This document shows positions 1 through 64,000 of a stretch of 64,000 nt of DNA, in pieces. Source of the DNA: Candidatus Omnitrophota bacterium. GTDB taxonomy: Bacteria; Omnitrophota; Gorgyraeia; Gygaellales; Profunditerraquicolaceae. The notes beneath the pieces were generated by a model. It did no database searches and had not been told where the DNA came from. It worked only from the letters and a program-made list of their open reading frames with translations. The position numbers and the translations under genes were made by a program. Numbering within the stretch: position 1 is the first letter of the stretch; the number at the start of each line of letters is the position of its first letter. The stretch spans positions 15,576-79,575 of the forward strand of contig JBDRKE010000023.1 of the NCBI GenBank assembly GCA_043814315.1. The letters run 5' to 3'.

Positions 1-148
1 CAAAACCTGTATAAAAATCTCTTCCTGTACGCGACGTCTGCCCCTTGCTCCCTCGCGTGGAGGTCTTTCCATGACCTGTACCAGAACCTCGCCCCAATAT
101 TTTCCTTCGTTTATGAGACCCTTCCGGCGGCTTAAGACTGGAAAGCAT
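1..148 (-). CDS. rplO: 50S ribosomal protein L15, N-terminal part (gene continues past window start)
   Basis: Manual minus-strand translation from ATG 148-146 gives [42 protein letters not shown], the Gly/Lys-rich L15 N-terminus. It follows rpsE as in spc operons. The frame stays open upstream to 253, so the start is uncertain. Confidence 0.7.
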
Positions 149-254
149 ACTCACGAAAGGCGCTTTCTTCTCCTTAGGAGCCGGGGGTAAGGCCCTGGGT
201 ATTTTCTTCTTGGCTACCAAAGAAGCAGCTTTCGTGACTTTTTCGGCTGTCTTT

Positions 255-731
255 TTAGGCCTTAGTATCCTGTTTTTCATTATCTTTTAGTTCCTTCAAG
301 CCTTCTATCGTTGCCTTGATGACATTCACGGGGTTATTGGACTTAAGGCATTTGGTTAAAATATCCTTGATACCTGCGGCTTCACACACGGCTCTTACGG
401 GGCCGGCTGCGATAACGCCCGTCCCTTCGGAAGCAGGCTTCAATAAAACCTTTGCTGCGCCGAAGTGCCCCAATACTGTATGGGGGATCGTAGACCCTTC
501 CATCGTAACCCGCATAAGGTTTTTTTTTGCTTTAGTCAAAGCCTTACGTATGGCATTGGCGACCTCGTTGGCCTTATCCTGGGCAAAACCGACCCTGCCC
601 TTCGTGTCTCCCACAACCACCAGCGCACTGAAATGCAGCTTCTTGCCGCCTTTGGTGACTTTGGTCACACGGTTAATGCTTATAACTTTCTCTATGAGTT
701 CCTGCTGCTGTTCGGTTCTGATTTCTCGCAT
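255..731 (-). CDS. rpsE: 30S ribosomal protein S5
   Basis: ORF-track protein ([24 protein letters not shown]...) recognised as uS5; GGAG 8 nt upstream; spc operon order. Confidence 0.95.
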
Positions 732-733
732 TT

Positions 734-1093
734 TTAAAACTCCAATCCGCCTTTTCTTATCGCATCGGCAAATGCCCTGACCCTTCCGTGATATAGATAC
801 CCTGCACGGTCAAAGATAACCCTGCCAAATCCTTTTTCTTTGGCCCTGCGGGCAAAAACTTCTCCGAAAAACACCGCACCCTTAATATTGCCCGCGCAAG
901 GATATTGGCTCTTGACTTCCTTATCCAGGGTCGTCATGGTAAACAATACCTTGTTGCGTGCATCATCTACGATTTGCGCGCTAAAGTGCTTGAGGCTGCG
1001 ATGGATAATCAGCCGGGGCTTGGCGTTATCGCCGTGCATGCGTAATTTTATGCGGCGATGCCTTTTGATTCTTAGAAGCTCTTTTTTGTTCAC
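734..1093 (-). CDS. rplR: 50S ribosomal protein L18
   Basis: uL18-like protein ([18 protein letters not shown]...[11 protein letters not shown]); GTG start with AGGAAG upstream; operon order. Confidence 0.95.
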
Positions 1094-1157
1094 CCCGTTC
1101 TTCCTTTCTTGAAACTTATCCCACCCTCTTATGGAAGGGTGCGGTTCCTATAGGATT

Positions 1158-1703
1158 TTACTTAGTGGCTACCTGAGCCTTGCCAACTTTCTTCTTAACG
1201 TATTCTCCCACAAAACGGATTCCCTTGCCTTTATAAGGCTCAGGGGGATAGGCGCTGCGTATTTCCGTAGCCATGCGGCCTACCTTCTCTTTATCAATGC
1301 CCCTGATTACAATATGTGTGGGCTTAGGAGTCTCTATCTTAATGTCTTGGGGGATAAGGAAATTAACGGGATGAGAAAATCCCAATTGCATATTCAGGCT
1401 GTTGCCTTCTACGGATGCCTTAAACCCGACCCCAACGATCCCCAGTTCCTTAACATAGCCTATTGTGACGCCTGTGATCATGTTGGCAATCAGGGCACGA
1501 TAGAGACCATGCAAGGACCTGTCAAGCTTTGTAGCGAGGTTTCGCTTGACAAGAACCTCGCCGTCTTTAATCTCGATTGTGATCCTATCAGAAAAAGGTT
1601 GAACCAGTTTTCCCTTGGGACCCTCCACAAAAACTGAACCATCCCTGACTTCGACTTTTACGCCATTAGGTATAGGTATGGGTTTTTTTCCTATTCGCGA
1701 CAT
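1158..1703 (-). CDS. rplF: 50S ribosomal protein L6
   Basis: MSRIGKKPIPIPNGVKV... typical uL6; junction TAA-ATGAGGGC-ATAAGTT-ATG supplies the SD. Confidence 0.95.
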   Translation of the reverse strand: MSRIGKKPIPIPNGVKVEVRDGSVFVEGPKGKLVQPFSDRITIEIKDGEVLVKRNLATKLDRSLHGLYRALIANMITGVTIGYVKELGIVGVGFKASVEGNSLNMQLGFSHPVNFLIPQDIKIETPKPTHIVIRGIDKEKVGRMATEIRSAYPPEPYKGKGIRFVGEYVKKKVGKAQVATK

Positions 1704-1718
1704 AACTTATGCCCTCAT

Positions 1719-2114
1719 TTACCACACATAACCGATGACTTCTCCACCCATCCCCTGTTCTTTGGCCTGCTTATCGGTCATAACTCCTTTAGAGGTTGAG
1801 ATGATGGCTAATCCTCTGCCTCTTAATACAGACGGCACCTTCTTGTGTTTTACGTAAACGCGCAATCCCGACCTGGAAATGCGCTTGAGATTTCTTATAG
1901 CCGGCTTATGGGCAACGTATTTCAGGTAGACTCTCGCCGTGCCTTGCTTGTTATCTTCCATCAATTTAAAATTCTCGATATAGCGCTCATTCTTTAAGAT
2001 ATCCAGAATAGACTTTATCGTATTGGAAGACGGAACATCCACCGTGTCCTTGCGGACCATGATGGCATTGCGTATGATGGTAAACGTATCTGCAATTAAA
2101 TCCGTGCGCGACAT
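1719..2114 (-). CDS. rpsH: 30S ribosomal protein S8
   Basis: uS8-like (DLIADTFTIIRNA ... GGEVIGYVW); operon order. Confidence 0.95.
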   Translation of the reverse strand: MSRTDLIADTFTIIRNAIMVRKDTVDVPSSNTIKSILDILKNERYIENFKLMEDNKQGTARVYLKYVAHKPAIRNLKRISRSGLRVYVKHKKVPSVLRGRGLAIISTSKGVMTDKQAKEQGMGGEVIGYVW

Positions 2115-2156
2115 ATATACTCCTTTTAAAATAATCTTTTTACGCAGATTTTCGCA

Positions 2157-2176
2157 CCTGCCTGGCGCCAGGCAGG
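2157..2176. repeat. Perfect 20-bp palindrome cctgcctggcgccaggcagg in the rpsN|rpsH gap
   Basis: Flanked by direct repeats cgcagattttcgca (2143-2156) and cgcggattttcgcagat (2184-2200). Confidence 0.85.
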
Positions 2177-2223
2177 AATCTAACGCGGATTTTCGCAGAT
2201 TTTTATCTGCGCCGATCTTTGCC

Positions 2224-2409
2224 TTACCAGCTTGCTTTTTTAACGCCGGGGATCAAGCCCTGCCAGGCCAGCTCCCTGAAGCATATCCGGCAAAGCATGA
2301 ACCTTCTTAAGAAACCTCCGGACCTGCCGCAAATATTACAGCGGTTGTATTTACGCGAAGAAAATTTTGGAGCCCTTTTCCATCTTGCTAACTGTGAATT
2401 TTTAGCCAT
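2224..2409 (-). CDS. rpsN: 30S ribosomal protein S14, short zinc-ribbon (type Z) form
   Basis: 61 aa with CNIC...CRIC cysteine pairs; located between rplE and rpsH. Confidence 0.9.
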
Positions 2410-2414
2410 AGTGC

Positions 2415-2969
2415 TTAACGTTCCTCGGTGCTGAATGGCATTCCGAATAATTTCAATAATTCTTTTGCCTGTTGCGCTGTCCTTGCGTTCTTAATGACAA
2501 TGGTAATGTCCATCCCTTGAGGACGGGATATCTTATCGTATTCAATTTCAGGGAATATAACCTGCTCATTCAATCCTAACGAATAATTGCCTGCCTGGTC
2601 AAAAGAGTCCAGCGGCACACCCCTAAAATCACGTATGCGCGGCAGTGCCACGTTCACCAGCCTATCGAGAAATTCGTACATCATGGCGCGCCTGAGCGTA
2701 ACCTTGCAACCCACGGGCAGTCCTTTTCTGATCTTGAAATTGGAAATGGCTTTTTTGGCTCTTCTTATAATGGGCCTCTGGCCCGTAATAGCACCCAGCT
2801 CCTGCATAGCCTTCTCTAAGATTTTAATATCTCCGATGGCCTCCCCCACTCCCATATTGACCACAATCTTCTCCAAATGCGGAACCGCCAGCCTGTTTTT
2901 CAGACTAAAGGCCTGCATTAACTGGGTGACAATGACTTCTTTGTATTTTTCCTGTAATCTTGGCTTCAT
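2415..2969 (-). CDS. rplE: 50S ribosomal protein L5
   Basis: uL5-like ([15 protein letters not shown]...); operon order. Confidence 0.95.
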
Positions 2970-2970
2970 G

Positions 2971-3288
2971 TTAAATCGTTTCTTTGCAACTCTTGCAGAA
3001 TCTTACCTTGGCTTGATCTTTTAAGACTGTAAAGCCCAACCGTACCGGCCGGTCGCATTTTTTACAAAAAACCATGAGGTTGGATACATTTATGGGAGCC
3101 TCAATAGAAACAATCCCTCCCTGCTGATCCTGACGGGTCTGGCGTTTGTGTTTTTTGACCAGATTGGACCCTTCGACAATGGCGCGGCGGGAGCGTTCCT
3201 GAATTATAATCTCTAACACCCTGCCTTTTTTGCCGGCATCCTTGCCTTTAATAATCTGTACCGTGTCTCCCTTTTTTATTTTTTGCAT
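2971..3288 (-). CDS. rplX: 50S ribosomal protein L24
   Basis: KOW motif [22 protein letters not shown]; C-terminal CKKC...CKSC pairs; operon order. Confidence 0.9.
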
Positions 3289-3385
3289 TTCTACTATGAA
3301 CTCCGAACTTTTCCCGCCCTACTCTCTAATAGCTGGTGGGATCCCGTCTTGAATTTAACCGCGTGACGGGAGAACTCTGAACTAA

Positions 3386-3754
3386 TCAAATAACTTCGGG
3401 TGCCAAGGAAATAATCTTGGTAAAATTTTTTTCTCTTAACTCTCTCGCTACAGGGCCAAACACGCGTGTTCCCCTGGGGTTGGATTGAACATCAATAAAT
3501 ACAATGGCATTGCGGTCGAATCTCAATATGGAACCGTCGGGCCGCCTTATACTTGACTTTGTTCTTACGACAACAGCCCGGCCGACCTCCCCCTTCTTGA
3601 CCAAAGCGTCCGGAGAAGTCTCTTTGACGTTCACGTTGATGACATCACCGACTTCCGCAAAAAACTTGCCTTTTCTGCCTAAGACGCTGATTAAAGAGGC
3701 ACGTTTGGCTCCGGTATTATCCGCAACATCTAAGATGCTACGTAATTGAATCAT
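3386..3754 (-). CDS. rplN: 50S ribosomal protein L14
   Basis: [17 protein letters not shown]... typical uL14. Confidence 0.95.
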
Positions 3755-4035
3755 TGTGCCTCTTTCTCTTTTTCAATAGGGTGGGCGGTTTGGGCTTTTT
3801 TGACAATCTGCACGACCCTGAAACGCTTATCCTTTGACAGGGGCCTGGTTTCGACAATGCGTACCGTATCTCCTAACTTAGCCGTGCCCTTTTCATCGTG
3901 CACTTTATATTTATTAGATTTCTTGATCATTTTTCCGTATTTCTTGTGCTTGCTCAATATGGCAATGCGCACGATTATGGTTTTCTGCATCTTGTCGCTG
4001 ATTACCATCCCTGTAAATTCTTTCTTCTTTCCCAT
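3751..4035 (-). CDS. rpsQ: 30S ribosomal protein S17
   Basis: uS17-like (KTIIVRI...[14 protein letters not shown]); 4-nt overlap with rplN. Confidence 0.9.
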
Positions 4036-4073
4036 TTGCTCTTACTCCGTTCGTAAGTTTACAGTTACCTCAC

Positions 4074-4268
4074 TCACTGCAAACTCTTTTTCTCATTTAA
4101 TAGTGTTTTTATTCGTGCGATATCTTTCCTGGTCACCCGAAACTCATGCGGTTTTTCCACGCGCCCCCCATATCGCTGGGCGTTCAGTTTAAAGAGGTGC
4201 TCTTTGAGCGACTTTTCTTTTTCCCGTAGTTCTTCTTTGGATAGACTGCGCAACTCTTTGATTTTCAC
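4074..4268 (-). CDS. rpmC: 50S ribosomal protein L29
   Basis: MKIKELRSLSKEELREKEKSLKEHLFKL typical uL29. Confidence 0.9.
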   Translation of the reverse strand: MKIKELRSLSKEELREKEKSLKEHLFKLNAQRYGGRVEKPHEFRVTRKDIARIKTLLNEKKSLQ

Positions 4269-4286
4269 GTCCGTGCTTCCCCTCTT

Positions 4287-4703
4287 TTATCTATGAATCC
4301 TGGTGACGAACTTCGTTTTCATCGGCAACTTATAGGCAGCCAACCTGAAGCATTGACGCGCATACTCCTCATGTACCCCGGCTAACTCAAACAGGATGCG
4401 GCCTCTTTTGACCACGGCTACCCAATGATCCAACTCTCCCTTACCTTTACCCATGCGCACTTCCGCGGGTTTTTTGGTTATGGATTTATCCGTGAAAACC
4501 CTGATCCAAAGTTTCCCCCCTTTGTGCAGCTGCCTTGACAAGATGACGCGCACAGCCTCAATTTGCGTATTCTTCAGCCACCCGTTCTCCAGCGACTTCA
4601 ACCCAAACTCTCCGAAGGCTAATTCGCTGCCGGTCGTTGCAATCCCGCGCCGATGGCCTTTCTGTAATTTCCTGTATTTAACCCTTTTGGGCATCATCAA
4701 CAT
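4287..4703 (-). CDS. rplP: 50S ribosomal protein L16
   Basis: [17 protein letters not shown]... typical uL16 (start may be the 2nd-4th Met). Confidence 0.95.
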
Positions 4704-4724
4704 TTGAACAAATCTCCTTAAGAA

Positions 4725-5423
4725 TTATTGCCCTTTAGATGAATCCTTGGCTACGGCCTCACTCACAGGGCTCTCAACGGTGCGTACTTTTTTTTTGATA
4801 AGGATATCTCCTTTGTAAATCCATACTTTGACTCCGATCAGACCGTAAGTGGTTAAGCTTTCGGCAAAACCATAATCAATATCCGCGCGTATAGTCTGCA
4901 GGGGCACTTTACCCTGTTTATAAGTCTCCTTGCGGGACATTTCAGCACCGTTAAGGCGGCCCGCGCAACTGACTCTTACCCCTTTGGCCCCTGCGTTCGT
5001 TGTCTGCTCCATGGCACGCTTCACCGCACGCCGAAAGGCCACTCTTTTCTCTAATTGAAAGGCAATGTTCTCCGCCACTAACTGAGCGTCCAAAGCAGGG
5101 TTCTTGACTTCTTCTATATCGATGGATATTTCGGTCTTGACCATATTATTCAGGTCTTCGCGCAGGCGCTCTATATCGGCTCCGTGACGGCCGATAACGA
5201 TCCCGGGGCGCGCCGTCAGTATTCGGATCTTTAATTTCCCAGCTAATCTCTCAATAATGATGCGGGAGACCGCGGCCTGTTTGAATCTTTTTTTGATGAA
5301 TTTCCTGATCTTATAATCCTCAAAGATAAACTCAGAAAACTCCCTCGGCTTTGCAAACCACCGGCTGTGCCAGGTTTTAATATAACCGACTCTGAACAAA
5401 AACGGATGCACCTTCTGTCCCAT
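4725..5423 (-). CDS. rpsC: 30S ribosomal protein S3
   Basis: [24 protein letters not shown] typical uS3; AAGGAG SD. Confidence 0.95.
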
Positions 5424-5449
5424 TATTTTAACTCCTTGAAATAAAGTTT

Positions 5450-5551
5450 AAAATTCCGAATTCCAAACGCCAAATTCCAAACACAGAGCTTCGGACATTG
5501 GGATTTGTTTGGGATTTGTTTGGGATTTGTGATTTGTAATTTGGGATTTTT
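5450..5551. repeat. Word-built imperfect hairpin (ccaaa / tttggg words), rplV|rpsC gap
   Basis: A/C-rich arm aaattccgaattccaaacgccaaattccaaacac opposite the tandem ttgggatttgt x3 arm. Confidence 0.85.
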
Positions 5552-5564
5552 CGTGTCATTATAT

Positions 5565-5897
5565 CTATTTTTTTAAGTCCAGCTCTATCTTTATATGGCA
5601 CGTCCTCTTCCTGATGGGCGCAGCCCTTCCAAAGGCGGCGGCTTTAAATCTTTTCCATGCGGGCCCAGGATTACAGATGATTTTGGATATGTATAAGTCT
5701 TGCGCATTAAAGCCTTTAACTTTCGCATTAGCGCGAGCTGACCTCAACAATTTTATCAGGTACTCTTTGGGCCGCTTGTTTAGATTGACCAGAATACCCT
5801 CCGCCATCAAGACATCCTTATGGCGTACCAGGTCCAAGACCTGCCTCACTTTTGCCGGTGAAATCCGTAAAAACTTTCCTTGCGCTTTGGATATCAT
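5565..5897 (-). CDS. rplV: 50S ribosomal protein L22
   Basis: uL22-like (FLRISPAKVRQVLDLVR...); operon order; no SD, preceded by the family-1 element. Confidence 0.93.
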   Translation of the reverse strand: MISKAQGKFLRISPAKVRQVLDLVRHKDVLMAEGILVNLNKRPKEYLIKLLRSARANAKVKGFNAQDLYISKIICNPGPAWKRFKAAAFGRAAPIRKRTCHIKIELDLKK

Positions 5898-6157
5898 TTA
5901 ATGAGCGCTAAACTTACGAAAGCACGAAGTGCAACGTAAGTTTATGCGCGAATTAACCCCCCACCACTTTTTAAATACACTTGAGATATCTTACGGTATT
6001 GCTCCCCCTCCTACCCCATTCTGTAAATCACACGCTTGTTACAAAAAGTGGTGGGGGGTAAGTTCAGACATAAATTTATGTTCGCTTGCCGCACAAGCGG
6101 CACACCGGCTGTTCCGATACAGCCGGGTGCTCGCTCCATAAATTTAGTCCTCACTTA
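5898..6157 (-). repeat. Junction element family 1, full copy (modules C-B-A), rpsS|rplV
   Basis: Shares TAAGTGAGGAC..., the ACCCCCCACCACTTTTT/AAAAAGTGGTGGGGGGT stem, and GCGCAT-AACTTACG..CGTAAGTT-AGCGCTCATTAA with the other copies. Confidence 0.9.
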
Positions 6158-6159
6158 CA

Positions 6160-6447
6160 TTATGTCTTCTCAACCGCTTTCTTCGCCTTAACGCCACCAT
6201 GTTTTCTGAAGATGCGCGAAGGAGCGAACTCCCCCAGTTTATGGCCCACCATGTTTTCGGTGACAAAAACTGGCGCGTGTTTTCTGCCGTCGTGAACGGC
6301 AAAAGTCAAACCTACAAAATCGGGAATGATGGTCGAGCGCCTGGACCAGGTCTTGATGGCCTGGCGGCTACCGCTTCGGCTGACCTTTTCCACTTTCTTC
6401 AGTAATTTTTCATCAACAAACGGACCCTTTTTTAAAGAACGGGGCAT
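6160..6447 (-). CDS. rpsS: 30S ribosomal protein S19
   Basis: [19 protein letters not shown] typical uS19; SD GTGAGGAG. Confidence 0.95.
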
Positions 6448-6467
6448 ATCTCCTCACTTTCACTCGT

Positions 6468-6596
6468 CAAAATCCAAATGTCAAAGCACAAAGCTTAAAA
6501 TGCGCACAAAACACAAAATCCAAAACAATCAGGCTTTTATTAGGATTTTGAATTTTGAATTTATTTTGTGCTTTGAATTTTGTCATTTGAATTTAT
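6468..6596. repeat. Word-built imperfect hairpin (caaaat / attttg words), rplB|rpsS gap
   Basis: caaaatccaaatgtcaaagcacaaa... opposite ...tttgtgctttgaattttgtcatttgaattt. Confidence 0.85.
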
Positions 6597-6598
6597 TC

Positions 6599-7429
6599 TT
6601 ACTTTCTTCTCTTAATGATAAATTTATCCGAAAAACGAATCTTCCTCGTTTTATAGCCTTTCGTGGGCATTCCCCAGCGGCTCACCGGATGGGGATTTCC
6701 TTGCCCGGATTTGCCTTCGCCTCCCCCGTGCGGATGATCCACCGGATTCATGGCCAGGCCTCTTACCGTAGGCCTGATACCTAACCAGCGCTTTTTCCCG
6801 GCTTTTCCCAAGATAACAGCCTCATGCTCAATATTGCCTACCTGGCCAATAGTGGCATGGCAATCAAGATTCACGAGCCTGACTTCCCCTGAGGGCATTC
6901 TCAGATGGGCGAAATCTCCTTCTTTTGCCATTATCTGAGCACTGCCCCCCGCAGACCTGACGATCTGGCCTCCTTTTCCTTTATTGATTTCAATGTTATG
7001 GATAAGGGTTCCGGAAGGTATGTGCCTTAGAAGAAGGCAATTGCCGATTTTGAGTTCCGTATCTTTCTGATTACTTGAGACAACCAAATCCCCGACACTT
7101 AACCCCAAAGGAGCTAAAATATACCTTTTTTTTCTGTTAGGATATTCAATCAAGGCAATCCTTGCCGAACGGTTGGGATCATATTCTATTGCCTGGACTT
7201 TTCCCGGCACGTCAAACAGATCCCTTTTGAAATCAATAAGCCTTAACATCCTCTTGTGGCCGCCACCGCGATGCCAGACCGTAATCCTGCCGTAAACGTT
7301 CCTGCCCCCCTTTTTCTTAAGAGGAATGATCAGGGATTTTTCGGGCTTGGCCTTAGTGATCTCCGAAAAATCAGGCCCGCTCATATGGCGCCGGGAGGGT
7401 GTTGTGGGTTTAAACTTTATAAGTCCCAT
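6599..7429 (-). CDS. rplB: 50S ribosomal protein L2
   Basis: uL2-like ([18 protein letters not shown] ... [10 protein letters not shown]); no SD, preceded by the family-1 element. Confidence 0.95.
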
Positions 7430-7430
7430 G

Positions 7431-7637
7431 TTTAATGAGCGCTTAACTTACGAACACAATAGTGTTCGTAAGTAAATGCGCGAATTAACCCCCCACCACT
7501 TTTGCTATAACCTATGCTATATTGAAAGTGGTGGGGGGTAAGTTCGGGCATAAATTTATGTTCGCTTGCCGCACAAGCGGCACACCGGCTGTTCCGATAC
7601 AGCCGGGTGCGCGCTCCATAAATTTAGCCCTCACTTA
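7431..7637 (-). repeat. Junction element family 1, copy with short module-B loop, rplW|rplB
   Basis: Same modules; the module-B loop is only about 20 nt; overlaps the rplW 3' end. Confidence 0.9.
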
Positions 7638-7902
7638 TCTTCTGCCCTTCTCTTAACCTAACGACTGCCTTTTTTAAATCTGGTGTTTTACCTAATTGAT
7701 ACCTGACTTTTTTTAATTTTCCTAAAGAAATAAACGTGTTGACCGATTTCACCTTGACTTTATAGATGCTTTCGACCGCCTTCTTAATCTGAATCTTGTT
7801 GGCAGCGAGGTTTACCAGAAACAAATACTGCCCCTTTGGCTCTGAGAGCGTCGATTTTTCCGTGCGTATTAAAGCTTTAATAATGTCCACATGGTCTAGC
7901 AT
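7624..7902 (-). CDS. rplW: 50S ribosomal protein L23
   Basis: uL23-like (IRTEKSTLS...KKAVVRLREGQ); the last codons and the stop lie inside the family-1 element. Confidence 0.9.
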   Translation of the reverse strand: MLDHVDIIKALIRTEKSTLSEPKGQYLFLVNLAANKIQIKKAVESIYKVKVKSVNTFISLGKLKKVRYQLGKTPDLKKAVVRLREGQKISEG

Positions 7903-7914
7903 GGCTTAAATTCC

Positions 7915-8610
7915 TTAGGCGGCTTTGGGCTTAGCCCTATCTGCAGAAGGCCCCTTTTTGACATGCAAGCGATCCGTAAGGCTGTGTAAGGCTGCCTTCG
8001 TAATAATTAACCTACGATGACTGAGCACCTCGTAGGCATGGGTATTACGGACGAGGTTAAAATTAAGAAAACTGATGTTACGCATGGACAATCTTAAAGG
8101 CGTGTCAATCTTTTCCAGTAATACCAGCATAAGATTACGGTTTTTCTTTCGATCAACTTTTATTTTTAAATTAGAAAATACCCTGGATGCTTCTTTCGTC
8201 TTAGGCTGTTCGAATGTTATGCCATCCAGGACAATCAAATTCTTTTCTTGCACTTTCGCGTTGAGCGAAGATTTTAAGGCAATATTTTTTATCCTATTTG
8301 ACAACCGATACGAGAAATCTCTGGGATGAGGGCCAAAAACAACGCCACCATGACGCCAAAGGGGCGAACGCGAAGAACCGACTCTGGCACGGCCCGTACC
8401 TTTTTGCCTCCAGGGCTTACGGCCGCCGCCTGAAACTTCCCCTCTTGTTTTTGTGGAGGCAAGGCCACTTCTTTGATTCGCCCTGTAAGCCGTTACAGCC
8501 TGGTGAAGGACGGCCTTATTCACCGTGCCATCGAAAACCTTGGGATCCAGTTTTACCGTATCCACTTCCTTGCCTTCCATGTTATATATAGGTAACGTTA
8601 TCGCTTCCAT
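7915..8610 (-). CDS. rplD: 50S ribosomal protein L4
   Basis: uL4-like (GGGRKPWRQKGTGRAR); operon order. Confidence 0.93.
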   Translation of the reverse strand: MEAITLPIYNMEGKEVDTVKLDPKVFDGTVNKAVLHQAVTAYRANQRSGLASTKTRGEVSGGGRKPWRQKGTGRARVGSSRSPLWRHGGVVFGPHPRDFSYRLSNRIKNIALKSSLNAKVQEKNLIVLDGITFEQPKTKEASRVFSNLKIKVDRKKNRNLMLVLLEKIDTPLRLSMRNISFLNFNLVRNTHAYEVLSHRRLIITKAALHSLTDRLHVKKGPSADRAKPKAA

Positions 8611-8633
8611 TTATTTTGAGGTTTTACTATAAA

Positions 8634-9251
8634 CTACTTTGCCTTCTTCTTTTTTGCGTTTGCAATGACGACGTAGCTATTCTTATGCCCGGGCACATTC
8701 CCTTTGACCAGCAAAATATTTTTTTCGGTGTCTATCTTGACCACGCGCAAATTCTGGACGGTTGTCGCATGATGGCCCATGTGGCCGGGTAAATGGTGCC
8801 CTTTCCAGACCCTTCCTGGCGTGGTACTTGAACCCAGGGAGCCGATTCTCCGATGAGACGTGGAGCCATGCGTCTGGGGCCCGCCCTGCCAATGCCAACG
8901 CTTCATGCCTCCCTGAAATCCTTTCCCGATGGAAGTACCGCGGACATCCACAAAATCTCCGGGTTTAAACACGTCCACTTTGAGCTCTTCCCCGACCTTG
9001 TATTCCTTAGAGGCATCTTTTAGAAACTCTTTCATGATCTTGCGCGGAGCAATATTGATCTTCTTGAAATAACCCATCAAGGGTTTCTTGACGCGGCTTT
9101 CCTTGATAAGATCAAATCCGATCTGGATGTTCTTTTCTTTTACGGCCAATATCGGACAAGGGCCGGCTTCAATGACCGTGACGCAAACCATCTTCCCATC
9201 TTCAGAGAAGATATGCGTCATTCCTATTTTTTTCCCAAGCAAACACGCCAT
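8634..9251 (-). CDS. rplC: 50S ribosomal protein L3
   Basis: uL3-like (GKKIGMTHIF...GFQGGMKRW); operon order. Confidence 0.93.
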   Translation of the reverse strand: MACLLGKKIGMTHIFSEDGKMVCVTVIEAGPCPILAVKEKNIQIGFDLIKESRVKKPLMGYFKKINIAPRKIMKEFLKDASKEYKVGEELKVDVFKPGDFVDVRGTSIGKGFQGGMKRWHWQGGPQTHGSTSHRRIGSLGSSTTPGRVWKGHHLPGHMGHHATTVQNLRVVKIDTEKNILLVKGNVPGHKNSYVVIANAKKKKAK

Positions 9252-9311
9252 GATTATTTTCCAGTTGTCCTGTTCGCCGGCTGACCTGTTTTGAACCGGC
9301 TCACAGGCTAA

Positions 9312-9369
9312 TCCTTCGACGGACTCAGGACACTTCGAAGAAGTACACTGAACGAAGCCGAAGTGCCGG
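9312..9369. repeat. Palindromic repeat family 3 (cttcg words), diverged copy, rpsJ|rplC gap
   Basis: tccttcgacggactcaggacacttcgaagaagtacactgaacgaagccgaagtgccgg; about 85 percent match to the reverse complement of 14656-14713 by eye. Confidence 0.75.
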
Positions 9370-9387
9370 AAAACCGGCTAACTTATT

Positions 9388-9687
9388 TTACTTAATCTCC
9401 GCGTCCACCCCCGCGGGCAGATTCAGTTTTCTTAAAGAATCTATCGTCTTGGATGTCGGATCACAGATATCGATAAGACGCTTGTGCGTGGATAACTCAA
9501 ACTGCTCCCGCGACTTTTTATCGATGACAGGCGAGCGCAAAACCGTATAAACCTCCCTCTTCGTAGGAAGGGGAACCGGCCCCCTGATACGCGCACCGGT
9601 GCGTCGAGCGGTTTCAACGATTTCCTCAACCGCCTGATCCAAAAGACGATGATCGTAGGCTTTTAATTTGATGCGAATCTTTTGCAT
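9388..9687 (-). CDS. rpsJ: 30S ribosomal protein S10
   Basis: [17 protein letters not shown] typical uS10; no SD, preceded by module A of family 1. Confidence 0.95.
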
Positions 9688-9742
9688 TCAATGAGCGCTT
9701 AACTTACGGAACACTAGTGACGTAAGTTAATGCGCGAATTGA
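9688..9742 (-). repeat. Junction element family 1, module A only, upstream of rpsJ
   Basis: aatgagcgcttaacttacg-loop-cgtaagttaatgcgcgaatt directly abutting the rpsJ ATG. Confidence 0.85.
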
Positions 9743-9773
9743 CTTCACACGAAAAGGAACTTTTCGTGTGAAG
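9743..9773. other. Perfect 14-bp hairpin after tuf
   Basis: cttcacacgaaaag-gaa-cttttcgtgtgaag; no U-tract follows in the mRNA sense. Confidence 0.8.
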
Positions 9774-9784
9774 CACTCTTGTTA

Positions 9785-10990
<1,206 letters not shown>

Positions 10991-11085
10991 ACTGATCCTC
11001 CTTCAATTTGCCCGTGTTTTACGGGCCAGCAAATTGATCCTTGACACGAAACATCCCATTACAACTCTCGCTTTCGTGTCAAGGA
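10991..11085 (-). repeat. Leader repeat family 2, upstream of tuf
   Basis: mRNA sense: 14-bp hairpin TCCTTGACACGAAA..TTTCGTGTCAAGGA, then TCAATTTGC-hairpin-GCAAATTGA, then AGGAGGA and ATG. Confidence 0.75.
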
Positions 11086-11173
11086 TAACTTCGGACATAT
11101 AAGTTATGTCGCTATCATCTTTTATAACTTGGTAAATATTTCGATATGGCCCCATAACTTATGTCCCCGCTTA
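11086..11173 (-). repeat. Family 1-related short form after fusA
   Basis: TAAGCGGGGAC-ATAAGTTATG-45-nt loop-CATAACTTAT-ATGTCCGAAGTTA; the fusA stop is its first TAA. Confidence 0.7.
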
Positions 11174-13270
11174 AAAACTTTTTCTTATGCCTGCCGCGGA
11201 AAATCCTCCGATAATTTTTTCTGCTATATGTGAAGGCACCTCGGCATAAAATGAGGGCTCCATTGTATAGGATGCGCGTCCCTGTGTCAAGGATCTTAAA
11301 GCCGTTGCGTAATTAAACATTTCACCTAAGGGGAGATAGGCGCGGATGACGCGGACATTGCCGCGCTGAATCAAGGAAACGATTTTTGCGCGCCTAGCGT
11401 TTAAATCACCGATCACCGTTCCCATATACTCCTCGGGCACAATCACCTCTATGTCCATAATCGGCTCCAATAAAATTGAGGCTGCTTTTTTTATGCCTTC
11501 GTTGAACGCCATTGCCGATGCCATCCGAAAGCTCATCTCCGAAGAATCCACCTCGTGATAAGAGCCGTCGGTCAGGACGACCTTGACATCCGTGACCGGG
11601 TAACCTACCAGACAACCGCTCTTGGAGGCCCCCCTGATTCCTTCTTCTACGGAACGTATAAATTCGCGGGGGATGGCTCCGCTCTTTATTTTTTCCTCAA
11701 AAGTGATTCCTAGCCCCGGCATCTCCTGCGGCTCCATTTCTAAAACTACGTGGCCGTATTGGCCGTGGCCGCCGCTTTGCTGGATGAATTTTCCCGTAGC
11801 TATAACCTTCTTGGTGATGGTTTCCCGATAAGCCACCTGAGGCGAGCCGACCTGCGCCTCAACATTAAATTCCCGCATAATCCTATCAATGGCTATCTCT
11901 AAATGCAACTGGCCCATCCCAGCGATAATCGTTTCCCCTGTCTCATGATTGTAGGTAACCCTGAAAGAAGGATCCTCCTCCGCCAATTTATGCAAAGACA
12001 TTCCTAAGCGCTCCTGGTCCTGCTTGGATTTCGGTTCAATGGCCTGCTGGATGACCGGCTCGGGAAAACGCATGGACTCTATTAGTATAGGATTGTCCTG
12101 CGTACACAGCGAATCCCCTGTTTTGGTTTCTTTGAGGCCCACGAAAACCGCGATATTTCCCGTATGCACGCTTTCAATAACCTCTTGGCGGTTGGCGTGC
12201 ATCCTCAGCAGTTTTGATACGCGCTCCTTAACCCTCTTAGAGGCATTCCACACATAATCTCCGGAGTTTAAAATTCCTGAATAAACCCGGACGTAATTGA
12301 TCCTTCCGACGTAAGGGTCGGTGGTGACCTTAAAACATAAGGCACAAAACGGAGCCTCATCTTCGGCCTGAATCTCTTCAAATTCACCGGTATCGGGATT
12401 TGTCCCTTTGATAGGAGGCACATCATACGGAGAAGGCAGGTAATCGCATATCGCATCCAGCAGAAGCTGTATGCCTTTGTTTTTAAGAGATGCCCCGCAT
12501 AAAACAGGAACGAATTTATTCTGGATAACGGTTCTGCGTATGGCCGCCTTGATATCGGCCGTATCTATCTTTTTCGCGTGGACAAAACTATCCATGATCA
12601 ACTCATCCACTTCGGCGATCTTTTCCAACAACACATCTCGTTCTTTTTGTACTGCTCCCCTAAAATCATCGGGGATCTCTTTGACTTCCCTTTGCGCGCC
12701 GACATCATCTTTATAGACGATTAATTTCATTTCTAAGAGATCAATGATGCCCTCTAAATACTCATTCTGGAGAAAAGGTATCTGGAGTGCCGCGGCATGC
12801 ACCCCTAGTTTTTTATGCATTTGGGTAATGGCATCCGAAAAATTGGCGCCGACTCTATCCATTTTATTTATAAAGGCTATGCGGGGAACTCCGTACCTGT
12901 CTGCCTGGCGCCAGACCGTTTCTGACTGCGGCTCTACCCCTCCCACGCCGCAAAAAACCACCACAGCGCCGTCTAAAACCTTTAACGATCTTTCCACTTC
13001 AATGGTAAAATCCACATGGCCGGGAGTATCGATAATATTAATATTAAAACCGCGCCATTGGCAGGTAGTGCAGGCAGCTGTTATGGTGATGCCTCTTTCC
13101 TGCTCCTGAACCATCCAGTCCATCGTGGCCGTGCCTTCGTCCACCTCTCCGATTTTATAGGTCCTGCCCGTGTAATAAAGGATACGCTCGGTGGTTGTGG
13201 TCTTACCGGCGTCGATATGCGCGATGATACCGATATTCCTAATTTTGTCTAATGCTATTTTGCGGCTCAT
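11171..13270 (-). CDS. fusA: Elongation factor G
   Basis: AHIDAGKTT, DTPGHVDF; 699 aa; str operon order; no SD, preceded by the family-1 element. Confidence 0.97.
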   Translation of the reverse strand: MSRKIALDKIRNIGIIAHIDAGKTTTTERILYYTGRTYKIGEVDEGTATMDWMVQEQERGITITAACTTCQWRGFNINIIDTPGHVDFTIEVERSLKVLDGAVVVFCGVGGVEPQSETVWRQADRYGVPRIAFINKMDRVGANFSDAITQMHKKLGVHAAALQIPFLQNEYLEGIIDLLEMKLIVYKDDVGAQREVKEIPDDFRGAVQKERDVLLEKIAEVDELIMDSFVHAKKIDTADIKAAIRRTVIQNKFVPVLCGASLKNKGIQLLLDAICDYLPSPYDVPPIKGTNPDTGEFEEIQAEDEAPFCALCFKVTTDPYVGRINYVRVYSGILNSGDYVWNASKRVKERVSKLLRMHANRQEVIESVHTGNIAVFVGLKETKTGDSLCTQDNPILIESMRFPEPVIQQAIEPKSKQDQERLGMSLHKLAEEDPSFRVTYNHETGETIIAGMGQLHLEIAIDRIMREFNVEAQVGSPQVAYRETITKKVIATGKFIQQSGGHGQYGHVVLEMEPQEMPGLGITFEEKIKSGAIPREFIRSVEEGIRGASKSGCLVGYPVTDVKVVLTDGSYHEVDSSEMSFRMASAMAFNEGIKKAASILLEPIMDIEVIVPEEYMGTVIGDLNARRAKIVSLIQRGNVRVIRAYLPLGEMFNYATALRSLTQGRASYTMEPSFYAEVPSHIAEKIIGGFSAAGIRKSF

Positions 13271-13539
13271 TTTTAATGAGCGCTTAACTTACGAATCCCG
13301 AAACTTCGGGATGAGTAAGTTAATGCGCGAATTAACCCCCCACCACTTTTTAAATACACTTGAGATTAAATCTTACGGTATATCTACCCCTCCCACCCCA
13401 TCTAACAAATCACGCGTTTGTTACAAAAAGTGGTGGGGGGTAAGTTCGGACATAAACTTATGTTCGCTTGCCGCAGGAGCGGCACACCGGCTGATCCGAT
13501 AAAGCCGGGTGCGCGCTCCATAAGTTTAGTCCTCACTTA
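13271..13539 (-). repeat. Junction element family 1, full copy, rpsG|fusA
   Basis: All three modules; the rpsG stop TAA is the first triplet of TAAGTGAGGAC. Confidence 0.9.
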
Positions 13540-14007
13540 CCACCTAAAGTGCGCAAAGGCCTTATTGGACTCTGCCATCTTATGCGTATCGTCTCTTTTT
13601 TTGATGACGGAACCTTCCCCCTTATGCGCGGCAATGATCTCATCCGCCAATTTTTCCTTCATGGAGCGGCCCTTCTTGTTTTTGGCAAAATCCCTGATCC
13701 AGCGCAAGGCAATAGAAGTTCCCCGCTCCTGACGCACCTCAATAGGAACCTGATAGGTTGCTCCCCCCACGCGCCGGGGCTTCACTTCCAATCGTGGCCT
13801 GGCATTATCCAGGGCCTTATGGAAAATCTTCAGCACATCGGGCTCATTAAGCTGTTTCTTGACTAAATCTAATGCCCCGTAAACCATCCTTTCGGCGATG
13901 GACTTCTTGCCTTCCAACATTACCATATTGATAAATTTGGCGACTATTTTACTGTTGAATATCGGATCAGGTAATAGTACTTTTTCTTGCGCTTTTCTTC
14001 TTCTCAT
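13537..14007 (-). CDS. rpsG: 30S ribosomal protein S7
   Basis: uS7-like (LPDPIFNSKIVAKFIN ... AFAHFRW); the stop TAA is the first 3 nt of the next element copy. Confidence 0.95.
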   Translation of the reverse strand: MRRRKAQEKVLLPDPIFNSKIVAKFINMVMLEGKKSIAERMVYGALDLVKKQLNEPDVLKIFHKALDNARPRLEVKPRRVGGATYQVPIEVRQERGTSIALRWIRDFAKNKKGRSMKEKLADEIIAAHKGEGSVIKKRDDTHKMAESNKAFAHFRW

Positions 14008-14267
14008 TTTTAATGAGCGCTTAACTTACGCACACAATAGTGTGCGTAAGTTAATGCGCGAATTAACCCCCCACCACTTTTTAAATACACTTGAGATATC
14101 TTACGGTATTGCTCCCCCTCCCACCCCATTCTGTAAATCACACGCTTGTTACAAAAAGTGGTGGGGGGTAAGTTCGGACATAAACTTATGTTCGCTTGCC
14201 GCAGGATCGGCACACCGGCTGATCCGATAAAGCCGGGTGCGCGCTCCATAAGTTTAGTCCTCACTTA
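14008..14267 (-). repeat. Junction element family 1, full copy, rpsL|rpsG
   Basis: All three modules; near-identical to the 5898 copy in the module-B loop. Confidence 0.9.
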
Positions 14268-14636
14268 TTTAGGCCTTTTGGCTCCGTATTTAGACCGTGA
14301 CTGTCTCCTTTGGTTCACTCCGGATGCATCCAGCGTCCCTCGCACAATGTGGTACCTGACGCCAGGCAGATCTTTGACGCGCCCCCCCCTCACTAAAACA
14401 ATAGAGTGTTCCTGTAAATTATGCCCTTCACCCGGAATATAAGACGTTACTTCTATCCCTGTGGTCAAACGCACCCTGGCAATCTTCCTTAAAGCGGAAT
14501 TCGGTTTCTTGGGCGTCATCGTGCGCACCTGAAGGCATACCCCGCGTCGTTGGGGACATGCTTTTAAAGCCGGCGATTTGGTCTTTTTCTTTTTTGAAAT
14601 TCTTCCTGATCGGATTAATTGAGCAATCGTTGGCAT
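14265..14636 (-). CDS. rpsL: 30S ribosomal protein S12
   Basis: MPTIAQLIR...[13 protein letters not shown] typical uS12. Confidence 0.95.
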
Positions 14637-14655
14637 ATTTTTGTTTGCTGATTTG

Positions 14656-14713
14656 CCAGCACTTCGCTTTCGCTCAGTGTCCTTCGGCGAAGTGTCCTGA
14701 GCCCGCCGAAGGA
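14656..14713. repeat. Palindromic repeat family 3, diverged copy, rpoC|rpsL gap
   Basis: Reverse-oriented relative to 9312-9369. Confidence 0.75.
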
Positions 14714-14758
14714 TTTTCCGGTTTGCCGGTTTAACCGGCTCATCGGCGAACTGGCTAA

Positions 14759-17700
14759 CTATTTATTCTCTTTCTCTTCCTTTTTTCCCTCTTTGGCTTT
14801 TGCGCTTTCAATCGTCTTGATGACTTCGATGTCGAGATGGTCGCGAAAACCGGTTCCCGCAGGGATAAGATGCCCGACAATCACGTTCTCTTTCAGTCCG
14901 AACAAATCATCGCGTTTTCCCGAAGCTGCCGCATCCGTCAGAACTCGAGTGGTCTCCTGGAAACTAGCCGCGGAAACAAAACTCTCCGTGGTCAAAGAGG
15001 CCTTTGTAATCCCCAAAAGCAACGGTGTCGCCTGAGCGGGTTTTTGTCCCTTCTTGATAACCCTAGTATTCTCTTTTTGGAATTTCCATTTATCTACCTG
15101 CTGCGTAACCAGGAATTCCGTGTCCCCTGAGTCTTCAATCCTGACCTTTTTTAACATCTGTCTGATGATCAATTCGATATGTTTGTCGTTGATGCGCACA
15201 CCTTGCAAACGATAGACTTCCTGTACCTCATTAACTAAATATTCCTGCAGCACCTTATCCCCGCAGACTCTTAAGATGTCCTGCAAAACCACGGGGCCGT
15301 CGGTCAATTGCTGACCGGCAATAACCTTATCCCCTTTGTAGACATTAGGGTGCTTGCCGTGAGGAATCACATATTCTTGCTGCATACCCGTGGTGGATTT
15401 GACGATAATGACGCGCTGAGCCTTTTTGGTCTCGCCGAATTCGACAAAACCGTCGATCTCGCTGATCACGGCAGGGTCTTTGGGACGCCTAGCCTCGAAT
15501 AATTCCGCTACACGAGGAAGGCCGCCGGTAATATCCCTCGTTTTAAAGACGAGGCGCGGAATCTTTCCTAACAGGTCACCGGCTTCAACTTTCTGGCCGT
15601 CTTTAACCAAGATGTGGGCACCCATGGGAATAGGATAAATCCCCAGGACTTCTTTTTGCTCATCCAGGATCAATATCTGAGGATGATACTCCTGCTTATG
15701 CTCGACGACGACCCGTTCCGTTAATTTCGTAACGGGGTTTAACTCCTCCCGTACCGTGATATCTTCTCTCAGGTCTTCATATTTGACCTGGCCGCTGACC
15801 TCTGTAAGAACGGGGAACGTGTAGGGGTCCCAGCGGGCAAAAGCAACCCCCTTGGCGATTTCTTCGCCGTCGGCTATGCTTAAGAAAGCCCCCTGAGTCA
15901 AAAGATAACGCTCCAGCTCGCGCCCCTGCTTATCGTTGATACTAACAGAGCCATTCCTATTCAAGACAATAAATTCCTTATTTTTTGCCGTAACCCTGAG
16001 GCCATGGTATTTAATGAAACCTTTATTCTTGGATTTTATAAACGACTGCTCGACAATCCTGGAGGCGGTTCCACCGATATGGAACGTCCTCATGGTGAGC
16101 TGCGTGCCGGGCTCGCCGATGCTCTGAGCGGCAATAACCCCTACGGCCTCTCCCACCTCAACCAGCCTCCCCGTCGCCAGATTTCTTCCGTAACATTTCG
16201 TGCAGACGCCTTTTCCGGATTCGCAGGTTAAGGCACTGCGGATACGAATCTTTTCAATGCCGAGCCTCTCGATCATATCCGCCTTTTCTTCGCTGATATC
16301 GGTGCCTGACTCCACGATCACCTCATCCGTAATAATATCGACGATATTATCCAAAGCCACCCTTCCTACGATACGGTCCTTCAGGCTAACCACAACCTCA
16401 TCCCCTTCAATAATCGCAGAAACCGTTATACCATTGAGGGTCCCGCAATCCAGTTCGCAAACAATGACTTCCTGGGCCACATCAACAAGCCGGCGGGTCA
16501 GATACCCTGCATCTGCGGTCTTCAGGGCCGTATCCGCCAGACCTTTACGCGCACCGTGAGTAGAAATAAAATACTCTAAAACATTGAGGCCCTCTCTGAA
16601 GTTAGCGGTTATCGGGTTTTCGATGATCTCCCCTGAAGGCTTAGCCATCAAGCCTCTCATGCCTGCCAGCTGCCTTATCTGGAGCCGCGAACCGCGGGCG
16701 CCGGAATCCGCCATCATGAATATGGGGTTAAAAGGATCCATCCCCTTGAAAAGCAGGTCAGAGACCTTATCCGTCGCATGCGTCCAAATATCAATCACCT
16801 TGGATTTACGCTCGCTTTCCGTAATAATGCCCCTTCTATACTGCTCTTCGACTTTGGCAACTTCCGCTCGAGATTCTTTCAGGACTTCAATCTTTTCTTC
16901 CGGAATATTTAAATCATTAATACCAATAGAGATACCCCCTGCCGTTGCCATATCAAACCCCAGCATTTTTATATCATCAAGCAATTTGACGGTAGCGCTG
17001 TGGCCGAATCGCTTATTACAGTCAATCACGATGTCGCCAACCTGGCTTTTGTTCAGTTCCCTGTTGACAAAACCAAAACCTTTGGGCAGGTGTGAATTGA
17101 ATAAAACGCGTCCCACGGTGGTCTCAACGAGCTGCTTTCCGGGTAGTATTTTCTTCTCCTCTAAATCAAAAACATCCTCAATCCTTACCTTGATCTTAGC
17201 ATGCAACTTAACGACCTTATCCTCATAGGCCACTAAGACTTCATCCGTGCCGGAGAAAACTTTGCCCTCCGTCTTGGCACCCGGTTTTATTTTGGTCATA
17301 TAAGAAACGCCTAAGATGATATCCTGGGTTGGCGTGCTTATGGGCCGACCGTCCGCCGGAGAAAATATATTGTTAACGGAGAGCATAAGAATCTTAGCTT
17401 CCAGCTGTGATTCCAACGATAAAGGCACATGGACGGCCATCTGGTCTCCGTCAAAGTCTGCGTTGAATGCGGTGCAGACGAGCGGGTGTATTTTGATGGA
17501 TTTGCCTTCGATAAGGACCGGTTGAAAAGCCTGGATTCCCAAACGATGCAGCGTCGGGGCGCGGTTAAGAAGCACAGGGTGGTCTTTGATGACTTCGTCC
17601 AGGATATCCCAGACTTCGATTTTACCGCGCTCCACCATCCTGCGCGCGCCCTTAATCGTATGCACAAACCCTTTTTCTCTCAACTTCTTTATGATAAACG

Positions 17701-18805
17701 GCTCGAATAACTCCAGGGCCATCTGTTTGGGAAGACCGCATTCATGGAGTTTTAACTCCGGACCCACCACAATAACCGAACGGCCAGAATAATCCACGCG
17801 CTTACCCAAGAGATTCTGCCTGAACCGGCCCTGTTTTCCTTTAAGCATATCAGAAAGAGATTTCAAAGGCCGGTTATTAGCGCCTATGACGGGCTTACCG
17901 TGCCTGCCGTTATCTAAAAGCGCATCCACCGCTTCCTGAAGCATCCTTTTCTCATTGCGGATGATAATCTCGGGAGCCGCCAATTCTATGAGTTTCTTCA
18001 GGCGGTTGTTGCGGTTGATGACCCTGCGGTAGAGATCGTTCAAATCCGATGTGGCAAAGCGGCCTCCGTCAAGGGGGACCAGGGGCCTTAAATCCGGAGG
18101 GATAACCGGCAATATTTCCAAAATCATCCATTCGGGCCTGTTTTTAGATTTCTTAAAATCTTCGACGATCTTTAAAGCCTTCAAAACCTTGCGGTTGCCC
18201 AGGGCGTCTTTTGATTTTTCCAGATCCCTGTGCAATTTACGGCACTGACTGTCCAGTTCCAACTCTTTTAATAAATCCCTGATCGCCTCTGCACCTATCT
18301 TGGCTTTAAAAGTCCCTTGGTATTTGCTGAGGGCTTCCTGATATTTCTCTTCGCTCAGAAGCTCTTTCTTCTTTAAAGGAGATGTCCCGGGGTCCACGAC
18401 CACATATTCCTCATAATAGATGATCTTCTCCAAATCCCTGAGGCCTATATCCAATAAAGCGGCCATACGGCTGGGCACGGCCTTAAAAAACCAGATGTGG
18501 GTTACCGGCGTAGCCAAATCTATATGTCCCATGCGCTCGCGCCTCACCGAAGAGCGATCTACCGTTACAGCGCAGCGGTCACAGGTAATCCCCTTAAATT
18601 TGATTCCTTTGTATTTGCCACAGTTACACTCCCAGTCCCGCACCGGGCCAAAGATCTTTTCGCAGAACAAACCGTCTTTTTCCGGTTTTAAGGTGCGATA
18701 GTTAATGGTCTCGGCCTTTCTCACTTCACCCTTTGACCAGGACTTAATGATCTGGGGGTTGGCGATCTTTATCGATATACTGTCGAAGGTAATGGCTTCT
18801 TCCAT
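14759..18805 (-). CDS. rpoC: DNA-directed RNA polymerase subunit beta'
   Basis: 1348 aa with catalytic NADFDGD and N-terminal Zn-binding cysteines; follows rpoB. Confidence 0.97.
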
Positions 18806-18836
18806 AATTCGTTAATCTCGTTAGGTTCCTTATTGT

Positions 18837-18872
18837 CGTTATTTTCGTTAAACAACCTCAACGAAAATAACG
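18837..18872. repeat. 13-bp perfect hairpin in the rpoB|rpoC gap
   Basis: cgttattttcgtt-10 nt-aacgaaaataacg, embedded in cgtta/taacg word repeats. Confidence 0.85.
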
Positions 18873-18898
18873 AACAAAACGAAAGTAATCTTACAACT

Positions 18899-21800
18899 CT
18901 ATTTACCCTTTTCGGTACGAATGTCCAAGCATAAACCCTGCAATTCTTTTATCAAAACATTGAATGACTCAGGAGTTCCGTGGGATAAGCGCTGTTCCCC
19001 CTTTACGATCGCTTCATAAATACGCGTCCTTCCTGAGACATCATCGCTCTTAACCGTAAGCATCTCCTGCAAGGTAAACGCCGCCCCGTAAGCCTCTAAA
19101 GCCCAAACCTCCATTTCTCCTAATCTCTGGCCGCCAAACTGAGCTTTTCCGCCCAGGGGCTGCTGTGTCACTAAAGAATAAGGCCCTATGGAACGGGCGT
19201 GGATCTTCTCATCCACGAGATGTATCAGCTTCATTATATATAGGTAACCCACGGTCACTTTCTGGTCAAACGGCTCTCCGGAGTAACCATCGTAAAGCGT
19301 GATCTTGCCTTCTTCTGGTAATCCTGCTTTCTCCAGCATCTCTTTGATCTCTGATTCTTTGGCACCGTCAAAAACAGGACAGCTGACATTCAGGCCCAAA
19401 ACCCTGGCTGCCCAGCCCAGATGCGCTTCCAGAAGCTGGCCGACATTCATACGCGAGGGTACCCCCAGGGGATTGAGGACAATCTCTACGGGAGTGCCAT
19501 CCGGCATAAAAGGCATGTTCTCTGCAGCGATGATCCTTGCCACGACGCCTTTATTCCCGTGCCTTCCGGCTAATTTGTCTCCTTCTGAGAGCTTGCGTTT
19601 TGTGGCGACATAGACCACCACTCGTTTTAATACGCCTGCCGGAAGCTCATCGCCCCTGCGCACCTTTTCAATCTCCTGCTCTTCCTCGGCCATTAATTCC
19701 TGAATCTGTTCGTCAAAAGAAGCGGCAAGAATCTTTGCTTCCTCGTTATCGCTAAAATTCAGCTTTTCTATTTTTCTGCTATCCACGCCTAAAAGGCTTG
19801 CCAACCGCGCGATCTTTTCCCCGCGCACGAACTCAATCTCCTGTTTGTAGTACGCCTTTAATTCCTTGATCTTAACCAACTCTTTTGTTTTTTCTTCCTT
19901 GGATTTCCTGCCGCGCTCCTTGCGCGAGAATACGTGTACGTCTATCACCACGCCCTCAACGCCCGGAGGAGCGATTAACGACGTATCCCTGACATCCCCG
20001 GCCTTCTCTCCGAATATGGCGCGCAGGAGCCTCTCTTCCGGAGAAGGCTCAGAATCTGTTTTGGGAGTAATTTTTCCGACAAGGATGTCTCCGGGGCCAA
20101 CCTCTGCGCCGATACGTATGATACCGGTCTCATCCAAATTCCTCAAGGCCTCTTCGCTAACATTGGGGATATCGCGGGTGACTTCCTCATTACCGAGCCT
20201 TGTTTCCGTAGCTTCTAACTCAAATTCCTCCACATGGATAGAGGTGAACTGATCCTCCCGGATTAATTTTTCGCTGACGAGAATGGCGTCTTCAAAATTA
20301 TAACCTCGCCAGGGCATAAAGGCGCATAAAATGTTTTTGCCTAAAGCCAACTCACCGTGTTTCGTACTCATGCCGTCAGCAATAATCTGCCCCTTATCAA
20401 CGTGCTCTCCTAATGTAACCAAGGGCCTCTGGTTCAAGCAGGTATCGGCATTGGTACGCAGGAACTTCTTTAAATGATATATTCTCTTGCCTACGGTAAT
20501 GGAGGAGGAATCCACGCTATTGACCTTTCCGGATTCTTCCGCGACAACCACGGTGCCCGAATCGCGAGCCACTTTTTCTTCTATCTGGGTGCCGACGATG
20601 GGCGATTCCGTTATCATAAGAGGCACGGCCTGGCGCTGCATATTGGAACCCATAAGCGCACGGTTTGCATCGTCGTGCTCCAAGAAAGGAATCAAGGACG
20701 CCGCCACAGAAACCAATTGCTTGGGAGAAACATCCATGTATTCGACTTGCTTGCCGGCGACTTTCGGAAAATCGTCTTTATACCGACAGGAGACTTCCCG
20801 CTCCAGGAAACATCCGTTTTCATCCAGAGGAACACTGGCCTGAGCGATAACCTTCTCTTGCTCTATATCCGCGGTCAAATAATCAATCTTCTTAGTCACG
20901 CGGCCGTCTTCGACTTTTCTGTAAGGAGTCTCCAAGAGCCCCAGGGGATTGACGCGCGCATACGTGCTTAAGGAGGCGATCAATCCGATATTCGGCCCTT
21001 CCGGAGTTTCTATGGGGCAGACCCTGCCGTAATGCGAAGGATGAATATCGCGCACCTCAAAACCAGCGCGTTCACGGGATAATCCGCCGGGGCCAAGGGC
21101 GCTTAACCTTCGCTTATGCGTCATCTCCGCCAGAGGATTCACCTGATCCATGAACTGAGACAGCTGGCTCCTAGAAAAGAAATCACGGATCTGGTTGGAT
21201 AATAACTTTGAATTGATGAGGTAATGGACGTTGAGATTATCAAATTCGCCTAAGATGCTCAACCGCTCTCTGATGGAACGTTCCACGCGGCTCATGCCGA
21301 TTCTCACCTGGTTCTGAACCAATTCTCCCACAGTCTTGACGCGGCGGTTTCCCAGATGGTCTATATCGTCGATTTTGCCCACGCCTTCCTGAAGCTTGAT
21401 AAGGTACTCGATCACCTTGATCACCGTATCCGAATCAAGGATTCTTTTTTCCAAGGACACGTTCATCCCCAGCTTTCTATTAAGAATAAATCTTCCCGCC
21501 CTCTCCAGGTCATATCGGGCAGGGTCAAAAAATAATCTATAGAACAAGCCTTCGGCTGCCTCTTTGGTGATAGGCTCCGTGGGCCGCATTTTGCGATAAA
21601 AATCAAGGTAGGCCTCATCCTTATTCTTTGTATAATCTTTTTTCATAGTATTGATGATTTCGGGATACTCTTTTTGAAAGGCATTATGGATCTGGGCGTC
21701 TTGCGAAAATCCAAGGATCCTGAGGATCTGTGTGGCGGGAAAGTTCCTTCGTCTGTCTACGTAGGCAATGATGGTTTCAGTAAGGTCGTATTTGAATTCC

Positions 21801-22303
21801 AGCCATGCCCCCCTGTAAGGGATGACTCTGCCGTAAAAAATCTTTTTTCCCGTAGGATGCAGCTCTTCTTCAAAAGAGACTCCGGGAGACCGCTGCAGCT
21901 GGCTCACCACCACGCGCTCGTCTCCGTTGATGATAAATGTTCCTGTCTCGGTCATCAGGGGCATCTCGCCAAAATAGGCATCCTGTTCCTTGGTTTCGTG
22001 GGGCGTGGTCAATCTAAACTTTACCTTTAACGCAGAGGCATAGGTTAAAGCCCTGATCCTGGACTCAGCGATAGAGTATTTTGGTTTTCCCAGAGAATAG
22101 CTGATGAACTCTAACTTCACGGAACGGTTGGCATTCTCTATCGGAAAAATGTCTTCAAAGACCTCCTGAAGCCCTTGACGCTGCCTCTCTGTCCAGGGGA
22201 CATCCATCTGTAAAAAATCATAATAGGGCACAAGCTGCACGTCTAAAAGGTTAGGCAGGTGGTAAACTTCTTTTAACTTAGCAAAATTTTTGCGCTTAAT
22301 CAT
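18899..22303 (-). CDS. rpoB: DNA-directed RNA polymerase subunit beta
   Basis: 1134 aa, conserved beta-subunit blocks (e.g. [25 protein letters not shown]). Confidence 0.97.
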
Positions 22304-22373
22304 AATATTTAGTTTCCCAGTTTTCCGGTTGGCCTATTTGCCAATTAAACTGGCTAACCGGCGAACTGGCTAA

Positions 22374-22760
22374 CTATTTAAGTTCAACAGTAGCACCCGC
22401 CGCTTCCAGCTTCTTCTTCAACTCTTCTGCTTCTTCTTTCGGAACGCCTTCTTTAACGGGTTTGGGCGCAGCATCAACCAGGTCTTTGGCTTCTTTTAAG
22501 CCAAGGCTGGTCATAGATCTCACCTCTTTAATCACCGAGATTTTATTAGGTCCTACGCTGGCTAAAACCACGCTAAAAGTGGTTTTTTCTTCTGCGGGGC
22601 TAGCTGCGCCAGCCTGGCCAGCTCCGGCAGCGGCAACCGCCATCATTGGCATATTCGCCTTGACGTCGAATTTCTCCTCCAGCGCTTTCACAAGGCCCGA
22701 AAGCTCTAAAACCGTCATGCTCTCAATAGATTTGATGAGTTCCTCTAATTTTTCTGCCAT
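22374..22760 (-). CDS. rplL: 50S ribosomal protein L7/L12
   Basis: Ala-rich hinge and C-terminal KEAKDLV...[13 protein letters not shown]. Confidence 0.95.
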
Positions 22761-22834
22761 ATCTTTCTCCTTTCAGTCAAAAAAGTTTACAGTGTGCAGC
22801 TTATAATATGCGGCGTTATGCTGTTAATTGTAAA

Positions 22835-23365
22835 CTATTTTTCCTTCTTTTTTTGTTGAATCTGATCCAGGCAATAAACGAGCTTGCTCAAGATCTGGTT
22901 TAACGCAAACACCAATCCCGAAATCGGTGCATTTAACGTCATGACGACCTGCGCCCTGAGGGCCTCTCTCGAAGGCAGCTTTGACATGAATTCGATATCT
23001 TTGACCTCAAGGAACTTATCATTTAAAATTCCCCCTTCTAATTTCAATTGTTCATGATCTTTGGAGAAACCGCATAAGACTTTAGAGGTGGCGACCGGCT
23101 CTTCTTTGACAAACACCATACCGCAAGGCCCCTGGATCATCTTAACCAAAGGCTCTAAGCCAACTGACGCAAGCGCTCTGCAGGCAACACTGTTTTTGAC
23201 GACAAAGAGGGAGGCGTTTGAATTCCTTAAATTCTGCCTTAAAGAACTTAAGTCCGGGCTGGATAAACCGGAGTATCTCAGGATTATAACGGCACTGGAA
23301 TCTTTAAGGTAATTCTTGATGCGATTCTGTGATGCCTCTTTAAATAGAATGCCGAGTTTCTTCAT
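22835..23365 (-). CDS. rplJ: 50S ribosomal protein L10
   Basis: uL10-like, located between rplA and rplL; only 3 nt after the rplA stop. Confidence 0.9.
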   Translation of the reverse strand: MKKLGILFKEASQNRIKNYLKDSSAVIILRYSGLSSPDLSSLRQNLRNSNASLFVVKNSVACRALASVGLEPLVKMIQGPCGMVFVKEEPVATSKVLCGFSKDHEQLKLEGGILNDKFLEVKDIEFMSKLPSREALRAQVVMTLNAPISGLVFALNQILSKLVYCLDQIQQKKKEK

Positions 23366-23368
23366 GCG

Positions 23369-24049
23369 TTATATCGCTATCCTCAGTCCAGGGTTCATCG
23401 ATGATGAAATCGCCAATGTCCGGATAAACTTGCCTTTTACCGTAGCGGGCTTGGCTTCATTGAGCGCCTCGATGACCTTGGTAGAGTTATCGAACAGTTT
23501 GTCTTCTTCAAAAGAACTTTTCCCTATAGAGAGATGGATTCCTCCCTGCTTGTCCACGCGGAATTCTACCTTGCCTTTTCGTACCTCATCCAAGGCTTTG
23601 ACGACATCATTGGTGACCGTGCCGGTTTTAGGGCTGGGCATGAGTCCGCGCGGCCCAAGGACCTTCCCCAGTTTACTTAAGTCCTTCATCATCTCGGGCG
23701 TTGCCAGACACACATCAAAATCCATGAATCCTGCGGCGATTTTATCCATCAAGTCATTGGCGCCCACGTAATCCGCATGGGCCTCGCGAGCCATCTTCTC
23801 CTGCTCGCCTTTGCAAAAAACCGCTACCTTCAACTTTTTACCTGTTCCGTGCGGCAGGAGCACTGTGCCGCGGACCATCTGTTCCGATTTCTTCGTATCC
23901 ACATTCAAATGAAAATGCAGATCCACCGAGCCGTCAAATTTAGGAGGGGCCATCTTTTTAATAACCCCGATTGCCTCTTTAAGCTGGTAGAAGTTATCCT
24001 GCTGAACCTGCTTACTCGACTCTTTATGTCTCTTGCTTCTGGTCTTCAT
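23369..24049 (-). CDS. rplA: 50S ribosomal protein L1
   Basis: uL1-like (LPHGTGKKLKVAVF ... GPRGLMPSPKTGTVT). Confidence 0.95.
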   Translation of the reverse strand: MKTRSKRHKESSKQVQQDNFYQLKEAIGVIKKMAPPKFDGSVDLHFHLNVDTKKSEQMVRGTVLLPHGTGKKLKVAVFCKGEQEKMAREAHADYVGANDLMDKIAAGFMDFDVCLATPEMMKDLSKLGKVLGPRGLMPSPKTGTVTNDVVKALDEVRKGKVEFRVDKQGGIHLSIGKSSFEEDKLFDNSTKVIEALNEAKPATVKGKFIRTLAISSSMNPGLRIAI

Positions 24050-24068
24050 AAGAGCTTAAAAGTTGTTT

Positions 24069-24494
24069 TTATCCTTCCACGACAATGCCCATGCTTCTGG
24101 CTGTGCCTTCGATAATCTTGGATGCCATCGCCAAGTCTGAAGTGTTAAGATCCTGCATTTTCTGCTTAGCGATCTCTTCTACCTGCTTTTTGGTAACTTT
24201 GCCGATGACCTCTTTCCCGCTTATTCCTGAGGCCTTGGCAAGATTCGCTGCGCGCTTGAGCAAAATCGATGAAGGCGGACTCTTGATAATAAAACTGAAT
24301 GTCCTATCCTCATAGACGCTGATAACAACGGGCAAGATCAGGCCTTCGCGGCTCTTGGTCTGGTCGTTAAATTGTTTGCAGAACTGCATGATATTAACGC
24401 CGTGCTGGCCTAAAGCAGGCCCGACCGGCGGCGCAGGATTGGCCTGGCCGGCAGGAACGTGCAATTTAATCTGTGCGTTTATTCTTTTGGCCAT
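24069..24494 (-). CDS. rplK: 50S ribosomal protein L11
   Basis: uL11-like ([30 protein letters not shown]). Confidence 0.95.
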
Positions 24495-24495
24495 T

Positions 24496-25023
24496 TCAAA
24501 CCTTCTCCACTTGCCAGTACTCTAATTCCACGGGCGTAGACCTTCCAAAAATGGAAACGCTCACCTTGACTTTTCCTTTTTCAGGATGAATTTCTTCAAT
24601 CGTTCCGTTGAAATTCAGAAAGGGGCCTTCGGTGATGCGGACCTGTTCTCCCTTTTCAAAAATGACCTTGGGGCTGGGCTTGACCTGCGTTTCTTCTGTT
24701 TTCTTCAGGATACTATCAACTTCAGATTGAGGCAGGGGCATGGGTTTTCTACCAGGGCCAATAAATCCCGTTACTCCGGGAACAGTTTTAATAAACAGGT
24801 AGGTTGCCTCATTAAGCTCCATTTCCAGGAGGAGGTAACCGGGGAAAAATTTCCTCTGTGTTATCTTCTTTTTTCCGGAACGCACTTCCGAAACCTGCTC
24901 TGTGGGAATGATCACTTTGGAAATCAGCTCCTGCATTCCGTCTCTGGTTATTTTATACTCAATGGATGTTTTAACCTTTTCCTCAGAACCTGTTTGCGTA
25001 TGGACAACGTACCAGCGCTTCAC
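24496..25023 (-). CDS. nusG: Transcription termination/antitermination factor NusG
   Basis: [17 protein letters not shown] domain and C-terminal KOW; GTG start; secE-nusG-rplK order. Confidence 0.93.
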
Positions 25024-25071
25024 CCCGTTAGAAACTCCTCTCTCCCCGTTAAAAATAAGTTTCTAACGGGG
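25023..25071. repeat. 13-bp perfect inverted repeat filling the secE|nusG gap
   Basis: ccccgttagaaac ... gtttctaacgggg; termini similar to the pilin MITE TIR. Confidence 0.85.
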
Positions 25072-25072
25072 C

Positions 25073-25264
25073 TCATCTCAGTAACAGACTTAGCCCTTTA
25101 GAAAGAAAGATATCTACCGCCCCGATAAATGCGGCCATAAGAGCCGTGACGGTGATAACGACGATTGTCGAATCAATCAATTCCTGCCGGGAGCTCCAGG
25201 CGACTTTCCCTAATTCGGCTTTGACCTCTTTAATAAAACCAATCGGTTTTTGAATTAACTTCAT
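25073..25264 (-). CDS. secE: Preprotein translocase subunit SecE
   Basis: 63-aa single-TM protein immediately upstream of nusG. Confidence 0.85.
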   Translation of the reverse strand: MKLIQKPIGFIKEVKAELGKVAWSSRQELIDSTIVVITVTALMAAFIGAVDIFLSKGLSLLLR

Positions 25265-25312
25265 GCGGCGCCTTTACAGGGGGCGCAGGAACCTATCCTG
25301 CACTCTTTTCTG

Positions 25313-25383
25313 CAGGAGCGGCAGGAGTCGAACCTGCAGTCACGGTTTTGGAGACCGTTGGTTTGCCATTAACCGACGCTCCT
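25313..25383 (-). tRNA. tRNA-Trp (anticodon CCA)
   Basis: Hand-folded cloverleaf: acceptor AGGAGCG/CGCTCCT, D stem GGTT/AACC, anticodon stem ACGGT/ACCGT with loop CTCCAAA, T arm GCAGG-TTCGACT-CCTGC. 71 nt, CCA not encoded. Confidence 0.85.
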
Positions 25384-25401
25384 ATCCTTCTCCCGCAAGC
25401 T

Positions 25402-25551
25402 TCACTTAATCTCCTTATGCAAAGTGTGCTTTTGACACATCCTGCAAAACTTACTAGTTTCCAGCCTATCCTGATGCTTCTTCTTGTTTTTTTTCGTGGT
25501 ATAGTTTCTGTTTTTACAAACCGTGCACTCTAATGTGATGATTTCACGCAT
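25402..25551 (-). CDS. rpmG: 50S ribosomal protein L33
   Basis: Not in the ORF track (49 aa). Manual translation gives [49 protein letters not shown], with the CxxC...CxxC pairs typical of L33. Confidence 0.85.
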
Positions 25552-25633
25552 AGCTTAATAGTTTTATTGGGTTAAGATGCGTATTAATTCAGCACTTATT
25601 TGATAATTATTCTGTCAAACAAATAAGCGCTGA

Positions 25634-25691
25634 ATAAGTTCGGGCTTATAAGTTACGTCGCCTCCGGCTCCGTAACTTATGCCCTCACTTA
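25634..25691 (-). repeat. Family 1 short form (module-C hairpin only) directly after tRNA-Thr
   Basis: mRNA sense TAAGTGAGGGC-ATAAGTTACG-loop-CGTAACTTAT-AAGCCCGAACTTAT. Confidence 0.8.
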
Positions 25692-25764
25692 AGCTGGAGA
25701 CGAGAATCGAACTCGTGACCCCGTCCTTACCAAGGACGTGCTCTACCGACTGAGCTACTCCAGC
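25692..25764 (-). tRNA. tRNA-Thr (anticodon GGT)
   Basis: Hand-folded cloverleaf: acceptor GCTGGAG/CTCCAGC, D arm GCTC-AGTCGGTA-GAGC, anticodon stem CGTCC/GGACG with loop TTGGTAA, T arm ACGAG-TTCGATT-CTCGT. 73 nt. Confidence 0.88.
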
Positions 25765-25897
25765 AATATGGATTTGCTCTGTCGAGCGCAAAAAAATCCC
25801 ACAAAGAATTTCTCAAAAATTCTTTATAACCCTATGCAATAACAATCTATTGGTGGAAACTGATGAACTGGTTACTTAGGTAGATTGTAAATAATAG

Positions 25898-25926
25898 AAT
25901 ATATACTATAAAACCTATTTTGTCAA
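25898..25926 (-). promoter_or_regulatory. Sigma70-type promoter upstream of tRNA-Thr/rpmG/tRNA-Trp/secE
   Basis: Minus strand reads TTGACA-17 nt-TATATT (-35 at 25926-25921, -10 at 25903-25898). Confidence 0.6.
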
Positions 25927-25933
25927 TAGTTTT

Positions 25934-26722
25934 TTAAACTATTTTCGATAAATTCATAAAATCTTCCAGGGTAAGGTATTCGGGCCGGATATTCCTGTCT
26001 TTTGAAGAGAGGCTAAAAAAGCGTTCCAGAGACTCTTCCGGGACCAATCCAGCCAAACTATTCCTCAATGTCTTCCTGCGCTGGCCAAAGGCGGTGCGGA
26101 TGATTAGAAATAACAGCTTTTCGCCTTCTGGTTGCAGAATGGGCTTTGGACGGATTTTTAATCGGATGAAACTGGAATCCACTTTAGGGACGGGAAAAAA
26201 GCAGCCCTTGCTGATCGTAAACAGGACTTCGGGGTGCGCGTAGTACTGCACAAAACAACTCAGGCTTGCGTACGCCTTGGAGCCCGCAGAAGCCACCAGT
26301 CTCTCGGCAAACTCCTTCTGGACTGTCATAAAAATACAATCGATCTTTTCCCGGCAGTTAAACAGATACTCAATGATGGGCGTAGAAATATAATACGGGA
26401 TATTCCCCAGAACTTTTATCTTACTTTTCAATCTTTGAAAATGTTTATTAAAATCAAATTCCAATATATTCTGCTGGATCACTTTGATATTGGGGAGCTC
26501 CCCCGCAAGATTCCTTAACACGCTGCATAGCTGCGCATCAATTTCTAACGCATAAACCCGCTTTGCCTTCTTAGCCACCCATCGCGTGAGCTCTCCCCTT
26601 CCCGCACCGATCTCTAAGTAAACTTCCTTGCCGTCAAGTTCCAGATACTCGAGGATCTTTCTCTGAATATTCTTATCTACCAGGAAATTCTGGCCGAGTC
26701 TCTTCTTTGGTTTAAAGTGCAT
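25934..26722 (-). CDS. rsmA: 16S rRNA (adenine1518/1519-N6)-dimethyltransferase
   Basis: KKRLGQNFLVD and the SAM-binding block EIGAGRGELT. The ORF extends to a GTG at 26758, but ATG 26722 (MHFKPKKRLGQNFL) is more plausible. pdxA-rsmA synteny. Confidence 0.88.
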   Translation of the reverse strand: MHFKPKKRLGQNFLVDKNIQRKILEYLELDGKEVYLEIGAGRGELTRWVAKKAKRVYALEIDAQLCSVLRNLAGELPNIKVIQQNILEFDFNKHFQRLKSKIKVLGNIPYYISTPIIEYLFNCREKIDCIFMTVQKEFAERLVASAGSKAYASLSCFVQYYAHPEVLFTISKGCFFPVPKVDSSFIRLKIRPKPILQPEGEKLLFLIIRTAFGQRRKTLRNSLAGLVPEESLERFFSLSSKDRNIRPEYLTLEDFMNLSKIV

Positions 26723-27681
26723 TTTATGGCCAACCGAATGGCTTCGATTAATGAACACGGATCCGCCAGATGCCTTTTTTTAGCAATATCGAAGGCCGTT
26801 CCGTGCAAAGGAGAAGTCCGCACAAAGGGAAGGCCCAGCGTCATGTTGACCCCAAAGTTTTCTCTGAATAATTTCAGGGGGATGAGGGCCTGGTCATGGT
26901 ACATAGCAATCACGGCATCGTAAGAGCCTTGAAAAGCCCTGGCAATGGCAACATCCGAAGCCAAGGGGCCCTCTAAATCTTTTATTTTGTTTTTTAACTT
27001 TTTTAAGACGGGCTTTACGAGCTTATTCTCTTCCCAGCCGATAACTCCGTTATCGGAGGCATGGGGATTTAATCCGCAAACGACCAGCCTTGGGTGCTTT
27101 AGTAAAAACAATATTCTTAAAGCATGATACGTCATCAAAATGGTCTTGGATAACCTTGCGGCGGCTAAGGCCTGGGAGACGCAGGACAACGGTATGTGGC
27201 GGGTCGCCAGACTAAATCTTATCCGCCTATTTAAAAGCATCATCACTAAATCTTTGGTATGGGTCTTTTCGGAAAAATACTCTGTGTGCCCCGCATATCG
27301 CAAAGACGCCCTTTTCACTGCCTCTTTGGAAATAGGGCAGGTCACCAGGCAATCTAGTTCTTTGTTTCTTAAAAGCTCTAAGGCCTTGTCCAGATATTCT
27401 ATAGACGCCCAGCCGTATTCCGCCCTGACCTTTCCAAACTCGAAACCCACTCTATTGACATTCTTCAGATCTACAAAATTGAATTTTTTGGATTTTGGAT
27501 TTTGCCTGCCTGCCGGACAGGCAGGGATTTTGGATTTTTCAAAAACCCATGCATCCCCTATCACCGTGAACTCTGCCTCGGGCTTCAGATAACTAAGGGC
27601 TTTGGCCGTGATGGCCGCTCCGATCCCGGAAGGATCGCCCATCGTAATTCCGACTCTTATCTTTCCTTTCTGTTTACTCAT
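26677..27681 (-). CDS. pdxA: 4-hydroxythreonine-4-phosphate dehydrogenase
   Basis: GITMGDPSGIG N-terminus and HTEYF, PHASDNG, HGTAFDIA blocks. Start taken at ATG 27681; the ORF-track start 27738 is a TTG inside repeat DNA. Confidence 0.85.
   Translation of the reverse strand: MSKQKGKIRVGITMGDPSGIGAAITAKALSYLKPEAEFTVIGDAWVFEKSKIPACPAGRQNPKSKKFNFVDLKNVNRVGFEFGKVRAEYGWASIEYLDKALELLRNKELDCLVTCPISKEAVKRASLRYAGHTEYFSEKTHTKDLVMMLLNRRIRFSLATRHIPLSCVSQALAAARLSKTILMTYHALRILFLLKHPRLVVCGLNPHASDNGVIGWEENKLVKPVLKKLKNKIKDLEGPLASDVAIARAFQGSYDAVIAMYHDQALIPLKLFRENFGVNMTLGLPFVRTSPLHGTAFDIAKKRHLADPCSLIEAIRLAIKCTLNQRRDSARISW
27485..27540. repeat. cctgcctg-ccgga-caggcagg hairpin flanked by ggattttgg direct repeats, inside pdxA
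   Basis: Hairpin at 27505-27525; direct repeats on both sides; read in frame as KSKIPACPAGRQNPKSKK. Confidence 0.8.
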
Positions 27682-27786
27682 CTGCCATAACGAATGATTA
27701 ACATGAAAAATCCCAAATCCAAATATTTCCAAATCCAAAATAAATCCCTAATCCAAAACTATTTGGGATTTTGAAATTGGGATTAC
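27682..27786. repeat. Word-built hairpin spacer (aaatcc / ggattt words), surA-like|pdxA gap
   Basis: aaaaatcccaaatccaaat...aaatccctaatccaaaac opposite tttgggattttgaaattgggatt. Confidence 0.8.
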
Positions 27787-28851
27787 TCATGAGTTATCCT
27801 GAAGTATCTTGATGTACGCCTTCTTTTTGAGCCCATCAAGCCAATTCGAAAACTGCTCCTGCATTTTTAAATCGAAGAGATAGGCCTGGATTCTCACCTG
27901 GGCCTCTGAAAGGGTAAGTTGTCGCGGAGGTGTTATCTTGAGTAGTTTGAAAATGTAAAATTTGTTGTTGACTTTTAAGGGCTGAGAGTATTCGCCCGGA
28001 TTTAAGCTGCAGACCTTCTCTTCTATATCCTGGCGAAGCCCTCCATCGCGCTTAGCCACAATCTTATCGACTGTAAGAGGGAATCTTTTCTGTAAATCCT
28101 CCAATTTCTGTCCGGATCTAAACAGATTCTCGAACTCTCTGGCTGAGTCTTCCCTGTCTGTGTCCAGTATAACGATGTCGCATTCACGCTCTTCTCCAGT
28201 TACAAATTCCTTCATGTTTTTGTTATAAAAGGTCGTGACTTCATCGGGCCTGATCATGATTTTATCCTGGACGCTTTGCTCTACTATCATATACATAAGC
28301 ATTTGCTCCCGTATCTTCCTCTCCAGATCCGCCTGAACCAGGCCTTGTTTGGCTAAGTCATTCTGAAAATCTGCCTCCGAGGAGTAATGCCTTCTGATCT
28401 CGTTGATCTTTGCCTTGATCCTATTATCGTCTACCTTCACGTTTATGGCCTTGGCTTCCTGCAAAATAAGACGGTCCTCGATCAATTTCTCCAACAGATC
28501 CTTCCTTGTGGCCTCAATGCGTTTTTCGGCCTCGGCTTCATTATATTCCCTGGACAGCTGCAGCTGTGTAAAATTGAAAAAATCATTCAGGTCCCTCTGG
28601 GTAATTGCCTCGTTATTGACGACGGCAACGATTTTATCCTGCGCATAAACGGTAGAAATTCCAAATACAAAATTCCAAATAAGCACCAATACCCAAATGA
28701 CCAAAAAACGAAACTTAAAATAATGAAAAATTGGGATTTGGGTACCTCGACTCCGCTCGATACCAATGGTGAACGAAGTCGATCCATTGGAATTGGCATT
28801 TGTTTGGGATTTGGGATTTGGAAATTTGGATTTTAAGAAGTGATTAGTCAT
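27787..28851 (-). CDS. surA: SurA-like periplasmic chaperone / parvulin-type PPIase
   Basis: Signal-peptide-like VIWVLVLIWNFVFGISTVYA, SurA-N-like helical region and one parvulin-like domain; surA-pdxA-rsmA synteny. The first ~45 codons are repeat words, so the true start is probably downstream (e.g. TTG 28704). Confidence 0.6.
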   Translation of the reverse strand: MTNHFLKSKFPNPKSQTNANSNGSTSFTIGIERSRGTQIPIFHYFKFRFLVIWVLVLIWNFVFGISTVYAQDKIVAVVNNEAITQRDLNDFFNFTQLQLSREYNEAEAEKRIEATRKDLLEKLIEDRLILQEAKAINVKVDDNRIKAKINEIRRHYSSEADFQNDLAKQGLVQADLERKIREQMLMYMIVEQSVQDKIMIRPDEVTTFYNKNMKEFVTGEERECDIVILDTDREDSAREFENLFRSGQKLEDLQKRFPLTVDKIVAKRDGGLRQDIEEKVCSLNPGEYSQPLKVNNKFYIFKLLKITPPRQLTLSEAQVRIQAYLFDLKMQEQFSNWLDGLKKKAYIKILQDNS

Positions 28852-30751
28852 ATTTTTCTTTCTTACTTTTACTGAAGCTACCGACCGCCTCTCTTAGGAG
28901 CCTGCAATAAAGGTCAAATCCTACGGCAGCGATGAACCCATGCTGTTCGGCCCCCAAAAGATTGCCGGCGCCTCTGATCTCTAAATCTTCCATGGCAATA
29001 TTAAAGCCTGAACCCAGATACGCATACTCCTGGATAGCGTTTAATCTTTTTCTTGCGTCTGTATCCAGAATTTCATTCCTGGGGGTGAGAAAATAGGCAT
29101 AGGCCGGACGGTCAAACCGGCCGACCCTGCCCCTCAATTGATGTAAATCCGATAATCCAAACCGGTGTGCCTGGTTAACGATGATGGTATTGACATTGGG
29201 GATATCAATACCTGATTCTATGATCATGGTGCATATCAAACAATCGCTCTTTCCTGTTAAAAAGTCAAACATGGCCTTTTCCAGCAGCTTAGGATGCATC
29301 TGTCCGTGGGCTACGGCACAACGGATGGAACCGGGCAAAAGCCGGGAGAGTTTCTCTTTGACTTTTTCTATATCGTTAACACGATTATGTAAAAAGAACA
29401 CCTGGCCTTTTCTATCTACCTCTCTTAAGATAGCCTGCCTTACCAGATCGTCATCATATTCTATCACAATGGTTTTTATAGGCAACCGATTTTGTGGCGG
29501 CGTGTTGATCACGGATAAATCCTTGGCGCCCATCAGGCTCATGTACAAAGTCCTGGGGATGGGTGTGGCTGTAAGAGTCAGAACATCCGTGGTCAGGCGC
29601 AGTTTTTTTAGCTTCTCCTTGTGCTTGACGCCGAAACGCTGCTCTTCGTCAATAATCACGAGGCCTAAGTTTCTGAAGGCAACGTCATCGGAGAGAAGCC
29701 GGTGGGTCCCGATAACGATGTCAACGCTGCCGGCAGCCAGACCATCAAGAATATGCCTTTGTTCGGCGCCGGTCTTAAAACGGCAAAGCAACTGCAGTTG
29801 AACGGGAAATTCCTTGAGCCTTTGGGCAAAGTTCTGGTAATGTTGTTCGGCAAGAATCGTAGTCGGCACAAGATAGGCGACCTGCCCGTTATCCATCACG
29901 GCTTTAAAAGCGGCGCGCATGGCAACTTCGGTCTTACCGTACCCCACATCTCCGCAAAGCAGCCTGTCCATGGGGCGAACGGACTCCATGTCCTCTTTGA
30001 CTTCAAGGGTTGCCTTTAACTGGTCAGGTGTTTCCTTAAAAGAGAATGTCTTTTCGAAATCAGCCTGCCAATCCGTATCCGCAGAAAAAGCAAACCCCGC
30101 AGAGCCCAGGCGCACGGCCTGTAAAGATAAGAGCTCCCATGCCAATCTTTGGATGCCCTTACGCGCTCTTTCTTTGGTCCTCTGCCACTCTTTGCTTCCC
30201 AGGCGGTAAAGTTTAGGCCTGCGGATATGAAAAGCAATATATTTCTGCACCAGGTGCATAGCGTCCATCGGCACATACAGTTTCTCCTGGCGGTCATACT
30301 CAATGACCAGATGGTCTTTAAATCTGTCCTGCACCTTGATTTTTTCTATCCCCAGGTATCTGCCGATCCCGTGCTGGTTATGGACAATGAAATCGCCAGT
30401 CTTTAAGTCAACGAAGTTCGACAAAGGAAATTCTTCGCTGAAGTTCGTTCTCTTGGATACGCCGGCCGCCGGCTTCTTAATCGGCAGGATAATAACCATC
30501 CGGTGATCCCATGCCGCCTCCCCTGTTGCCGGCAGGTAGGTCTTGATAGAAACAAGGGCATCATCTTCCCATTCCATGCGGATGGGTAATTCGAAGGAAA
30601 ACGGGAAGATGTCTAGGATGCCTCCCCTTCGGGAGAAATCCCCCTCTTCACAAACGCACTCCTGCCGTTTGTAGTTATACTCCACCAGCGCGGACATAAG
30701 ATCATCCAAATCCCTATGTAAACCAACATATAATTTCAGGGCCTTAAACAT
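28844..30751 (-). CDS. mfd: Transcription-repair coupling factor, compact form
   Basis: CarD/TRCF RNAP-interacting block (FVDLKTGDFIVHNQHGIGRYLGI) followed by a DEAD/H helicase core (GDVGYGKTEVA, DEEQRFG, QLRGRVGR). Only 635 aa. Confidence 0.75.
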   Translation of the reverse strand: MFKALKLYVGLHRDLDDLMSALVEYNYKRQECVCEEGDFSRRGGILDIFPFSFELPIRMEWEDDALVSIKTYLPATGEAAWDHRMVIILPIKKPAAGVSKRTNFSEEFPLSNFVDLKTGDFIVHNQHGIGRYLGIEKIKVQDRFKDHLVIEYDRQEKLYVPMDAMHLVQKYIAFHIRRPKLYRLGSKEWQRTKERARKGIQRLAWELLSLQAVRLGSAGFAFSADTDWQADFEKTFSFKETPDQLKATLEVKEDMESVRPMDRLLCGDVGYGKTEVAMRAAFKAVMDNGQVAYLVPTTILAEQHYQNFAQRLKEFPVQLQLLCRFKTGAEQRHILDGLAAGSVDIVIGTHRLLSDDVAFRNLGLVIIDEEQRFGVKHKEKLKKLRLTTDVLTLTATPIPRTLYMSLMGAKDLSVINTPPQNRLPIKTIVIEYDDDLVRQAILREVDRKGQVFFLHNRVNDIEKVKEKLSRLLPGSIRCAVAHGQMHPKLLEKAMFDFLTGKSDCLICTMIIESGIDIPNVNTIIVNQAHRFGLSDLHQLRGRVGRFDRPAYAYFLTPRNEILDTDARKRLNAIQEYAYLGSGFNIAMEDLEIRGAGNLLGAEQHGFIAAVGFDLYCRLLREAVGSFSKSKKEKYD

Positions 30752-30827
30752 ATTATACTTTAGGTTGCGTTATGCGGTTACGAGACCCCTATTAGTTAAA
30801 GCTTAGGAAAAATAGATTTGATTTCCT

Positions 30828-30943
30828 GTGTAATGTGTAATGTGTAATGCGGGTGGAATGTATCTATGTGGAATGGAAAAGGATTTACCATTACACAATG
30901 AAACATTACGCCAACATTACACTTTACACATTCAACATTACAC
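30828..30943. repeat. Word-built hairpin (gtgtaat / attacac words), secDF|mfd gap
   Basis: gtgtaat x3 tandem (30828-30849) opposite cattacac-type words repeated 5 times (30889-30943). Confidence 0.85.
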
Positions 30944-30974
30944 AGATAATATGACGGCGATCGTGACGTAACCC

Positions 30975-33176
30975 TTATCCATTTTTTCGACGCGACCAGG
31001 CAAGAATTAAAGGCGAGGCAATGTAGATTGTAGAATAGGCGCCGGAAATGAAACCCACCAATAAAGCAAAGGCAAAATTACTTAGAACCTCTCCTGCGTA
31101 AAATAAAATTGCAAAAACCACCAGCAGCGTAACGGCCGACGTAAGAAGAGTCCTCGCTAACGTCTGATTGACGCTTAAGTTGATGAGTTCATACATCGTC
31201 AACTTTCTGTAAATCCTGCTGTTTTCTCTGACGCGGTCGTAAATAACGATGGTGTCGTTGATGGAATAACCGGCGATGGTGAGAAAGGCGGTGACGCTTA
31301 AGAGATCGATCTGCCTGCCTGTAACGACCAGGAATCCTAAGGTCACTAAGACGTCGTGAATAAGCGCAATAACGCCCGCCATGGCAAAATTAAAATGCTT
31401 AAAGCGAAACGCCACATAGATCAGGATACCCACCAACGACCAAATCAGTGCATAAACGGCTTTAGCCTGCAGGTGCTTTCCTGCGACTGGACCCACGCGC
31501 TCGATCCGAAGGACCTGGATATCCTGGTCAGGAAATTGTTCTTTTAATTTTTCCGTTAAAATGCGGCTCTTATCTTCAACCGTGCGGATGAGCACGACAC
31601 GAGGGTTATCTTTAAACTGCTGAATGGAGGCATCAGCCATGCCCGCTTCTTTTAAAATCTGCCTCAGCTGGTCAATCGGTGCAGGCGACTTAAAGCTATA
31701 CTCCTGCAGCTGGCCGCCCGCAAAATCGATTCCATAAGCCTGCTTGCCCTTTTTAAAATAAAATGCCAACCCCACAACGATAACGATGAGAGAAAGGGCA
31801 TAGAAAATCCTGCGTTTACCGATAAAGTCAAGCTTTGTTTCCCTGATAAACTTAAGCATAGGCAGGGATTTCAACACCCCCCACCCCAGCAAGACCTCAA
31901 AAATCGTTCGCGTGACGACAATGGCCGTAAACATGCTCGCCAGCAGACCGATCGTCAATGTCACGGCAAATCCCCTTATGGGGCCGGTCCCGAACTGAAA
32001 AAGCAGGAAAGCAGCGATAAGGGTCGTTAGGTTGGAATCCAGGATAGCCGTAAAAGCCCTGTTGTAACCGCTGATGACAGCCGATCGTAAATTCTTACCC
32101 GTTTTTATCTCTTCACGGATACGTTCATTAATCAACACGTTGGCATCCACGGCCATGCCTAAAGATAAAACAATACCGGCGATACCGGGCAGCGTCAACG
32201 TGGCGGAGACACCGGGAAACAGTAGGGGCAGGAGACCTAATCCCCCTAAAATCATCAACAGGTTAAGCAGTAGCGCAAAATCACTTATCAAGCCGGCTAA
32301 AAGATAGTAAACAGCCATAAAAATAAAAACAAGGGCACTGCCCACAATAGTAGCCTTGATCCCTTTATTTATGGAATCCTGTCCCAGCAAAGGACCGATG
32401 GTCCTCTCTTCCTCTATATACATAGGAGCTGGCAATGCGCCGACCCTTAAAACAAGGGCTAAATCCTGCGCCTCCTCAACTGAAAAACGGCCTGTGATGA
32501 CAGCCTCTCCGGAAGGAATCGCTTCTTTGATGCGGGGAGCGGACTGAACCTTGCCATCAAGAACAATAGCCAACCTTCGGCCGACATTGCCGGTAGTAAT
32601 CTGGGCGAACTTTTCAGCTCCCTGTGCATTAAACCTTAAGGAAACCACAGGCTCATTAAACTGGCTCTGGCTGAAATTAACCCTGGCATCCGTAAGGGCA
32701 TCGCCCACGAGAACGGCCTGTTTTTCCAAAAGCAAGGGCTCATTGTCCTCCTGCGCATACTTCAACTCAGAATCCTCAGGCACTGTGCCGGCTAAAGCCT
32801 GCTTTAGTTTTTCCGCGTCATTTGACACAAGCTTGAATTCCAGCAAAGCGGTTTTGCCAATGATATCTATGGCGCGATCCCTGTCGGTGACCCCGGGCAG
32901 CTGCACAACGATTTCATCCAGGCCCTGCCTTTGTATGGAAGGCTCCCTGACGCCAAACTCATCTATTCTGTTTCTGATGACTTCAAGGGCCCTGTCCGCC
33001 GCATCCTCCCTGTCTTCTTGCTTCAGATGCGAGGTATCGACCTTAAGCAAAAGGTGCATGCCGCCTTTTAAATCCAACCCCAGATTGATTCTTTTATCTA
33101 ACGGAAAGGCAAAATAGGCACATACAGCCAAAAGTCCTAAAATGAGTAACGATTTGTAGGCTATCCGACGCTCCAT
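30975..33176 (-). CDS. secDF: Protein translocase subunit SecDF (fused)
   Basis: 733 aa with two 6-TM SecD/SecF-type halves and a periplasmic domain (GLDLKGGMHL...). Confidence 0.9.
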   Translation of the reverse strand: MERRIAYKSLLILGLLAVCAYFAFPLDKRINLGLDLKGGMHLLLKVDTSHLKQEDREDAADRALEVIRNRIDEFGVREPSIQRQGLDEIVVQLPGVTDRDRAIDIIGKTALLEFKLVSNDAEKLKQALAGTVPEDSELKYAQEDNEPLLLEKQAVLVGDALTDARVNFSQSQFNEPVVSLRFNAQGAEKFAQITTGNVGRRLAIVLDGKVQSAPRIKEAIPSGEAVITGRFSVEEAQDLALVLRVGALPAPMYIEEERTIGPLLGQDSINKGIKATIVGSALVFIFMAVYYLLAGLISDFALLLNLLMILGGLGLLPLLFPGVSATLTLPGIAGIVLSLGMAVDANVLINERIREEIKTGKNLRSAVISGYNRAFTAILDSNLTTLIAAFLLFQFGTGPIRGFAVTLTIGLLASMFTAIVVTRTIFEVLLGWGVLKSLPMLKFIRETKLDFIGKRRIFYALSLIVIVVGLAFYFKKGKQAYGIDFAGGQLQEYSFKSPAPIDQLRQILKEAGMADASIQQFKDNPRVVLIRTVEDKSRILTEKLKEQFPDQDIQVLRIERVGPVAGKHLQAKAVYALIWSLVGILIYVAFRFKHFNFAMAGVIALIHDVLVTLGFLVVTGRQIDLLSVTAFLTIAGYSINDTIVIYDRVRENSRIYRKLTMYELINLSVNQTLARTLLTSAVTLLVVFAILFYAGEVLSNFAFALLVGFISGAYSTIYIASPLILAWSRRKNG

Positions 33177-33281
33177 GCTTACTCCTTAATTTTAAGAAAA
33201 TATAATAATACGTGCAACCTCAAATCCCAATGACTAAAACTTACTGTTTGTGCTTTGGAATTTGTTTGTAATTTGAAGCTT

Positions 33282-33334
33282 GCCCCGTTAGAAATTTTGA
33301 ACGACAATTGGTTAAGAAAATATTTTTAACGGGC
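33282..33334. repeat. Related gccccgttagaaa ... tttttaacgggc hairpin in the secDF|yajC gap
   Basis: Imperfect inverted repeat sharing the cccgtta core. Confidence 0.7.
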
Positions 33335-33374
33335 TTGGGGCTTGATGCTTAAACTCTTTTTTGTGTGACTTATG

Positions 33375-33659
33375 TTAAGCCTGCAGTTTCTTGACGTACG
33401 CCACACAATTCTTCTCTATTTCTATTTTGACGTTTTCGTCTATCCTTAATGTTACCGTTTTTTCTTTCACATTCACAATCGTGCCATGGATGCCGCTTGA
33501 AGTCACGATATCGTCATTCTTGTTTAAATTTTCAAGCATCTTCTTGTGCTGTTTTTCTTTTCCCTTTTGCGGCCGGATGAGTAAAAAGTAGAAAATGGCG
33601 AATATCGCAATAATGGGAAAAAGACTGGCTAACGGGTTAACGACTTGGGATTGCGGCAT
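33375..33659 (-). CDS. yajC: Preprotein translocase subunit YajC
   Basis: 94 aa, single TM then LIRPQKGKEKQHKKMLENLNKNDDIVTSSGIHGTIV, typical YajC; adjacent to secDF. Confidence 0.85.
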   Translation of the reverse strand: MPQSQVVNPLASLFPIIAIFAIFYFLLIRPQKGKEKQHKKMLENLNKNDDIVTSSGIHGTIVNVKEKTVTLRIDENVKIEIEKNCVAYVKKLQA

Positions 33660-33906
33660 TATTTCCCTCCTTTTTAAGATTCTTCATCAGACTTTTTACG
33701 GTGGAAGAAAGCTGGGCTCCTCTCTTCACCCAGAATTCAACGCGTTCTATGTCAATCTTTTTTGAACCATCGACGGCATTATAAAACCCTAATTCTTCGA
33801 GGGGCTTGCTATCTCTGCCCTTCCGATCATCAAAAACGCAAATCCTAAAATGCGGCCTTCCTTTGGGATTATTACCAAACCTTTTTAAACGTACATGCAC
33901 TGCCAT
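33637..33906 (-). CDS. rpsP: 30S ribosomal protein S16
   Basis: MAVHVRLKRFGNNPKGRPHFRICV typical bS16; AAGGAGGA SD. Confidence 0.92.
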   Translation of the reverse strand: MAVHVRLKRFGNNPKGRPHFRICVFDDRKGRDSKPLEELGFYNAVDGSKKIDIERVEFWVKRGAQLSSTVKSLMKNLKKEGNNAAIPSR

Positions 33907-34030
33907 TGTAATCCTCCTTCAATGAGCCCCGCTGCATTCTTGCATTCGCAAGAATGCAAGAAGCGGGGCGAATTGATCCCGAGCCTGCGAAGAAAATTTC
34001 TTTGAAATTTTCGAGCGTTTAGGCGAGGGA
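33907..34030 (-). repeat. Leader repeat family 2, upstream of rpsP
   Basis: TCCCTCGCC..GAAAATTTC/GAAATTTTC hairpin..GGCTCGGGATCAATT-CGCCCCGC..GCGGGGC-TCATTGA-AGGAGGA. Confidence 0.75.
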
Positions 34031-35521
34031 CTACATGTTAATCGCCTCTATCAGCGCTTTAGCCTTATTCACCGATTCAAGATATTCCTTTGCGGGAACC
34101 GAATCCGCAACAATCCCCGCTCCCGCCTGCACGTAGGCGAAACCGCCTTTGACCACGATAGTCCTAATCGTGATACATGTATCCATATTATGCGAAAAAC
34201 TGAAATACCCCACGCAACCCGCATAAACCCCGCGCCTTAAGTTTTCTAACTCGTCAATAATCTCCATGGCCCGGATTTTCGGGCTGCCGGTCACGGTGCC
34301 GGCGGGAAACGCGGTACGCAACACATCATAGATATCGAATCGCTTTTTGTCAAGTGTTCCTCGAACTTCACTGACCAGATGCATGACATGGGAATATTTT
34401 TCTATGTTCATAAATTCGCTTATTTTCACAGTGCCGGCTAAACTGACCCTGCCCAAATCATTCCTGCCCAGGTCCACCAGCATGATATGCTCTGCTTTCT
34501 CTTTCTCGTCTTTAATCAATTCTTCTGCCAGTTTTCTATCTTCTTCTTCTGCGGCCCCTCTTTTACGCGTGCCTGCAATGGGCCTTGTCTGAATAAACCC
34601 CCCCTCGCAGCGCACCAGCATCTCGGGAGAAGACCCTATCAAAGAAACGTCTTTAAACTGAAGAAAATACATGTAAGGCGAAGGATTCAGGCTCCTTAAA
34701 TTTCTGTAAATTTCAAATTCTTCGCACGCTATCTTGGTTTTAAAACGCTGGGATAAAACAACCTGAATGACATCCCCTTTTCTAATGTAACCTTTGGCCT
34801 CCTTTACCATATTTTGAAATTCGGATTTAGTGACATTGGGGGAAATTTTCGATTTACCGGCTCTTTTCTTGCCCGCCTGGGCCTCAGGGCCCAAGGAAGC
34901 GCTAAATAGTTTTTGAATAGCCTTTATCTTTCTAACGGCGCGCTCATAAATTTTCTTTTTCATGGCGTACCTTGCGCGGAGCGACTTCGGCAATAGCGTA
35001 TTGGCGACGATCTTTATGGTGTGATTGACATGGTCAAAAATCAAAATGGTGTCCGTCAGAATAAAAATACAATCGTCTAACCCCAGGTCGTCCGGATTTT
35101 TGTCGGGGATATTTTCAAAAAAACGCGCCGTATCGTAACTCATAAAACCGACCAGCCCGCCATAAAAACGCGGCAATCCGGGGACAGGGGTGGCCTTAAA
35201 GCCTTTCATGATGCGCTTAATCTCCTCTAATGGCGTATCCTCAGTAATGAAACGCCTCACGGATTTACGGTGGGGAAAGTGTATCTCAATGGACCTTGCC
35301 TTGCTTCTGAATATCAAGGAAGGGTCGCTTCCCAAAAAAGAGTAACGCGCTAACTTTTGCTGCCCCTCCACCGATTCAAGCAAAAAGGCATAGTCGCTTT
35401 TCTTCATTCTTAAAAAGGCAGACACCGGCGTATCCAGATCCGCGTTGATCTCGCTATAGACGGGAATCACATTTGCTACTTTTGTAAGTTTTAAGAATTC
35501 CTTTAATGACGGTTTAACCAT
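34031..35521 (-). CDS. trpE: Anthranilate synthase component I
   Basis: Chorismate-binding enzyme with the N-terminal YAFLLESVEG..ARYSFLG TrpE signature; 496 aa. Other MST-family enzymes not excluded. Confidence 0.75.
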   Translation of the reverse strand: MVKPSLKEFLKLTKVANVIPVYSEINADLDTPVSAFLRMKKSDYAFLLESVEGQQKLARYSFLGSDPSLIFRSKARSIEIHFPHRKSVRRFITEDTPLEEIKRIMKGFKATPVPGLPRFYGGLVGFMSYDTARFFENIPDKNPDDLGLDDCIFILTDTILIFDHVNHTIKIVANTLLPKSLRARYAMKKKIYERAVRKIKAIQKLFSASLGPEAQAGKKRAGKSKISPNVTKSEFQNMVKEAKGYIRKGDVIQVVLSQRFKTKIACEEFEIYRNLRSLNPSPYMYFLQFKDVSLIGSSPEMLVRCEGGFIQTRPIAGTRKRGAAEEEDRKLAEELIKDEKEKAEHIMLVDLGRNDLGRVSLAGTVKISEFMNIEKYSHVMHLVSEVRGTLDKKRFDIYDVLRTAFPAGTVTGSPKIRAMEIIDELENLRRGVYAGCVGYFSFSHNMDTCITIRTIVVKGGFAYVQAGAGIVADSVPAKEYLESVNKAKALIEAINM

Positions 35522-35540
35522 AAGTTAAAATTCCAAATAT

Positions 35541-35626
35541 CACTACACAAATTACAAACAATATACAATAATCAAATCAAAAAAAAAGTGTATTGTGATT
35601 TGTCTGTATATTGGTATTTGTGATTT
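35541..35626. repeat. Word-built hairpin (acaaat / atttgt words), hisI|trpE gap
   Basis: cactacacaaattacaaacaatatacaataatcaaatc opposite gtgtattgtgatttgtctgtatattggtatttgtgattt. Confidence 0.8.
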
Positions 35627-35630
35627 ATCT

Positions 35631-35966
35631 TTATTTGATCTTTCTATAAAAACAACTGCGATGGCCTGTGTGGCAGGCCACTCCTACCTGCCTGACCCTG
35701 ATGAGAAGCGTATCCCTATCGCAATCATAGGACACAGACTTTAGTAATTGATAGTGCCCGGAGGTCTCGCCCTTAATCCAATATTTCTTTCTTGAGCGCG
35801 ACCAGAAACAGGTCTTTCCTGATTTTAGAGACCTGGCCAGCGACTGTTTGTTCATATAAGCCAGCATGAGCACATCGCCTGTTTTATAATCCTGAATGAC
35901 CGCGGGGATCAAGCCTGCTTTATCAAAAGTCAAATCTTTTAAATTGAACTCCTTCTTTTTTTTCAT
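35631..35966 (-). CDS. hisI: Phosphoribosyl-AMP cyclohydrolase
   Basis: [22 protein letters not shown]...CHTGHRSCF. Start at ATG 35966 forms an ATGA overlap with the hisF stop; the ORF-track N-extension is unlikely. Confidence 0.88.
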
Positions 35967-36718
35967 AGCCGCACCGGCACTCCTTTGCCATTTAAATATT
36001 CCTTGACCTGCCTTACGGAGAATTCTTGATAATGAAAAATCGAAGCCGCCAAAGCCGCATCCGCACATGTCTCTGTAAAACAATCATAAAAATGCTCTAA
36101 TGTGCCGGCACCTCCTGAGGCGATGACCGGAACAGGCACAGCATCGGCGACGGCTTTGGTTAAAGCCAAATCAAAACCATCTTTAGTGCCGTCGGTATCC
36201 ATGCTGGTCAAAAGGATTTCTCCGGCTCCGAGGCGAGCGGCCTCTTTCGCCCATGCCACGGCCTCCAGTTCCGTCGGAGTCCGTCCTCCGTTGATATACA
36301 CCTGCCAGCCGCCTTCTGCCTTCTTGGCATCAATAGCCACCACGATACACTGGCTGCCAAACCGCCGTGAAGCCAGAGCGATCAACTCGGGGTATTTGAC
36401 GGCCTGGGTATTGACGGAAACCTTTTCCGCGCCCGCGTTTAAAAGATTCCTTATATCGTCAAGGTCTGCGATTCCGCCCCCCACCGTAAAAGGCATAAAA
36501 ATATTCTGGGCAATTTTTTCTACCAGATTAATGAGCGTCTTTCTTTTTTCAAAACTTGCGGTGATATCCAGAAAAGTCAATTCATCCGCCTGTTCGCGAT
36601 CGTAAATCTTAGCTACTTCTACCGGGTCGCCAGCATCTTTCAGCTGTAAGAATCTGACGCCCTTCACCACCCTGTTATCTTTGATATCCAGGCAGGGAAT
36701 AATGCGCTTAGTTAACAT
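35963..36718 (-). CDS. hisF: Imidazole glycerol phosphate synthase cyclase subunit
   Basis: [20 protein letters not shown]... typical HisF; start taken at ATG 36718 (ORF track extends to 36739). Confidence 0.92.
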
Positions 36719-36724
36719 GGTTAG

Positions 36725-36845
36725 AAATTCAAATGACAAAATCCAAAATTCAAAACAAATCCAAAATTCAAAACAAAAGATTTTCGATTTTTGATTTTGT
36801 GCTTTGTGCTTATTTTGTGCTTTGTTATTTGTTATTTGGATTTAT
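36725..36845. repeat. Word-built hairpin (caaaat / ttttg words), lipoprotein|hisF gap
   Basis: aaattcaaatgacaaaatccaaaattcaaaacaaatccaaaattcaaaac opposite gattttgtgctttgtgcttattttgtgctttgttatttg. Confidence 0.8.
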
Positions 36846-36850
36846 GTTCT

Positions 36851-37306
36851 CTACTTAACTTTCTTATAAAGATAATCTTTAAGCACTCCCCATGTCTTTT
36901 TCCCCACCTTGCCATCCACCGCCAGGTTATGGGCTGCCTGGAATTGCCTGATAGCGGCACGTGTCTGTTTGCCCATACGGCCGTCGATAAGCCCTGGGTT
37001 GTAGCCAGCGTTTTGCAGAGCCATCTGAATCTGTTTTACTTTAGGCCGGGATTTTACCTCTACTGTGGCCTTTTTAGAAGCCCGTATTCTTGGGCTTGCC
37101 TGAAACTCTCCACCCCTTGTTAGTGCTTCCACAGGGCTATAAATCCCTTCATCTTTAGCCTGAAGCTGCCCCTCTAAAAGTGAAATCTGGTTCTTCAAGC
37201 TCTCGATTTCAACGTCCGAGTGCTTGCGGGTCGTAGTGCAACCGCTTAAAGAAATAACAAAAAACCCCGCGCAGGATAACATCAATAACTTTCTTAACAT
37301 ATCCAC
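36851..37306 (-). CDS. Lipoprotein with C-terminal peptidoglycan-binding (PGB_1-like) domain
   Basis: Lipobox LSGC after a hydrophobic leader; C-terminal IQMALQNAGYNPGLIDGRMGKQTRAAIRQFQ resembles the PG_binding_1 repeat. Confidence 0.6.
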   Translation of the reverse strand: MDMLRKLLMLSCAGFFVISLSGCTTTRKHSDVEIESLKNQISLLEGQLQAKDEGIYSPVEALTRGGEFQASPRIRASKKATVEVKSRPKVKQIQMALQNAGYNPGLIDGRMGKQTRAAIRQFQAAHNLAVDGKVGKKTWGVLKDYLYKKVK

Positions 37307-37322
37307 CTCCTCCCCTTATCTC

Positions 37323-38039
37323 TCATATTTTTAAGGCCTGAGACAAAGTCAATTTACCATCATACAGGGCCTTACCTATGATAATCCCCTCTAATCCTTG
37401 TTTCTCTAATTTAGTCAGTTTATATATATCATCCAAAGAGGATATCCCGCCCGAAGCGATACATTTCAGGCCTGTTTTAGCCAAAAGGTTTTTAATCCCT
37501 TTGATATTGGGCCCGGTCAAGGTGCCATCCTTGAGGGTATCCGTATAAACAATGCGCTTAAAACCAACCTCTTTCAGATAGAGGCACCAGGTTATCAGAT
37601 CCATTCCTTTTTTGGAACTTTTCCAGCCAAAGATCTGCACGGAGTTTTGTTTAGCATCAACGCTGACAATTACCTTTTCCTTGAATTTAGAAAAGCCGTC
37701 TTTCAAAAAATGTTTATCCGTAACCGCTTTTGTGCCCAAAACAACGCGATAGAATCCGCAACCCAACAGTTCTTTTATGGTCTTTAGGGTTCTGACGCCA
37801 CCACCAAACTCTACAGGCACCGACACATTTTTGACTATCTCCTTGGCCAGATGCAGATTCTTAGGAATCCCGCTCATCGCTCCGTCCAGATCAACGACAT
37901 GCAGCAGGGATGCCCCTAATTTTACCCAGTGCTTGGCTGTCTTAACAGGATCTTTAGAGTATATCTTCTTGTTAAACCTGCCCTGAACAAGCCTCACCAC
38001 ACAACCGTCCTGGATATCGATAGCGGGGATAATTAACAT
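37323..38039 (-). CDS. hisA: ProFAR isomerase
   Basis: MLIIPAIDIQDGCVVRLVQG typical HisA; his cluster context. Confidence 0.9.
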   Translation of the reverse strand: MLIIPAIDIQDGCVVRLVQGRFNKKIYSKDPVKTAKHWVKLGASLLHVVDLDGAMSGIPKNLHLAKEIVKNVSVPVEFGGGVRTLKTIKELLGCGFYRVVLGTKAVTDKHFLKDGFSKFKEKVIVSVDAKQNSVQIFGWKSSKKGMDLITWCLYLKEVGFKRIVYTDTLKDGTLTGPNIKGIKNLLAKTGLKCIASGGISSLDDIYKLTKLEKQGLEGIIIGKALYDGKLTLSQALKI

Positions 38040-38060
38040 ATAGCAAGCGTCAATTCAGGT

Positions 38061-38124
38061 AAATTCCAAATCCCAAGCAAATCCCAAATCAAAAACTATT
38101 TTGGGATCTTGACATTTGGATTTA
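38061..38124. repeat. Word-built hairpin (aaatccc / gggat words), hisH|hisA gap
   Basis: aaattccaaatcccaagcaaatcccaaatc opposite ttttgggatcttgacatttggattt. Confidence 0.8.
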
Positions 38125-38127
38125 TCA

Positions 38128-38742
38128 CTACAATTCAACAAAATTTTTTAAGATTTTCAACCCTACGCTCTGGCTCTTTTCCGGATGAAACTGTACCCCA
38201 TAGAGGCCATCCTGCCAGACCATAGCAGCAAAATCCAGACCATAAGGCGTAGTCGCCGCCACTACATCAGTTTCCCTCGGCTGGGGATAATACGAATGAC
38301 AAAAATAAACAAAGGAATTATCTTCAATGCCTTTTAATAAAGGGCACTCCTTTTGGATTTTGGATTTCTTTAATTGGTTCCACCCCATATGCGGTACCTT
38401 AAGCCCATCCGCTTGCTTAAATTTTTTGACCTTGCCTTTTATGAATCCCAGGCCTTTTGATTCCCTGGCTTCTTCACTCTCCTCGAAGAATAGCTGCATA
38501 CCCAAGCAGATCCCTAAGAGGGGTTTATGGTTGCTGACGTATTGACGTAAACAACTGATGAGATTCCGCTTTTTCAATTCACGCATAGCATCCTCAAAGG
38601 CGCCTACACCCGGAAGCACGCACTTTTTTGCTGATGCTATAGCCTCAGCCTTATTGGTAACAATCGTCTTGGCACCGGTAAACTCCAAGGCTTTATGAAC
38701 GCTGTGAATATTCCCCATGCCGTAATCAATAATTGCAATCAT
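38128..38742 (-). CDS. hisH: Imidazole glycerol phosphate synthase glutaminase subunit
   Basis: MIAIIDYGMGNIHSV ... GICLGMQ ... FHPEKS triad motifs. Confidence 0.92.
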   Translation of the reverse strand: MIAIIDYGMGNIHSVHKALEFTGAKTIVTNKAEAIASAKKCVLPGVGAFEDAMRELKKRNLISCLRQYVSNHKPLLGICLGMQLFFEESEEARESKGLGFIKGKVKKFKQADGLKVPHMGWNQLKKSKIQKECPLLKGIEDNSFVYFCHSYYPQPRETDVVAATTPYGLDFAAMVWQDGLYGVQFHPEKSQSVGLKILKNFVEL

Positions 38743-38761
38743 GTGTCATATAATTCAGAAT

Positions 38762-38820
38762 CCAGAAACCAGTCCTTCGACTACGCTCAGGACTGGCACT
38801 GAGCAGAGTCGAAGTGCCAG
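38762..38820. repeat. Palindromic repeat family 3, hisB|hisH gap
   Basis: 59 nt identical to the reverse complement of 42618-42676 (checked base by base). Confidence 0.9.
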
Positions 38821-38854
38821 TAACCAGATAGCGGTAATTATTTTCAACAGTAAC

Positions 38855-39460
38855 TCAGTCGATAACGCCTTTGGTCGAAGGAATCCCTTTTCTGCGCGGG
38901 TCGATCTGAGTGGCCTCATCTAAAGCCTTTCCTAAAGCCTTAAAGATAGGCTCCAGGGTGGTATGGATATCAGGGCTCGAGCCGCTGATCGCGATATTCA
39001 GGTTCATGCCTAACCTTTTCGAAAAAGAATCAAAAAAGTGCTTGGCATATTCAAGTTCATAACCTTCTTTTTTATCAGGAGCGCACCCCCCACCCTCCAG
39101 GGGCCATGCCAAATAACCCCTCCCGCTAATATCAACAGCTACGCTAGCGGTGACATTTTCCATAGGCACCGAGGCAGAACCAAACCTCTTAATGCCTTTC
39201 ATGTCAGCCAATGCGTCTTTGAACGCCTGGCCTAACACGATACCGACATCCTCATTGGTGTGATGAATATCCACTTTTAAATCGCCTTTGGCCGCAATCT
39301 CCAGATCGAATAAACCGTGAAAGGCAAATAATTCCAGCATGTGATCCAGAAAACCTATCCTTGTCTTGATTTTGGATTTACCAGTACCGTCAATATCCAG
39401 CTTTACCCTAATATCTGTCTCTTTCGTTTTTCTTTTTATTGTTGCCGTTCTTTTTCCCAT
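38855..39460 (-). CDS. hisB: Imidazoleglycerol-phosphate dehydratase
   Basis: RKTKETDIRVKLDIDG and HHTNEDVGIVLG blocks. Confidence 0.9.
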   Translation of the reverse strand: MGKRTATIKRKTKETDIRVKLDIDGTGKSKIKTRIGFLDHMLELFAFHGLFDLEIAAKGDLKVDIHHTNEDVGIVLGQAFKDALADMKGIKRFGSASVPMENVTASVAVDISGRGYLAWPLEGGGCAPDKKEGYELEYAKHFFDSFSKRLGMNLNIAISGSSPDIHTTLEPIFKALGKALDEATQIDPRRKGIPSTKGVID

Positions 39461-39501
39461 CCGTTCTTCCTTTCAATTTAGCGGGCGCTGCCTTGAAATA
39501 C

Positions 39502-39525
39502 CAAGATCGGGTCTTGTAACTCATT
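39502..39525. repeat. 24-bp repeat caagatcgggtcttgtaactcatt in the hisD|hisB gap
   Basis: Identical to the reverse complement of 46924-46947. Confidence 0.85.
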
Positions 39526-39559
39526 GCCTATCAATCTGTTTCAAGTCCCGGTCTTGAAT

Positions 39560-40786
39560 TTATTGAAACCTTACCTTGACCGAATCCAGATGCTTGCTTA
39601 ATCCTTCGATACCAGCGATTTTCTCCAAAGGCTCTCTTACTTTCTCCAGCGCTCTTTTCGTATAACTGATGATATGGCTGCTTTTGACAAAGTCATAGGC
39701 GGATAGCCCGGAAAAAAACCTCGCCGTGCCATGCGTAGGCAACACATGGCTAGGGCCCGCCACATAATCACCGACAGCCGCAGGGCTATAAGGCCCTAAA
39801 AAGATGGCGCCGGCGTTTTTTATGCCTTTAAGTAACCTTTGCGGATTCTTAACCATGATCTCAAGGTGTTCGGGTGCGATCTGATTGGCGATCTCAGTTG
39901 TCTTCTCCAAATTTTTAGTCAAAATAATAAAGCCGTCCACATTTTCTAATTGTGCCTTGACCTCGCGCGCCAGGCTTTTGGAATTCGTAATCAATACCGC
40001 AAGCCCTTTAGAGTGCTCAGCCTGTGCCCGCAGGTCTGCGGTTACAAATCGGGGGTCGCTGTGGCGGTCGGCAATAATAACAAGTTCCGTAGGGCCGGCT
40101 ATCATATCGATATCCACCTGCCCGAAGACCTGCCGTTTGGCCTCGCTCACGTAGATATTGCCGGGCCCGACGATCTTATCGACGCGCGGGATGGTTTTTG
40201 TCCCGTAGGCCAAGGCCGCGATACCTTGGGCTCCGCCCACGCGGTAAATCTCATCCACTTTTAAGAGGTCCGCAACCACAAGGATATGCGGGTTGATCTG
40301 ACCGTGTTTATCCGGAGGGCTAACCAGTATAATTCTTTTCACCTGCGCGATCTTTGCCGGAAGGACCGTCATATAAACCGTAGAAACCAAAGGTGCCGTG
40401 CCCGCCGGTATATACACGCCGACCTTATCTAACGGGACATAGTTTTCACCCAGCACCGCTGCATCGGCATCTTTTATTCTCCAGGATTTCCTAATGCTTT
40501 TGCGGTAAAACTTATTCACATTTTCAATGACAACCTTGAGGCTGGATACAAAATTAGGGCTGATATTCTGATAGGCAGCGCTGATATCGATTTGAGAAAC
40601 CTTGATCTGTCTTAACGATAACTTGACTCCGTCAAACTTCCTGGTGTACTTAAGCAATGCCTCATCCCCAGCCACGCGCACATCCTCAATAATCTCCCTG
40701 ACCCGCTCTTCAATGCGCTTGTTTCTTGTGAGGCCCCGGTTATAAATCTTATCTAATTTTTTGCTGCTAAAACGGATTATTTTCAT
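39560..40786 (-). CDS. hisD: Histidinol dehydrogenase
   Basis: 408 aa, HisD-like (IDMIAGPTEL, AQAEH, GDYVAGPSHVLPT). Confidence 0.9.
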   Translation of the reverse strand: MKIIRFSSKKLDKIYNRGLTRNKRIEERVREIIEDVRVAGDEALLKYTRKFDGVKLSLRQIKVSQIDISAAYQNISPNFVSSLKVVIENVNKFYRKSIRKSWRIKDADAAVLGENYVPLDKVGVYIPAGTAPLVSTVYMTVLPAKIAQVKRIILVSPPDKHGQINPHILVVADLLKVDEIYRVGGAQGIAALAYGTKTIPRVDKIVGPGNIYVSEAKRQVFGQVDIDMIAGPTELVIIADRHSDPRFVTADLRAQAEHSKGLAVLITNSKSLAREVKAQLENVDGFIILTKNLEKTTEIANQIAPEHLEIMVKNPQRLLKGIKNAGAIFLGPYSPAAVGDYVAGPSHVLPTHGTARFFSGLSAYDFVKSSHIISYTKRALEKVREPLEKIAGIEGLSKHLDSVKVRFQ

Positions 40787-43455
40787 CTTGGGATTTGCCT
40801 GATAGCCGCTTTTAATTTTTCGAGTGCATTTTTGTAATTTTGAGGCTTACTGCCTCCTGCCTGCGCAAAATCCTTTCTTCCCCCGCCGCTGCCCCCGATC
40901 TCGGACGCTACCTCTTTAATAAGCCTTGAGGCATCCACACCTTTGGCGCATAAGTCCTGCGTCACCCCTATAGCCAACCAGATCTTGGCTTCTGCGCAAG
41001 TGCTTGAAATAATAATCGCATTCGTGGTTTTCTCCTTCGCTAAATCTACGCTTTGGCGTAAGGTATTCATGTCTAAATCCGGCTCATTTTGCTCAATCAA
41101 TTTTATGCCATTGATCAACTCGGCTTTTTGAATCGATTCCTCAAGGGATAAGCGTACCGTATTAAGGCGCTGGGCGCTTAATTGTTTCTCCAGTTCCTTT
41201 AAGCGAACCATTCTCTTCTCGATCTCCTGGGATAAATTCGGCTCAGGGACGCTTAATCTCTCGGCGATATCTCTGACAACACGCTCCTCTTCTTTGATAA
41301 TCTTATAGGCGGTTTTTCCCGTAACCGCTTCGATTCTTCTTATGCCGCTGGCCACAGACCCTTCCTGGGTTATCTTAAACAGGCCGATTGAGCCCGTAGA
41401 GTCCAGATGGGTTCCGCCACACAGTTCCTTAGAGAAGTCTCCGACACTCACCACACGCACCTTATCTTCGTATTTTTCGCCGAAGAAAGCCAATGCCCCT
41501 GACTTCTTGGCTTGCGCTAAAGCCATTGGCTTGACAGAAAGCTGATGGTTATTCAGGATATAATCATTAACCACTTCTTCAATTCTGTCCAGCTCTTCTT
41601 TTTTGATATCCTTAAAGTGCGTGAAGTCAAAACGCAATCTGTCGTGGGCCACCAGAGAGCCCCGCTGTTTGACGTGCGAGCCTAAAACCTTTCTTAAAGC
41701 CGCCTGCAAAAGGTGGGTTGCCGTATGGTTTCTGGCTATGGAGAGCCGGCGTTCGACATCGGCTTTTGCCAAGATGGTATCATTTTTTTTGAAGCTGCCG
41801 GATTTGACTTTTCCGATATGGACGAAGCAAGAGCCGAACCTCTTCGTATCAAAAACCTCAAAAACATTCCTTCCCTTAATAATCTCACCCGCATCTCCTA
41901 CCTGGCCGCCTGACTCTGCATAGAAAGGAGTCTTATCCAATACCAGGACTGCTTCATCCTGTTGGCTGATCTTTTTTGTTTCAGTATCGCCCTTGACTAT
42001 TTTCAATATCTTTGTTTTTAGAGCCATCTCCTTATAGCCTGAAAATTGAGTCGCTTTGACGTGGTAAAGCAGGTCCTTATCGCTAAAGACATCCCCTTTC
42101 ATGGCGCTTTGCAGCTTGGAGCGCTTTTTCTGCTCTGAAAGTTCCTTTTCTAGTATGTCTTTAGAAATTTGAATGCCTTTTTTTTCTAGCCAATTCAACG
42201 TCAAATCTAAAGGCATCCCATGGGTATCATATAGCTGAAAAGTAATCCTGCCAACCTCCTTGGGGTTGGGGCTGTCCTGAAACCCTTTAAATTTTTCATG
42301 CAAAAGGGCTTCGCTGGAATTTAATGTTGCCAGAAAACTCTTCTCTTCCGCCTGGATAATCTCAGAGATATTCTCCTGCCGGCCCCTGAGTTCGGGATAA
42401 TAAGATTTCATGGTCTCCGCTACGACAGGCACCAATTTATACAGAAAGGCATGCGCCCACCCCATGGCCCTTAAATGCAGGGTGCACTTACGGATCAGTT
42501 TTCTTATCACGTAACCCCTGGCTTCATTGGAAGGCAGGACTCCGTCATAAATGGCAAACACTATGGCACGGATATGGTCGGTTACTGCATAAATCAATTC
42601 TTTCTGGTTCCTGGTTCCTGGCACTTCGACTCTGCTCAGTGCCAGTCCTGAGCGTAGTCGAAGGACTGGTTTCTGGTTTCTGGCTATTTCTTTTATAATC
42701 GGGATAAACAAATCCGTCTCAAAATTATTCGCTACCCCCTGCATGACCGCAGCCAGCCTCTCTAAACCCATACCGGTGTCTATATTCTTCCTGGGCAAAG
42801 GCTCTAATACGCCTCCTTCTTTGCGGTTAAACTGGGTAAAGACGAGGTTCCAGACTTCCACAAAACGCCCGCAGCCGCAGGCAGGAGAACAATCCGGCTT
42901 CCCGCATCCGGCGCCTGAGCCTACATCATAAAATATCTCCGAGCAGGGGCCACAGGGGCCATTAGGCCCTTTTGCCTTAGCCTCTGAAGGCCAGAAATTT
43001 TCTTTATCCCCTAATCTGATGATTTTGTTTTCCGGAATCTCAATGGAATCGCGCCATATCTTATAGGTTTCGTCATCGTCTTTATAGACCGAGACCCAAA
43101 GCTTCTCGGACGGAATACGTAGTTCCCGGGCCAAAAATTCCCAGGCGTAGAGAATCGCTTCTTTTTTGAAATAGTCTCCGAAGGAAAAGTTTCCCAGCAT
43201 TTCAAAAAACGTGTGGTGACCGCTGGTCTTGCCGACTTTATCCAGGTCATCGGTGCGCAGGCACCGCTGGCTGGAGGAAGCACGCTTCAAGCCTCTGCCT
43301 ATCCCCAGAAATTCTTTCTTGAATTGATTCATTCCCGCAGGCGTAAACAATACCGTAGGGTCATCCCCGGGGATCAAAGAGCCACTCTCGATAATCTTGT
43401 GATTTTTTGATTTAAAAAAATCTAAAAACTTTTTTCTTAAGATATCTGCCTGCAT
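40783..43455 (-). CDS. alaS: Alanine--tRNA ligase
   Basis: 890 aa with class II core (FTPAGMNQFK, RCLRTDD), editing-domain HTATHLL and C-terminal DHHA1-like region. Contains an in-frame repeat insertion at 42604-42684. Confidence 0.95.
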   Translation of the reverse strand: MQADILRKKFLDFFKSKNHKIIESGSLIPGDDPTVLFTPAGMNQFKKEFLGIGRGLKRASSSQRCLRTDDLDKVGKTSGHHTFFEMLGNFSFGDYFKKEAILYAWEFLARELRIPSEKLWVSVYKDDDETYKIWRDSIEIPENKIIRLGDKENFWPSEAKAKGPNGPCGPCSEIFYDVGSGAGCGKPDCSPACGCGRFVEVWNLVFTQFNRKEGGVLEPLPRKNIDTGMGLERLAAVMQGVANNFETDLFIPIIKEIARNQKPVLRLRSGLALSRVEVPGTRNQKELIYAVTDHIRAIVFAIYDGVLPSNEARGYVIRKLIRKCTLHLRAMGWAHAFLYKLVPVVAETMKSYYPELRGRQENISEIIQAEEKSFLATLNSSEALLHEKFKGFQDSPNPKEVGRITFQLYDTHGMPLDLTLNWLEKKGIQISKDILEKELSEQKKRSKLQSAMKGDVFSDKDLLYHVKATQFSGYKEMALKTKILKIVKGDTETKKISQQDEAVLVLDKTPFYAESGGQVGDAGEIIKGRNVFEVFDTKRFGSCFVHIGKVKSGSFKKNDTILAKADVERRLSIARNHTATHLLQAALRKVLGSHVKQRGSLVAHDRLRFDFTHFKDIKKEELDRIEEVVNDYILNNHQLSVKPMALAQAKKSGALAFFGEKYEDKVRVVSVGDFSKELCGGTHLDSTGSIGLFKITQEGSVASGIRRIEAVTGKTAYKIIKEEERVVRDIAERLSVPEPNLSQEIEKRMVRLKELEKQLSAQRLNTVRLSLEESIQKAELINGIKLIEQNEPDLDMNTLRQSVDLAKEKTTNAIIISSTCAEAKIWLAIGVTQDLCAKGVDASRLIKEVASEIGGSGGGRKDFAQAGGSKPQNYKNALEKLKAAIRQIPR
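42618..42676. repeat. Palindromic repeat family 3 copy inside the alaS coding sequence
   Basis: 59/59 match to the reverse complement of 38762-38820; read in frame by alaS. Confidence 0.9.
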
Positions 43456-43467
43456 GGAAACGCACCC

Positions 43468-43932
43468 TTAAAACTGATTCATGACATCTGCGACTGTTTC
43501 CGGTGGGAAACCGCGGCGTAAAAGATAGCCCATCACCCGCCTCCTGGCTATACGCGGGTCTAGGCGTTTACTTTTATCTAATCTTGTTTTTACTAACTTC
43601 TTGATTATCTCTTCCTCGGAATAATCCTTCTTTATTTCACGTACCTGGCTCTCAATAATCTCTTCATCAACGCCCTTGGCCTTTAATTCCTGCCTGATTC
43701 TCCTTAAGCCTAAAGGCCTCTTAAGGCGCGAGGCTAACCACATCCTGGCAAAGGCATCATCGTTGATGAAACCCTTTTCCTTTAAAAAGGAGATGGTCTC
43801 TTTAATGGCCGGTTCTTTAAAACTCTTCTGTTTAAGCCGCTGAGTAAGTTCTCGTTCGCTACGTAATCGGAACTTAAGCAAAAGGAAAGCGTAGTTTCTG
43901 GCTTTTTCCGGGCAATCTTCTCTATTCCTCAC
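43468..43932 (-). CDS. recX: Regulatory protein RecX
   Basis: 154-aa helical-repeat protein of RecX type; recA neighbourhood. Confidence 0.8.
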   Translation of the reverse strand: MRNREDCPEKARNYAFLLLKFRLRSERELTQRLKQKSFKEPAIKETISFLKEKGFINDDAFARMWLASRLKRPLGLRRIRQELKAKGVDEEIIESQVREIKKDYSEEEIIKKLVKTRLDKSKRLDPRIARRRVMGYLLRRGFPPETVADVMNQF

Positions 43933-45388
43933 CTTTTACCAAAAAGTAACCGCGCCGGGTCTTAATTAATGCGTTCCCCTTCAAATCTTTAGCCACCTTA
44001 TTGAAATCCAAGATGCCGGAAATAGGCCTTTTATTGATTTCACAAATCACTTCTCCCCGCAACAGGCCTGCTTCCTCTGCAGGGCTATTGGGTTCAACAT
44101 GAACCACCGCAACACCTTTATTTTCTTTAGTATCCTCTACTTTCAATCCGCGCCAGTTCTCTGCGGTTTGCAATCTTTCATACCCTGCCTCAGCTTCTTC
44201 CAGGCTCTCAGGACGCGCGCTAATCTTCACCGTAAGATTCCGTTCTTTTTTATCGCGCACAACCACGACTTTTACTCTTCGGCCCACTTCCGTCTTGGAA
44301 ACCCGCGTTATCAACTCTTTAACATTGGCCACGGGTTGATTATCAAATATCTTTATCACGTCCCCTTCTTTTATCCCTGCGGCCTTGGCAGGACTATCTC
44401 TGAAAACCCTGGCTACCAGAGTTCCATTTTTATCTGCAAGCCTCAGATGTTGAGCCATGTCTTGCGTAAGGTTTTGTACCTGTACCCCCAACCAGCCGTA
44501 CATTATTTTTTTACCTTCAATAAGCCTGGAGATTATCCTTCTGGCGCTATTGACAGGTATGGCAAAGCCCACACCCTGATAACCTCCGCTGGTGGAGAAT
44601 ATAGCCACATTGATACCTACGATTTCTCCTTTGAGGTTTACCAGGGGGCCTCCGGAATTACCGGGATTAATGGCAGCATCCGTCTGAATGAGGTCATTGT
44701 AATCCCTATCGCGCGACAGCATGCTTCCCAGAGAACGGTGTAGTGCGCTGATCACGCCGACTGTTACGGTCGGTTCAGGACTCTGCATGGCAAAACCAAA
44801 GGGATTTCCTATAGCTACCACCCATTGTCCGATCTTTAAGCTGTCTGAATCACCTAAGGGAGCTACCGGAAGGTTACGGGCATTTATCTTAATAACCGCC
44901 AGGTCTGAACGAGGGTCAGTGCCTTTGACTTCTCCCTTAAAGTCTCTACCGTCAGGCAACGTCACGGTAATCTTATCCGCATCGCTGATGACGTGTTCAT
45001 TTGTCAGAACATACCCTTGCGTATCGATAATCACGCCCGAGCCTAAACCCACGGACTTATATTCCCTGTCAGGTGCCTCGCCGAAAAAATCATCAAAGAA
45101 CCTGCGAAAGAACTCATCTTCCGGAAACGGTGACCCTGCGGAGGGAGGGCGAAAATAGTATCTTTGCCCTCCTCTGATCCTGGTCGTGTGCTCTGTGCTT
45201 ATGGACACGACCGCCTGTCCTGCCGTATCCGCCACATGGATGACCGCATTTTCGATGCTTAGGCTACCCTCTTTCATATCCTGGCTTTCTGCCAAGGCAA
45301 ACTTATACGTTCCCGCCGATAAAACAAAACTCAGGATGTAACCCACGGCCAAGAAACCTAACCAGGATAATATTTTCTTTCTTTTCAT
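43922..45388 (-). CDS. htrA: HtrA/DegP-family serine protease with two PDZ domains
   Basis: Catalytic GNSGGPL, TNEHV and DLAVIK blocks; signal anchor. Start taken at ATG 45388 (MKRKKILSW...). Confidence 0.88.
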   Translation of the reverse strand: MKRKKILSWLGFLAVGYILSFVLSAGTYKFALAESQDMKEGSLSIENAVIHVADTAGQAVVSISTEHTTRIRGGQRYYFRPPSAGSPFPEDEFFRRFFDDFFGEAPDREYKSVGLGSGVIIDTQGYVLTNEHVISDADKITVTLPDGRDFKGEVKGTDPRSDLAVIKINARNLPVAPLGDSDSLKIGQWVVAIGNPFGFAMQSPEPTVTVGVISALHRSLGSMLSRDRDYNDLIQTDAAINPGNSGGPLVNLKGEIVGINVAIFSTSGGYQGVGFAIPVNSARRIISRLIEGKKIMYGWLGVQVQNLTQDMAQHLRLADKNGTLVARVFRDSPAKAAGIKEGDVIKIFDNQPVANVKELITRVSKTEVGRRVKVVVVRDKKERNLTVKISARPESLEEAEAGYERLQTAENWRGLKVEDTKENKGVAVVHVEPNSPAEEAGLLRGEVICEINKRPISGILDFNKVAKDLKGNALIKTRRGYFLVKGEE

Positions 45389-45410
45389 ACCAAAAACGCT
45401 TTCCCCTGCC

Positions 45411-46466
45411 CTAAATGCTAAGTTTTTTCCTGACTTCTTTCTCAATTTCTTCCTGTAATTTAGGGTTATCTTTTAAGTATTTTATAGCCGCATCCCTTCC
45501 CTGGCCCAATTTCTCATCCTTGAAGAATATCCACGTTCCGGATTTAGTTACGATTTCCTTATTGAGCCCAGCATCCAATATAGCCCCTGCCTTGGAGATC
45601 CCCTCGTTATGCAGGATTTCAAACTCTCCTTCTCTAAAAGGAGGCGCAACCTTGTTTTTTACGACCCTGACCCTCACCCTATTGCCCACCACCACATCAT
45701 GCTCTTTCAAAGTCGCAATTCTTCTTACATCAAGCCGAACGGAAGAATAAAATTTTAGGGCCCTGCCTCCGGGTGTCGTCTCCGGCGATCCGAACATCAC
45801 GCCGATCTTTTCCCTGAGCTGATTGATAAAAATCACGGTGGTGCGTGACTTACTGATAGCTCCTGTCAGCTTTCTTAAGGCCTGCGACATGAGGCGAGCC
45901 TGAAGTCCCACGTGAGAATCCCCCATTTCACCCTCTATCTCTGCGCGCGGGGTGAGAGCTGCGACAGAATCAATGACCACCACGTCGACAGCATTGGAGC
46001 GTACCAGCGTCTCGGCAATCTCCAGGGCCTGTTCTCCTGTGTCCGGCTGAGAGATAAGAAGATCATCAAGGTTAACCCCGATGATTTTGGCGTACGTGGC
46101 ATCAAAGGCGTGTTCTGCGTCAATAAAAGCAGCCACGCCACCCTTTTTCTGCATCTCTTTAATGGCACTTAAAGTCAGGGTCGTTTTTCCCGATGCCTCA
46201 GGCCCGAATATTTCGACCACTCTTCCCCGCGGAAGGCCTCCTACGCCCAAAGCTAAATCCAGGGTAAGAGCGCCTGTAGGTATTGTCTCCACATCCGCTT
46301 TGACCTCACCCCCTAACTTCATAATCGAGCCCTTGCCAAACTGCTTTTCTATTTGGGCCAGCGCCAATTCCAAGGCCTTCTGCCGATCCGTGAGGCTATG
46401 CGAATCATCTTTAGTCCCAGATGCCGAAGCTGATGCTTTATGAACTGTTATCTTTTCCTTGTTCAT
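45411..46466 (-). CDS. recA: Recombinase RecA
   Basis: GPEASGKTT Walker A, canonical RecA blocks. Start at ATG 46466 with GGAGGG SD; the ORF-track TTG 46505 is unlikely. Confidence 0.95.
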
Positions 46467-46512
46467 CTTAACCCTCCACAGTGAATTAAACTTGTTTAAA
46501 TTCAAGAAATTA

Positions 46513-46541
46513 ATTATAGCCCACTAATATAACCCTGTCAA
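46513..46541 (-). promoter_or_regulatory. Consensus sigma70-type promoter of recA
   Basis: Minus strand reads TTGACA-17 nt-TATAAT (-35 at 46541-46536, -10 at 46518-46513). Confidence 0.65.
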
Positions 46542-46544
46542 CAG

Positions 46545-46743
46545 ATTCGTATCCATGATTCCATACCATTAAGCACAGATGATCACAGATAGAAATCCGC
46601 ATAAAACCTTCCTTTAGAAACGGCAGATGACCACAGATAAAGGTAGCTTTAAAGGCGTATCTGCGATCATCAGTGTCTTTTAATCAGCGATCATCTGTGC
46701 ATATAGTGTTCCATAACTGTGAAAATAACACATTCGTATCCAT
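46545..46743. repeat. Palindromic segment bounded by 12-bp direct repeats upstream of the recA promoter
   Basis: attcgtatccat at 46545-46556 and 46732-46743; internal inverted repeat gcacagatgatc (46573-46584) / gatcatctgtgc (46689-46700). Confidence 0.75.
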
Positions 46744-46796
46744 AAGCCACCCCTCCTTTCTATCATAATCCCTCCTGCGCCTTTGGAGGACGCGGG

Positions 46797-46853
46797 ATAA
46801 GTTCGGACATAAATTTACGGAACGCCAGTGAGCGTAAATTTAGTCCTCACTTA
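46797..46853 (-). repeat. Family 1 short form in the recA/GGDEF divergent region
   Basis: TAAGTGAGGAC-TAAATTTACG-loop-CGTAAATTTA-TGTCCGAACTTAT. Confidence 0.8.
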
Positions 46854-46892
46854 ATAGACGCAGGAATAAAGCAAATCTAACGAAAAAATTTT

Positions 46893-47002
46893 CAAGATCG
46901 GGTCTTGACATCGCTTGGTAAACAATGAGTTACAAGACCCGATCTTGACATAACTCTAAAGACCCGGTCTTGACATAACTCTACGATCTTGACATAACTC
47001 TA
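46893..47002 (+). repeat. 15-bp inverted repeat followed by three tandem cttgacataactcta units
   Basis: caagatcgggtcttg (46893-46907) / caagacccgatcttg (46933-46947). TTGACA occurs at 46905, 46945, 46970 and 46989. Confidence 0.85.
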
Positions 47003-47017
47003 AAAATATGTTAAAGT
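46989..47017 (+). promoter_or_regulatory. Promoter of the GAF-GGDEF gene, probably giving a leaderless mRNA
   Basis: TTGACA (46989-46994)-17 nt-TAAAGT (47012-47017). Only 7 nt separate the -10 box from ATG 47025, and there is no SD. Confidence 0.5.
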
Positions 47018-47024
47018 CACCGCT

Positions 47025-48203
47025 ATGGAAGATTTAACCAAAATCAAGCAAGAGCTGGAACGCACCAAGACAGAGCTGGGCATTCTTTATGAAATCTCCA
47101 ATGCCATGCGCACGACTCTGAGGCTGGAGGAGATCCTCTATATCATCCTGACAGGCGTCACAGCCCATATCGGACTGGGCTTTAACCGAGCTCTTCTGTT
47201 TCTGGTTAATGAGCGGGAAGGCCTCGTGGAAGGCAAAATGGGGATTGGCCCGGAAACCGGAGAAGAAGCCAACCGTATCTGGAAACAGATAGAACAGGAA
47301 AAGATGGACCTAGATGACCTGATCAGCGTCTCTAAATCTTCCAACTCCACCTTAGGCTCCAATTTTAACCGGCAGATCCAGCATTTAAAATTCTCGCTTC
47401 AGGACAAAAACGAAAACCTGCTGGCTATGGCTATTTTGGAAGGCATGCCCCTGCATCTGACCAAAGAAACAATGGCAAACTACCAGGATTACCCCATCAT
47501 TAAAATTCTTAAAAGTGAAGAGATAGTCTTAATCCCCTTAAAAGCAAAAGATAAAATTAACGGCATTATCGTGGCAGATAATTTTATTACCCAAGAACCC
47601 ATAACCAAAGACGATATCCGGATGCTTGCGATGCTGGCGAACCAGGCGGGCCTGGCCATTGAGAATTCCCAGCTTTACGAAAAAACCGTAATGCTGGCGC
47701 ACATGGATTCCCTTACGCAACTTTGGCACCATGGCCACTTCCATCACCTTCTTCAGACGGAATTAGAAAAATCCAAAGCCATGAACTCATCCTTAAGCCT
47801 CATTATGCTTGATATTGATGACTTTAAAATCTACAATGACTCACTCGGCCATCAGTCGGGAGACAGGATGTTAAAGGAATTAGCGAATTTGCTCAAGAAT
47901 CAATCCCGGAAGATGGATTATGTCTGCCGTTACGGCGGAGAGGAATTTACGATTATCCTACCGCAGACCGATAAAAAAGAGGCTTTTTTGATTGCGGAGC
48001 GGCTCAGGTTAGATATCGAAAGGCATCCCTTTATAGGCGAGGAGAATCTGCCTAAGAAAAAATTTACGGCGAGCCTGGGATTGGCCACCTATCCTGAAGA
48101 CGGAAACTCTCCCGCCGAACTTATTGAAGCAAGCGACAAGGCGCTTTACCAGGCAAAAAACAAAGACAAAAACAACACCTGCTGCTCAACCCCCTCGCTC
48201 TAA
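47025..48203 (+). CDS. GAF domain-containing diguanylate cyclase (GGDEF)
   Basis: C-terminal GGDEF domain with an RYGGEEF active site; N-terminal GAF-like region; only plus-strand gene in the window. Confidence 0.85.
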   Translation: MEDLTKIKQELERTKTELGILYEISNAMRTTLRLEEILYIILTGVTAHIGLGFNRALLFLVNEREGLVEGKMGIGPETGEEANRIWKQIEQEKMDLDDLISVSKSSNSTLGSNFNRQIQHLKFSLQDKNENLLAMAILEGMPLHLTKETMANYQDYPIIKILKSEEIVLIPLKAKDKINGIIVADNFITQEPITKDDIRMLAMLANQAGLAIENSQLYEKTVMLAHMDSLTQLWHHGHFHHLLQTELEKSKAMNSSLSLIMLDIDDFKIYNDSLGHQSGDRMLKELANLLKNQSRKMDYVCRYGGEEFTIILPQTDKKEAFLIAERLRLDIERHPFIGEENLPKKKFTASLGLATYPEDGNSPAELIEASDKALYQAKNKDKNNTCCSTPSL

Positions 48204-51200
48204 ACCGGTTCGGGAACCAAACTCTTTGGCTCCTTTTCTTTATCTTTCTTTCCTAAATTCTTCGCAAACTTAACGGATACAATCTTAGATATGCCCGATT
48301 CCTCCATAGTGATCCCGTACATCACATCCGCGTTCGTAATGGTTTTCTTGTTGTGGGTGATCACGATAAACTGCGAATAGGAGGCGAATTCCTGCAGCAG
48401 GCAGGCAAAGCGGTCCACATTAGCCTCATCCAGGGCTGCATCAATCTCATCCAATATGCAAAAAGGCGCAGGTTTCACTTTAAATATGGCAAAAATAAGC
48501 GCTATCGCTGACATGGCTTTTTCCCCGCCTGACAGCAACAGAACGTTCTGCAGCTTCTTTCCCGGAGGCCTACAAATGATCTCAATCCCGGACTCTAAAG
48601 GGTCCTGTTCATCCACCAGGAAAATCTGCGCATCTCCTCCGTTGAACAATAACCTGAAGTAATTGCGAAACTCCAGTTTTACTTTTTCAAAAGTCTCTAA
48701 AAACATCTGCTTGGTGATGCGATTGACCTTCAGAATCGCCTGGTGCAAAGACTCTTTGGAACTGTGCAGGTCATTCTGCTGCTCAATCAGGAAGTCATAA
48801 CGCTTCTTTAACTCATCATACTCCTCAATAGCCACAAGGTTTACGGTGCCGTAGGAATCTATTTTGGCTTTCAGGCTTTCTATCTCCCGGAGAAGCTCCT
48901 CTCGGCTTTTTTCCTCGTTAGCAGAGAAATCCTGTGCATTTTCCAGATCCACCTTATAGGATGCCGACATCCTTTCTCTTATGCTGCCATATTTGTATTC
49001 GATATCTTTAAGTTGCATCTGGCATTCGTAAAGGCTGTTTTTGATGATATCCAGTTCTGATTTATGCGATTCTATTTTTTTCACGGTGTCGCTGGCTCCC
49101 GCTGAGGCCTCCATGAACTGGGCTTCAATCTCCTGCAGGCTCTTTTTTTGCTTTTCAATCTCCTGAGTGAATTGATCCATCTGGTTGTGGCAGTTTACAA
49201 TCCCTGATTCCATGGATTCCTTTTTGACTTGAGCCTGCCTGAACTGTTCTTCTATATTGGAAAAGTTATTTTTATCCTGAGAAAATGAATCCTGCAGAAT
49301 CCCCAGGGTCACCTCATCCGAAATCAGCCTTTTTTGCAGGGAATCCAGCTCTGTTTTTATCTGGGTGATAAACACCAGAGCCTCTTCTCTTAACTTGGCG
49401 TTCCTGGATATGTTATTTTCTTCGGCCTGGATCAGGTCCTCGACTTTCCGGTGGTCGCTGTTATAACCCTCCCATTGCGCCTGAGCCACCTTCAGATTAT
49501 CCTCCAAAACAGCAATCTCTTTTTGCACATCCGCCAATTCCATTACGATGAGGTCCTCTTCGTCTTTTATCTTATTAAATTGTTCCCATATGGTGGCCAA
49601 TGTGCTTTCTTTATTTGCCAAAGATATCTCACTGCTGCGTAAAACTTCCTGCAGACGGAAGGCCGTTGTTCCATGCTCCTCAATCTTAAGCTCTTTCTGA
49701 CTCTTCTGTGCCTTTAAAATATCTAAACCGGCCTGGATACCGGCCAATTTTTCATCAAGGGTATGCGTATCCAGCTCTACGGGCTTAGCCTCCCCCGAAA
49801 ATTTAAATTGAGCCTCCTGAAAAACAACCTTATCTTCCAGGCCCATGCTCATCCTATTCTTTATTTTCACCACCAGGCCGCTCAAGTCCCCTGTAGGCAT
49901 TTTATCCAGATAGATAACGGCATTAGAGGCTTCAGCGATGTCTTCGTATTTGGTTTTTAGTTTTTCCAGGAATTCCTTATGGGATTCCAGGGTGAGCTTT
50001 TCTTTTTCCAGGACATCCTTACTGGCATTCATTTGAGCCAAAGCGCTTTTTTCCTGTTCCAGTTCGCTTTTGGCGCAGGCTATCTTAAGATTTAACTCCT
50101 CCACTTCCTGCTTGATAGCGTTGACCTCCTTTGTCACGACATTAAGGCTCTCTTCGGTTGAGGCCCTTTCTTCAAACACCTTGGCCTTTTCGATTTCCAA
50201 TCTTTTTTTTCGGGCAAGATGGATTTCGCGCTTGGCACTAAAGTCAGAAATCTCATTCTTGGCATGGGCGATTCTGGACACCAGTTCCAGGATGTTCTTT
50301 TTCGAATGGGAGATCAGATCCAGGGAATTCTTGATCGCCAAAGAAATATCGTTAATCTTGGTTTCTTTCTCGCTTAAGATGGCGGATTTAGAGGCTATAG
50401 TGTTTTCCAGTCCCGCAAACTCCTGCCTTAAACCATTCAATTTCTCTTCGTCTACAGCCATCCTATTTTTTATCTGCTCGCTTTGCTTTTCCAGATATTT
50501 TAAGTTTTCAACCAATTCCGCAATCCTCTCTATGTTAAAACGCGCCTGCTCCCTGCTCCTGATGACCTGATTCTCTAAGTTTAAAATCAGATTCCGAATG
50601 GAAATCTTATTCTCCTCATGAGCCTTTAATTCGGATTGACGGCTGGCAATGGCCTGCTCGAGCTGGCAAACATCTTCCTGAAGGGCGAGTTTTCTGGATT
50701 CCAAATCATTGCTTTGCCCGCAGAGAGCATCCTTTTGATGAAAAAGCTCGATTTTTTGTAGAACGGATAAGTGAATTTCTTTATTCTTCAGTTGCTCAAA
50801 GACCTCTTTGTATTTTCTAGCTTTGTTGGCCTGGCGCTCGAGGCTGCCGATCTGACGCTTGACCTCCGTAATGATATCATTAACCCTTAACAGATTCTGC
50901 TCTGTCTCTTGCAGCCTCCTCATGGTTTCTCTTTTTTGCGCCTTGTATTTGGTAATGCCGGATGCCTCATCAAATACCAGACGCCTGTCCTCGGGCCTGG
51001 AGCTTAAAACCAGGTCAATCTTGCCCTGCGCCACAATGGAATAACTTTCTGCGCCGATTCCGGTCCCTAAAAGCAGGTCCAGGATATCTTTGAGGCGCAC
51101 AGAGGTCTTGTTCAGCATGTACTCGCTTTCACCGGAACGAAAAAGCCTGCGGGTGATGTTGACCTCGGGATGATCCACGTTGAAAAACCTCTTTTCATTG

Positions 51201-51454
51201 TCAAAAGTCAAAGTGACTTCAGCCATGCCCAAAGGTTCTTTGGCATCCGTGCCGTTGAAAATAACGTCCTGCATATCCGAACCACGCAGGGACCTAGCGG
51301 ATTGCTCTCCCAGGACCCAGCGGATACTATCAAATATATTCGATTTTCCACAGCCATTCGGGCCGACCACAGCCGTAACCCCGGGCTCGAAATGCAAAAT
51401 TGTCTTATCGAAAAACGACTTAAACCCGATGAGTTCTAACCTTTTAAAATACAT
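48200..51454 (-). CDS. smc: Chromosome partition protein Smc
   Basis: 1084 aa with N-terminal Walker A GPNGCGKSN, long coiled coils and hinge, C-terminal LSGGEK signature and Walker B. Confidence 0.93.
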   Translation of the reverse strand: MYFKRLELIGFKSFFDKTILHFEPGVTAVVGPNGCGKSNIFDSIRWVLGEQSARSLRGSDMQDVIFNGTDAKEPLGMAEVTLTFDNEKRFFNVDHPEVNITRRLFRSGESEYMLNKTSVRLKDILDLLLGTGIGAESYSIVAQGKIDLVLSSRPEDRRLVFDEASGITKYKAQKRETMRRLQETEQNLLRVNDIITEVKRQIGSLERQANKARKYKEVFEQLKNKEIHLSVLQKIELFHQKDALCGQSNDLESRKLALQEDVCQLEQAIASRQSELKAHEENKISIRNLILNLENQVIRSREQARFNIERIAELVENLKYLEKQSEQIKNRMAVDEEKLNGLRQEFAGLENTIASKSAILSEKETKINDISLAIKNSLDLISHSKKNILELVSRIAHAKNEISDFSAKREIHLARKKRLEIEKAKVFEERASTEESLNVVTKEVNAIKQEVEELNLKIACAKSELEQEKSALAQMNASKDVLEKEKLTLESHKEFLEKLKTKYEDIAEASNAVIYLDKMPTGDLSGLVVKIKNRMSMGLEDKVVFQEAQFKFSGEAKPVELDTHTLDEKLAGIQAGLDILKAQKSQKELKIEEHGTTAFRLQEVLRSSEISLANKESTLATIWEQFNKIKDEEDLIVMELADVQKEIAVLEDNLKVAQAQWEGYNSDHRKVEDLIQAEENNISRNAKLREEALVFITQIKTELDSLQKRLISDEVTLGILQDSFSQDKNNFSNIEEQFRQAQVKKESMESGIVNCHNQMDQFTQEIEKQKKSLQEIEAQFMEASAGASDTVKKIESHKSELDIIKNSLYECQMQLKDIEYKYGSIRERMSASYKVDLENAQDFSANEEKSREELLREIESLKAKIDSYGTVNLVAIEEYDELKKRYDFLIEQQNDLHSSKESLHQAILKVNRITKQMFLETFEKVKLEFRNYFRLLFNGGDAQIFLVDEQDPLESGIEIICRPPGKKLQNVLLLSGGEKAMSAIALIFAIFKVKPAPFCILDEIDAALDEANVDRFACLLQEFASYSQFIVITHNKKTITNADVMYGITMEESGISKIVSVKFAKNLGKKDKEKEPKSLVPEPV

Positions 51455-51506
51455 GCCATGCTCCTTTCAGCCGCAAGAGTTTACAGTGGCTATGGTAACT
51501 TTATTC

Positions 51507-51683
51507 TCAATGAAGAGTCTTGTTTTCGATCCAAGCATCGATTTTATCTTTTTTGAAACGCCATTGGCCCACAAGCTTTATCGCGGGGATCTTATTATGT
51601 TTCAACCATTCATAGATAGTCCTGCGCGTAACCCTCAGGTAGCCTGCTATATCCTCGATTGTCATCAATTCGCTTTTTACCAT
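51507..51683 (-). CDS. Excisionase/MerR-like helix-turn-helix DNA-binding protein
   Basis: MTIEDIAGYLRVTRRTIYEWLKHNKIPAIKLVGQWRF matches the excisionase-family HTH pattern. Start placed at ATG 51683 (AGGTGA SD); the ORF stays open up to TTG 51743. Confidence 0.65.
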   Translation of the reverse strand: MVKSELMTIEDIAGYLRVTRRTIYEWLKHNKIPAIKLVGQWRFKKDKIDAWIENKTLH

Positions 51684-51776
51684 ATTCTTCACCTGTTGAT
51701 ACGTACGCGGCTTAAAAAAACCGCGTTTTTTATGCGCATTCAATAAGCTTTAGCTTAGAGAAATTTAATGTCACTC

Positions 51777-51805
51777 ATTATAAACAGAGAATCAAAATTT
51801 GTCAA
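51777..51805 (-). promoter_or_regulatory. Consensus sigma70-type promoter upstream of the HTH gene/smc
   Basis: Minus strand reads TTGACA-17 nt-TATAAT (-35 at 51805-51800, -10 at 51782-51777). Confidence 0.6.
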
Positions 51806-51948
51806 GGAGAATATTTACATTCTTTGACATATATATGCAATAAGAATAATTATATCACTTAAAGATGAATAATGATGAAAAATCTTGAGATTGGATTTCT
51901 AACTTTTTTAGTGGGGATTAGTTACTTTGGAAGGGCAGGGGGAGAGAT

Positions 51949-52467
51949 TTAATTCTGGGTAAATACACTTCCCGTTGATGCCGTGTATACGATATTGCCT
52001 GTTACCCCGGGCGTTAGCGGCTCAGCTGAAAAGGCGTAGCCGGAGGCATCAGAAACGCAGGAGTAGCTGTATCCTTTAACCTCTGATTTTGCTCCGTCAA
52101 GATCTGAACAGTAAACAGAAACAGGGTTCAAGAATTCCTGGAACTCACTGACCGTGACAGGATAATGGGCCCGGGAGGCCATTAAGGTTTCCGCAGCCAC
52201 AGAAAGAATCCGAATGTTGCTTCTTGCAGCTGTCTCATTGGCTGCCCTTTTCATGGTAATCAGGCTAGGAATAGCTATCGCCGTCAGAATGGCGATAATG
52301 CTGACCGTAATCATGATTTCGACTAAAGTAAACCCCGTTACACCCCGCCCTAAAGGTCGGGTCCCGTTACAAAGCCATTCATCCGCGGCCTGAAGACCGC
52401 GGCTTTCTGGGTGTAACGGGGTAAAGGCTTCAGATAATTTTTTATTAAAAGGTACGATTTTAGGCAT
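51949..52467 (-). CDS. Type IV pilin / type II secretion pseudopilin-like protein (prepilin N-terminal motif)
   Basis: G|FTLVEIMITVSIIAILTAIAIPSL class III signal motif; unusually long 45-aa leader that contains a MITE-like insertion. Confidence 0.75.
   Translation of the reverse strand: MPKIVPFNKKLSEAFTPLHPESRGLQAADEWLCNGTRPLGRGVTGFTLVEIMITVSIIAILTAIAIPSLITMKRAANETAARSNIRILSVAAETLMASRAHYPVTVSEFQEFLNPVSVYCSDLDGAKSEVKGYSYSCVSDASGYAFSAEPLTPGVTGNIVYTASTGSVFTQN
52333..52421. mobile_element. MITE-like 89-bp element in the prepilin leader region
   Basis: Perfect 13-bp terminal inverted repeats ccccgttacaccc/gggtgtaacgggg, flanked by TAAA on both sides (52329-52332 and 52422-52425). Confidence 0.75.
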
Positions 52468-52489
52468 GATCGGAATAATTTCAATTACT

Positions 52490-52517
52490 ATTATATTACC
52501 CTTATTTATTATGTAAA
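52490..52517 (-). promoter_or_regulatory. Candidate promoter of the prepilin gene
   Basis: Minus strand reads TTTACA-16 nt-TATAAT. Confidence 0.4.
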
Positions 52518-52572
52518 CAGAATTTTTTAAAGAAACCGTAGAATAGGATTGGTGAATTACAAAATGGGAGGA

Positions 52573-52953
52573 TTAATATTTTCTTTGAGATTTTAAGACC
52601 CTTAGAACAATCGAGATAGGTTTTAGTTGAGTGCCTATCAGTTGAATACCGACTCTCTGCTTATCACAAACAAACAGGCCCGACCAGGCGACCCTGCCTT
52701 TTAAATTAATCATCTCTGCGTTATCCACCATCTGTAGGCAGATATCTATGTTTTCTCCCGGCGTTAACTTTTCTTTTGTATCTACAATAATACACAAGCC
52801 TTGCGCACTGATATCGCGCGTGAGCGCACAAGCTGTTTGCTGAGAATTAACTTGTGAGTGGGTTAAAGGTATATTGATCGGAAATCTTGTAAAGGTTCGT
52901 TTTTCTATAAAAGGAGAGCCTTCCATCGTGGACCCTTTTCCATAAACCTCCAT
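52573..52953 (-). CDS. PilZ domain protein (putative c-di-GMP receptor)
   Basis: RTFTR (RxxxR) followed by DISAQG (DxSxxG) at PilZ spacing. Confidence 0.7.
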   Translation of the reverse strand: MEVYGKGSTMEGSPFIEKRTFTRFPINIPLTHSQVNSQQTACALTRDISAQGLCIIVDTKEKLTPGENIDICLQMVDNAEMINLKGRVAWSGLFVCDKQRVGIQLIGTQLKPISIVLRVLKSQRKY

Positions 52954-53093
52954 CGATAATCACCTATCCTATAAAGACGCACCTACCTCAAACTCTTATT
53001 TTTAAAGACTCATCCTATTTCAAATTTACCTTATCTTTTTGCTGATTTCAAGAGGGTTCCGGGGGTTTGCGGAAAGCGCTTTCTTGGCGGGTG

Positions 53094-54290
53094 TTAGCGT
53101 ATTTCTTTGAATTTTTTTGTCAGGGCCGGAACAATTTCAAAAAGGTCCCCCACGATGCCATAGGTGGCTACTTTAAATATGGGGGCGTCGGGGTCTTTAT
53201 TGATGGCAATGATGATCTTTGATGATTGCATGCCCACCAGATGCTGAATCTGCCCGGAAATGCCGCAGGCGATATAAATCTTGGGGGCTACGGTCCGGCC
53301 TGTCTGGCCTACCTGATGCGAATACGGCATCCATCCGGCATCCACGGCTGCGCGCGAAGAACCCACAGCCGCTTTCAATACGTGGGCAAGTTCCTCCAGG
53401 AGCTTAAAATTCTGCGGGCCTCGCATGCCTCTGCCGCCGGAGATAATGATATCCGCTTCAGCTAAATTGACCAGCGCCTCTACCTCTTCAACGATATCCA
53501 AAAGTTTTGTGCGCGAGGCATACAAACGGCTATTAAAACTTTCTTTAATTATCTTGCCCTTGCGATGCTTATCGGGGAACAAAGGCTGCATAACTTTATG
53601 ACGGACGGTCGCCATCTGCGGACGGTAATTAGGGCTGATAATGGTAGCCATGATATTGCCGCCGAAGGCGGGCCTCGTCTGCAAAAGAATCTTCTTCTCA
53701 GGATCAATATCCAGGCCCGTGCAATCCGCGGTTAAGCCTGCGGTAATCTTAATCGCCACGCGGGAGATTAAAGAACGGCCGATAGCCGTTGCTCCGCAGA
53801 GCACGATTTCGGGTTTGTACTTTCGGATAAGCTCAACCAGAATATGGGTATAAGGCTCGTCCTGGAAATGGAATAATTCCGGGGCTTCGACTAAATAAAT
53901 TTTTTCCGCGCCATGCCGGATAAGCTCATCCAGCTGGTCCTCTAGATTGTTTCCGATAAGAACGCCTGCCACCTGACATTTGAGTTTCCCGGCTAACTCC
54001 TGCGCCTTCCCCAGGAGTTCATAGGAAACAGACTGGACCTTTCCTTTCTTCTGCTCGATAAACACCCACACGTCTTTGTAGCCTGAAATATCAGGGGTGA
54101 CGCAGGAGGCCTTTGGCTTTTCCAAAAGAATCGCCTTGAGCTTGCAGACAGGGACGCACGCCCCGCAGAGATTGCACTTGCCAAGGTCTATGACGGCTTT
54201 CTTGTCTTTCAGGCTTATCGCGCCGAAGGGACAGGCCTTTAAGCAAAGTGAACAACCGGTGCATTTATCTAATATAATTTGAATAGGCAT
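53094..54290 (-). CDS. etfA: Electron transfer flavoprotein alpha subunit with N-terminal 2x[4Fe-4S] ferredoxin domain
   Basis: CTGCSLCLKACP and CNLCGACVPVC cluster motifs followed by an EtfA FAD-binding domain. Start at ATG 54290 (MPIQIILDKC). Confidence 0.88.
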   Translation of the reverse strand: MPIQIILDKCTGCSLCLKACPFGAISLKDKKAVIDLGKCNLCGACVPVCKLKAILLEKPKASCVTPDISGYKDVWVFIEQKKGKVQSVSYELLGKAQELAGKLKCQVAGVLIGNNLEDQLDELIRHGAEKIYLVEAPELFHFQDEPYTHILVELIRKYKPEIVLCGATAIGRSLISRVAIKITAGLTADCTGLDIDPEKKILLQTRPAFGGNIMATIISPNYRPQMATVRHKVMQPLFPDKHRKGKIIKESFNSRLYASRTKLLDIVEEVEALVNLAEADIIISGGRGMRGPQNFKLLEELAHVLKAAVGSSRAAVDAGWMPYSHQVGQTGRTVAPKIYIACGISGQIQHLVGMQSSKIIIAINKDPDAPIFKVATYGIVGDLFEIVPALTKKFKEIR

Positions 54291-54401
54291 CTTAGCAAAT
54301 TCCAAGTACCAAGCTCCAAACTCCAAACTTTTATTTCGGTCATTGAGATTTCGGTTATTGGAGCTTGTTTGGGATTTGGAATTTGAAATCTGGGATTTAA
54401 C
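54291..54401. repeat. Word-built hairpin (ctccaaa / tttggag words), etfB|etfA gap
   Basis: caaattccaagtaccaagctccaaactccaaac opposite ttggagcttgtttgggatttggaatttgaaatctgggattt. Confidence 0.8.
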
Positions 54402-55184
54402 TTATACAATTTCATTTTTTAACAATGTTGCTAACTTTTCTACTACTTCCTGAGTCTCGCCGCGAAGCATCTGCCCGCCGGTTCTGGGCGCAGGAGAAAA
54501 TATTTTTAAGACCTGTGTCGGAGAACCGCAGAGGCCGATTTTCCGGGGGTCCAGATCAAGTTCTTTCTGCGACCATAAAATGATTTTGGCGGATTTTGAT
54601 CGCATCAAACCTTTGAGGGAAGGCAGCCTCGGTTCATTGATCTCCTTAACCACGGTAAGCAAAGCCGGCAATGGCGTCTCAATGATTTCAAAGCCCTCTT
54701 CCATCATCCTTTCCACGCGCATACTTTTATCCTTAACCTCTTCTATCTTTTTGACATACGTAACCTGAGGGATATCCAGATGCGTTGCAATACCCGGGCC
54801 CACTTGTGCCGTATCTCCGTCAGAGGCTTGCTTACCGCAGACAATCAGATCAAAAGAGCCTATTTTCTTGATAGCTCCGGATAGCGTATAACTCGTAGCC
54901 CACGTATCGCTTCCTGCAAAGGCACGGTCGCAGATAAGAATCCCCTCATCCGCTCCTATGGAAATGGCTTCCCTTAAAGCCGCCTCTGCCTGGGGAGGCC
55001 CCATGGTCAAAACCGTAACCTTTCCCCCCCATTTCTCCTTCAGGCGTACTCCTTCTTCAATGGCATACATATCAAAAGGATTGATGATAGACTTCACCCC
55101 TTCGCGGACCAGGGTGTTGGTCTCGGGATTGATTTTGACTTCGGTTGTTTCGGGAACCTGTTTAATGCAGACGATTATGTTCAT
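54402..55184 (-). CDS. etfB: Electron transfer flavoprotein beta subunit
   Basis: MNIIVCIKQVPE... and GKQASDGDTAQVGP block; no SD, preceded by the family-1 element. Confidence 0.9.
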   Translation of the reverse strand: MNIIVCIKQVPETTEVKINPETNTLVREGVKSIINPFDMYAIEEGVRLKEKWGGKVTVLTMGPPQAEAALREAISIGADEGILICDRAFAGSDTWATSYTLSGAIKKIGSFDLIVCGKQASDGDTAQVGPGIATHLDIPQVTYVKKIEEVKDKSMRVERMMEEGFEIIETPLPALLTVVKEINEPRLPSLKGLMRSKSAKIILWSQKELDLDPRKIGLCGSPTQVLKIFSPAPRTGGQMLRGETQEVVEKLATLLKNEIV

Positions 55185-55435
55185 TAATGAGCAGATAACT
55201 TATATCGTTCTTAAGAACGATATAAGTTATAGCGTCCCTTATTTTATTTGTTTATCAGCGTCTGCGAATTAACCCCCCACCACTTTTTGAACAGACGCTT
55301 GAGATAAAATTTACGGTATGGCTTTTCCCCACGCCATATTTAACAAAACCCTCACTAGCTACAAAAAGTGGTGGGGGGTAAGTTCGGCCAGACAACTTAA
55401 CTTCACTATCGTTCGTTAAGTTGTGGCCTTACTTA
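55185..55435 (-). repeat. Junction element family 1, divergent full copy, acyl-CoA DH|etfB
   Basis: Same module-B stem; modules A and C have different sequence but the same hairpin positions. Confidence 0.85.
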
Positions 55436-56584
55436 CTTCGCCATTTCCTTGATTAATTGTAGGGCGATGATGTTGCGCTGAATCTGATTTGTCCCTTCGT
55501 AGATCTGGGTGATTTTGGCATCGCGCATGTATTTTTCTGCCGGGTACTCCTTCATATAACCGTAACCGCCCAGAATCTGCACCGCATCGGTCGTAACCTT
55601 CATGGCAACGTCAGAGGCATACATTTTAGCCATCGCCGAATCCTTAGCCACATCCTTGACCCCCGCATCAATTTCTCTCGCGCAGGCATAAACCAGAGAA
55701 CGAGCTGCTTCAACCTGTGTGGCCATATCCGCCAGCATCCATTGGATGCCCTGAAAACTGGAAATGGATTTTCCGAATTGGTGCCTTTCCTTGGCGTATT
55801 TGACAGCCACTTCGAGCGAGCCCTGTGCAATGCCCAGCGCCTGAGCAGCTACACCCGGCCTTGACATATCAAAGGTTTTCATAGTCACGATAAAACCCAA
55901 GCCTTCTTTAGACAACAGATTTTCTTTGGGAATTTTGCAATCCGTAAATATCAATTCCCGGGTGGAGGAAGCACGAATCCCCAGCTTCTCTTCTTTTTTT
56001 CCGAAGGTAAACCCCGGCGTGCCTTTTTCTACGATAAAAGCCGAAGCGCCCCTGGCTCCCCTGGTTTTATCCGTCATGACAACCACAACGTAAGTTTCGG
56101 CGTCTCCTCCGTTTGTAATGAAGTGTTTCAGGCCGTTAAGAATATAATGGTCTCCTTCTTTTTTAGCCGTGGTCTTAATGGCAGAGGCATCAGAACCTGC
56201 CTCAGGCTCGGTGATGCCAAAGGCGGCGATTTTTTTACCGCTGGCCAGATCCGGAAGATATTTCTTTTTCTGCTCTTCATTTCCAAAAAGTATAATCGGA
56301 AACGTGCCTAAGGCTGAGGCCGCATAGCAGACCGCAATACCGCCGCAGGCACGGGATAACTCTTCTGTCACCAGGCATAATTCCAATACGCCGGTGCCAG
56401 TTCCGCCGTATTCGCTGGGCACAAATATGGAAAACAAATCGGACTGCGCTAAGATTTTAATGATATCCCAGGGATATTCTTCGGATTCGTCATATTTGGC
56501 GGCGGCAGGCTTCACCTTTTCTTCGGCAATCTTACGCGCGAGCGCCTGAATCATCATTTGTTCGTCAGTCAGTAAATAATCCAT
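55433..56584 (-). CDS. Acyl-CoA dehydrogenase (butyryl-CoA dehydrogenase-like)
   Basis: 383 aa, ACAD family blocks (GITEPEAGSD, catalytic-base region YEGTNQIQ); upstream of etfBA. Confidence 0.88.
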   Translation of the reverse strand: MDYLLTDEQMMIQALARKIAEEKVKPAAAKYDESEEYPWDIIKILAQSDLFSIFVPSEYGGTGTGVLELCLVTEELSRACGGIAVCYAASALGTFPIILFGNEEQKKKYLPDLASGKKIAAFGITEPEAGSDASAIKTTAKKEGDHYILNGLKHFITNGGDAETYVVVVMTDKTRGARGASAFIVEKGTPGFTFGKKEEKLGIRASSTRELIFTDCKIPKENLLSKEGLGFIVTMKTFDMSRPGVAAQALGIAQGSLEVAVKYAKERHQFGKSISSFQGIQWMLADMATQVEAARSLVYACAREIDAGVKDVAKDSAMAKMYASDVAMKVTTDAVQILGGYGYMKEYPAEKYMRDAKITQIYEGTNQIQRNIIALQLIKEMAK

Positions 56585-56755
56585 TGAACCTCCTCAATTT
56601 GCCCTCTATAGCAGATTCAACAAATTGATCCCGAGTATCCAGCTACTGCTTCTGTGATACGAGGGACTAATTTGCCCGCATCCAGAGGTTCGTAAAATTG
56701 ATCCCGAGCTTACGAATAAAATTTCACTGAAATTTTCAAGTGTTTAAGCGAGGGA
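56585..56755 (-). repeat. Leader repeat family 2, two tandem units upstream of the acyl-CoA dehydrogenase gene
   Basis: Two units, each with TCCCTCG..CTCGGGATCAATT..GGGCAAATT. The distal unit is close to the rpsP copy in the GAAAATTTCA..GAAATTTT segment. Confidence 0.75.
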
Positions 56756-56765
56756 TTTCAGTTCG

Positions 56766-57215
56766 TTATAATATCTTGACCATGGCGATTTCCTTACAAT
56801 TGGGGAATTTGCAACAGTTGATGCACTCGGCCCAGATCTTATGAGGCAGGTCGGAATTCTTGACCCTCACAAATCCAAATTTCTTAAAATAGCTGGGTTT
56901 GTAGGTAAGCACAAAAACTCTTCCCGCCCCCATCCGCAGGGCTTCATCTAAACAGGCACAAACCAGATCCCTGCCGATTCCTTTTTTCTGTTTTGACCTC
57001 TCCACGGCCACGGATTTGATTTCAGCCAGATCATCCCAGGATAAATGCAAGGCCGCGCAACCTACGACTTTTCTGCCCTCTTTGGCTATCCAGAAATCGC
57101 GCAGGTTTTCGTAAAGCTCATTAAGCGATCTGGGCAGCATCAGATCCTTCTTGGCAAAATAATTGATGAGCCCCTGAATCTCCTTGATATCCTGAATCTT
57201 CGCCTTCCTAATCAT
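56766..57215 (-). CDS. GNAT-family N-acetyltransferase
   Basis: Acetyl-CoA binding block RSKQKKGIGRDLV; 149 aa; ATGA overlap with the glgC stop. Confidence 0.75.
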   Translation of the reverse strand: MIRKAKIQDIKEIQGLINYFAKKDLMLPRSLNELYENLRDFWIAKEGRKVVGCAALHLSWDDLAEIKSVAVERSKQKKGIGRDLVCACLDEALRMGAGRVFVLTYKPSYFKKFGFVRVKNSDLPHKIWAECINCCKFPNCKEIAMVKIL

Positions 57216-58438
57216 TTAATCTCCGTCCCCTTCGCTACCACCACAATTCCCGACTCCGTAACATGAAAGCGCTTTTTATCCTGCTCCGCATCGTAACCAA
57301 TAACCATTCCCTGCGGTATCTGAACGTCCTTGTCAATGATGGCCCTTTTGACTTTGGCGTGCCTGCCGACATCAACCCCTTCCATAAGGATAGAATCGAT
57401 GACCTGGCTGTAGCTGTTAATCCTCACATTACAAGAAAGGATGGAACGTTGAATCCTGCCACCGCTGACTATACAGCCGTTAGAAACCACGGAATCAAGC
57501 ACTAGCCCGACCCTGCCCGTTACTTCCTCGCCGCTAAATACGGTTTTAGCCGGAGGAAACTGTTCCTGATAGGTCCTGATGGGCCAATCCTTATCGTAAA
57601 GATTGAATACGGGATGCACCTGAATCAGGTCCATATTCGCTTCATAATAAGCATCAATGGTCCCTATATCGCGCCAGTATTTGGCTTCTTTTTTATTTTC
57701 GTCAATAAAATTATAAAGGGATATCTTTAATCCTTTTTTAAGCAGCGAAGGGATGATATCTTTGCCAAAGTCATGGTGGGTGGAGCGTCTTTTAGAATCC
57801 TCCTGCAATTCTCTTTCCAGGATGCTGCGCTTAAACACATAGATACCCATGGAGGCGTAAACCTTATCGGGATCAGAGGGAATTGTTTTTGGCTTGGGAG
57901 GTTTTTCCTGAAAGCCGATAATCCTGCCAAAATCGTCTGACTCCACAATCCCCAGATTCACTGCCTTATCCTTGCTGACCTCAACCACCCCCACGGTCAT
58001 ATCCGCATCCTGTTCTCGATGAAAATCCAGCATGGAATAATAGTTCATCTTGTACACATGGTCTCCGGCAAGAATCAGGACTTCTTCGGGATGATCAATC
58101 TCCAGGGTATAAAGGTTCTGGTAGATCGCATCCGCAGTCCCCAGGTACCAGGAATCACCGACCCTCTGCTGGGCAGGCAGTATTTCAATGAACTGGCCTA
58201 ACTCAGAAGGCAGGATATTCCACCCTAAACGAATGTGCCTCTGCAAAGACGCTGACTTATACTGGGTCAGCAAATATATTTTACGCAAGCCGGAATTGAT
58301 GCAATTACTCAACGTAAAGTCTATGATTCTGTGGATTCCGCCGAAGGGCACAGCAGGCTTGGTCCTGTCCCGGGTCAAAGGGTATAACCGCTCTCCCTTG
58401 CCACCGGCCATGATGAATGTCAAAACCTGGTGCGTCAT
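57212..58438 (-). CDS. glgC: Glucose-1-phosphate adenylyltransferase
   Basis: [26 protein letters not shown] N-terminus and a C-terminal left-handed beta-helix region. Confidence 0.92.
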   Translation of the reverse strand: [408 protein letters not shown]

Positions 58439-59034
58439 TGGAAAAACCCTCCCATAATCCCTTTGCGGATCATCATCACGCCTATTGCCGCAAGCAAAAT
58501 ATATACAATCTTAGAGAATGCCCTGGTACCGCTTGTTCCCATGACTTTCATAATGGTATCCGCCTTAGCCAGCGTCACCCAGACAATCAGCATATTGAGC
58601 AGCAATGATACGGTTGTCGGTAATAAGCCAAAGGCGTTATGCATCATCAGGGTGGTGGTCAATACGGCAGGGCCCGTAACCAGGGGCGTGCCTAAAGGGA
58701 ATACGCCGATATTTTTTTCATGGCCGTTAGCCAAAAGGCTCTTGGCGGTTCCCGGCATAAGCAGCCGCACGGAGATAATGAATAAAAGTGCGCCTCCGGC
58801 TATCTGGAAATCGGAGATCGTAATTCCGATAAAAGCTAAAATCCACTTGCCGATCAACACAAAAAGAATGGCCACGGCTGTGGCGGTAGCAACCGTATCC
58901 AAGATAACCTTGCGCCTCTGTTTTTTGCCTAAGGAATCTACCAGGGAAATAAACAAAGGAATGTTGCCTATAGAATCCACCGCCACAAATATGGGGATAA
59001 ATGTAAGTATGTAAGGCTCTAGGGCTTTAAGCAT
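58435..59034 (-). CDS. MarC/UPF0056-family integral membrane protein
   Basis: 199 aa, about 6 TM, N-terminus FIPIFVAVDSIGNIPLFISL typical of the MarC family. Confidence 0.7.
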   Translation of the reverse strand: MLKALEPYILTFIPIFVAVDSIGNIPLFISLVDSLGKKQRRKVILDTVATATAVAILFVLIGKWILAFIGITISDFQIAGGALLFIISVRLLMPGTAKSLLANGHEKNIGVFPLGTPLVTGPAVLTTTLMMHNAFGLLPTTVSLLLNMLIVWVTLAKADTIMKVMGTSGTRAFSKIVYILLAAIGVMMIRKGIMGGFFQ

Positions 59035-59042
59035 AGTTTTAT

Positions 59043-59070
59043 ATTATACTCCTCATTTTTTTTGCTTCAA
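59043..59070 (-). promoter_or_regulatory. Candidate start-proximal promoter of the MarC-like gene
   Basis: Minus strand reads TTGAAG-16 nt-TATAAT, with only 8 nt to ATG 59034. Confidence 0.35.
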
Positions 59071-59298
59071 GTACTTTTTAGCGGGATGCACTATCAAGAT
59101 AAAAATGTCCTATTCCTTGAAAATTTTCCAGGCTATTTTATGGGGCGGGCAGAAACGAAGCCTTACCTCGGGGATTAGAGTAACTTCAGGTGGGCGAGGT
59201 TTCTTGCGGGGAAAAAAATGATCGTTATTTCGCAAAACTTTTTCGAATTGGGATGTAATAGGGCCCGAGGGGAAACCTCTCGCTATTTACTAGTATGT

Positions 59299-59327
59299 AT
59301 TATAAGGCTATATAGAGTGATTATCAA
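59299..59327 (-). promoter_or_regulatory. Candidate distal promoter in the 444-nt gap
   Basis: Minus strand reads TTGATA-17 nt-TATAAT. Confidence 0.45.
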
Positions 59328-59478
59328 GGAAATTCAGGCTTTAGAGAGAACTATTCCTCGCCAAAAAATGTCCGTTTTGTCCGGTAATTTTTGTCCTTAA
59401 ATCTCATAACTCTTTTGGAAGTAAAGAGATATACGATGCCTGATCAGGACTAGCGGACATTCTGTCTCTAGGCAGCCT

Positions 59479-60231
59479 TTAATTTGATACTTCCTTCTTA
59501 ATTTTACTGATCTTAGAAGGCAATATGACAATTTCAACTCTGCGGTTTTTCTGCATGTTCTCCTTTGTGTCATTTGCCACAACCGGCCGGAATTCTCCAT
59601 AGCCATTAGCAGAAAGCCTTGTCGGTTTTACCTTGCACTCATCAATAAGATAATGCAATACTGCTAATGCCCGCGCCGACGAAAGTTCCCAGTTTGACTT
59701 CCAACCCGAATATTTTATCGGCTGGTTATCCGTATGGCCTTCAATGGCAACATTGGAATTAGGGACATCGCGGTTTAAAACTCCAGCTACTTTCTGAAGT
59801 AATTCATTGCCGTCTCCACGGATTATGTCTTTTCCTGAATCAAAAAATACCTCAGACAAAAAAGTAATCACCAGCCCCCGCTCCGTCATCTCCAGCTTAG
59901 CTTTATAGTTTCCGATTTCTTTCTTAAGGGCATCTTCTAGCTCAAGTTTTGCTTTTTCAAGCTCGGAAAGCTCTCTATCCTTCTCTCTAACTACCTGCTC
60001 AACTTCTTTTGCCTTCTCTTTCTGAAGTTGTGCAATCCAAACCCGTAAATTCTGATTCTCGGCCTCCAGTTCATCAGCTCTTTCAGCTTTTTGAATATAG
60101 GCACATCCGGACATTGTAGATACTGCAAAAAACATGATAATTACAAATTTAATCTTCGTGGGTAAACCTCCTTTATTATAGCTGTTCGAAATATTTATAG
60201 GCATGTAATGACACCTTTGCAATAAATTCAT
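59479..60231 (-). CDS. OmpA/MotB-domain protein with coiled-coil region
   Basis: C-terminal OmpA-like block GHTDNQPI...NWELSSARALAV...NRRVEIVI; N-terminal lipobox-like MSGC; GGAGGA SD 7 nt upstream. Confidence 0.8.
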   Translation of the reverse strand: MNLLQRCHYMPINISNSYNKGGLPTKIKFVIIMFFAVSTMSGCAYIQKAERADELEAENQNLRVWIAQLQKEKAKEVEQVVREKDRELSELEKAKLELEDALKKEIGNYKAKLEMTERGLVITFLSEVFFDSGKDIIRGDGNELLQKVAGVLNRDVPNSNVAIEGHTDNQPIKYSGWKSNWELSSARALAVLHYLIDECKVKPTRLSANGYGEFRPVVANDTKENMQKNRRVEIVILPSKISKIKKEVSN

Positions 60232-60268
60232 AAGACTTTCCTCCTTTTATACATTCAAAATTATAATT

Positions 60269-61267
60269 TCATTTTGAATCTGTTTTAACTTTAAAAACAG
60301 ATTCCTTTTCATCATAAATCTCACCAAAAAGTTCTTCAAGCACATCTTCCATAGTTAAAACTCCCATATTTTGCCTTCGGCTATTCTGAACAATAAAAAG
60401 ATGCTGATGGTAAGCCTGAAACTTCTCTAAAAGCTTATCTGCCTTTTCATTCTCATCTACAAATATGGGTCTGGACATAAAATCTTGTACTTTTGCCTCG
60501 TAATTATCTTTGGCAATCTCTCTTAACAGAACTCTTTGTTGACATATTCCCGCAATATCGGAGATATCCTTTCCATAAACAACGATTCTACTGTATGGGG
60601 AATTAACTATCGCTTCTCTAACTTCAGAAAGTGACTTATCAGCTTGGAGGGCATATATATTTTCTATGGGCTTCAACATTTGGAATGCCCTTAAGTCGTT
60701 GAGCTTAAATACTCTGTTACACAGAGTTTCCTCATCAGTCTCAACGGTGCCTGCCGCCCTACCCAATTGAAGCATAATCTTTATCTCTTCTTCGGTTACT
60801 TTTGGTAGTTTAGATCCCCTTTTAAAGGGATTGGTGGCTAAAACTAAAATCCCAACCAGTGGCCTAAACAACCACATCAAGCCCTGCAATGGCTTTGCGC
60901 TTGCTAAACAAATCTCAACTTTGTAATGCTCCCCAACAGTCTTAGGTATTACTTCAGAGATAACTATGATAGCAAAGGTGATAACCGCAGAAGCAATGCC
61001 TAACCAATGCCTGCCGAATAAGTAAGTTACTCGCTGACCAACAAATATCGAACCAATTATATTAATACTGTTATTAAGTATAACGATTGTAGCAACAGCC
61101 AGATGGATATTCTCTTTAATAGAAAGGAGTGTTTTTGAGCCTTTGCGCTTTTGTTCAAATAGAATCCTTGCTTTTACCAGTGGAAGACTTAAAATAGCCG
61201 CCTCTACCATAGAGCAGATACCAGAAAGAAAAAGTATGCTTATGACTAATATTATCAGCGTTAACAT
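60269..61267 (-). CDS. CNNM/DUF21 transmembrane domain protein with CBS pair (HlyC/CorC-type divalent cation transporter)
   Basis: N-terminal 4-TM DUF21-like domain with EVIPKT, followed by a CBS pair; lacks the CorC_HlyC C-terminal domain. Confidence 0.75.
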   Translation of the reverse strand: MLTLIILVISILFLSGICSMVEAAILSLPLVKARILFEQKRKGSKTLLSIKENIHLAVATIVILNNSINIIGSIFVGQRVTYLFGRHWLGIASAVITFAIIVISEVIPKTVGEHYKVEICLASAKPLQGLMWLFRPLVGILVLATNPFKRGSKLPKVTEEEIKIMLQLGRAAGTVETDEETLCNRVFKLNDLRAFQMLKPIENIYALQADKSLSEVREAIVNSPYSRIVVYGKDISDIAGICQQRVLLREIAKDNYEAKVQDFMSRPIFVDENEKADKLLEKFQAYHQHLFIVQNSRRQNMGVLTMEDVLEELFGEIYDEKESVFKVKTDSK

Positions 61268-61288
61268 AGGATAATCTTTACTTTAATC

Positions 61289-61480
61289 TTAACCTCTCTT
61301 AATGAGGGGGGTTATCCATCCAATAATTATACCTATGAAAAGTGTCGAGAATATCACAATAGCCCTGCTCGTCCGGAATGACCAGAATAAAAATTGAATC
61401 TTAACAATTTCATAATTCTGCACAGCAAAAATTACTAAATGTAACAACAATATCAGAACAAGTATCCATTTCCAATTCAT
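61289..61480 (-). CDS. Small 2-TM membrane protein, LapA/DUF1049-like (tentative)
   Basis: 63 aa; paralogue of the partial ORF at 63853-64000 (QNYEIVKIQFLFWSFRTSRAIVIFSTLFIG vs QNYEVVRIKFLFWSFQTSRAIIIFSTLFIG). Confidence 0.55.
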   Translation of the reverse strand: MNWKWILVLILLLHLVIFAVQNYEIVKIQFLFWSFRTSRAIVIFSTLFIGIIIGWITPLIKRG

Positions 61481-61501
61481 TTATACAACTCGCATTATAT
61501 C

Positions 61502-62584
61502 TTAAAACCACCGTTTCCTTTTAAAATAAATTACCATCGTCAATACCACAAGAAACATTATGCCCCATGCAAATATATAGCCAAACCGCCAGGTAAGTTC
61601 AGGCATGTTTAGCTTTGAAAGACTAGGATCAAAATTCATTCCGTATATTCCGGCAATGAATGTTATGGGAATAAATATTGTCGCGATAATTGTAAGAACT
61701 TTCATTACCTCATTCATCTTGTTGCTTATGCTGGACATATAAATATCAAGCATTCCTGAAACCATATCCCGCAAAGATTCTATAGTGTCAATAACCTGAA
61801 TAGTATGGTCGTATAGGTCCCGCATATATACTGTTGTAGAATCCTGAAGCAAATCCGACTCTGTCCTTTGTAGCCCGCTAATTATCTCTCTCAATGGCCA
61901 TACGGATTTACGCAAGAATATCATATCTCTTTTTAAGCCTTGAATTATCTGTAATTTTTCAGTGCTCGGGTTCGCCACTAATTCGTCTTCCATATTTGCT
62001 ATTTTTTCACCCAGTTTTTCCAGTATTATAAAATAATTATCAACAACGGCATCCACTAAAGCATAGGCAAGATAATCCGCTCCGCTTTTTCTTATACGCC
62101 CTTTATTATCTCTAATCCTTCCTCTAATAGGATTGAATACGTCTCCTTCTTTTTCCTGGAATGAAATAACAAAATTTGCCCCAAGGATAAGGCTTACCTG
62201 TTCGGCTTTTGTCTCATCTTCCTTTTCGTCAAAATATAACATCTTCAAAACAATAAAAATATATTTGCCTGACTCCTCGAATTTGGGGCGTTGCAAAGTA
62301 TTCACTATATCTTCCAGAATAAGATGATGGATGTCAAAATGGGTACCAATTTTGCTGATAATATCTGTATCATGAAGGCCATCAATATTGATCCATGTTA
62401 TTGTAGGTGACTCTTTAAACGGAAAACATTCCTCAGCCTTCTTTAATTCTTTCTCCTGGAAATTCTCCTGATCGTAATCAATAATAGATATACGTGGCTT
62501 TTCAATTTTCTTCTCACCTACATATACAACGCTACCGGGAGCAAGACCAATTGTATTTGATATTTTTTTAACAAAATCTGACAT
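61502..62584 (-). CDS. corA: Magnesium/cobalt transporter CorA
   Basis: C-terminal two TM helices with the YGMNF signature; AGGAGG SD. Confidence 0.9.
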   Translation of the reverse strand: MSDFVKKISNTIGLAPGSVVYVGEKKIEKPRISIIDYDQENFQEKELKKAEECFPFKESPTITWINIDGLHDTDIISKIGTHFDIHHLILEDIVNTLQRPKFEESGKYIFIVLKMLYFDEKEDETKAEQVSLILGANFVISFQEKEGDVFNPIRGRIRDNKGRIRKSGADYLAYALVDAVVDNYFIILEKLGEKIANMEDELVANPSTEKLQIIQGLKRDMIFLRKSVWPLREIISGLQRTESDLLQDSTTVYMRDLYDHTIQVIDTIESLRDMVSGMLDIYMSSISNKMNEVMKVLTIIATIFIPITFIAGIYGMNFDPSLSKLNMPELTWRFGYIFAWGIMFLVVLTMVIYFKRKRWF

Positions 62585-62902
62585 ATGATCGCCTCCTACA
62601 AATATATTCGTTATCGAAAAAATACATGATTATAAAATTAAGACAGCCCCCCTCTGCTTTATCACTTAGGTAATCTTTTCTCCTATATGCTCTAGCGTAA
62701 AAGCAGTGCTACCTAACAACAAAAATATCATTATGAAAAGAATACTTCTTTTCATAATAAGGCCTTTTTGGCTCTTCTTTTTTTATAAACCACAGGGCCA
62801 GGAAATAAAAAATTACACCACAGATCAGTCCTCCGATTATGCTTCCGATAATAACAAGTCATAAAATTCTTAAAATCAGAACAATTGAAAGCAGAACAGT
62901 CC

Positions 62903-63103
62903 TTACCGAGCAGAAATCTGGATAAGATTTGCGAACATAGGAAGCGCTGCCAGTATGCCAATCTGTGCAGGATTTAAATTTAGAATCTTTAAAGCCAAGC
63001 CCATTAGAAAAATTCCGCCAGCCAATGAACCCATGACTACGAAAAATGCTCCATCGATAATTAAAAAATTAAGTGCTCTATCTTGTAGTTTTTTATCCAT
63101 CAT
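62903..63103 (-). pseudogene. Short membrane-protein fragment (MFS-like N-terminus), probably a gene remnant
   Basis: 66-aa ORF with 2 TM-like segments that ends abruptly. The next 150 nt contain further hydrophobic segments in other frames. Confidence 0.3.
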
Positions 63104-63825
63104 TATTTAGGAATTACGCATAATTCCTTTCTAATATTCTCTAATTTACCAAAACAAATAAGAGTGTCACCTAACATAATTTTGGTTTCCGCTGCAGGAT
63201 TAGGAGTTATCTCCTCTTTCCTTTCTACTGCTAAGACTGTTATATCATGGATTCTTAGGTCAGATTCAAATAAGGTTTTTTCTAGTATGAGGCTATCTTT
63301 GCATACCTCGATACTCGATACACCATAACCGCCGGTGGTAACTAGTAGTTCCTCAAAGGTTACCGGTTTAATAATTTCCTTCTTTACAATCCTTGCTCTT
63401 AATGCATCTGTTAGTTTTTTGGTAATGTTTGTGTGGGTAAAAAACCGGTAAATTGCATATATAGAGACTACAATAATTAACAAATTTATCCACGGTAATA
63501 AATTTGACGGAAAAACTAAATGCACAAATGGAATGGTAAACTTTGGCATAATAGTAGACGGCCTTAACGAATTAGCAAATGTTGCAATTACTGTAATAAG
63601 GCCTGCGTTTCCTAATACCATAAGGACCGAGGCAATGCGCCGCCTTTGAGGATTCCCGGTAATTAACTCTGCCTCTTTTGTAGTAAAACCTGTGCCGGAA
63701 AAACAAGATAAGGCCTGGAATTTTGCCAAAGACCATTCAAGACCGGTCAATTGAAACGCTATAGCACCGATTCTGACCACTATAAATGAGACTATAATTG
63801 CGAAAAGGAATAATAGTAAATTCAT
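63103..63825 (-). CDS. Membrane protein with C-terminal RCK_C (TrkA-C) domain, putative ion channel/transporter component
   Basis: N-terminal TM region with SGTGFTT; C-terminal ITVLAVERKEEITPNPAAETKIMLGDTLICFG matches the TrkA-C pattern; GGAGGA SD. Confidence 0.65.
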   Translation of the reverse strand: MNLLLFLFAIIVSFIVVRIGAIAFQLTGLEWSLAKFQALSCFSGTGFTTKEAELITGNPQRRRIASVLMVLGNAGLITVIATFANSLRPSTIMPKFTIPFVHLVFPSNLLPWINLLIIVVSIYAIYRFFTHTNITKKLTDALRARIVKKEIIKPVTFEELLVTTGGYGVSSIEVCKDSLILEKTLFESDLRIHDITVLAVERKEEITPNPAAETKIMLGDTLICFGKLENIRKELCVIPK

Positions 63826-63852
63826 GAGAATCCTCCTCTATTCACAATATTT

Positions 63853-64000
63853 TTATTGTCTTTTTATTAAAGAGATAAACCAGCCGATAAGGATGCCGAT
63901 AAAAAGGGTTGAGAAAATAATAATCGCTCTGCTTGTCTGAAAAGACCAAAAAAGAAATTTAATCCTAACCACTTCATAGTTCTGCGTAGTGAAAATAACT
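63853..64000 (-). CDS. Small membrane protein, LapA/DUF1049-like paralogue (C-terminal part; gene continues past window end)
   Basis: Manual translation ...TTQNYEVVRIKFLFWSFQTSRAIIIFSTLFIGILIGWFISLIKRQ*, closely similar to 61289-61480. Confidence 0.55.
   Translation of the reverse strand, partial: VIFTTQNYEVVRIKFLFWSFQTSRAIIIFSTLFIGILIGWFISLIKRQ

Follow-up and report, generated by a model that had tools for sequence, protein, structure and literature searches.

The window analyzed here is a 64,000-nt stretch of a Candidatus Omnitrophota genome (contig JBDRKE010000023.1), and it contains the essential gene alaS, in which a palindromic repeat is read in frame. The gene, the repeat, and the short tandem arrays on either side of it lie as follows.

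40783-43455, minus strand: alaS, encoding alanine--tRNA ligase (AlaRS), the host of the insertion; 890 aa from the ORF and its translation
42618-42669, minus strand: twin-hairpin element in alaS, 52 nt counting both bounding CCAG/CTGG tetranucleotides
42626-42637, plus strand: conserved 12-nt box TCGACTCTGCTC, the loop of hairpin A (42618-42645), from the box search and family consensus
42650-42661, plus strand: inverted conserved box GAGCGTAGTCGA, the loop of hairpin B (42642-42669), from the box search and family consensus
42604-42621: heptamer array (CTGGTTC)x2.6 flanking the element, detected with TRF; encodes ..GTRNQKE
42666-42683: heptamer array (CTGGTTT)x2.6 flanking the element, detected with TRF; encodes ARNQK..

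The alaS product matched PDB AlaRS catalytic fragments with E = 5.6e-117 and is 100% identical to an NCBI AlaRS labeled 'Candidatus Omnitrophota bacterium' (Pfam PF01411, PF07973, and PF02272). The preliminary description held that the repeat is read without stops, and the ORF does give ...FIPIIKEIARNQKPVLRLRSGLALSRVEVPGTRNQKELIYAVTDHIRA..., with the remainder of the gene intact. The size of the insertion, put at about 27 aa, had to be revised, since comparison with orthologues gives a net insertion of 48 nt, or 16 codons, read PVLRLRSGLALSRVEV within ARNQK-PVLRLRSGLALSRVEVPGT-RNQKE. The three closest relatives of this AlaRS (identities of 78, 76, and 72%) have lengths of 874-875 aa and are exactly 16 aa shorter at the insertion point, in agreement with the proposal that the insertion is lineage-specific. 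Once the 48 nt are removed, alaS reads ARNQKPGTRNQKE and the loop is 13 aa, equal to that of the relatives. The CCAGAAA/GAACCAG words next to the repeat lie outside the inserted unit and belong to the heptamer array; in the relative L001, the orthologous alaS loop is a pure (AGAAATC)x4.7 array with no hairpins.

The AlaRS loop has 34 residues in the window, compared with a modal length of 18-19 in the 120 best homologues. A homologous segment in distant AlaRS had been named at the outset as an observation that would speak against an insertion; in E. coli AlaRS, the loop at this point is unrelated and has 12 residues. Besides the identical protein P0001, only P0065 and P0120 among the 120 homologues have box-like words in the loop, one box each and in different reading frames. 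AlaRS of the P0065 type with family boxes in the same loop were recovered on six contigs, and the loop holds repeat-derived sequence in many Omnitrophota. The alaS insertion itself is known from one assembly, and an exact-product look-up returned no other contig encoding the window AlaRS.

The preliminary description had proposed mapping the insert on a structure. AlphaFold2 predicts a helix at residues 251-259, coil at 260-283 (pLDDT <50 at 265-281, with low values also occurring outside the insert), and a helix at 284-303. Ten-residue block means are 87-90 ahead of the insert and 75-89 past it. In this model, the insert is coil of low confidence with a confidently predicted helix on each side, and it is predicted to be disordered. 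The insert peptides had no family match in Pfam. An intron, an intein, and translational bypass were considered and dropped for this 48-nt segment, which has an open frame and contains neither a splicing domain nor a stop that would need bypassing.

The element pairs two 24-nt hairpin modules in inverted orientation to form a doublet, 48 nt in total. Each module consists of a 12-nt loop, TCGACTNCGCTC, the conservation of which is partly a product of the search pattern, and a variable 8-bp stem. A direct repeat of 4-5 nt flanks the doublet (CCAG in alaS), and its complement lies at the center, common to both stems. In alaS, the layout is CTGG-CACT-box-AGTG-CCAG-TCCT-box'-AGGA-CTGG, and hairpins A and B have the central CCAG at 42642-42645 in common. 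The unit was described as an imperfect palindrome and folds as one, with -26.4 kcal/mol as RNA (z = -3.4) and -13 kcal/mol as DNA (z = -3.1).

Across the family, the 8-bp stems are paired at 89-90%, compared with 60% in shuffled and 28-50% in slid controls, and pairing ends beyond the 8 bp. The stems covary strongly, with 293-298 double-change cells compared with 94 in shuffles (0/500). The outermost 4 nt of the element vary, and the most common bounding word is TCAA. The direct repeats are CCAG in alaS, CTCAA in a TnpB gene, and TCAA in a HisH gene; in each case, a single copy remains once the 48 nt are removed. The boxes could serve as sub-terminal inverted repeats. Two resemblances were rejected as well: a tRNA-like origin (TTCGACT to a T-loop, GCTCAG..GAGC to a D-arm) has the wrong geometry, and CUGAGCA does not match the CUGANGA consensus of a hammerhead-like core.

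A box search of the whole window returned 6 matches compared with 0.81 expected, and a 43-nt core had 2 matches compared with 0 expected from shuffles. Beyond alaS, the window contains two more copies of the element and an additional array.

38769-38820, plus strand: identical 52-nt element, inverted, in the hisB|hisH spacer; boxes at 38777-38788 and 38801-38812
28739-28790: third, diverged copy from the box search; boxes TCGACTCCGCTC and GAACGAAGTCGA
38351-38367: heptamer array (TTTTGGA)x2.4 inside hisH, detected with TRF; read KKSKIQK after GWNQL

The match that had drawn attention to the repeat was confirmed: 42618-42676 on the plus strand and the reverse complement of 38762-38820 agree at 59/59 positions, and the perfect match extends no further in either direction. 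The second copy is intergenic, as claimed, and sits inverted and 3.8 kb away in the 112-nt hisB|hisH spacer. This spacer is an insertion in its own right, since three relatives have hisB and hisH overlapping or directly adjoining. The copy is flanked by CCAGAAA-like heptamers across 38756-38842. Similarity between the alaS and hisB|hisH copies runs into the flanks, over ~73 nt with 2 mismatches or 87 nt at 90%. On either side, the two copies have ~10 nt of heptamer flank in common, which fits array recombination at least as well as transposition. Recent copying, also proposed earlier, is borne out by the 59/59 identity, while the third copy is far more diverged. The stems of that copy are different (CCAATGG/CCATTGG and GGTA/TACC), and it sits among heptamers of the CCAAATC type in the interval from the mfd stop to the SurA domain. 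The element has been gained or lost between related genomes: the window and L001 differ by presence or absence at three sites, alaS, hisB|hisH, and trpE|rpsP.

Heptamer repeats surround all three copies in the window and those of L001, L053, L056, L113, L115, and L131. With 21-nt flanks, 6/126 copies had heptamer flanks compared with 0.25% of controls, an enrichment of ~19-fold found only at lag 7. No heptamer enrichment was seen with 35-nt flanks, which, taken with the 21-nt result, limits the association with arrays to a subset of copies. The majority of copies are outside arrays. In L115, HisH has both a heptamer array and a 48-nt element in the loop that matches the window hisH array. AlaRS and HisH each show the same series, from no array, to an array, to an array with an element.

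The element is not private to this genome. A scan with the palindromic pattern found more than 118 loci among the matches listed, compared with ~0.5 expected by chance by our own calculation, and the record titles of the matches listed name ten phyla; dozens of these loci come from single genomes, namely one Chloroflexales MAG and Baaleninema PCC 7105. Hosts include Omnitrophota, Chloroflexales, Planctomycetota, Patescibacteria, non-Nostocacean cyanobacteria, and plasmids of Nostoc and Anabaena. A plasmid search gave only two weak matches, and the finished plasmid of Anabaena sp. 90 has one copy inside an annotated CDS. When metagenomes were scanned with the window's own half-unit, 10 loci were returned and none had the same doublet. 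The viral contig scan and phage BLAST found no phage copies and no sign of a phage vector.

In 109 copies of the element, read on both strands, the three frames are stop-free in 97%, 96%, and 3%. Each of 4/6 frames is free of stops in ~96-97% of copies, and the unit length is divisible by three. With four of six frames open and a length of 48 nt, roughly two in three random insertions would leave the gene they enter open. Long open frames span 36/126 copies, and at least 20 copies are in frame inside Pfam-supported genes. The hosts with Pfam support include AcrB, RACo, a histidine kinase, ArgRS, a glycosyltransferase, PilM, RsmE, GT9, methyltransferases, HisH, DJ-1, dCTP deaminase, IscB, and TnpB. 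Among these unrelated proteins, the element is read in differing frames and orientations.

Insertion limits can also be set in other host genes. TnpB paralogues in Baaleninema are exactly 16 aa shorter than the interrupted protein, and deleting 48 nt restores RHLKKHE compared with RHLTKHY; the direct repeat is CTCAA and the center TTGAG. In the TnpB of L065, the insertion is at an array-free site with just 5 nt in common. HisH of L115 has a 48-nt insertion as in TnpB, bounded by TCAA. In RsmE, the site is occupied alike in two species, the proteins of which are 84% identical.

A partner gene was sought next to the copies. The 150 neighboring ORFs match 247 families, none of which is common to the loci, and a RAYT/Y1 transposase is absent from the 25 most frequent Pfam families of these adjoining genes. 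Where Chloroflexales copies occur in pairs, the ORFs that separate them are ordinary genes with no transposase or common partner, and no parent IS was seen near the copies. Rfam at the gathering threshold gave no family match for the element in the window or in 11 further loci, and on the window, the gathering and permissive searches together returned just two tRNAs and chance-level miRNA matches (E = 0.18 or worse). The box 12-mers occur in the full-text literature only as unrelated primer sequences, and the element family is apparently undescribed.

The alaS segment is most likely one copy of a tiny mobile repeat, palindromic and non-autonomous, which the host tolerates and would translate without gaining a new function. 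According to this model, the element would have entered a tandem array of heptamers that was present in the AlaRS loop beforehand. The target may be picked by matching the tetranucleotide at the center and ends of the element, with heptamer arrays as preferred landing pads, and the conserved loops would be recognized by a trans-acting factor. Copies may persist where 16 added residues do no harm, for instance in linkers between domains or in loops at the surface. For AlaRS, we infer that the insert is translated and neutral, and it would most likely form a disordered extension of the loop that leads from the aminoacylation domain to the first helix of the tRNA-recognition domain.

Another possible explanation, of which we remain doubtful, needs no enzyme: gene conversion or replication template switching between the inverted heptamer arrays 3.8 kb apart, with the hairpins as mere cargo and stalling sites. 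This would account for the similarity that continues past the 52-nt unit, and it is consistent with the alaS array already present in L001, the enrichment of copies within heptamer arrays, and the lack of a transposase near the sampled copies. It leaves unexplained, however, why 12-nt loops stay constant while stems vary across records from ten phyla, and how the TnpB gene of L065 acquired its copy with only 5 nt in common at a site free of arrays. The hisB|hisH site of the relatives, moreover, has neither an array nor a spacer in which recombination could take place. An assembly artefact, in which the repeat induced a chimeric join in the MAG, would fit the single assembly and the lack of a second contig in the exact-product look-up, but we consider it very improbable: alaS is in register on both sides of the insertion, the insertion is exactly 48 nt with 4-nt repeat bounds, as in independent cases from isolate genomes, and related AlaRS genes with boxes in the same loop are found on several contigs, six for P0065.

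It is also improbable, though less so than an artefact, that the insert is a selected functional module, either as a peptide that alters AlaRS or as a hairpin, in mRNA or DNA, that controls alaS. The hairpin is stable, repeat-derived sequence recurs in the same AlaRS loop of many Omnitrophota, and the RsmE copy was retained between species. Against this stand the identical copy in a non-coding spacer, the different frames and orientations among unrelated host proteins, the single boxes in different frames in P0065 and P0120, the predicted disorder of the insert, and its absence from the nearest AlaRS relatives. The variable length of the AlaRS loop, and nothing further, would suit an ancestral segment of AlaRS that was lost elsewhere. 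We give this almost no credence, since the orthologue alignment refutes it: boxes occur only singly in P0065 and P0120 besides P0001, the E. coli loop is unrelated with 12 residues, the modal loop is 18-19 residues compared with 34, and the inserted DNA is identical to an intergenic repeat.

To our knowledge, in-frame palindromic repeats in proteins are textbook material for Rickettsia only. The preliminary description compared the alaS repeat with the Rickettsia palindromic elements (RPEs), which holds as an analogy and fails as a matter of membership. RPEs are described as ~105-150 bp and reported solely from Rickettsia (Ogata et al. 2000, as summarized in PMC10969869 and PMC3184786). Both kinds of element are palindromic, open-framed, in frame in unrelated housekeeping genes, and tolerated in the protein, while the unit here is 48 nt, built of 24-nt modules, and found under ten phylum labels. 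Its conserved loops and variable stems also set it apart from RPEs as they are described.

Within a genome, a REP family keeps its stem sequence and a 5' GTAG constant, whereas the element here conserves its loops while the stems vary. REPs are extragenic by definition and adjoin a RAYT gene, and REPINs are REP doublets mobilized by RAYT transposases (PMC3116915). Like REPINs, our elements are inverted doublets of short palindromic units that are non-autonomous and amplify within genomes; in contrast, at least 20 of our copies lie within genes, and the 25 most frequent Pfam families of the sampled neighboring ORFs include no Y1 transposase.

The cyanobacterial SDR units, reportedly described by Elhai and colleagues in 2008, are said to be 21-27 nt long in Nostocaceae and often to lie within tandem heptamer repeats. 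Their hairpins are reportedly backed by compensatory changes, and they are said to have a defined short target (SDR5 within HIP1). The 24-nt modules here fall within that size range and likewise form covarying hairpins, some of them embedded in heptamers. SDRs are reported absent outside Nostocaceae (PMC5861425). Our family is far wider than that; the comparison with SDRs is one of descriptions.

IS608 picks its target by a flanking tetranucleotide that matches one inside the element. The likeness to IS200/IS605 elements lies in this matching and in the hairpin ends; unlike them, our element has a center common to both hairpins, an apparent 4-5-nt duplication, and no linked TnpA, and in Baaleninema, it sits within TnpB and IscB genes as a passenger and does not form their ends. 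Intragenic MITEs, such as the Coxiella QMITE, Anabaena MITEs, and ERIC and BOX fusions, form in-frame fusions with ORFs (PMC10969869, PMC5896051). In-frame fusion to host ORFs and short flanking direct repeats (target-site duplication) are found in both; MITEs differ in being >100 bp and in having terminal inverted repeats that they owe to a parent IS, while our element has variable outermost bases and no parent IS was seen near its copies.

A broader reading, which we offer only tentatively, is that the 24/48-nt box hairpin is an undescribed, horizontally spread form of minimal mobile DNA. Its loops would be read by machinery acting in trans, its central tetranucleotide would direct targeting in a guide-like manner with heptamer arrays as landing pads, and it would be a codon-neutral generator of loop insertions in proteins, including aminoacyl-tRNA synthetases. 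Compared with the Rickettsia case, this is a much smaller in-frame repeat in free-living, mostly uncultured bacteria labeled as ten phyla, and its hosts include AlaRS, ArgRS, TnpB, and IscB. The series in AlaRS and HisH offers a concrete two-step route for the growth of protein loops, with a heptamer array followed by a hairpin element. The element accounts for odd low-complexity loops in metagenomic proteins, of the forms LRLRSG..S.VE and ST.L..ERSR, and such inserts in MAG genes should be taken as real features, not as assembly errors. The sharp search pattern, together with culturable hosts such as Baaleninema PCC 7105 and Anabaena sp. 90, provides a means of seeking the mobilizing machinery.

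The reverse complement of 38762-38820, in the hisB|hisH spacer, matches 42618-42676 at 59 of 59 positions, which verifies the exact repeat pair claimed in the preliminary description; these are the exact bounds of the perfect match. The flanks remain alike beyond it for ~73 nt with 2 mismatches, or for 87 nt at 90% (repeat pair I1), and a 43-nt core has two matches against none expected. Translating the intact open reading frame gave the inserted peptide as first read. The alaS segment has a folding energy of -26.4 kcal/mol in RNA form (z = -3.4) and of -13 kcal/mol in DNA form (z = -3.1). The encoded AlaRS is 100% identical to a deposited 'Candidatus Omnitrophota bacterium' protein.

Gene and diverged copy in the window
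40783-43455, minus strand: alaS (alanine--tRNA ligase), intact, 890 aa, from the open reading frame and homology
28739-28790: third copy of the element, diverged, with boxes kept and stems different, within a CCAAATC-type heptamer array

The 120 best AlaRS homologues were aligned. Exactly 16 residues are absent from the three nearest, which share 78, 76 and 72% identity and are 874-875 aa long. The lineage-specific insertion proposed earlier therefore stands as extra residues relative to the nearest relatives, with its size reduced from about 27 aa to 16 aa (48 nt). The alaS DNA reads GCC (AGAAACC)(AGAAACC)AG-[core]-(AGGAACC)(AGGAACC)AGAAAGAA, and the orthologous place in L001, a relative's locus, reads GCT (AGAAATC)x4.7 with the core absent. 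Deleting 48 nt from the window gene gives ARNQKPGTRNQKE and a loop of 13 residues, equal to that of the relatives. Since L001 has the array alone and the deletion restores this loop, the CCAGAAA and GAACCAG words, which the preliminary description places beside the repeat, are a tandem heptamer array of the host loop, outside the inserted unit. Apart from these corrections to insert size and heptamer words, the original observation was confirmed and its interpretation supported. CCAG stands as a direct repeat at the two ends of the 48-nt unit, and removing the unit leaves a single CCAG. By the same kind of comparison the hisB|hisH copy is likewise an insertion, because the two genes overlap or abut in the relatives' loci L001-L003 and are separated by a 112-nt spacer in the window.

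The unit is laid out as CCAG-TCCT-[TCGACTACGCTC]-AGGA-CTGG-CACT-[GAGCAGAGTCGA]-AGTG-CCAG, two mutually inverted 24-nt modules. Both modules are hairpins, with an 8-bp stem closed by a 12-nt loop (the box), and the central tetranucleotide is common to both stems.

The window AlaRS was modeled with AlphaFold2 from a 77-sequence alignment. The model has a helix at 251-259, coil at 260-283 and a helix at 284-303, with pLDDT below 50 at 265-281; ten-residue block means are 87-90 ahead of the insert and 75-89 past it. Against solved catalytic fragments the target-normalised TM-score is ~0.8. By alignment, the insert falls in the 12-residue E. coli loop KVTGATDLSNKS, which we take to have the aminoacylation domain on one side and the first helix of the tRNA-recognition domain on the other. 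All invariant AlaRS columns are retained. In our reading the 16 residues would be translated and form a disordered extension of the loop.

To define the family, one genome per species was scanned with the palindromic pattern TCGACTNYGYTC-N12-GARCRNAGTCGA, which found at least 118 loci. By our own arithmetic (4^-18 x 2^-4 x 6x10^11 positions), ~0.5 sites are expected by chance.

Host groups of the scan loci, taken from record titles
Omnitrophota: many MAGs and one SAG
Chloroflexales: one MAG, dozens of loci
Cyanobacteria: Baaleninema simplex PCC 7105 (dozens of loci); Coleofasciculus, Calothrix, Microcystis, Crocosphaera, Gloeobacterales, others
Further groups: Planctomycetota; Patescibacteria; Bacillota; Alpha- and Gammaproteobacteria; Bacteroidota; Acidobacteriota; Leptospiraceae

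Pairing in each 8-bp stem reaches 89-90% (76 distinct copies), compared to 60% when shuffled and 28-50% with the partner slid, and drops past the eighth pair. Cells changed on both sides number 293-298 versus 94 in shuffles, a value reached by none of 500 shuffles. G-U pairs are rare in the stems, as would fit a constraint acting on DNA or on both strands. The element has no match in Rfam, no copies were found in 2.9 million viral contigs or in phage records, and the box 12-mers occur in the searchable literature only as unrelated primers. A plasmid search gave two matches, both Nostocaceae; the finished plasmid of Anabaena sp. 90 carries one singlet (a single module) within an annotated CDS.

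The unit is 16 codons long, and its frames are stop-free in 97%, 96% and, for the third, 3% (109 distinct copies, both strands). In 36 of 126 copies an open frame runs through the element and on for 60 codons or more to either side, and for more than 20 of these Pfam confirms a real host gene.

Pfam-supported host genes
AcrB; RACo; histidine kinase; arginyl-tRNA synthetase (DALR domain)
GT4 glycosyltransferase; PilM; AAA/DUF4143 ATPase
RsmE, orthologous linker occupied in two species (proteins 84% identical)
GT9; methyltransferases; HisH; DJ-1; dCTP deaminase
In Baaleninema: IscB; two TnpB lineages

In alignment, element-free TnpB paralogues are short by exactly 16 aa, and removing 48 nt from the filled gene gives RHLKKHE versus RHLTKHY (direct repeat CTCAA, centre TTGAG). 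In Baaleninema simplex PCC 7105 the element interrupts the RRXRR domain in IscB genes. At three loci of this genome (L038, L067, L045) the right-hand box recurs in tandem every 15 nt (5 codons), which yields SEVEA repeats within TnpB genes and elsewhere.

A parallel series is seen in AlaRS and HisH, which are encoded in one operon region. AlaRS passes from no array (L002, L003) to an array (L001) to array plus element (window); HisH passes from no clear array (L001, L002) to an array (window 38351-38367, L003) to array plus 48-nt element with direct repeat TCAA (HisH of L115). Occupancy differs between the window and L001 at alaS, hisB|hisH and trpE|rpsP. Heptamer periodicity in the 21 nt adjoining copies is ~19-fold enriched, at lag 7 only (6/126 vs 0.25%); a coarser periodicity test was negative, and most copies lie outside heptamer arrays. 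In L131, inverted heptamer arrays surround a singlet at their centre.

The AlaRS loop, 34 residues in the window against a mode of 18-19 among the 120 homologues, is by these alignments a recurrent site. Homologues P0065 and P0120 each have a single box there, in differing reading frames. GLSP..GTVP words occur in this loop in 18 of 120 homologues and are encoded by GGGACTGTCCC palindromes in the alaS genes of these two (L132, L133). In L132, copies of the 15-nt direct repeat AGGGACTGTCCCTGA lie on both sides of the single box. At window ~27505-27525, TTTTGGA heptamers are followed by the GC-rich hairpin CCTGCCTGCCGGACAGGCAGG. Homologue P0007 has in its AlaRS loop the peptide word ACRQAG, which such a sequence encodes, a sign that this loop may also host a second palindromic family.

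The element is scattered, has multiplied within genomes, differs from one relative to the next and is framed by a short direct repeat, as expected of a mobile repeat. The combination of covarying stems with conserved loops implies some factor that would recognise the loop within the hairpin. The flanking tetranucleotide always equals the complement of the centre (CCAG/CTGG, TCAA/TTGA, CTCAA/TTGAG), and this suggests that the target may be selected by a match to the element's own sequence. IS200/IS605 elements choose their target by matching the element itself. Alternatively, copies could arise via template switching at short homologies, for which heptamer arrays would be favourable. That recombination alone produced the alaS copy seems rather unlikely to us. 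No linked gene was found near sampled copies or between paired copies.

The mobile-repeat reading invites comparison with known systems. Rickettsia palindromic elements behave alike, but the element differs from them in size and host. It has the doublet architecture of REPINs, but is not confined to extragenic sites and no RAYT was seen near copies. The small dispersed repeats (SDRs) of Nostocaceae, likened here by description, have units of similar size, a similar heptamer context and stems with compensatory changes, but their distribution is different. We filed the element among small palindromic mobile repeats able to reside in genes.

Several other features were noticed. L001 257-5185 is an SMC-like gene (1642 aa) with an intein (Intein_splicing and LAGLIDADG_3 matches); its 1084-aa L002 orthologue lacks these matches. 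A ~220-nt repeat family, with inverted arms AACCCCCCACCACTTTTT / AAAAAGTGGTGGGGGGTAAGTT ~70 nt apart, is present in the window as four complete copies and a partial one, and has no Rfam match. Many intergenic spacers contain palindromic heptamer arrays, (CAAAnnn)n then (nnnTTTG)n, which would form long imperfect hairpins; L001 has similar arrays.

Other repeats in the window
5935-6157, 7415-7637, 13317-13539, 14045-14267, 55264-55390: ~220-nt repeat copies
5464-5550, 6505-6594, 28793-28834, 33221-33296, 36725-36845, 38067-38120, 54301-54398: palindromic heptamer-array spacers

A 25-nt tandem repeat, AAGACCCGATCTTGACATAACTCTA x3, and its inverted partner, 7.3 kb off in the hisD|hisB spacer, account for 46934-47004 and 39502-39558 (repeat pairs D12, D14, I3). 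A 65-nt repeat is found at 33971-34035 and 56696-56760 (85% identity), one copy being in the trpE|rpsP spacer, adjoining a GC-rich hairpin, CGCCCCGCTTCTTGCATTC...GCAGCGGGGC.

Follow-up and report, generated by a model that had tools for sequence, protein, structure and literature searches.

The Correia elements of Neisseria, RUP and Nezha are multicopy elements which mostly carry TA or other duplications, lie mainly between genes and are found in both orientations. Long leaders, on the other side, belong to the type IVb prepilins, in which they measure about 15 to 30 aa. Inside genes, in-frame MITEs have been described in bacteria, including the Rickettsia palindromic elements (RPEs), some of which keep an open frame (PMC10969869). 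The piggyBac transposons generate a 4-bp TTAA duplication, with rare TAAA or TCAA variants, and the IS1380 transposases are their prokaryotic relatives (PMC10813416). For the Omnitrophota, ultra-small and probably host-dependent bacteria, type IVa pilus genes were found to be near-universal and are thought to mediate host attachment (PMC10066038). In the literature that we searched, we found no account of MITEs located in prepilin leaders, nor of any Omnitrophota repeat elements.

We analysed a stretch of 64,000 nucleotides (64 kb; hereafter the window) from a Candidatus Omnitrophota bacterium, in which a small palindromic element is inserted in frame in a prepilin gene. In-frame intragenic MITEs being known already, what this locus adds is a MITE family for which leader peptides of the kind removed by the host are the main niche within coding sequence; new, too, are the recurrence of its members at the cleavage-site codons across pilin families and the fact that the cleavage motif is restored by the end of the element itself.

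The insertion and its host gene

The features of the locus, with positions counted in the window and the prepilin cleavage site marked by a slash, are the following:

51949-52467, minus strand: type IV prepilin-like host gene, 172 aa (141 aa without the insertion), from the ORF, Pfam N_methyl and the orthologue alignment
52490-52517, minus strand: promoter-like TTTACA-16-TATAAT (11/12) ahead of the start codon of the pilin gene, a consensus match only
52426-52467, minus strand: native leader codons 1-14 (MPKIVPFNKKLSEA), with Ala14 as the native -1 residue, from the leader of equal length ending KA/FTLVEIM in aligned orthologues
52422-52425, minus strand: upstream copy of the duplicated target site, which reads TTTA along the gene and TAAA on the plus strand, from the single TTTA at the empty site of L023 and L024
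52333-52421, minus strand: 89-nt MITE copy, a deletion derivative of subfamily A encoding T16 (part) to G45 in frame, from repeats and the family profile
52409-52421, minus strand: 5' TIR with respect to the gene, reading CCCCGTTACACCC on the minus strand and GGGTGTAACGGGG on the plus strand, from the inverted-repeat search
52383-52402, minus strand: internal GC-rich hairpin 1, CCGCGGTC-TTCA-GGCCGCGG in gene orientation, from the inverted repeat, predicted folds and family covariation
52363-52371, minus strand: a third TIR core lying inside the element (CCCGTTACA on the plus strand), remnant of a 27-nt internal palindrome that is intact in the related copies L101 and L007
52343-52361, minus strand: internal hairpin 2, overlapping the inner edge of the 3' TIR, from predicted folds and family covariation
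52333-52345, minus strand: 3' TIR with respect to the gene, reading GGGTGTAACGGGG on the minus strand and CCCCGTTACACCC on the plus strand, encoding G-V-T-G, from the sequence and the ORF
52329-52332, minus strand: downstream copy of the target-site duplication, giving the TTT of Phe46 and the first base of the Thr47 codon, mature positions +1/+2, from the sequence and the ORF
51949-52332, minus strand: mature pilin coding region (FTLVEIM..., 127 aa) and stop codon, from the ORF and the alignment

The two arms of the element are 100% complementary with 63 nt between them, and the repeat search scores them as 14 nt rather than 13 nt because the flanking A and T also pair. By our own arithmetic, a mismatch-free inverted repeat of 13 nt spanning no more than about 100 nt would arise by chance roughly 0.1 times per 64 kb, and the repeat is no chance feature, the same termini recurring in 20 genome and 73 metagenome loci. 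Element and one 4-nt repeat together make 93 nt, or 31 codons, and the ORF on the minus strand translates as MPKIVPFNKKLSEA-FTPLHPESRGLQAADEWLCNGTRPLGRGVTG-FTLVEIMITVSIIA…, the mature part starting at FTLVEIM. Pfam N_methyl matches residues 44-66 with 25.4 bits against a cutoff of 21.2, and the position of this match places the cleavage site at G45/F46 and gives a leader of 45 aa. The prepilin motif is G45/F46 T47 L48 V49 E50, with Glu at +5, and the codon of Gly45 at -1 is supplied by the TIR (ACG GGG). Such a leader lies outside the usual short and basic range of about 6-25 aa, compared with 14 aa in the orthologues. The window pilin is identical to an NCBI MAG protein (P0001, a prepilin-type cleavage/methylation domain protein of Candidatus Omnitrophota), and an exact-protein look-up returned no record for either of them. 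A motif scan of the 64-kb window for a PilD-like prepilin peptidase found none.

Comparison with relatives showed where the 31 codons come from. The orthologous pilins P0002-P0008, which are 140-142 aa long and 76-81% identical over the mature part, are without exactly the 31-aa segment and present the architecture M..K.......KA/FTLVEIM, in which the Ala at -1 is native to the clade of the window pilin. The gene order ETF-beta / ETF-alpha-Fer4 / PilZ / pilin / HTH_17 / SMC is common to the window and to four loci encoding two of the orthologues. At the DNA level, the empty site reads AAGGCC-TTTA-CCTTGG, compared with GAAGCC-TTTA-[89 nt]-TTTA-CTTTAG in the window, and the empty sites of L021 and L022 have TTCA in place of TTTA. 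The filled site set against the empty site, with a 4-nt target duplication, establishes that the window element was inserted. A second host pilin, P0017, reads MTNKG-[36 aa]-FTLLEIL; of the ten homologues nearest to it, nine (47-60% identity) have no extra leader (e.g., MNRKG/FTLLEIL). P0083 has a long leader ending SLTG/FT. In the pilin genes L002 and L098, where the Phe codon is TTC, the element has TTCA on both sides, so every insertion event copies its repeat from the target.

These results agree closely with the initial annotation of the locus. The coordinates, the perfect 13-nt TIRs and the TAAA flanks (52329-52332 and 52422-52425) are in the sequence as it had described them, and the ORF and Pfam N_methyl both bear out the in-frame 31 codons, the 45-aa leader and the Gly at -1 derived from the TIR. 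It had also advised looking for empty sites in relatives, which are provided by P0002-P0008 and by the sequence GCC-TTTA-CCTTGG, and the excision product it predicted, MPKIVPFNKKLSEA/FTLVE, matches the native architecture of the orthologues with Ala at -1.

The element family and its place in prepilin genes

Genomes of species representatives were scanned for both TIRs lying 50-78 nt apart, and metagenomes with slightly relaxed settings. The 20 genome and 73 metagenome loci correspond, after removal of duplicates, to 76 non-redundant copies of 76-104 nt, nearly all from Omnitrophota; the taxon labels of the 20 genome loci are mostly Omnitrophota, with some "uncultured bacterium" and one Parcubacteria. 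Copies lie on seven contigs of one MAG, three of another and two of a third. Subfamily A has a full length of 104 nt, derivatives of 76-103 nt and TTTA flanks; subfamily B measures about 100 nt and has TTCA flanks and an interior unrelated to that of subfamily A; singletons combine the same TIRs with unrelated interiors. The TIRs are the part conserved across subfamilies, despite the diverse internal sequence. Sister families, which came from the exhaustive protein search described below, have TIRs with compensatory differences: CCCCGTTAGACCC / GGGTCTAACGGGG for L100 and CCCCGTATAATCCC / GGGATATACGGGG for L098. Arrays of GTTACACCC are a different kind of repeat, which we regard as unrelated to the MITE family. 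An nhmmer profile built from 25 family members matches the window once, at the element (E=6.9e-21), and the window copy derives from the variant with the 27-nt internal palindrome, which is of TIR-like sequence.

The initial annotation had read the segment as a MITE insertion and proposed a search for further copies. Its reading was corroborated by family copies, empty sites and target duplication, and the same termini are found with TAAA/TTTA or TGAA/TTCA flanks in many Omnitrophota assemblies, several per genome; copies exist elsewhere and the homologues are without the segment, the reverse of what it had named as a sign of ancestral sequence. Only its link between the TAAA flank and the family-1 repeats of the window was not supported: in those repeats TAAA is internal, is present in three of the five copies and is not a flank, and their ends are unrelated.

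The family copies contain no transposase ORF, their only open frame being a read-through of 30-36 codons. By its structure and distribution the window feature is classed as a non-autonomous TIR element (MITE), the label being drawn from these two because searches for an autonomous element bearing these TIRs gave none: the 587 kb of loci examined contain no long TIR pair, and a 14-mer scan of viral contigs (120 matches checked for pairs) gave chance single matches only. A plasmid BLAST of the element returned nothing, and Rfam gave nothing at the gathering threshold, its best permissive match scoring 11 bits against a gathering score of 88. Assignment to the RAYT-mobilised REP or REPIN elements, which are extragenic and have no duplication, failed on the presence of the duplication and on the fact that about half of the subfamily-A copies are intragenic.

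Subfamily A combines the stem formed by the TIRs with two GC-rich hairpins, and AGAAAG stands before each of these hairpins. Over 25 copies, 95% of the cells of this pairing scheme are paired, compared with 34-54% in slid controls. Hairpin 1 has compensatory changes at five of its eight pairs (91% of cells paired) and hairpin 2 shows covariation at two of eight (94%). On the sense strand, 36 G-T wobbles stand against 16 A-C mismatches, a weak hint that the folded species may be the sense strand, as RNA or as single-stranded DNA. For the window copy, the predicted free energy is -48.4 kcal/mol when it is folded as RNA (z=-3.8) and -26.6 kcal/mol for the DNA fold. A terminator scan inside the element found no intrinsic terminator. 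A hammerhead-like or other ribozyme core was considered and dropped, no core motifs being visible by eye, and so was an integron attC site, whose core and inverse-core-like motifs occur in the wrong order.

Host genes were found by translating through each copy and then by an exhaustive HMMER search with the element-encoded ORF P0038; this replaced a word-indexed protein search with the 41-aa consensus element peptide, whose index was too coarse and which gave one match. In 18 prepilin-like genes the element occupies one position, separating Gly(-1) from Phe(+1)-Thr(+2). Orientation and frame are shared by all 18, and the element is directly followed by FT[LF]xE. Just upstream of it, 10 of the 18 keep a classical native leader ending in Gly (MTNKG, MRRAG, MISRG, MKLSNKG, MKPRG and others), and the leaders of the occupied hosts other than the window pilin measure 41-60 aa. 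Beyond the first 25 residues, BLASTP similarity exists only within two small groups (L004, L012 and L082; P0044 and P0046), so that at least 15 unrelated pilin families were hit. Near-identical elements (94-95%) are found in unrelated contexts, which makes their spread recent relative to gene divergence. The elements of L004, L012 and L082 share 63-69% identity with each other and 77-86% with near-consensus copies, a star-like divergence that fits an ancient insertion and recurrent insertion alike and cannot decide between them.

Outside the pilins the in-frame hosts are N-terminal as well: one DsbA-like protein and one with a CAP domain carry the element in the n-region of the signal peptide, further hosts carry it behind a signal peptide or lipoprotein signal, and an FkbM methyltransferase and an AdoMet decarboxylase have it two and ten residues from their start, respectively, all of them dispensable positions. 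The non-pilin copies of subfamily A reveal the target: to the right of TTTA they have C in 15 of 18, then T in 12 of 18 and T in 10 of 18, and their left flank has nothing conserved beyond TTTA. In an AT-rich genome, TTT-ACT-T is how Phe-Thr-Leu is written. The 64-kb window contains 163 TTTAC and 26 TTTACT sites and one prepilin N-terminus, and the sole element copy of the window is located there. Among the 26 DNA-ascertained copies of subfamily A, eight are at pilin sites, a share above the rough expectation from a TTTAC(T) preference combined with tolerance, for which a longer target, positive selection, specialisation or ascertainment may be responsible.

Open frame, tolerance and rival readings

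With its repeat, the full-length element makes 108 nt, or 36 codons, and coding derivatives of 102, 93 and 81 nt occur. The frame used in pilins is free of stops in 21 of the 24 frame-keeping copies, and the other five frames have one to five stops in almost every copy. A stop is present in one of 17 full-length copies compared with 7.9 expected when substitutions are placed at random (P about 0.0005); for copies in non-coding contexts alone the result is marginal, with one of nine compared with 3.5 expected (P=0.06). The substitutions show no excess at third codon positions and hence give no evidence of selection on the element peptide. Selection appears to act on the absence of stops and on DNA or RNA structure, not on the peptide.

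The element's C-terminal codons, …K-P-R-P-L-G-R-G-V-T-G, are basic and end in Gly, and because the element end and the duplicated TTT-A rebuild G/FT, the prepilin peptidase presumably still removes the lengthened leader. Taking the evidence jointly, the explanation that we favour with high confidence is that a MITE of this family entered the TTTA of the prepilin gene, that TTTA was duplicated and G/FT rebuilt, and that the leader is presumably cut. The insertion hit the TTTA that spans the codons of Phe(+1) and Thr(+2) and duplicated these four bases, and it would be made harmless by three properties: a length that is, with the duplication, a multiple of three, one open frame and the rebuilt G/FT. 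Arg-Gly-Val-Thr-Gly followed by TTT-A restores Gly(-1)/Phe(+1)-Thr(+2) ahead of an unchanged hydrophobic N-terminus with Glu(+5). The protein would be made with a 45-aa leader including the 31 extra codons, which the prepilin peptidase would presumably cut as usual to leave a normal mature pilin. We infer that such processing explains the recurrence at pilin sites, which is best explained by target preference and survival of tolerated insertions together: a TTTA/C-T-(T) preference would coincide with the AT-rich codons of Phe-Thr-Leu and, acting jointly with it, a survival filter would let coding insertions persist only where they are removed or tolerated (leaders, n-regions of signal peptides, extreme N-termini).

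A mobile element lying in the part of a protein that is cut off, and bringing the cleavage residue along, would constitute a new route to tolerance. It would also account for the odd, very long prepilin "leaders" in Omnitrophota annotations and means for pilin prediction that the true mature N-terminus should be sought at the second G/FT, not at the first. The element may serve as a marker of strain-level variation in pilus genes, and it raises for enzymology the question of which leader lengths and structures a prepilin peptidase accepts.

A bolder proposal, which we find conceivable though doubtful, is that this MITE lineage is specialised for prepilin leaders, its target, orientation, 36-codon frame and …RPLGRGVTG end being an adaptation, with an orientation-specific mover, possibly IS1380/piggyBac-like and capable of seamless excision. 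If true, this would be a "peptidase-spliced" selfish element able to enter any pilin gene at its Gly/Phe-Thr codons, and would add to introns and inteins a third way of staying phenotypically silent.

It is rather unlikely, in our opinion, that the element was co-opted in pilin genes, i.e., that its structured RNA or the long leader regulates translation, export or processing, or that excision or TIR inversion switches the gene on and off, its prevalence resulting from positive selection. The share of pilin sites above the simple expectation from target and tolerance would fit such a role, as would the strong predicted RNA fold, the occupation of all three homologous minor pilins L004, L012 and L082, the window copy being open in both orientations of its internal segment and the one inverted copy (L016). 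However, without an excess at third codon positions the peptide itself is not conserved, and the closest orthologues of two hosts are without the element. The internal hairpins, kept by compensatory changes and with G-T exceeding A-C by 36 to 16, could also be cited for co-option, but they are kept in non-coding copies too and may therefore serve transposition.

Alternatively, the insertion could have inactivated the window pilin, its leader being unprocessed or the protein unexported, which would make the gene a young and undecayed pseudogene. A 45-aa leader outside the usual range and an apparently recent insertion, with perfect TIRs and perfect duplication, are compatible with this; moreover, the predicted RNA structure begins 42 nt into the coding sequence, and since a strong RNA fold so early could reduce expression, "harmless" is not certain. 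Yet the ORF is intact, the mature part keeps all residues that are invariant in the family and the motif G/FTLVE with Glu at +5 is regenerated. The 18 independent pilin genes with the same arrangement are likewise all intact, and several of them have diverged elements (63-86% identity), which implies long persistence. Inactivation is on these grounds improbable, and we retain the insertion with a presumably cleaved leader as our reading of the gene.

How the element moves is a separate matter. The 4-bp duplication and the TIRs starting with CCC point, by analogy, to a DDE/DDD cut-and-paste transposase, possibly of the IS1380/piggyBac type. Orientation relative to the asymmetric target is near-fixed, with 16:1 in non-coding copies of subfamily A and 14:3 in subfamily B (L016 is a copy in inverted orientation), a bias that would not be expected of a DDE transpososome of simple symmetry. 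Such a near-fixed orientation, combined with a 4-nt duplication that is asymmetric, hints at an unrecognised transposition system in a poorly studied phylum. The mover could instead be orientation-specific, an IS200/IS605-type HUH enzyme (as for PATEs) or an IS110/IS492-type recombinase, with TTTA as recognition or core sequence instead of a duplication left by staggered cuts. Besides the orientation, such a mover would suit the covariation of the hairpins with the wobble bias of the sense strand and the two directly repeated modules of AGAAAG and GC hairpin near the ends, the first hairpin starting 19 nt from the left end. The layout of these hairpin modules resembles IS608. These PATE-like traits stand alongside perfect 13-nt TIRs, long perfect repeats that are absent from IS200/IS605 and IS110 elements, and the left flank is not conserved. 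An IS200/IS605-derived PATE does not fit at its right end, as the right-hand repeat follows the host codon: the TTCA on both sides in L002 and L098 matches the TTC Phe codon of the host, which is the mark of a target duplication and not of a right end borne by the element. We consequently give an orientation-specific mover of these types little chance, and a cut-and-paste transposase remains the suggested agent.

Finally, the idea that the 31-codon segment is an ancestral pilin leader, palindromic by chance and never inserted, has nothing for it beyond the intact reading frame and practically no likelihood left, being refuted by the empty sites (seven orthologues of 76-81% identity and the same neighbourhood have a single TTTA and no segment) and contradicted by the presence of the same sequence in non-coding DNA and in unrelated genes.

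Relation to known systems

The RPEs, together with ERIC, BOX and the Anabaena MITEs, resemble the Omnitrophota family as small palindromic repeats that are found in frame in genes and translated within the host protein. RPEs occupy many positions in unrelated metabolic genes and are retained in the mature protein, whereas the main coding niche of the Omnitrophota family is the cleavage-site codons of prepilins, where the element supplies the residue that would enable its removal by the peptidase. The Omnitrophota family also belongs to a different phylum, has 13-nt TIRs and a 4-nt TTYA duplication, and gives no apparent indication of sequence in common with the RPEs. With the Correia elements, RUP and Nezha it shares a size of about 100 nt, TIRs, a short duplication, the multicopy state, the lack of a transposase gene and the existence of deletion variants; unlike them, it is inserted in near-fixed orientation at an asymmetric TTTAC target.

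A likeness to the ends of piggyBac and IS1380 elements lies in the 4-bp duplication and in TIRs starting with CCC. The Omnitrophota duplication, TTTA or TTCA, is however non-palindromic, and we take this as a resemblance only, useful as a lead to the mover and to a possible seamless excision.

Long leaders also have their counterpart in the type IVb prepilins, which likewise have a leader of unusual length, hydrophilic, in part basic and with a terminal Gly, ahead of the hydrophobic N-terminus. Those leaders are native, whereas the length of the Omnitrophota leader (45 aa here, 41-60 aa elsewhere) comes from a datable insertion that is absent in orthologues. In functional terms only, there is an analogy with inteins and self-splicing introns, selfish insertions in coding sequence whose product is removed and the host protein restored. 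The Omnitrophota element has no kinship with them in sequence or structure, and differs in that its removal would be performed by the prepilin peptidase of the host and not by self-catalysis.

Element copies in other hosts and possible traces in other leaders

Copies of the element and of its relatives were located in several genes other than the prepilin gene of the window, and two homologues of the P0017 pilin (a prepilin that carries a copy after MTNKG) presented odd leaders.

L100, 2055-2166: sister-family copy with the TIR CCCCGTTAGACCC, in a TPR protein, within its Sec-type signal peptide
L101, 588-668 and 701-847: prepilin gene P0047, with an element variant and a second, partial copy
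L223, 511-527: odd leader of the P0017 homologue P0079
L222, 46-135: odd leader of the P0017 homologue P0083

In the TPR protein, the copy lies between the hydrophobic core and the AFA|E cleavage site, and its insertion should leave the signal peptide uncleaved, as a membrane anchor. The variant in P0047 measures 143 nt and contains a 27-nt internal palindrome, CCCGTTACAAAAGACTTTTGTAACGGG, and the partial second copy sits a short way upstream of the start codon. One pilin gene occupied by the element was found on LCKE01000030.1 (loci L011 and L048), a contig labelled Parcubacteria (GW2011_GWF2_45_11), and the element there shares 94-95% identity with Omnitrophota copies. This similarity points to mis-binning or to inter-phylum transfer.

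The leader of P0079 reads …KKG-FLMG-FTLLE, and its 12 extra nucleotides, TTTCTAATGGGA, are similar to the target-site duplication followed by …TAACGGGG; they may represent the footprint of an excision or of a deletion. That of P0083 is 41 aa long, ends in …SLTG|FT and presents TCTAACGGGG-TTTACT at its right edge, with no recognisable left TIR; it may be a decayed copy of the element.

With the internal segment of the window copy (52333-52421) inverted (TPLHPALKVGSRYKAIHPRPEDRGFLGVTG), the pilin frame would still be free of stops, and a single subfamily-A copy, L016 1985-2085, has its interior inverted relative to the TTTA flanks; together, these two observations suggest that TIR-to-TIR inversion may occur.

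Repeats outside the family

The window contains other repeats:

5933-6082, 7469-7558, 13316-13460, 14047-14188, 55265-55386: family 1, MITE-like
38756-38842 and 42596-42682: 87-nt inverted repeat, 90% complementary, arms 3.75 kb apart
5490-5550, 6544-6596, 28783-28835, 33247-33296, 36793-36845, 54347-54399: short GGGATTTG / TTTG-rich tracts
39502-39558 and 46891-47002: CAAGATCGGGTCTTG palindrome-based repeats

Family 1, with at least five copies in the window and inverted arms (CGAATTAACCCCCCACCACTTTTT / AAAAAGTGGTGGGGGGTAAGTTCG) spaced by about 70 nt, is a different family from the prepilin MITE, and their ends are unrelated. TAAA, initially annotated as flanking the family-1 core, proved to be internal, beside one arm, and only three of the five copies have it. 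The 87-nt pair could delimit an insertion sequence, or else an invertible or composite segment. The TTTG-rich tracts occupy several intergenic sites (e.g., 54347-54399, between the two ETF genes), and the palindrome-based repeats include three 25-nt units in tandem (46934-47002).

Ten metagenome matches (L025, L056, L058 and L086, together with L038, L051, L061, L062, L073 and L088) were rejected as members of the MITE's family: some present arrays of the 9-mer GTTACACCC opposite inverted GGGTGTAAC arrays, and others are elements of about 97 nt with ends ACCCGTTACACCC…GGGTGTAACGGGT and another copy about 96 nt away.

Residue -1 in the host pilin clade

In the clade of the window pilin (51949-52467), which includes the orthologues P0002-P0008 and P0013-P0014, the native residue at -1 is Ala, or Ser in some members; at prepilin cleavage sites in general, Gly is near-universal at this position.
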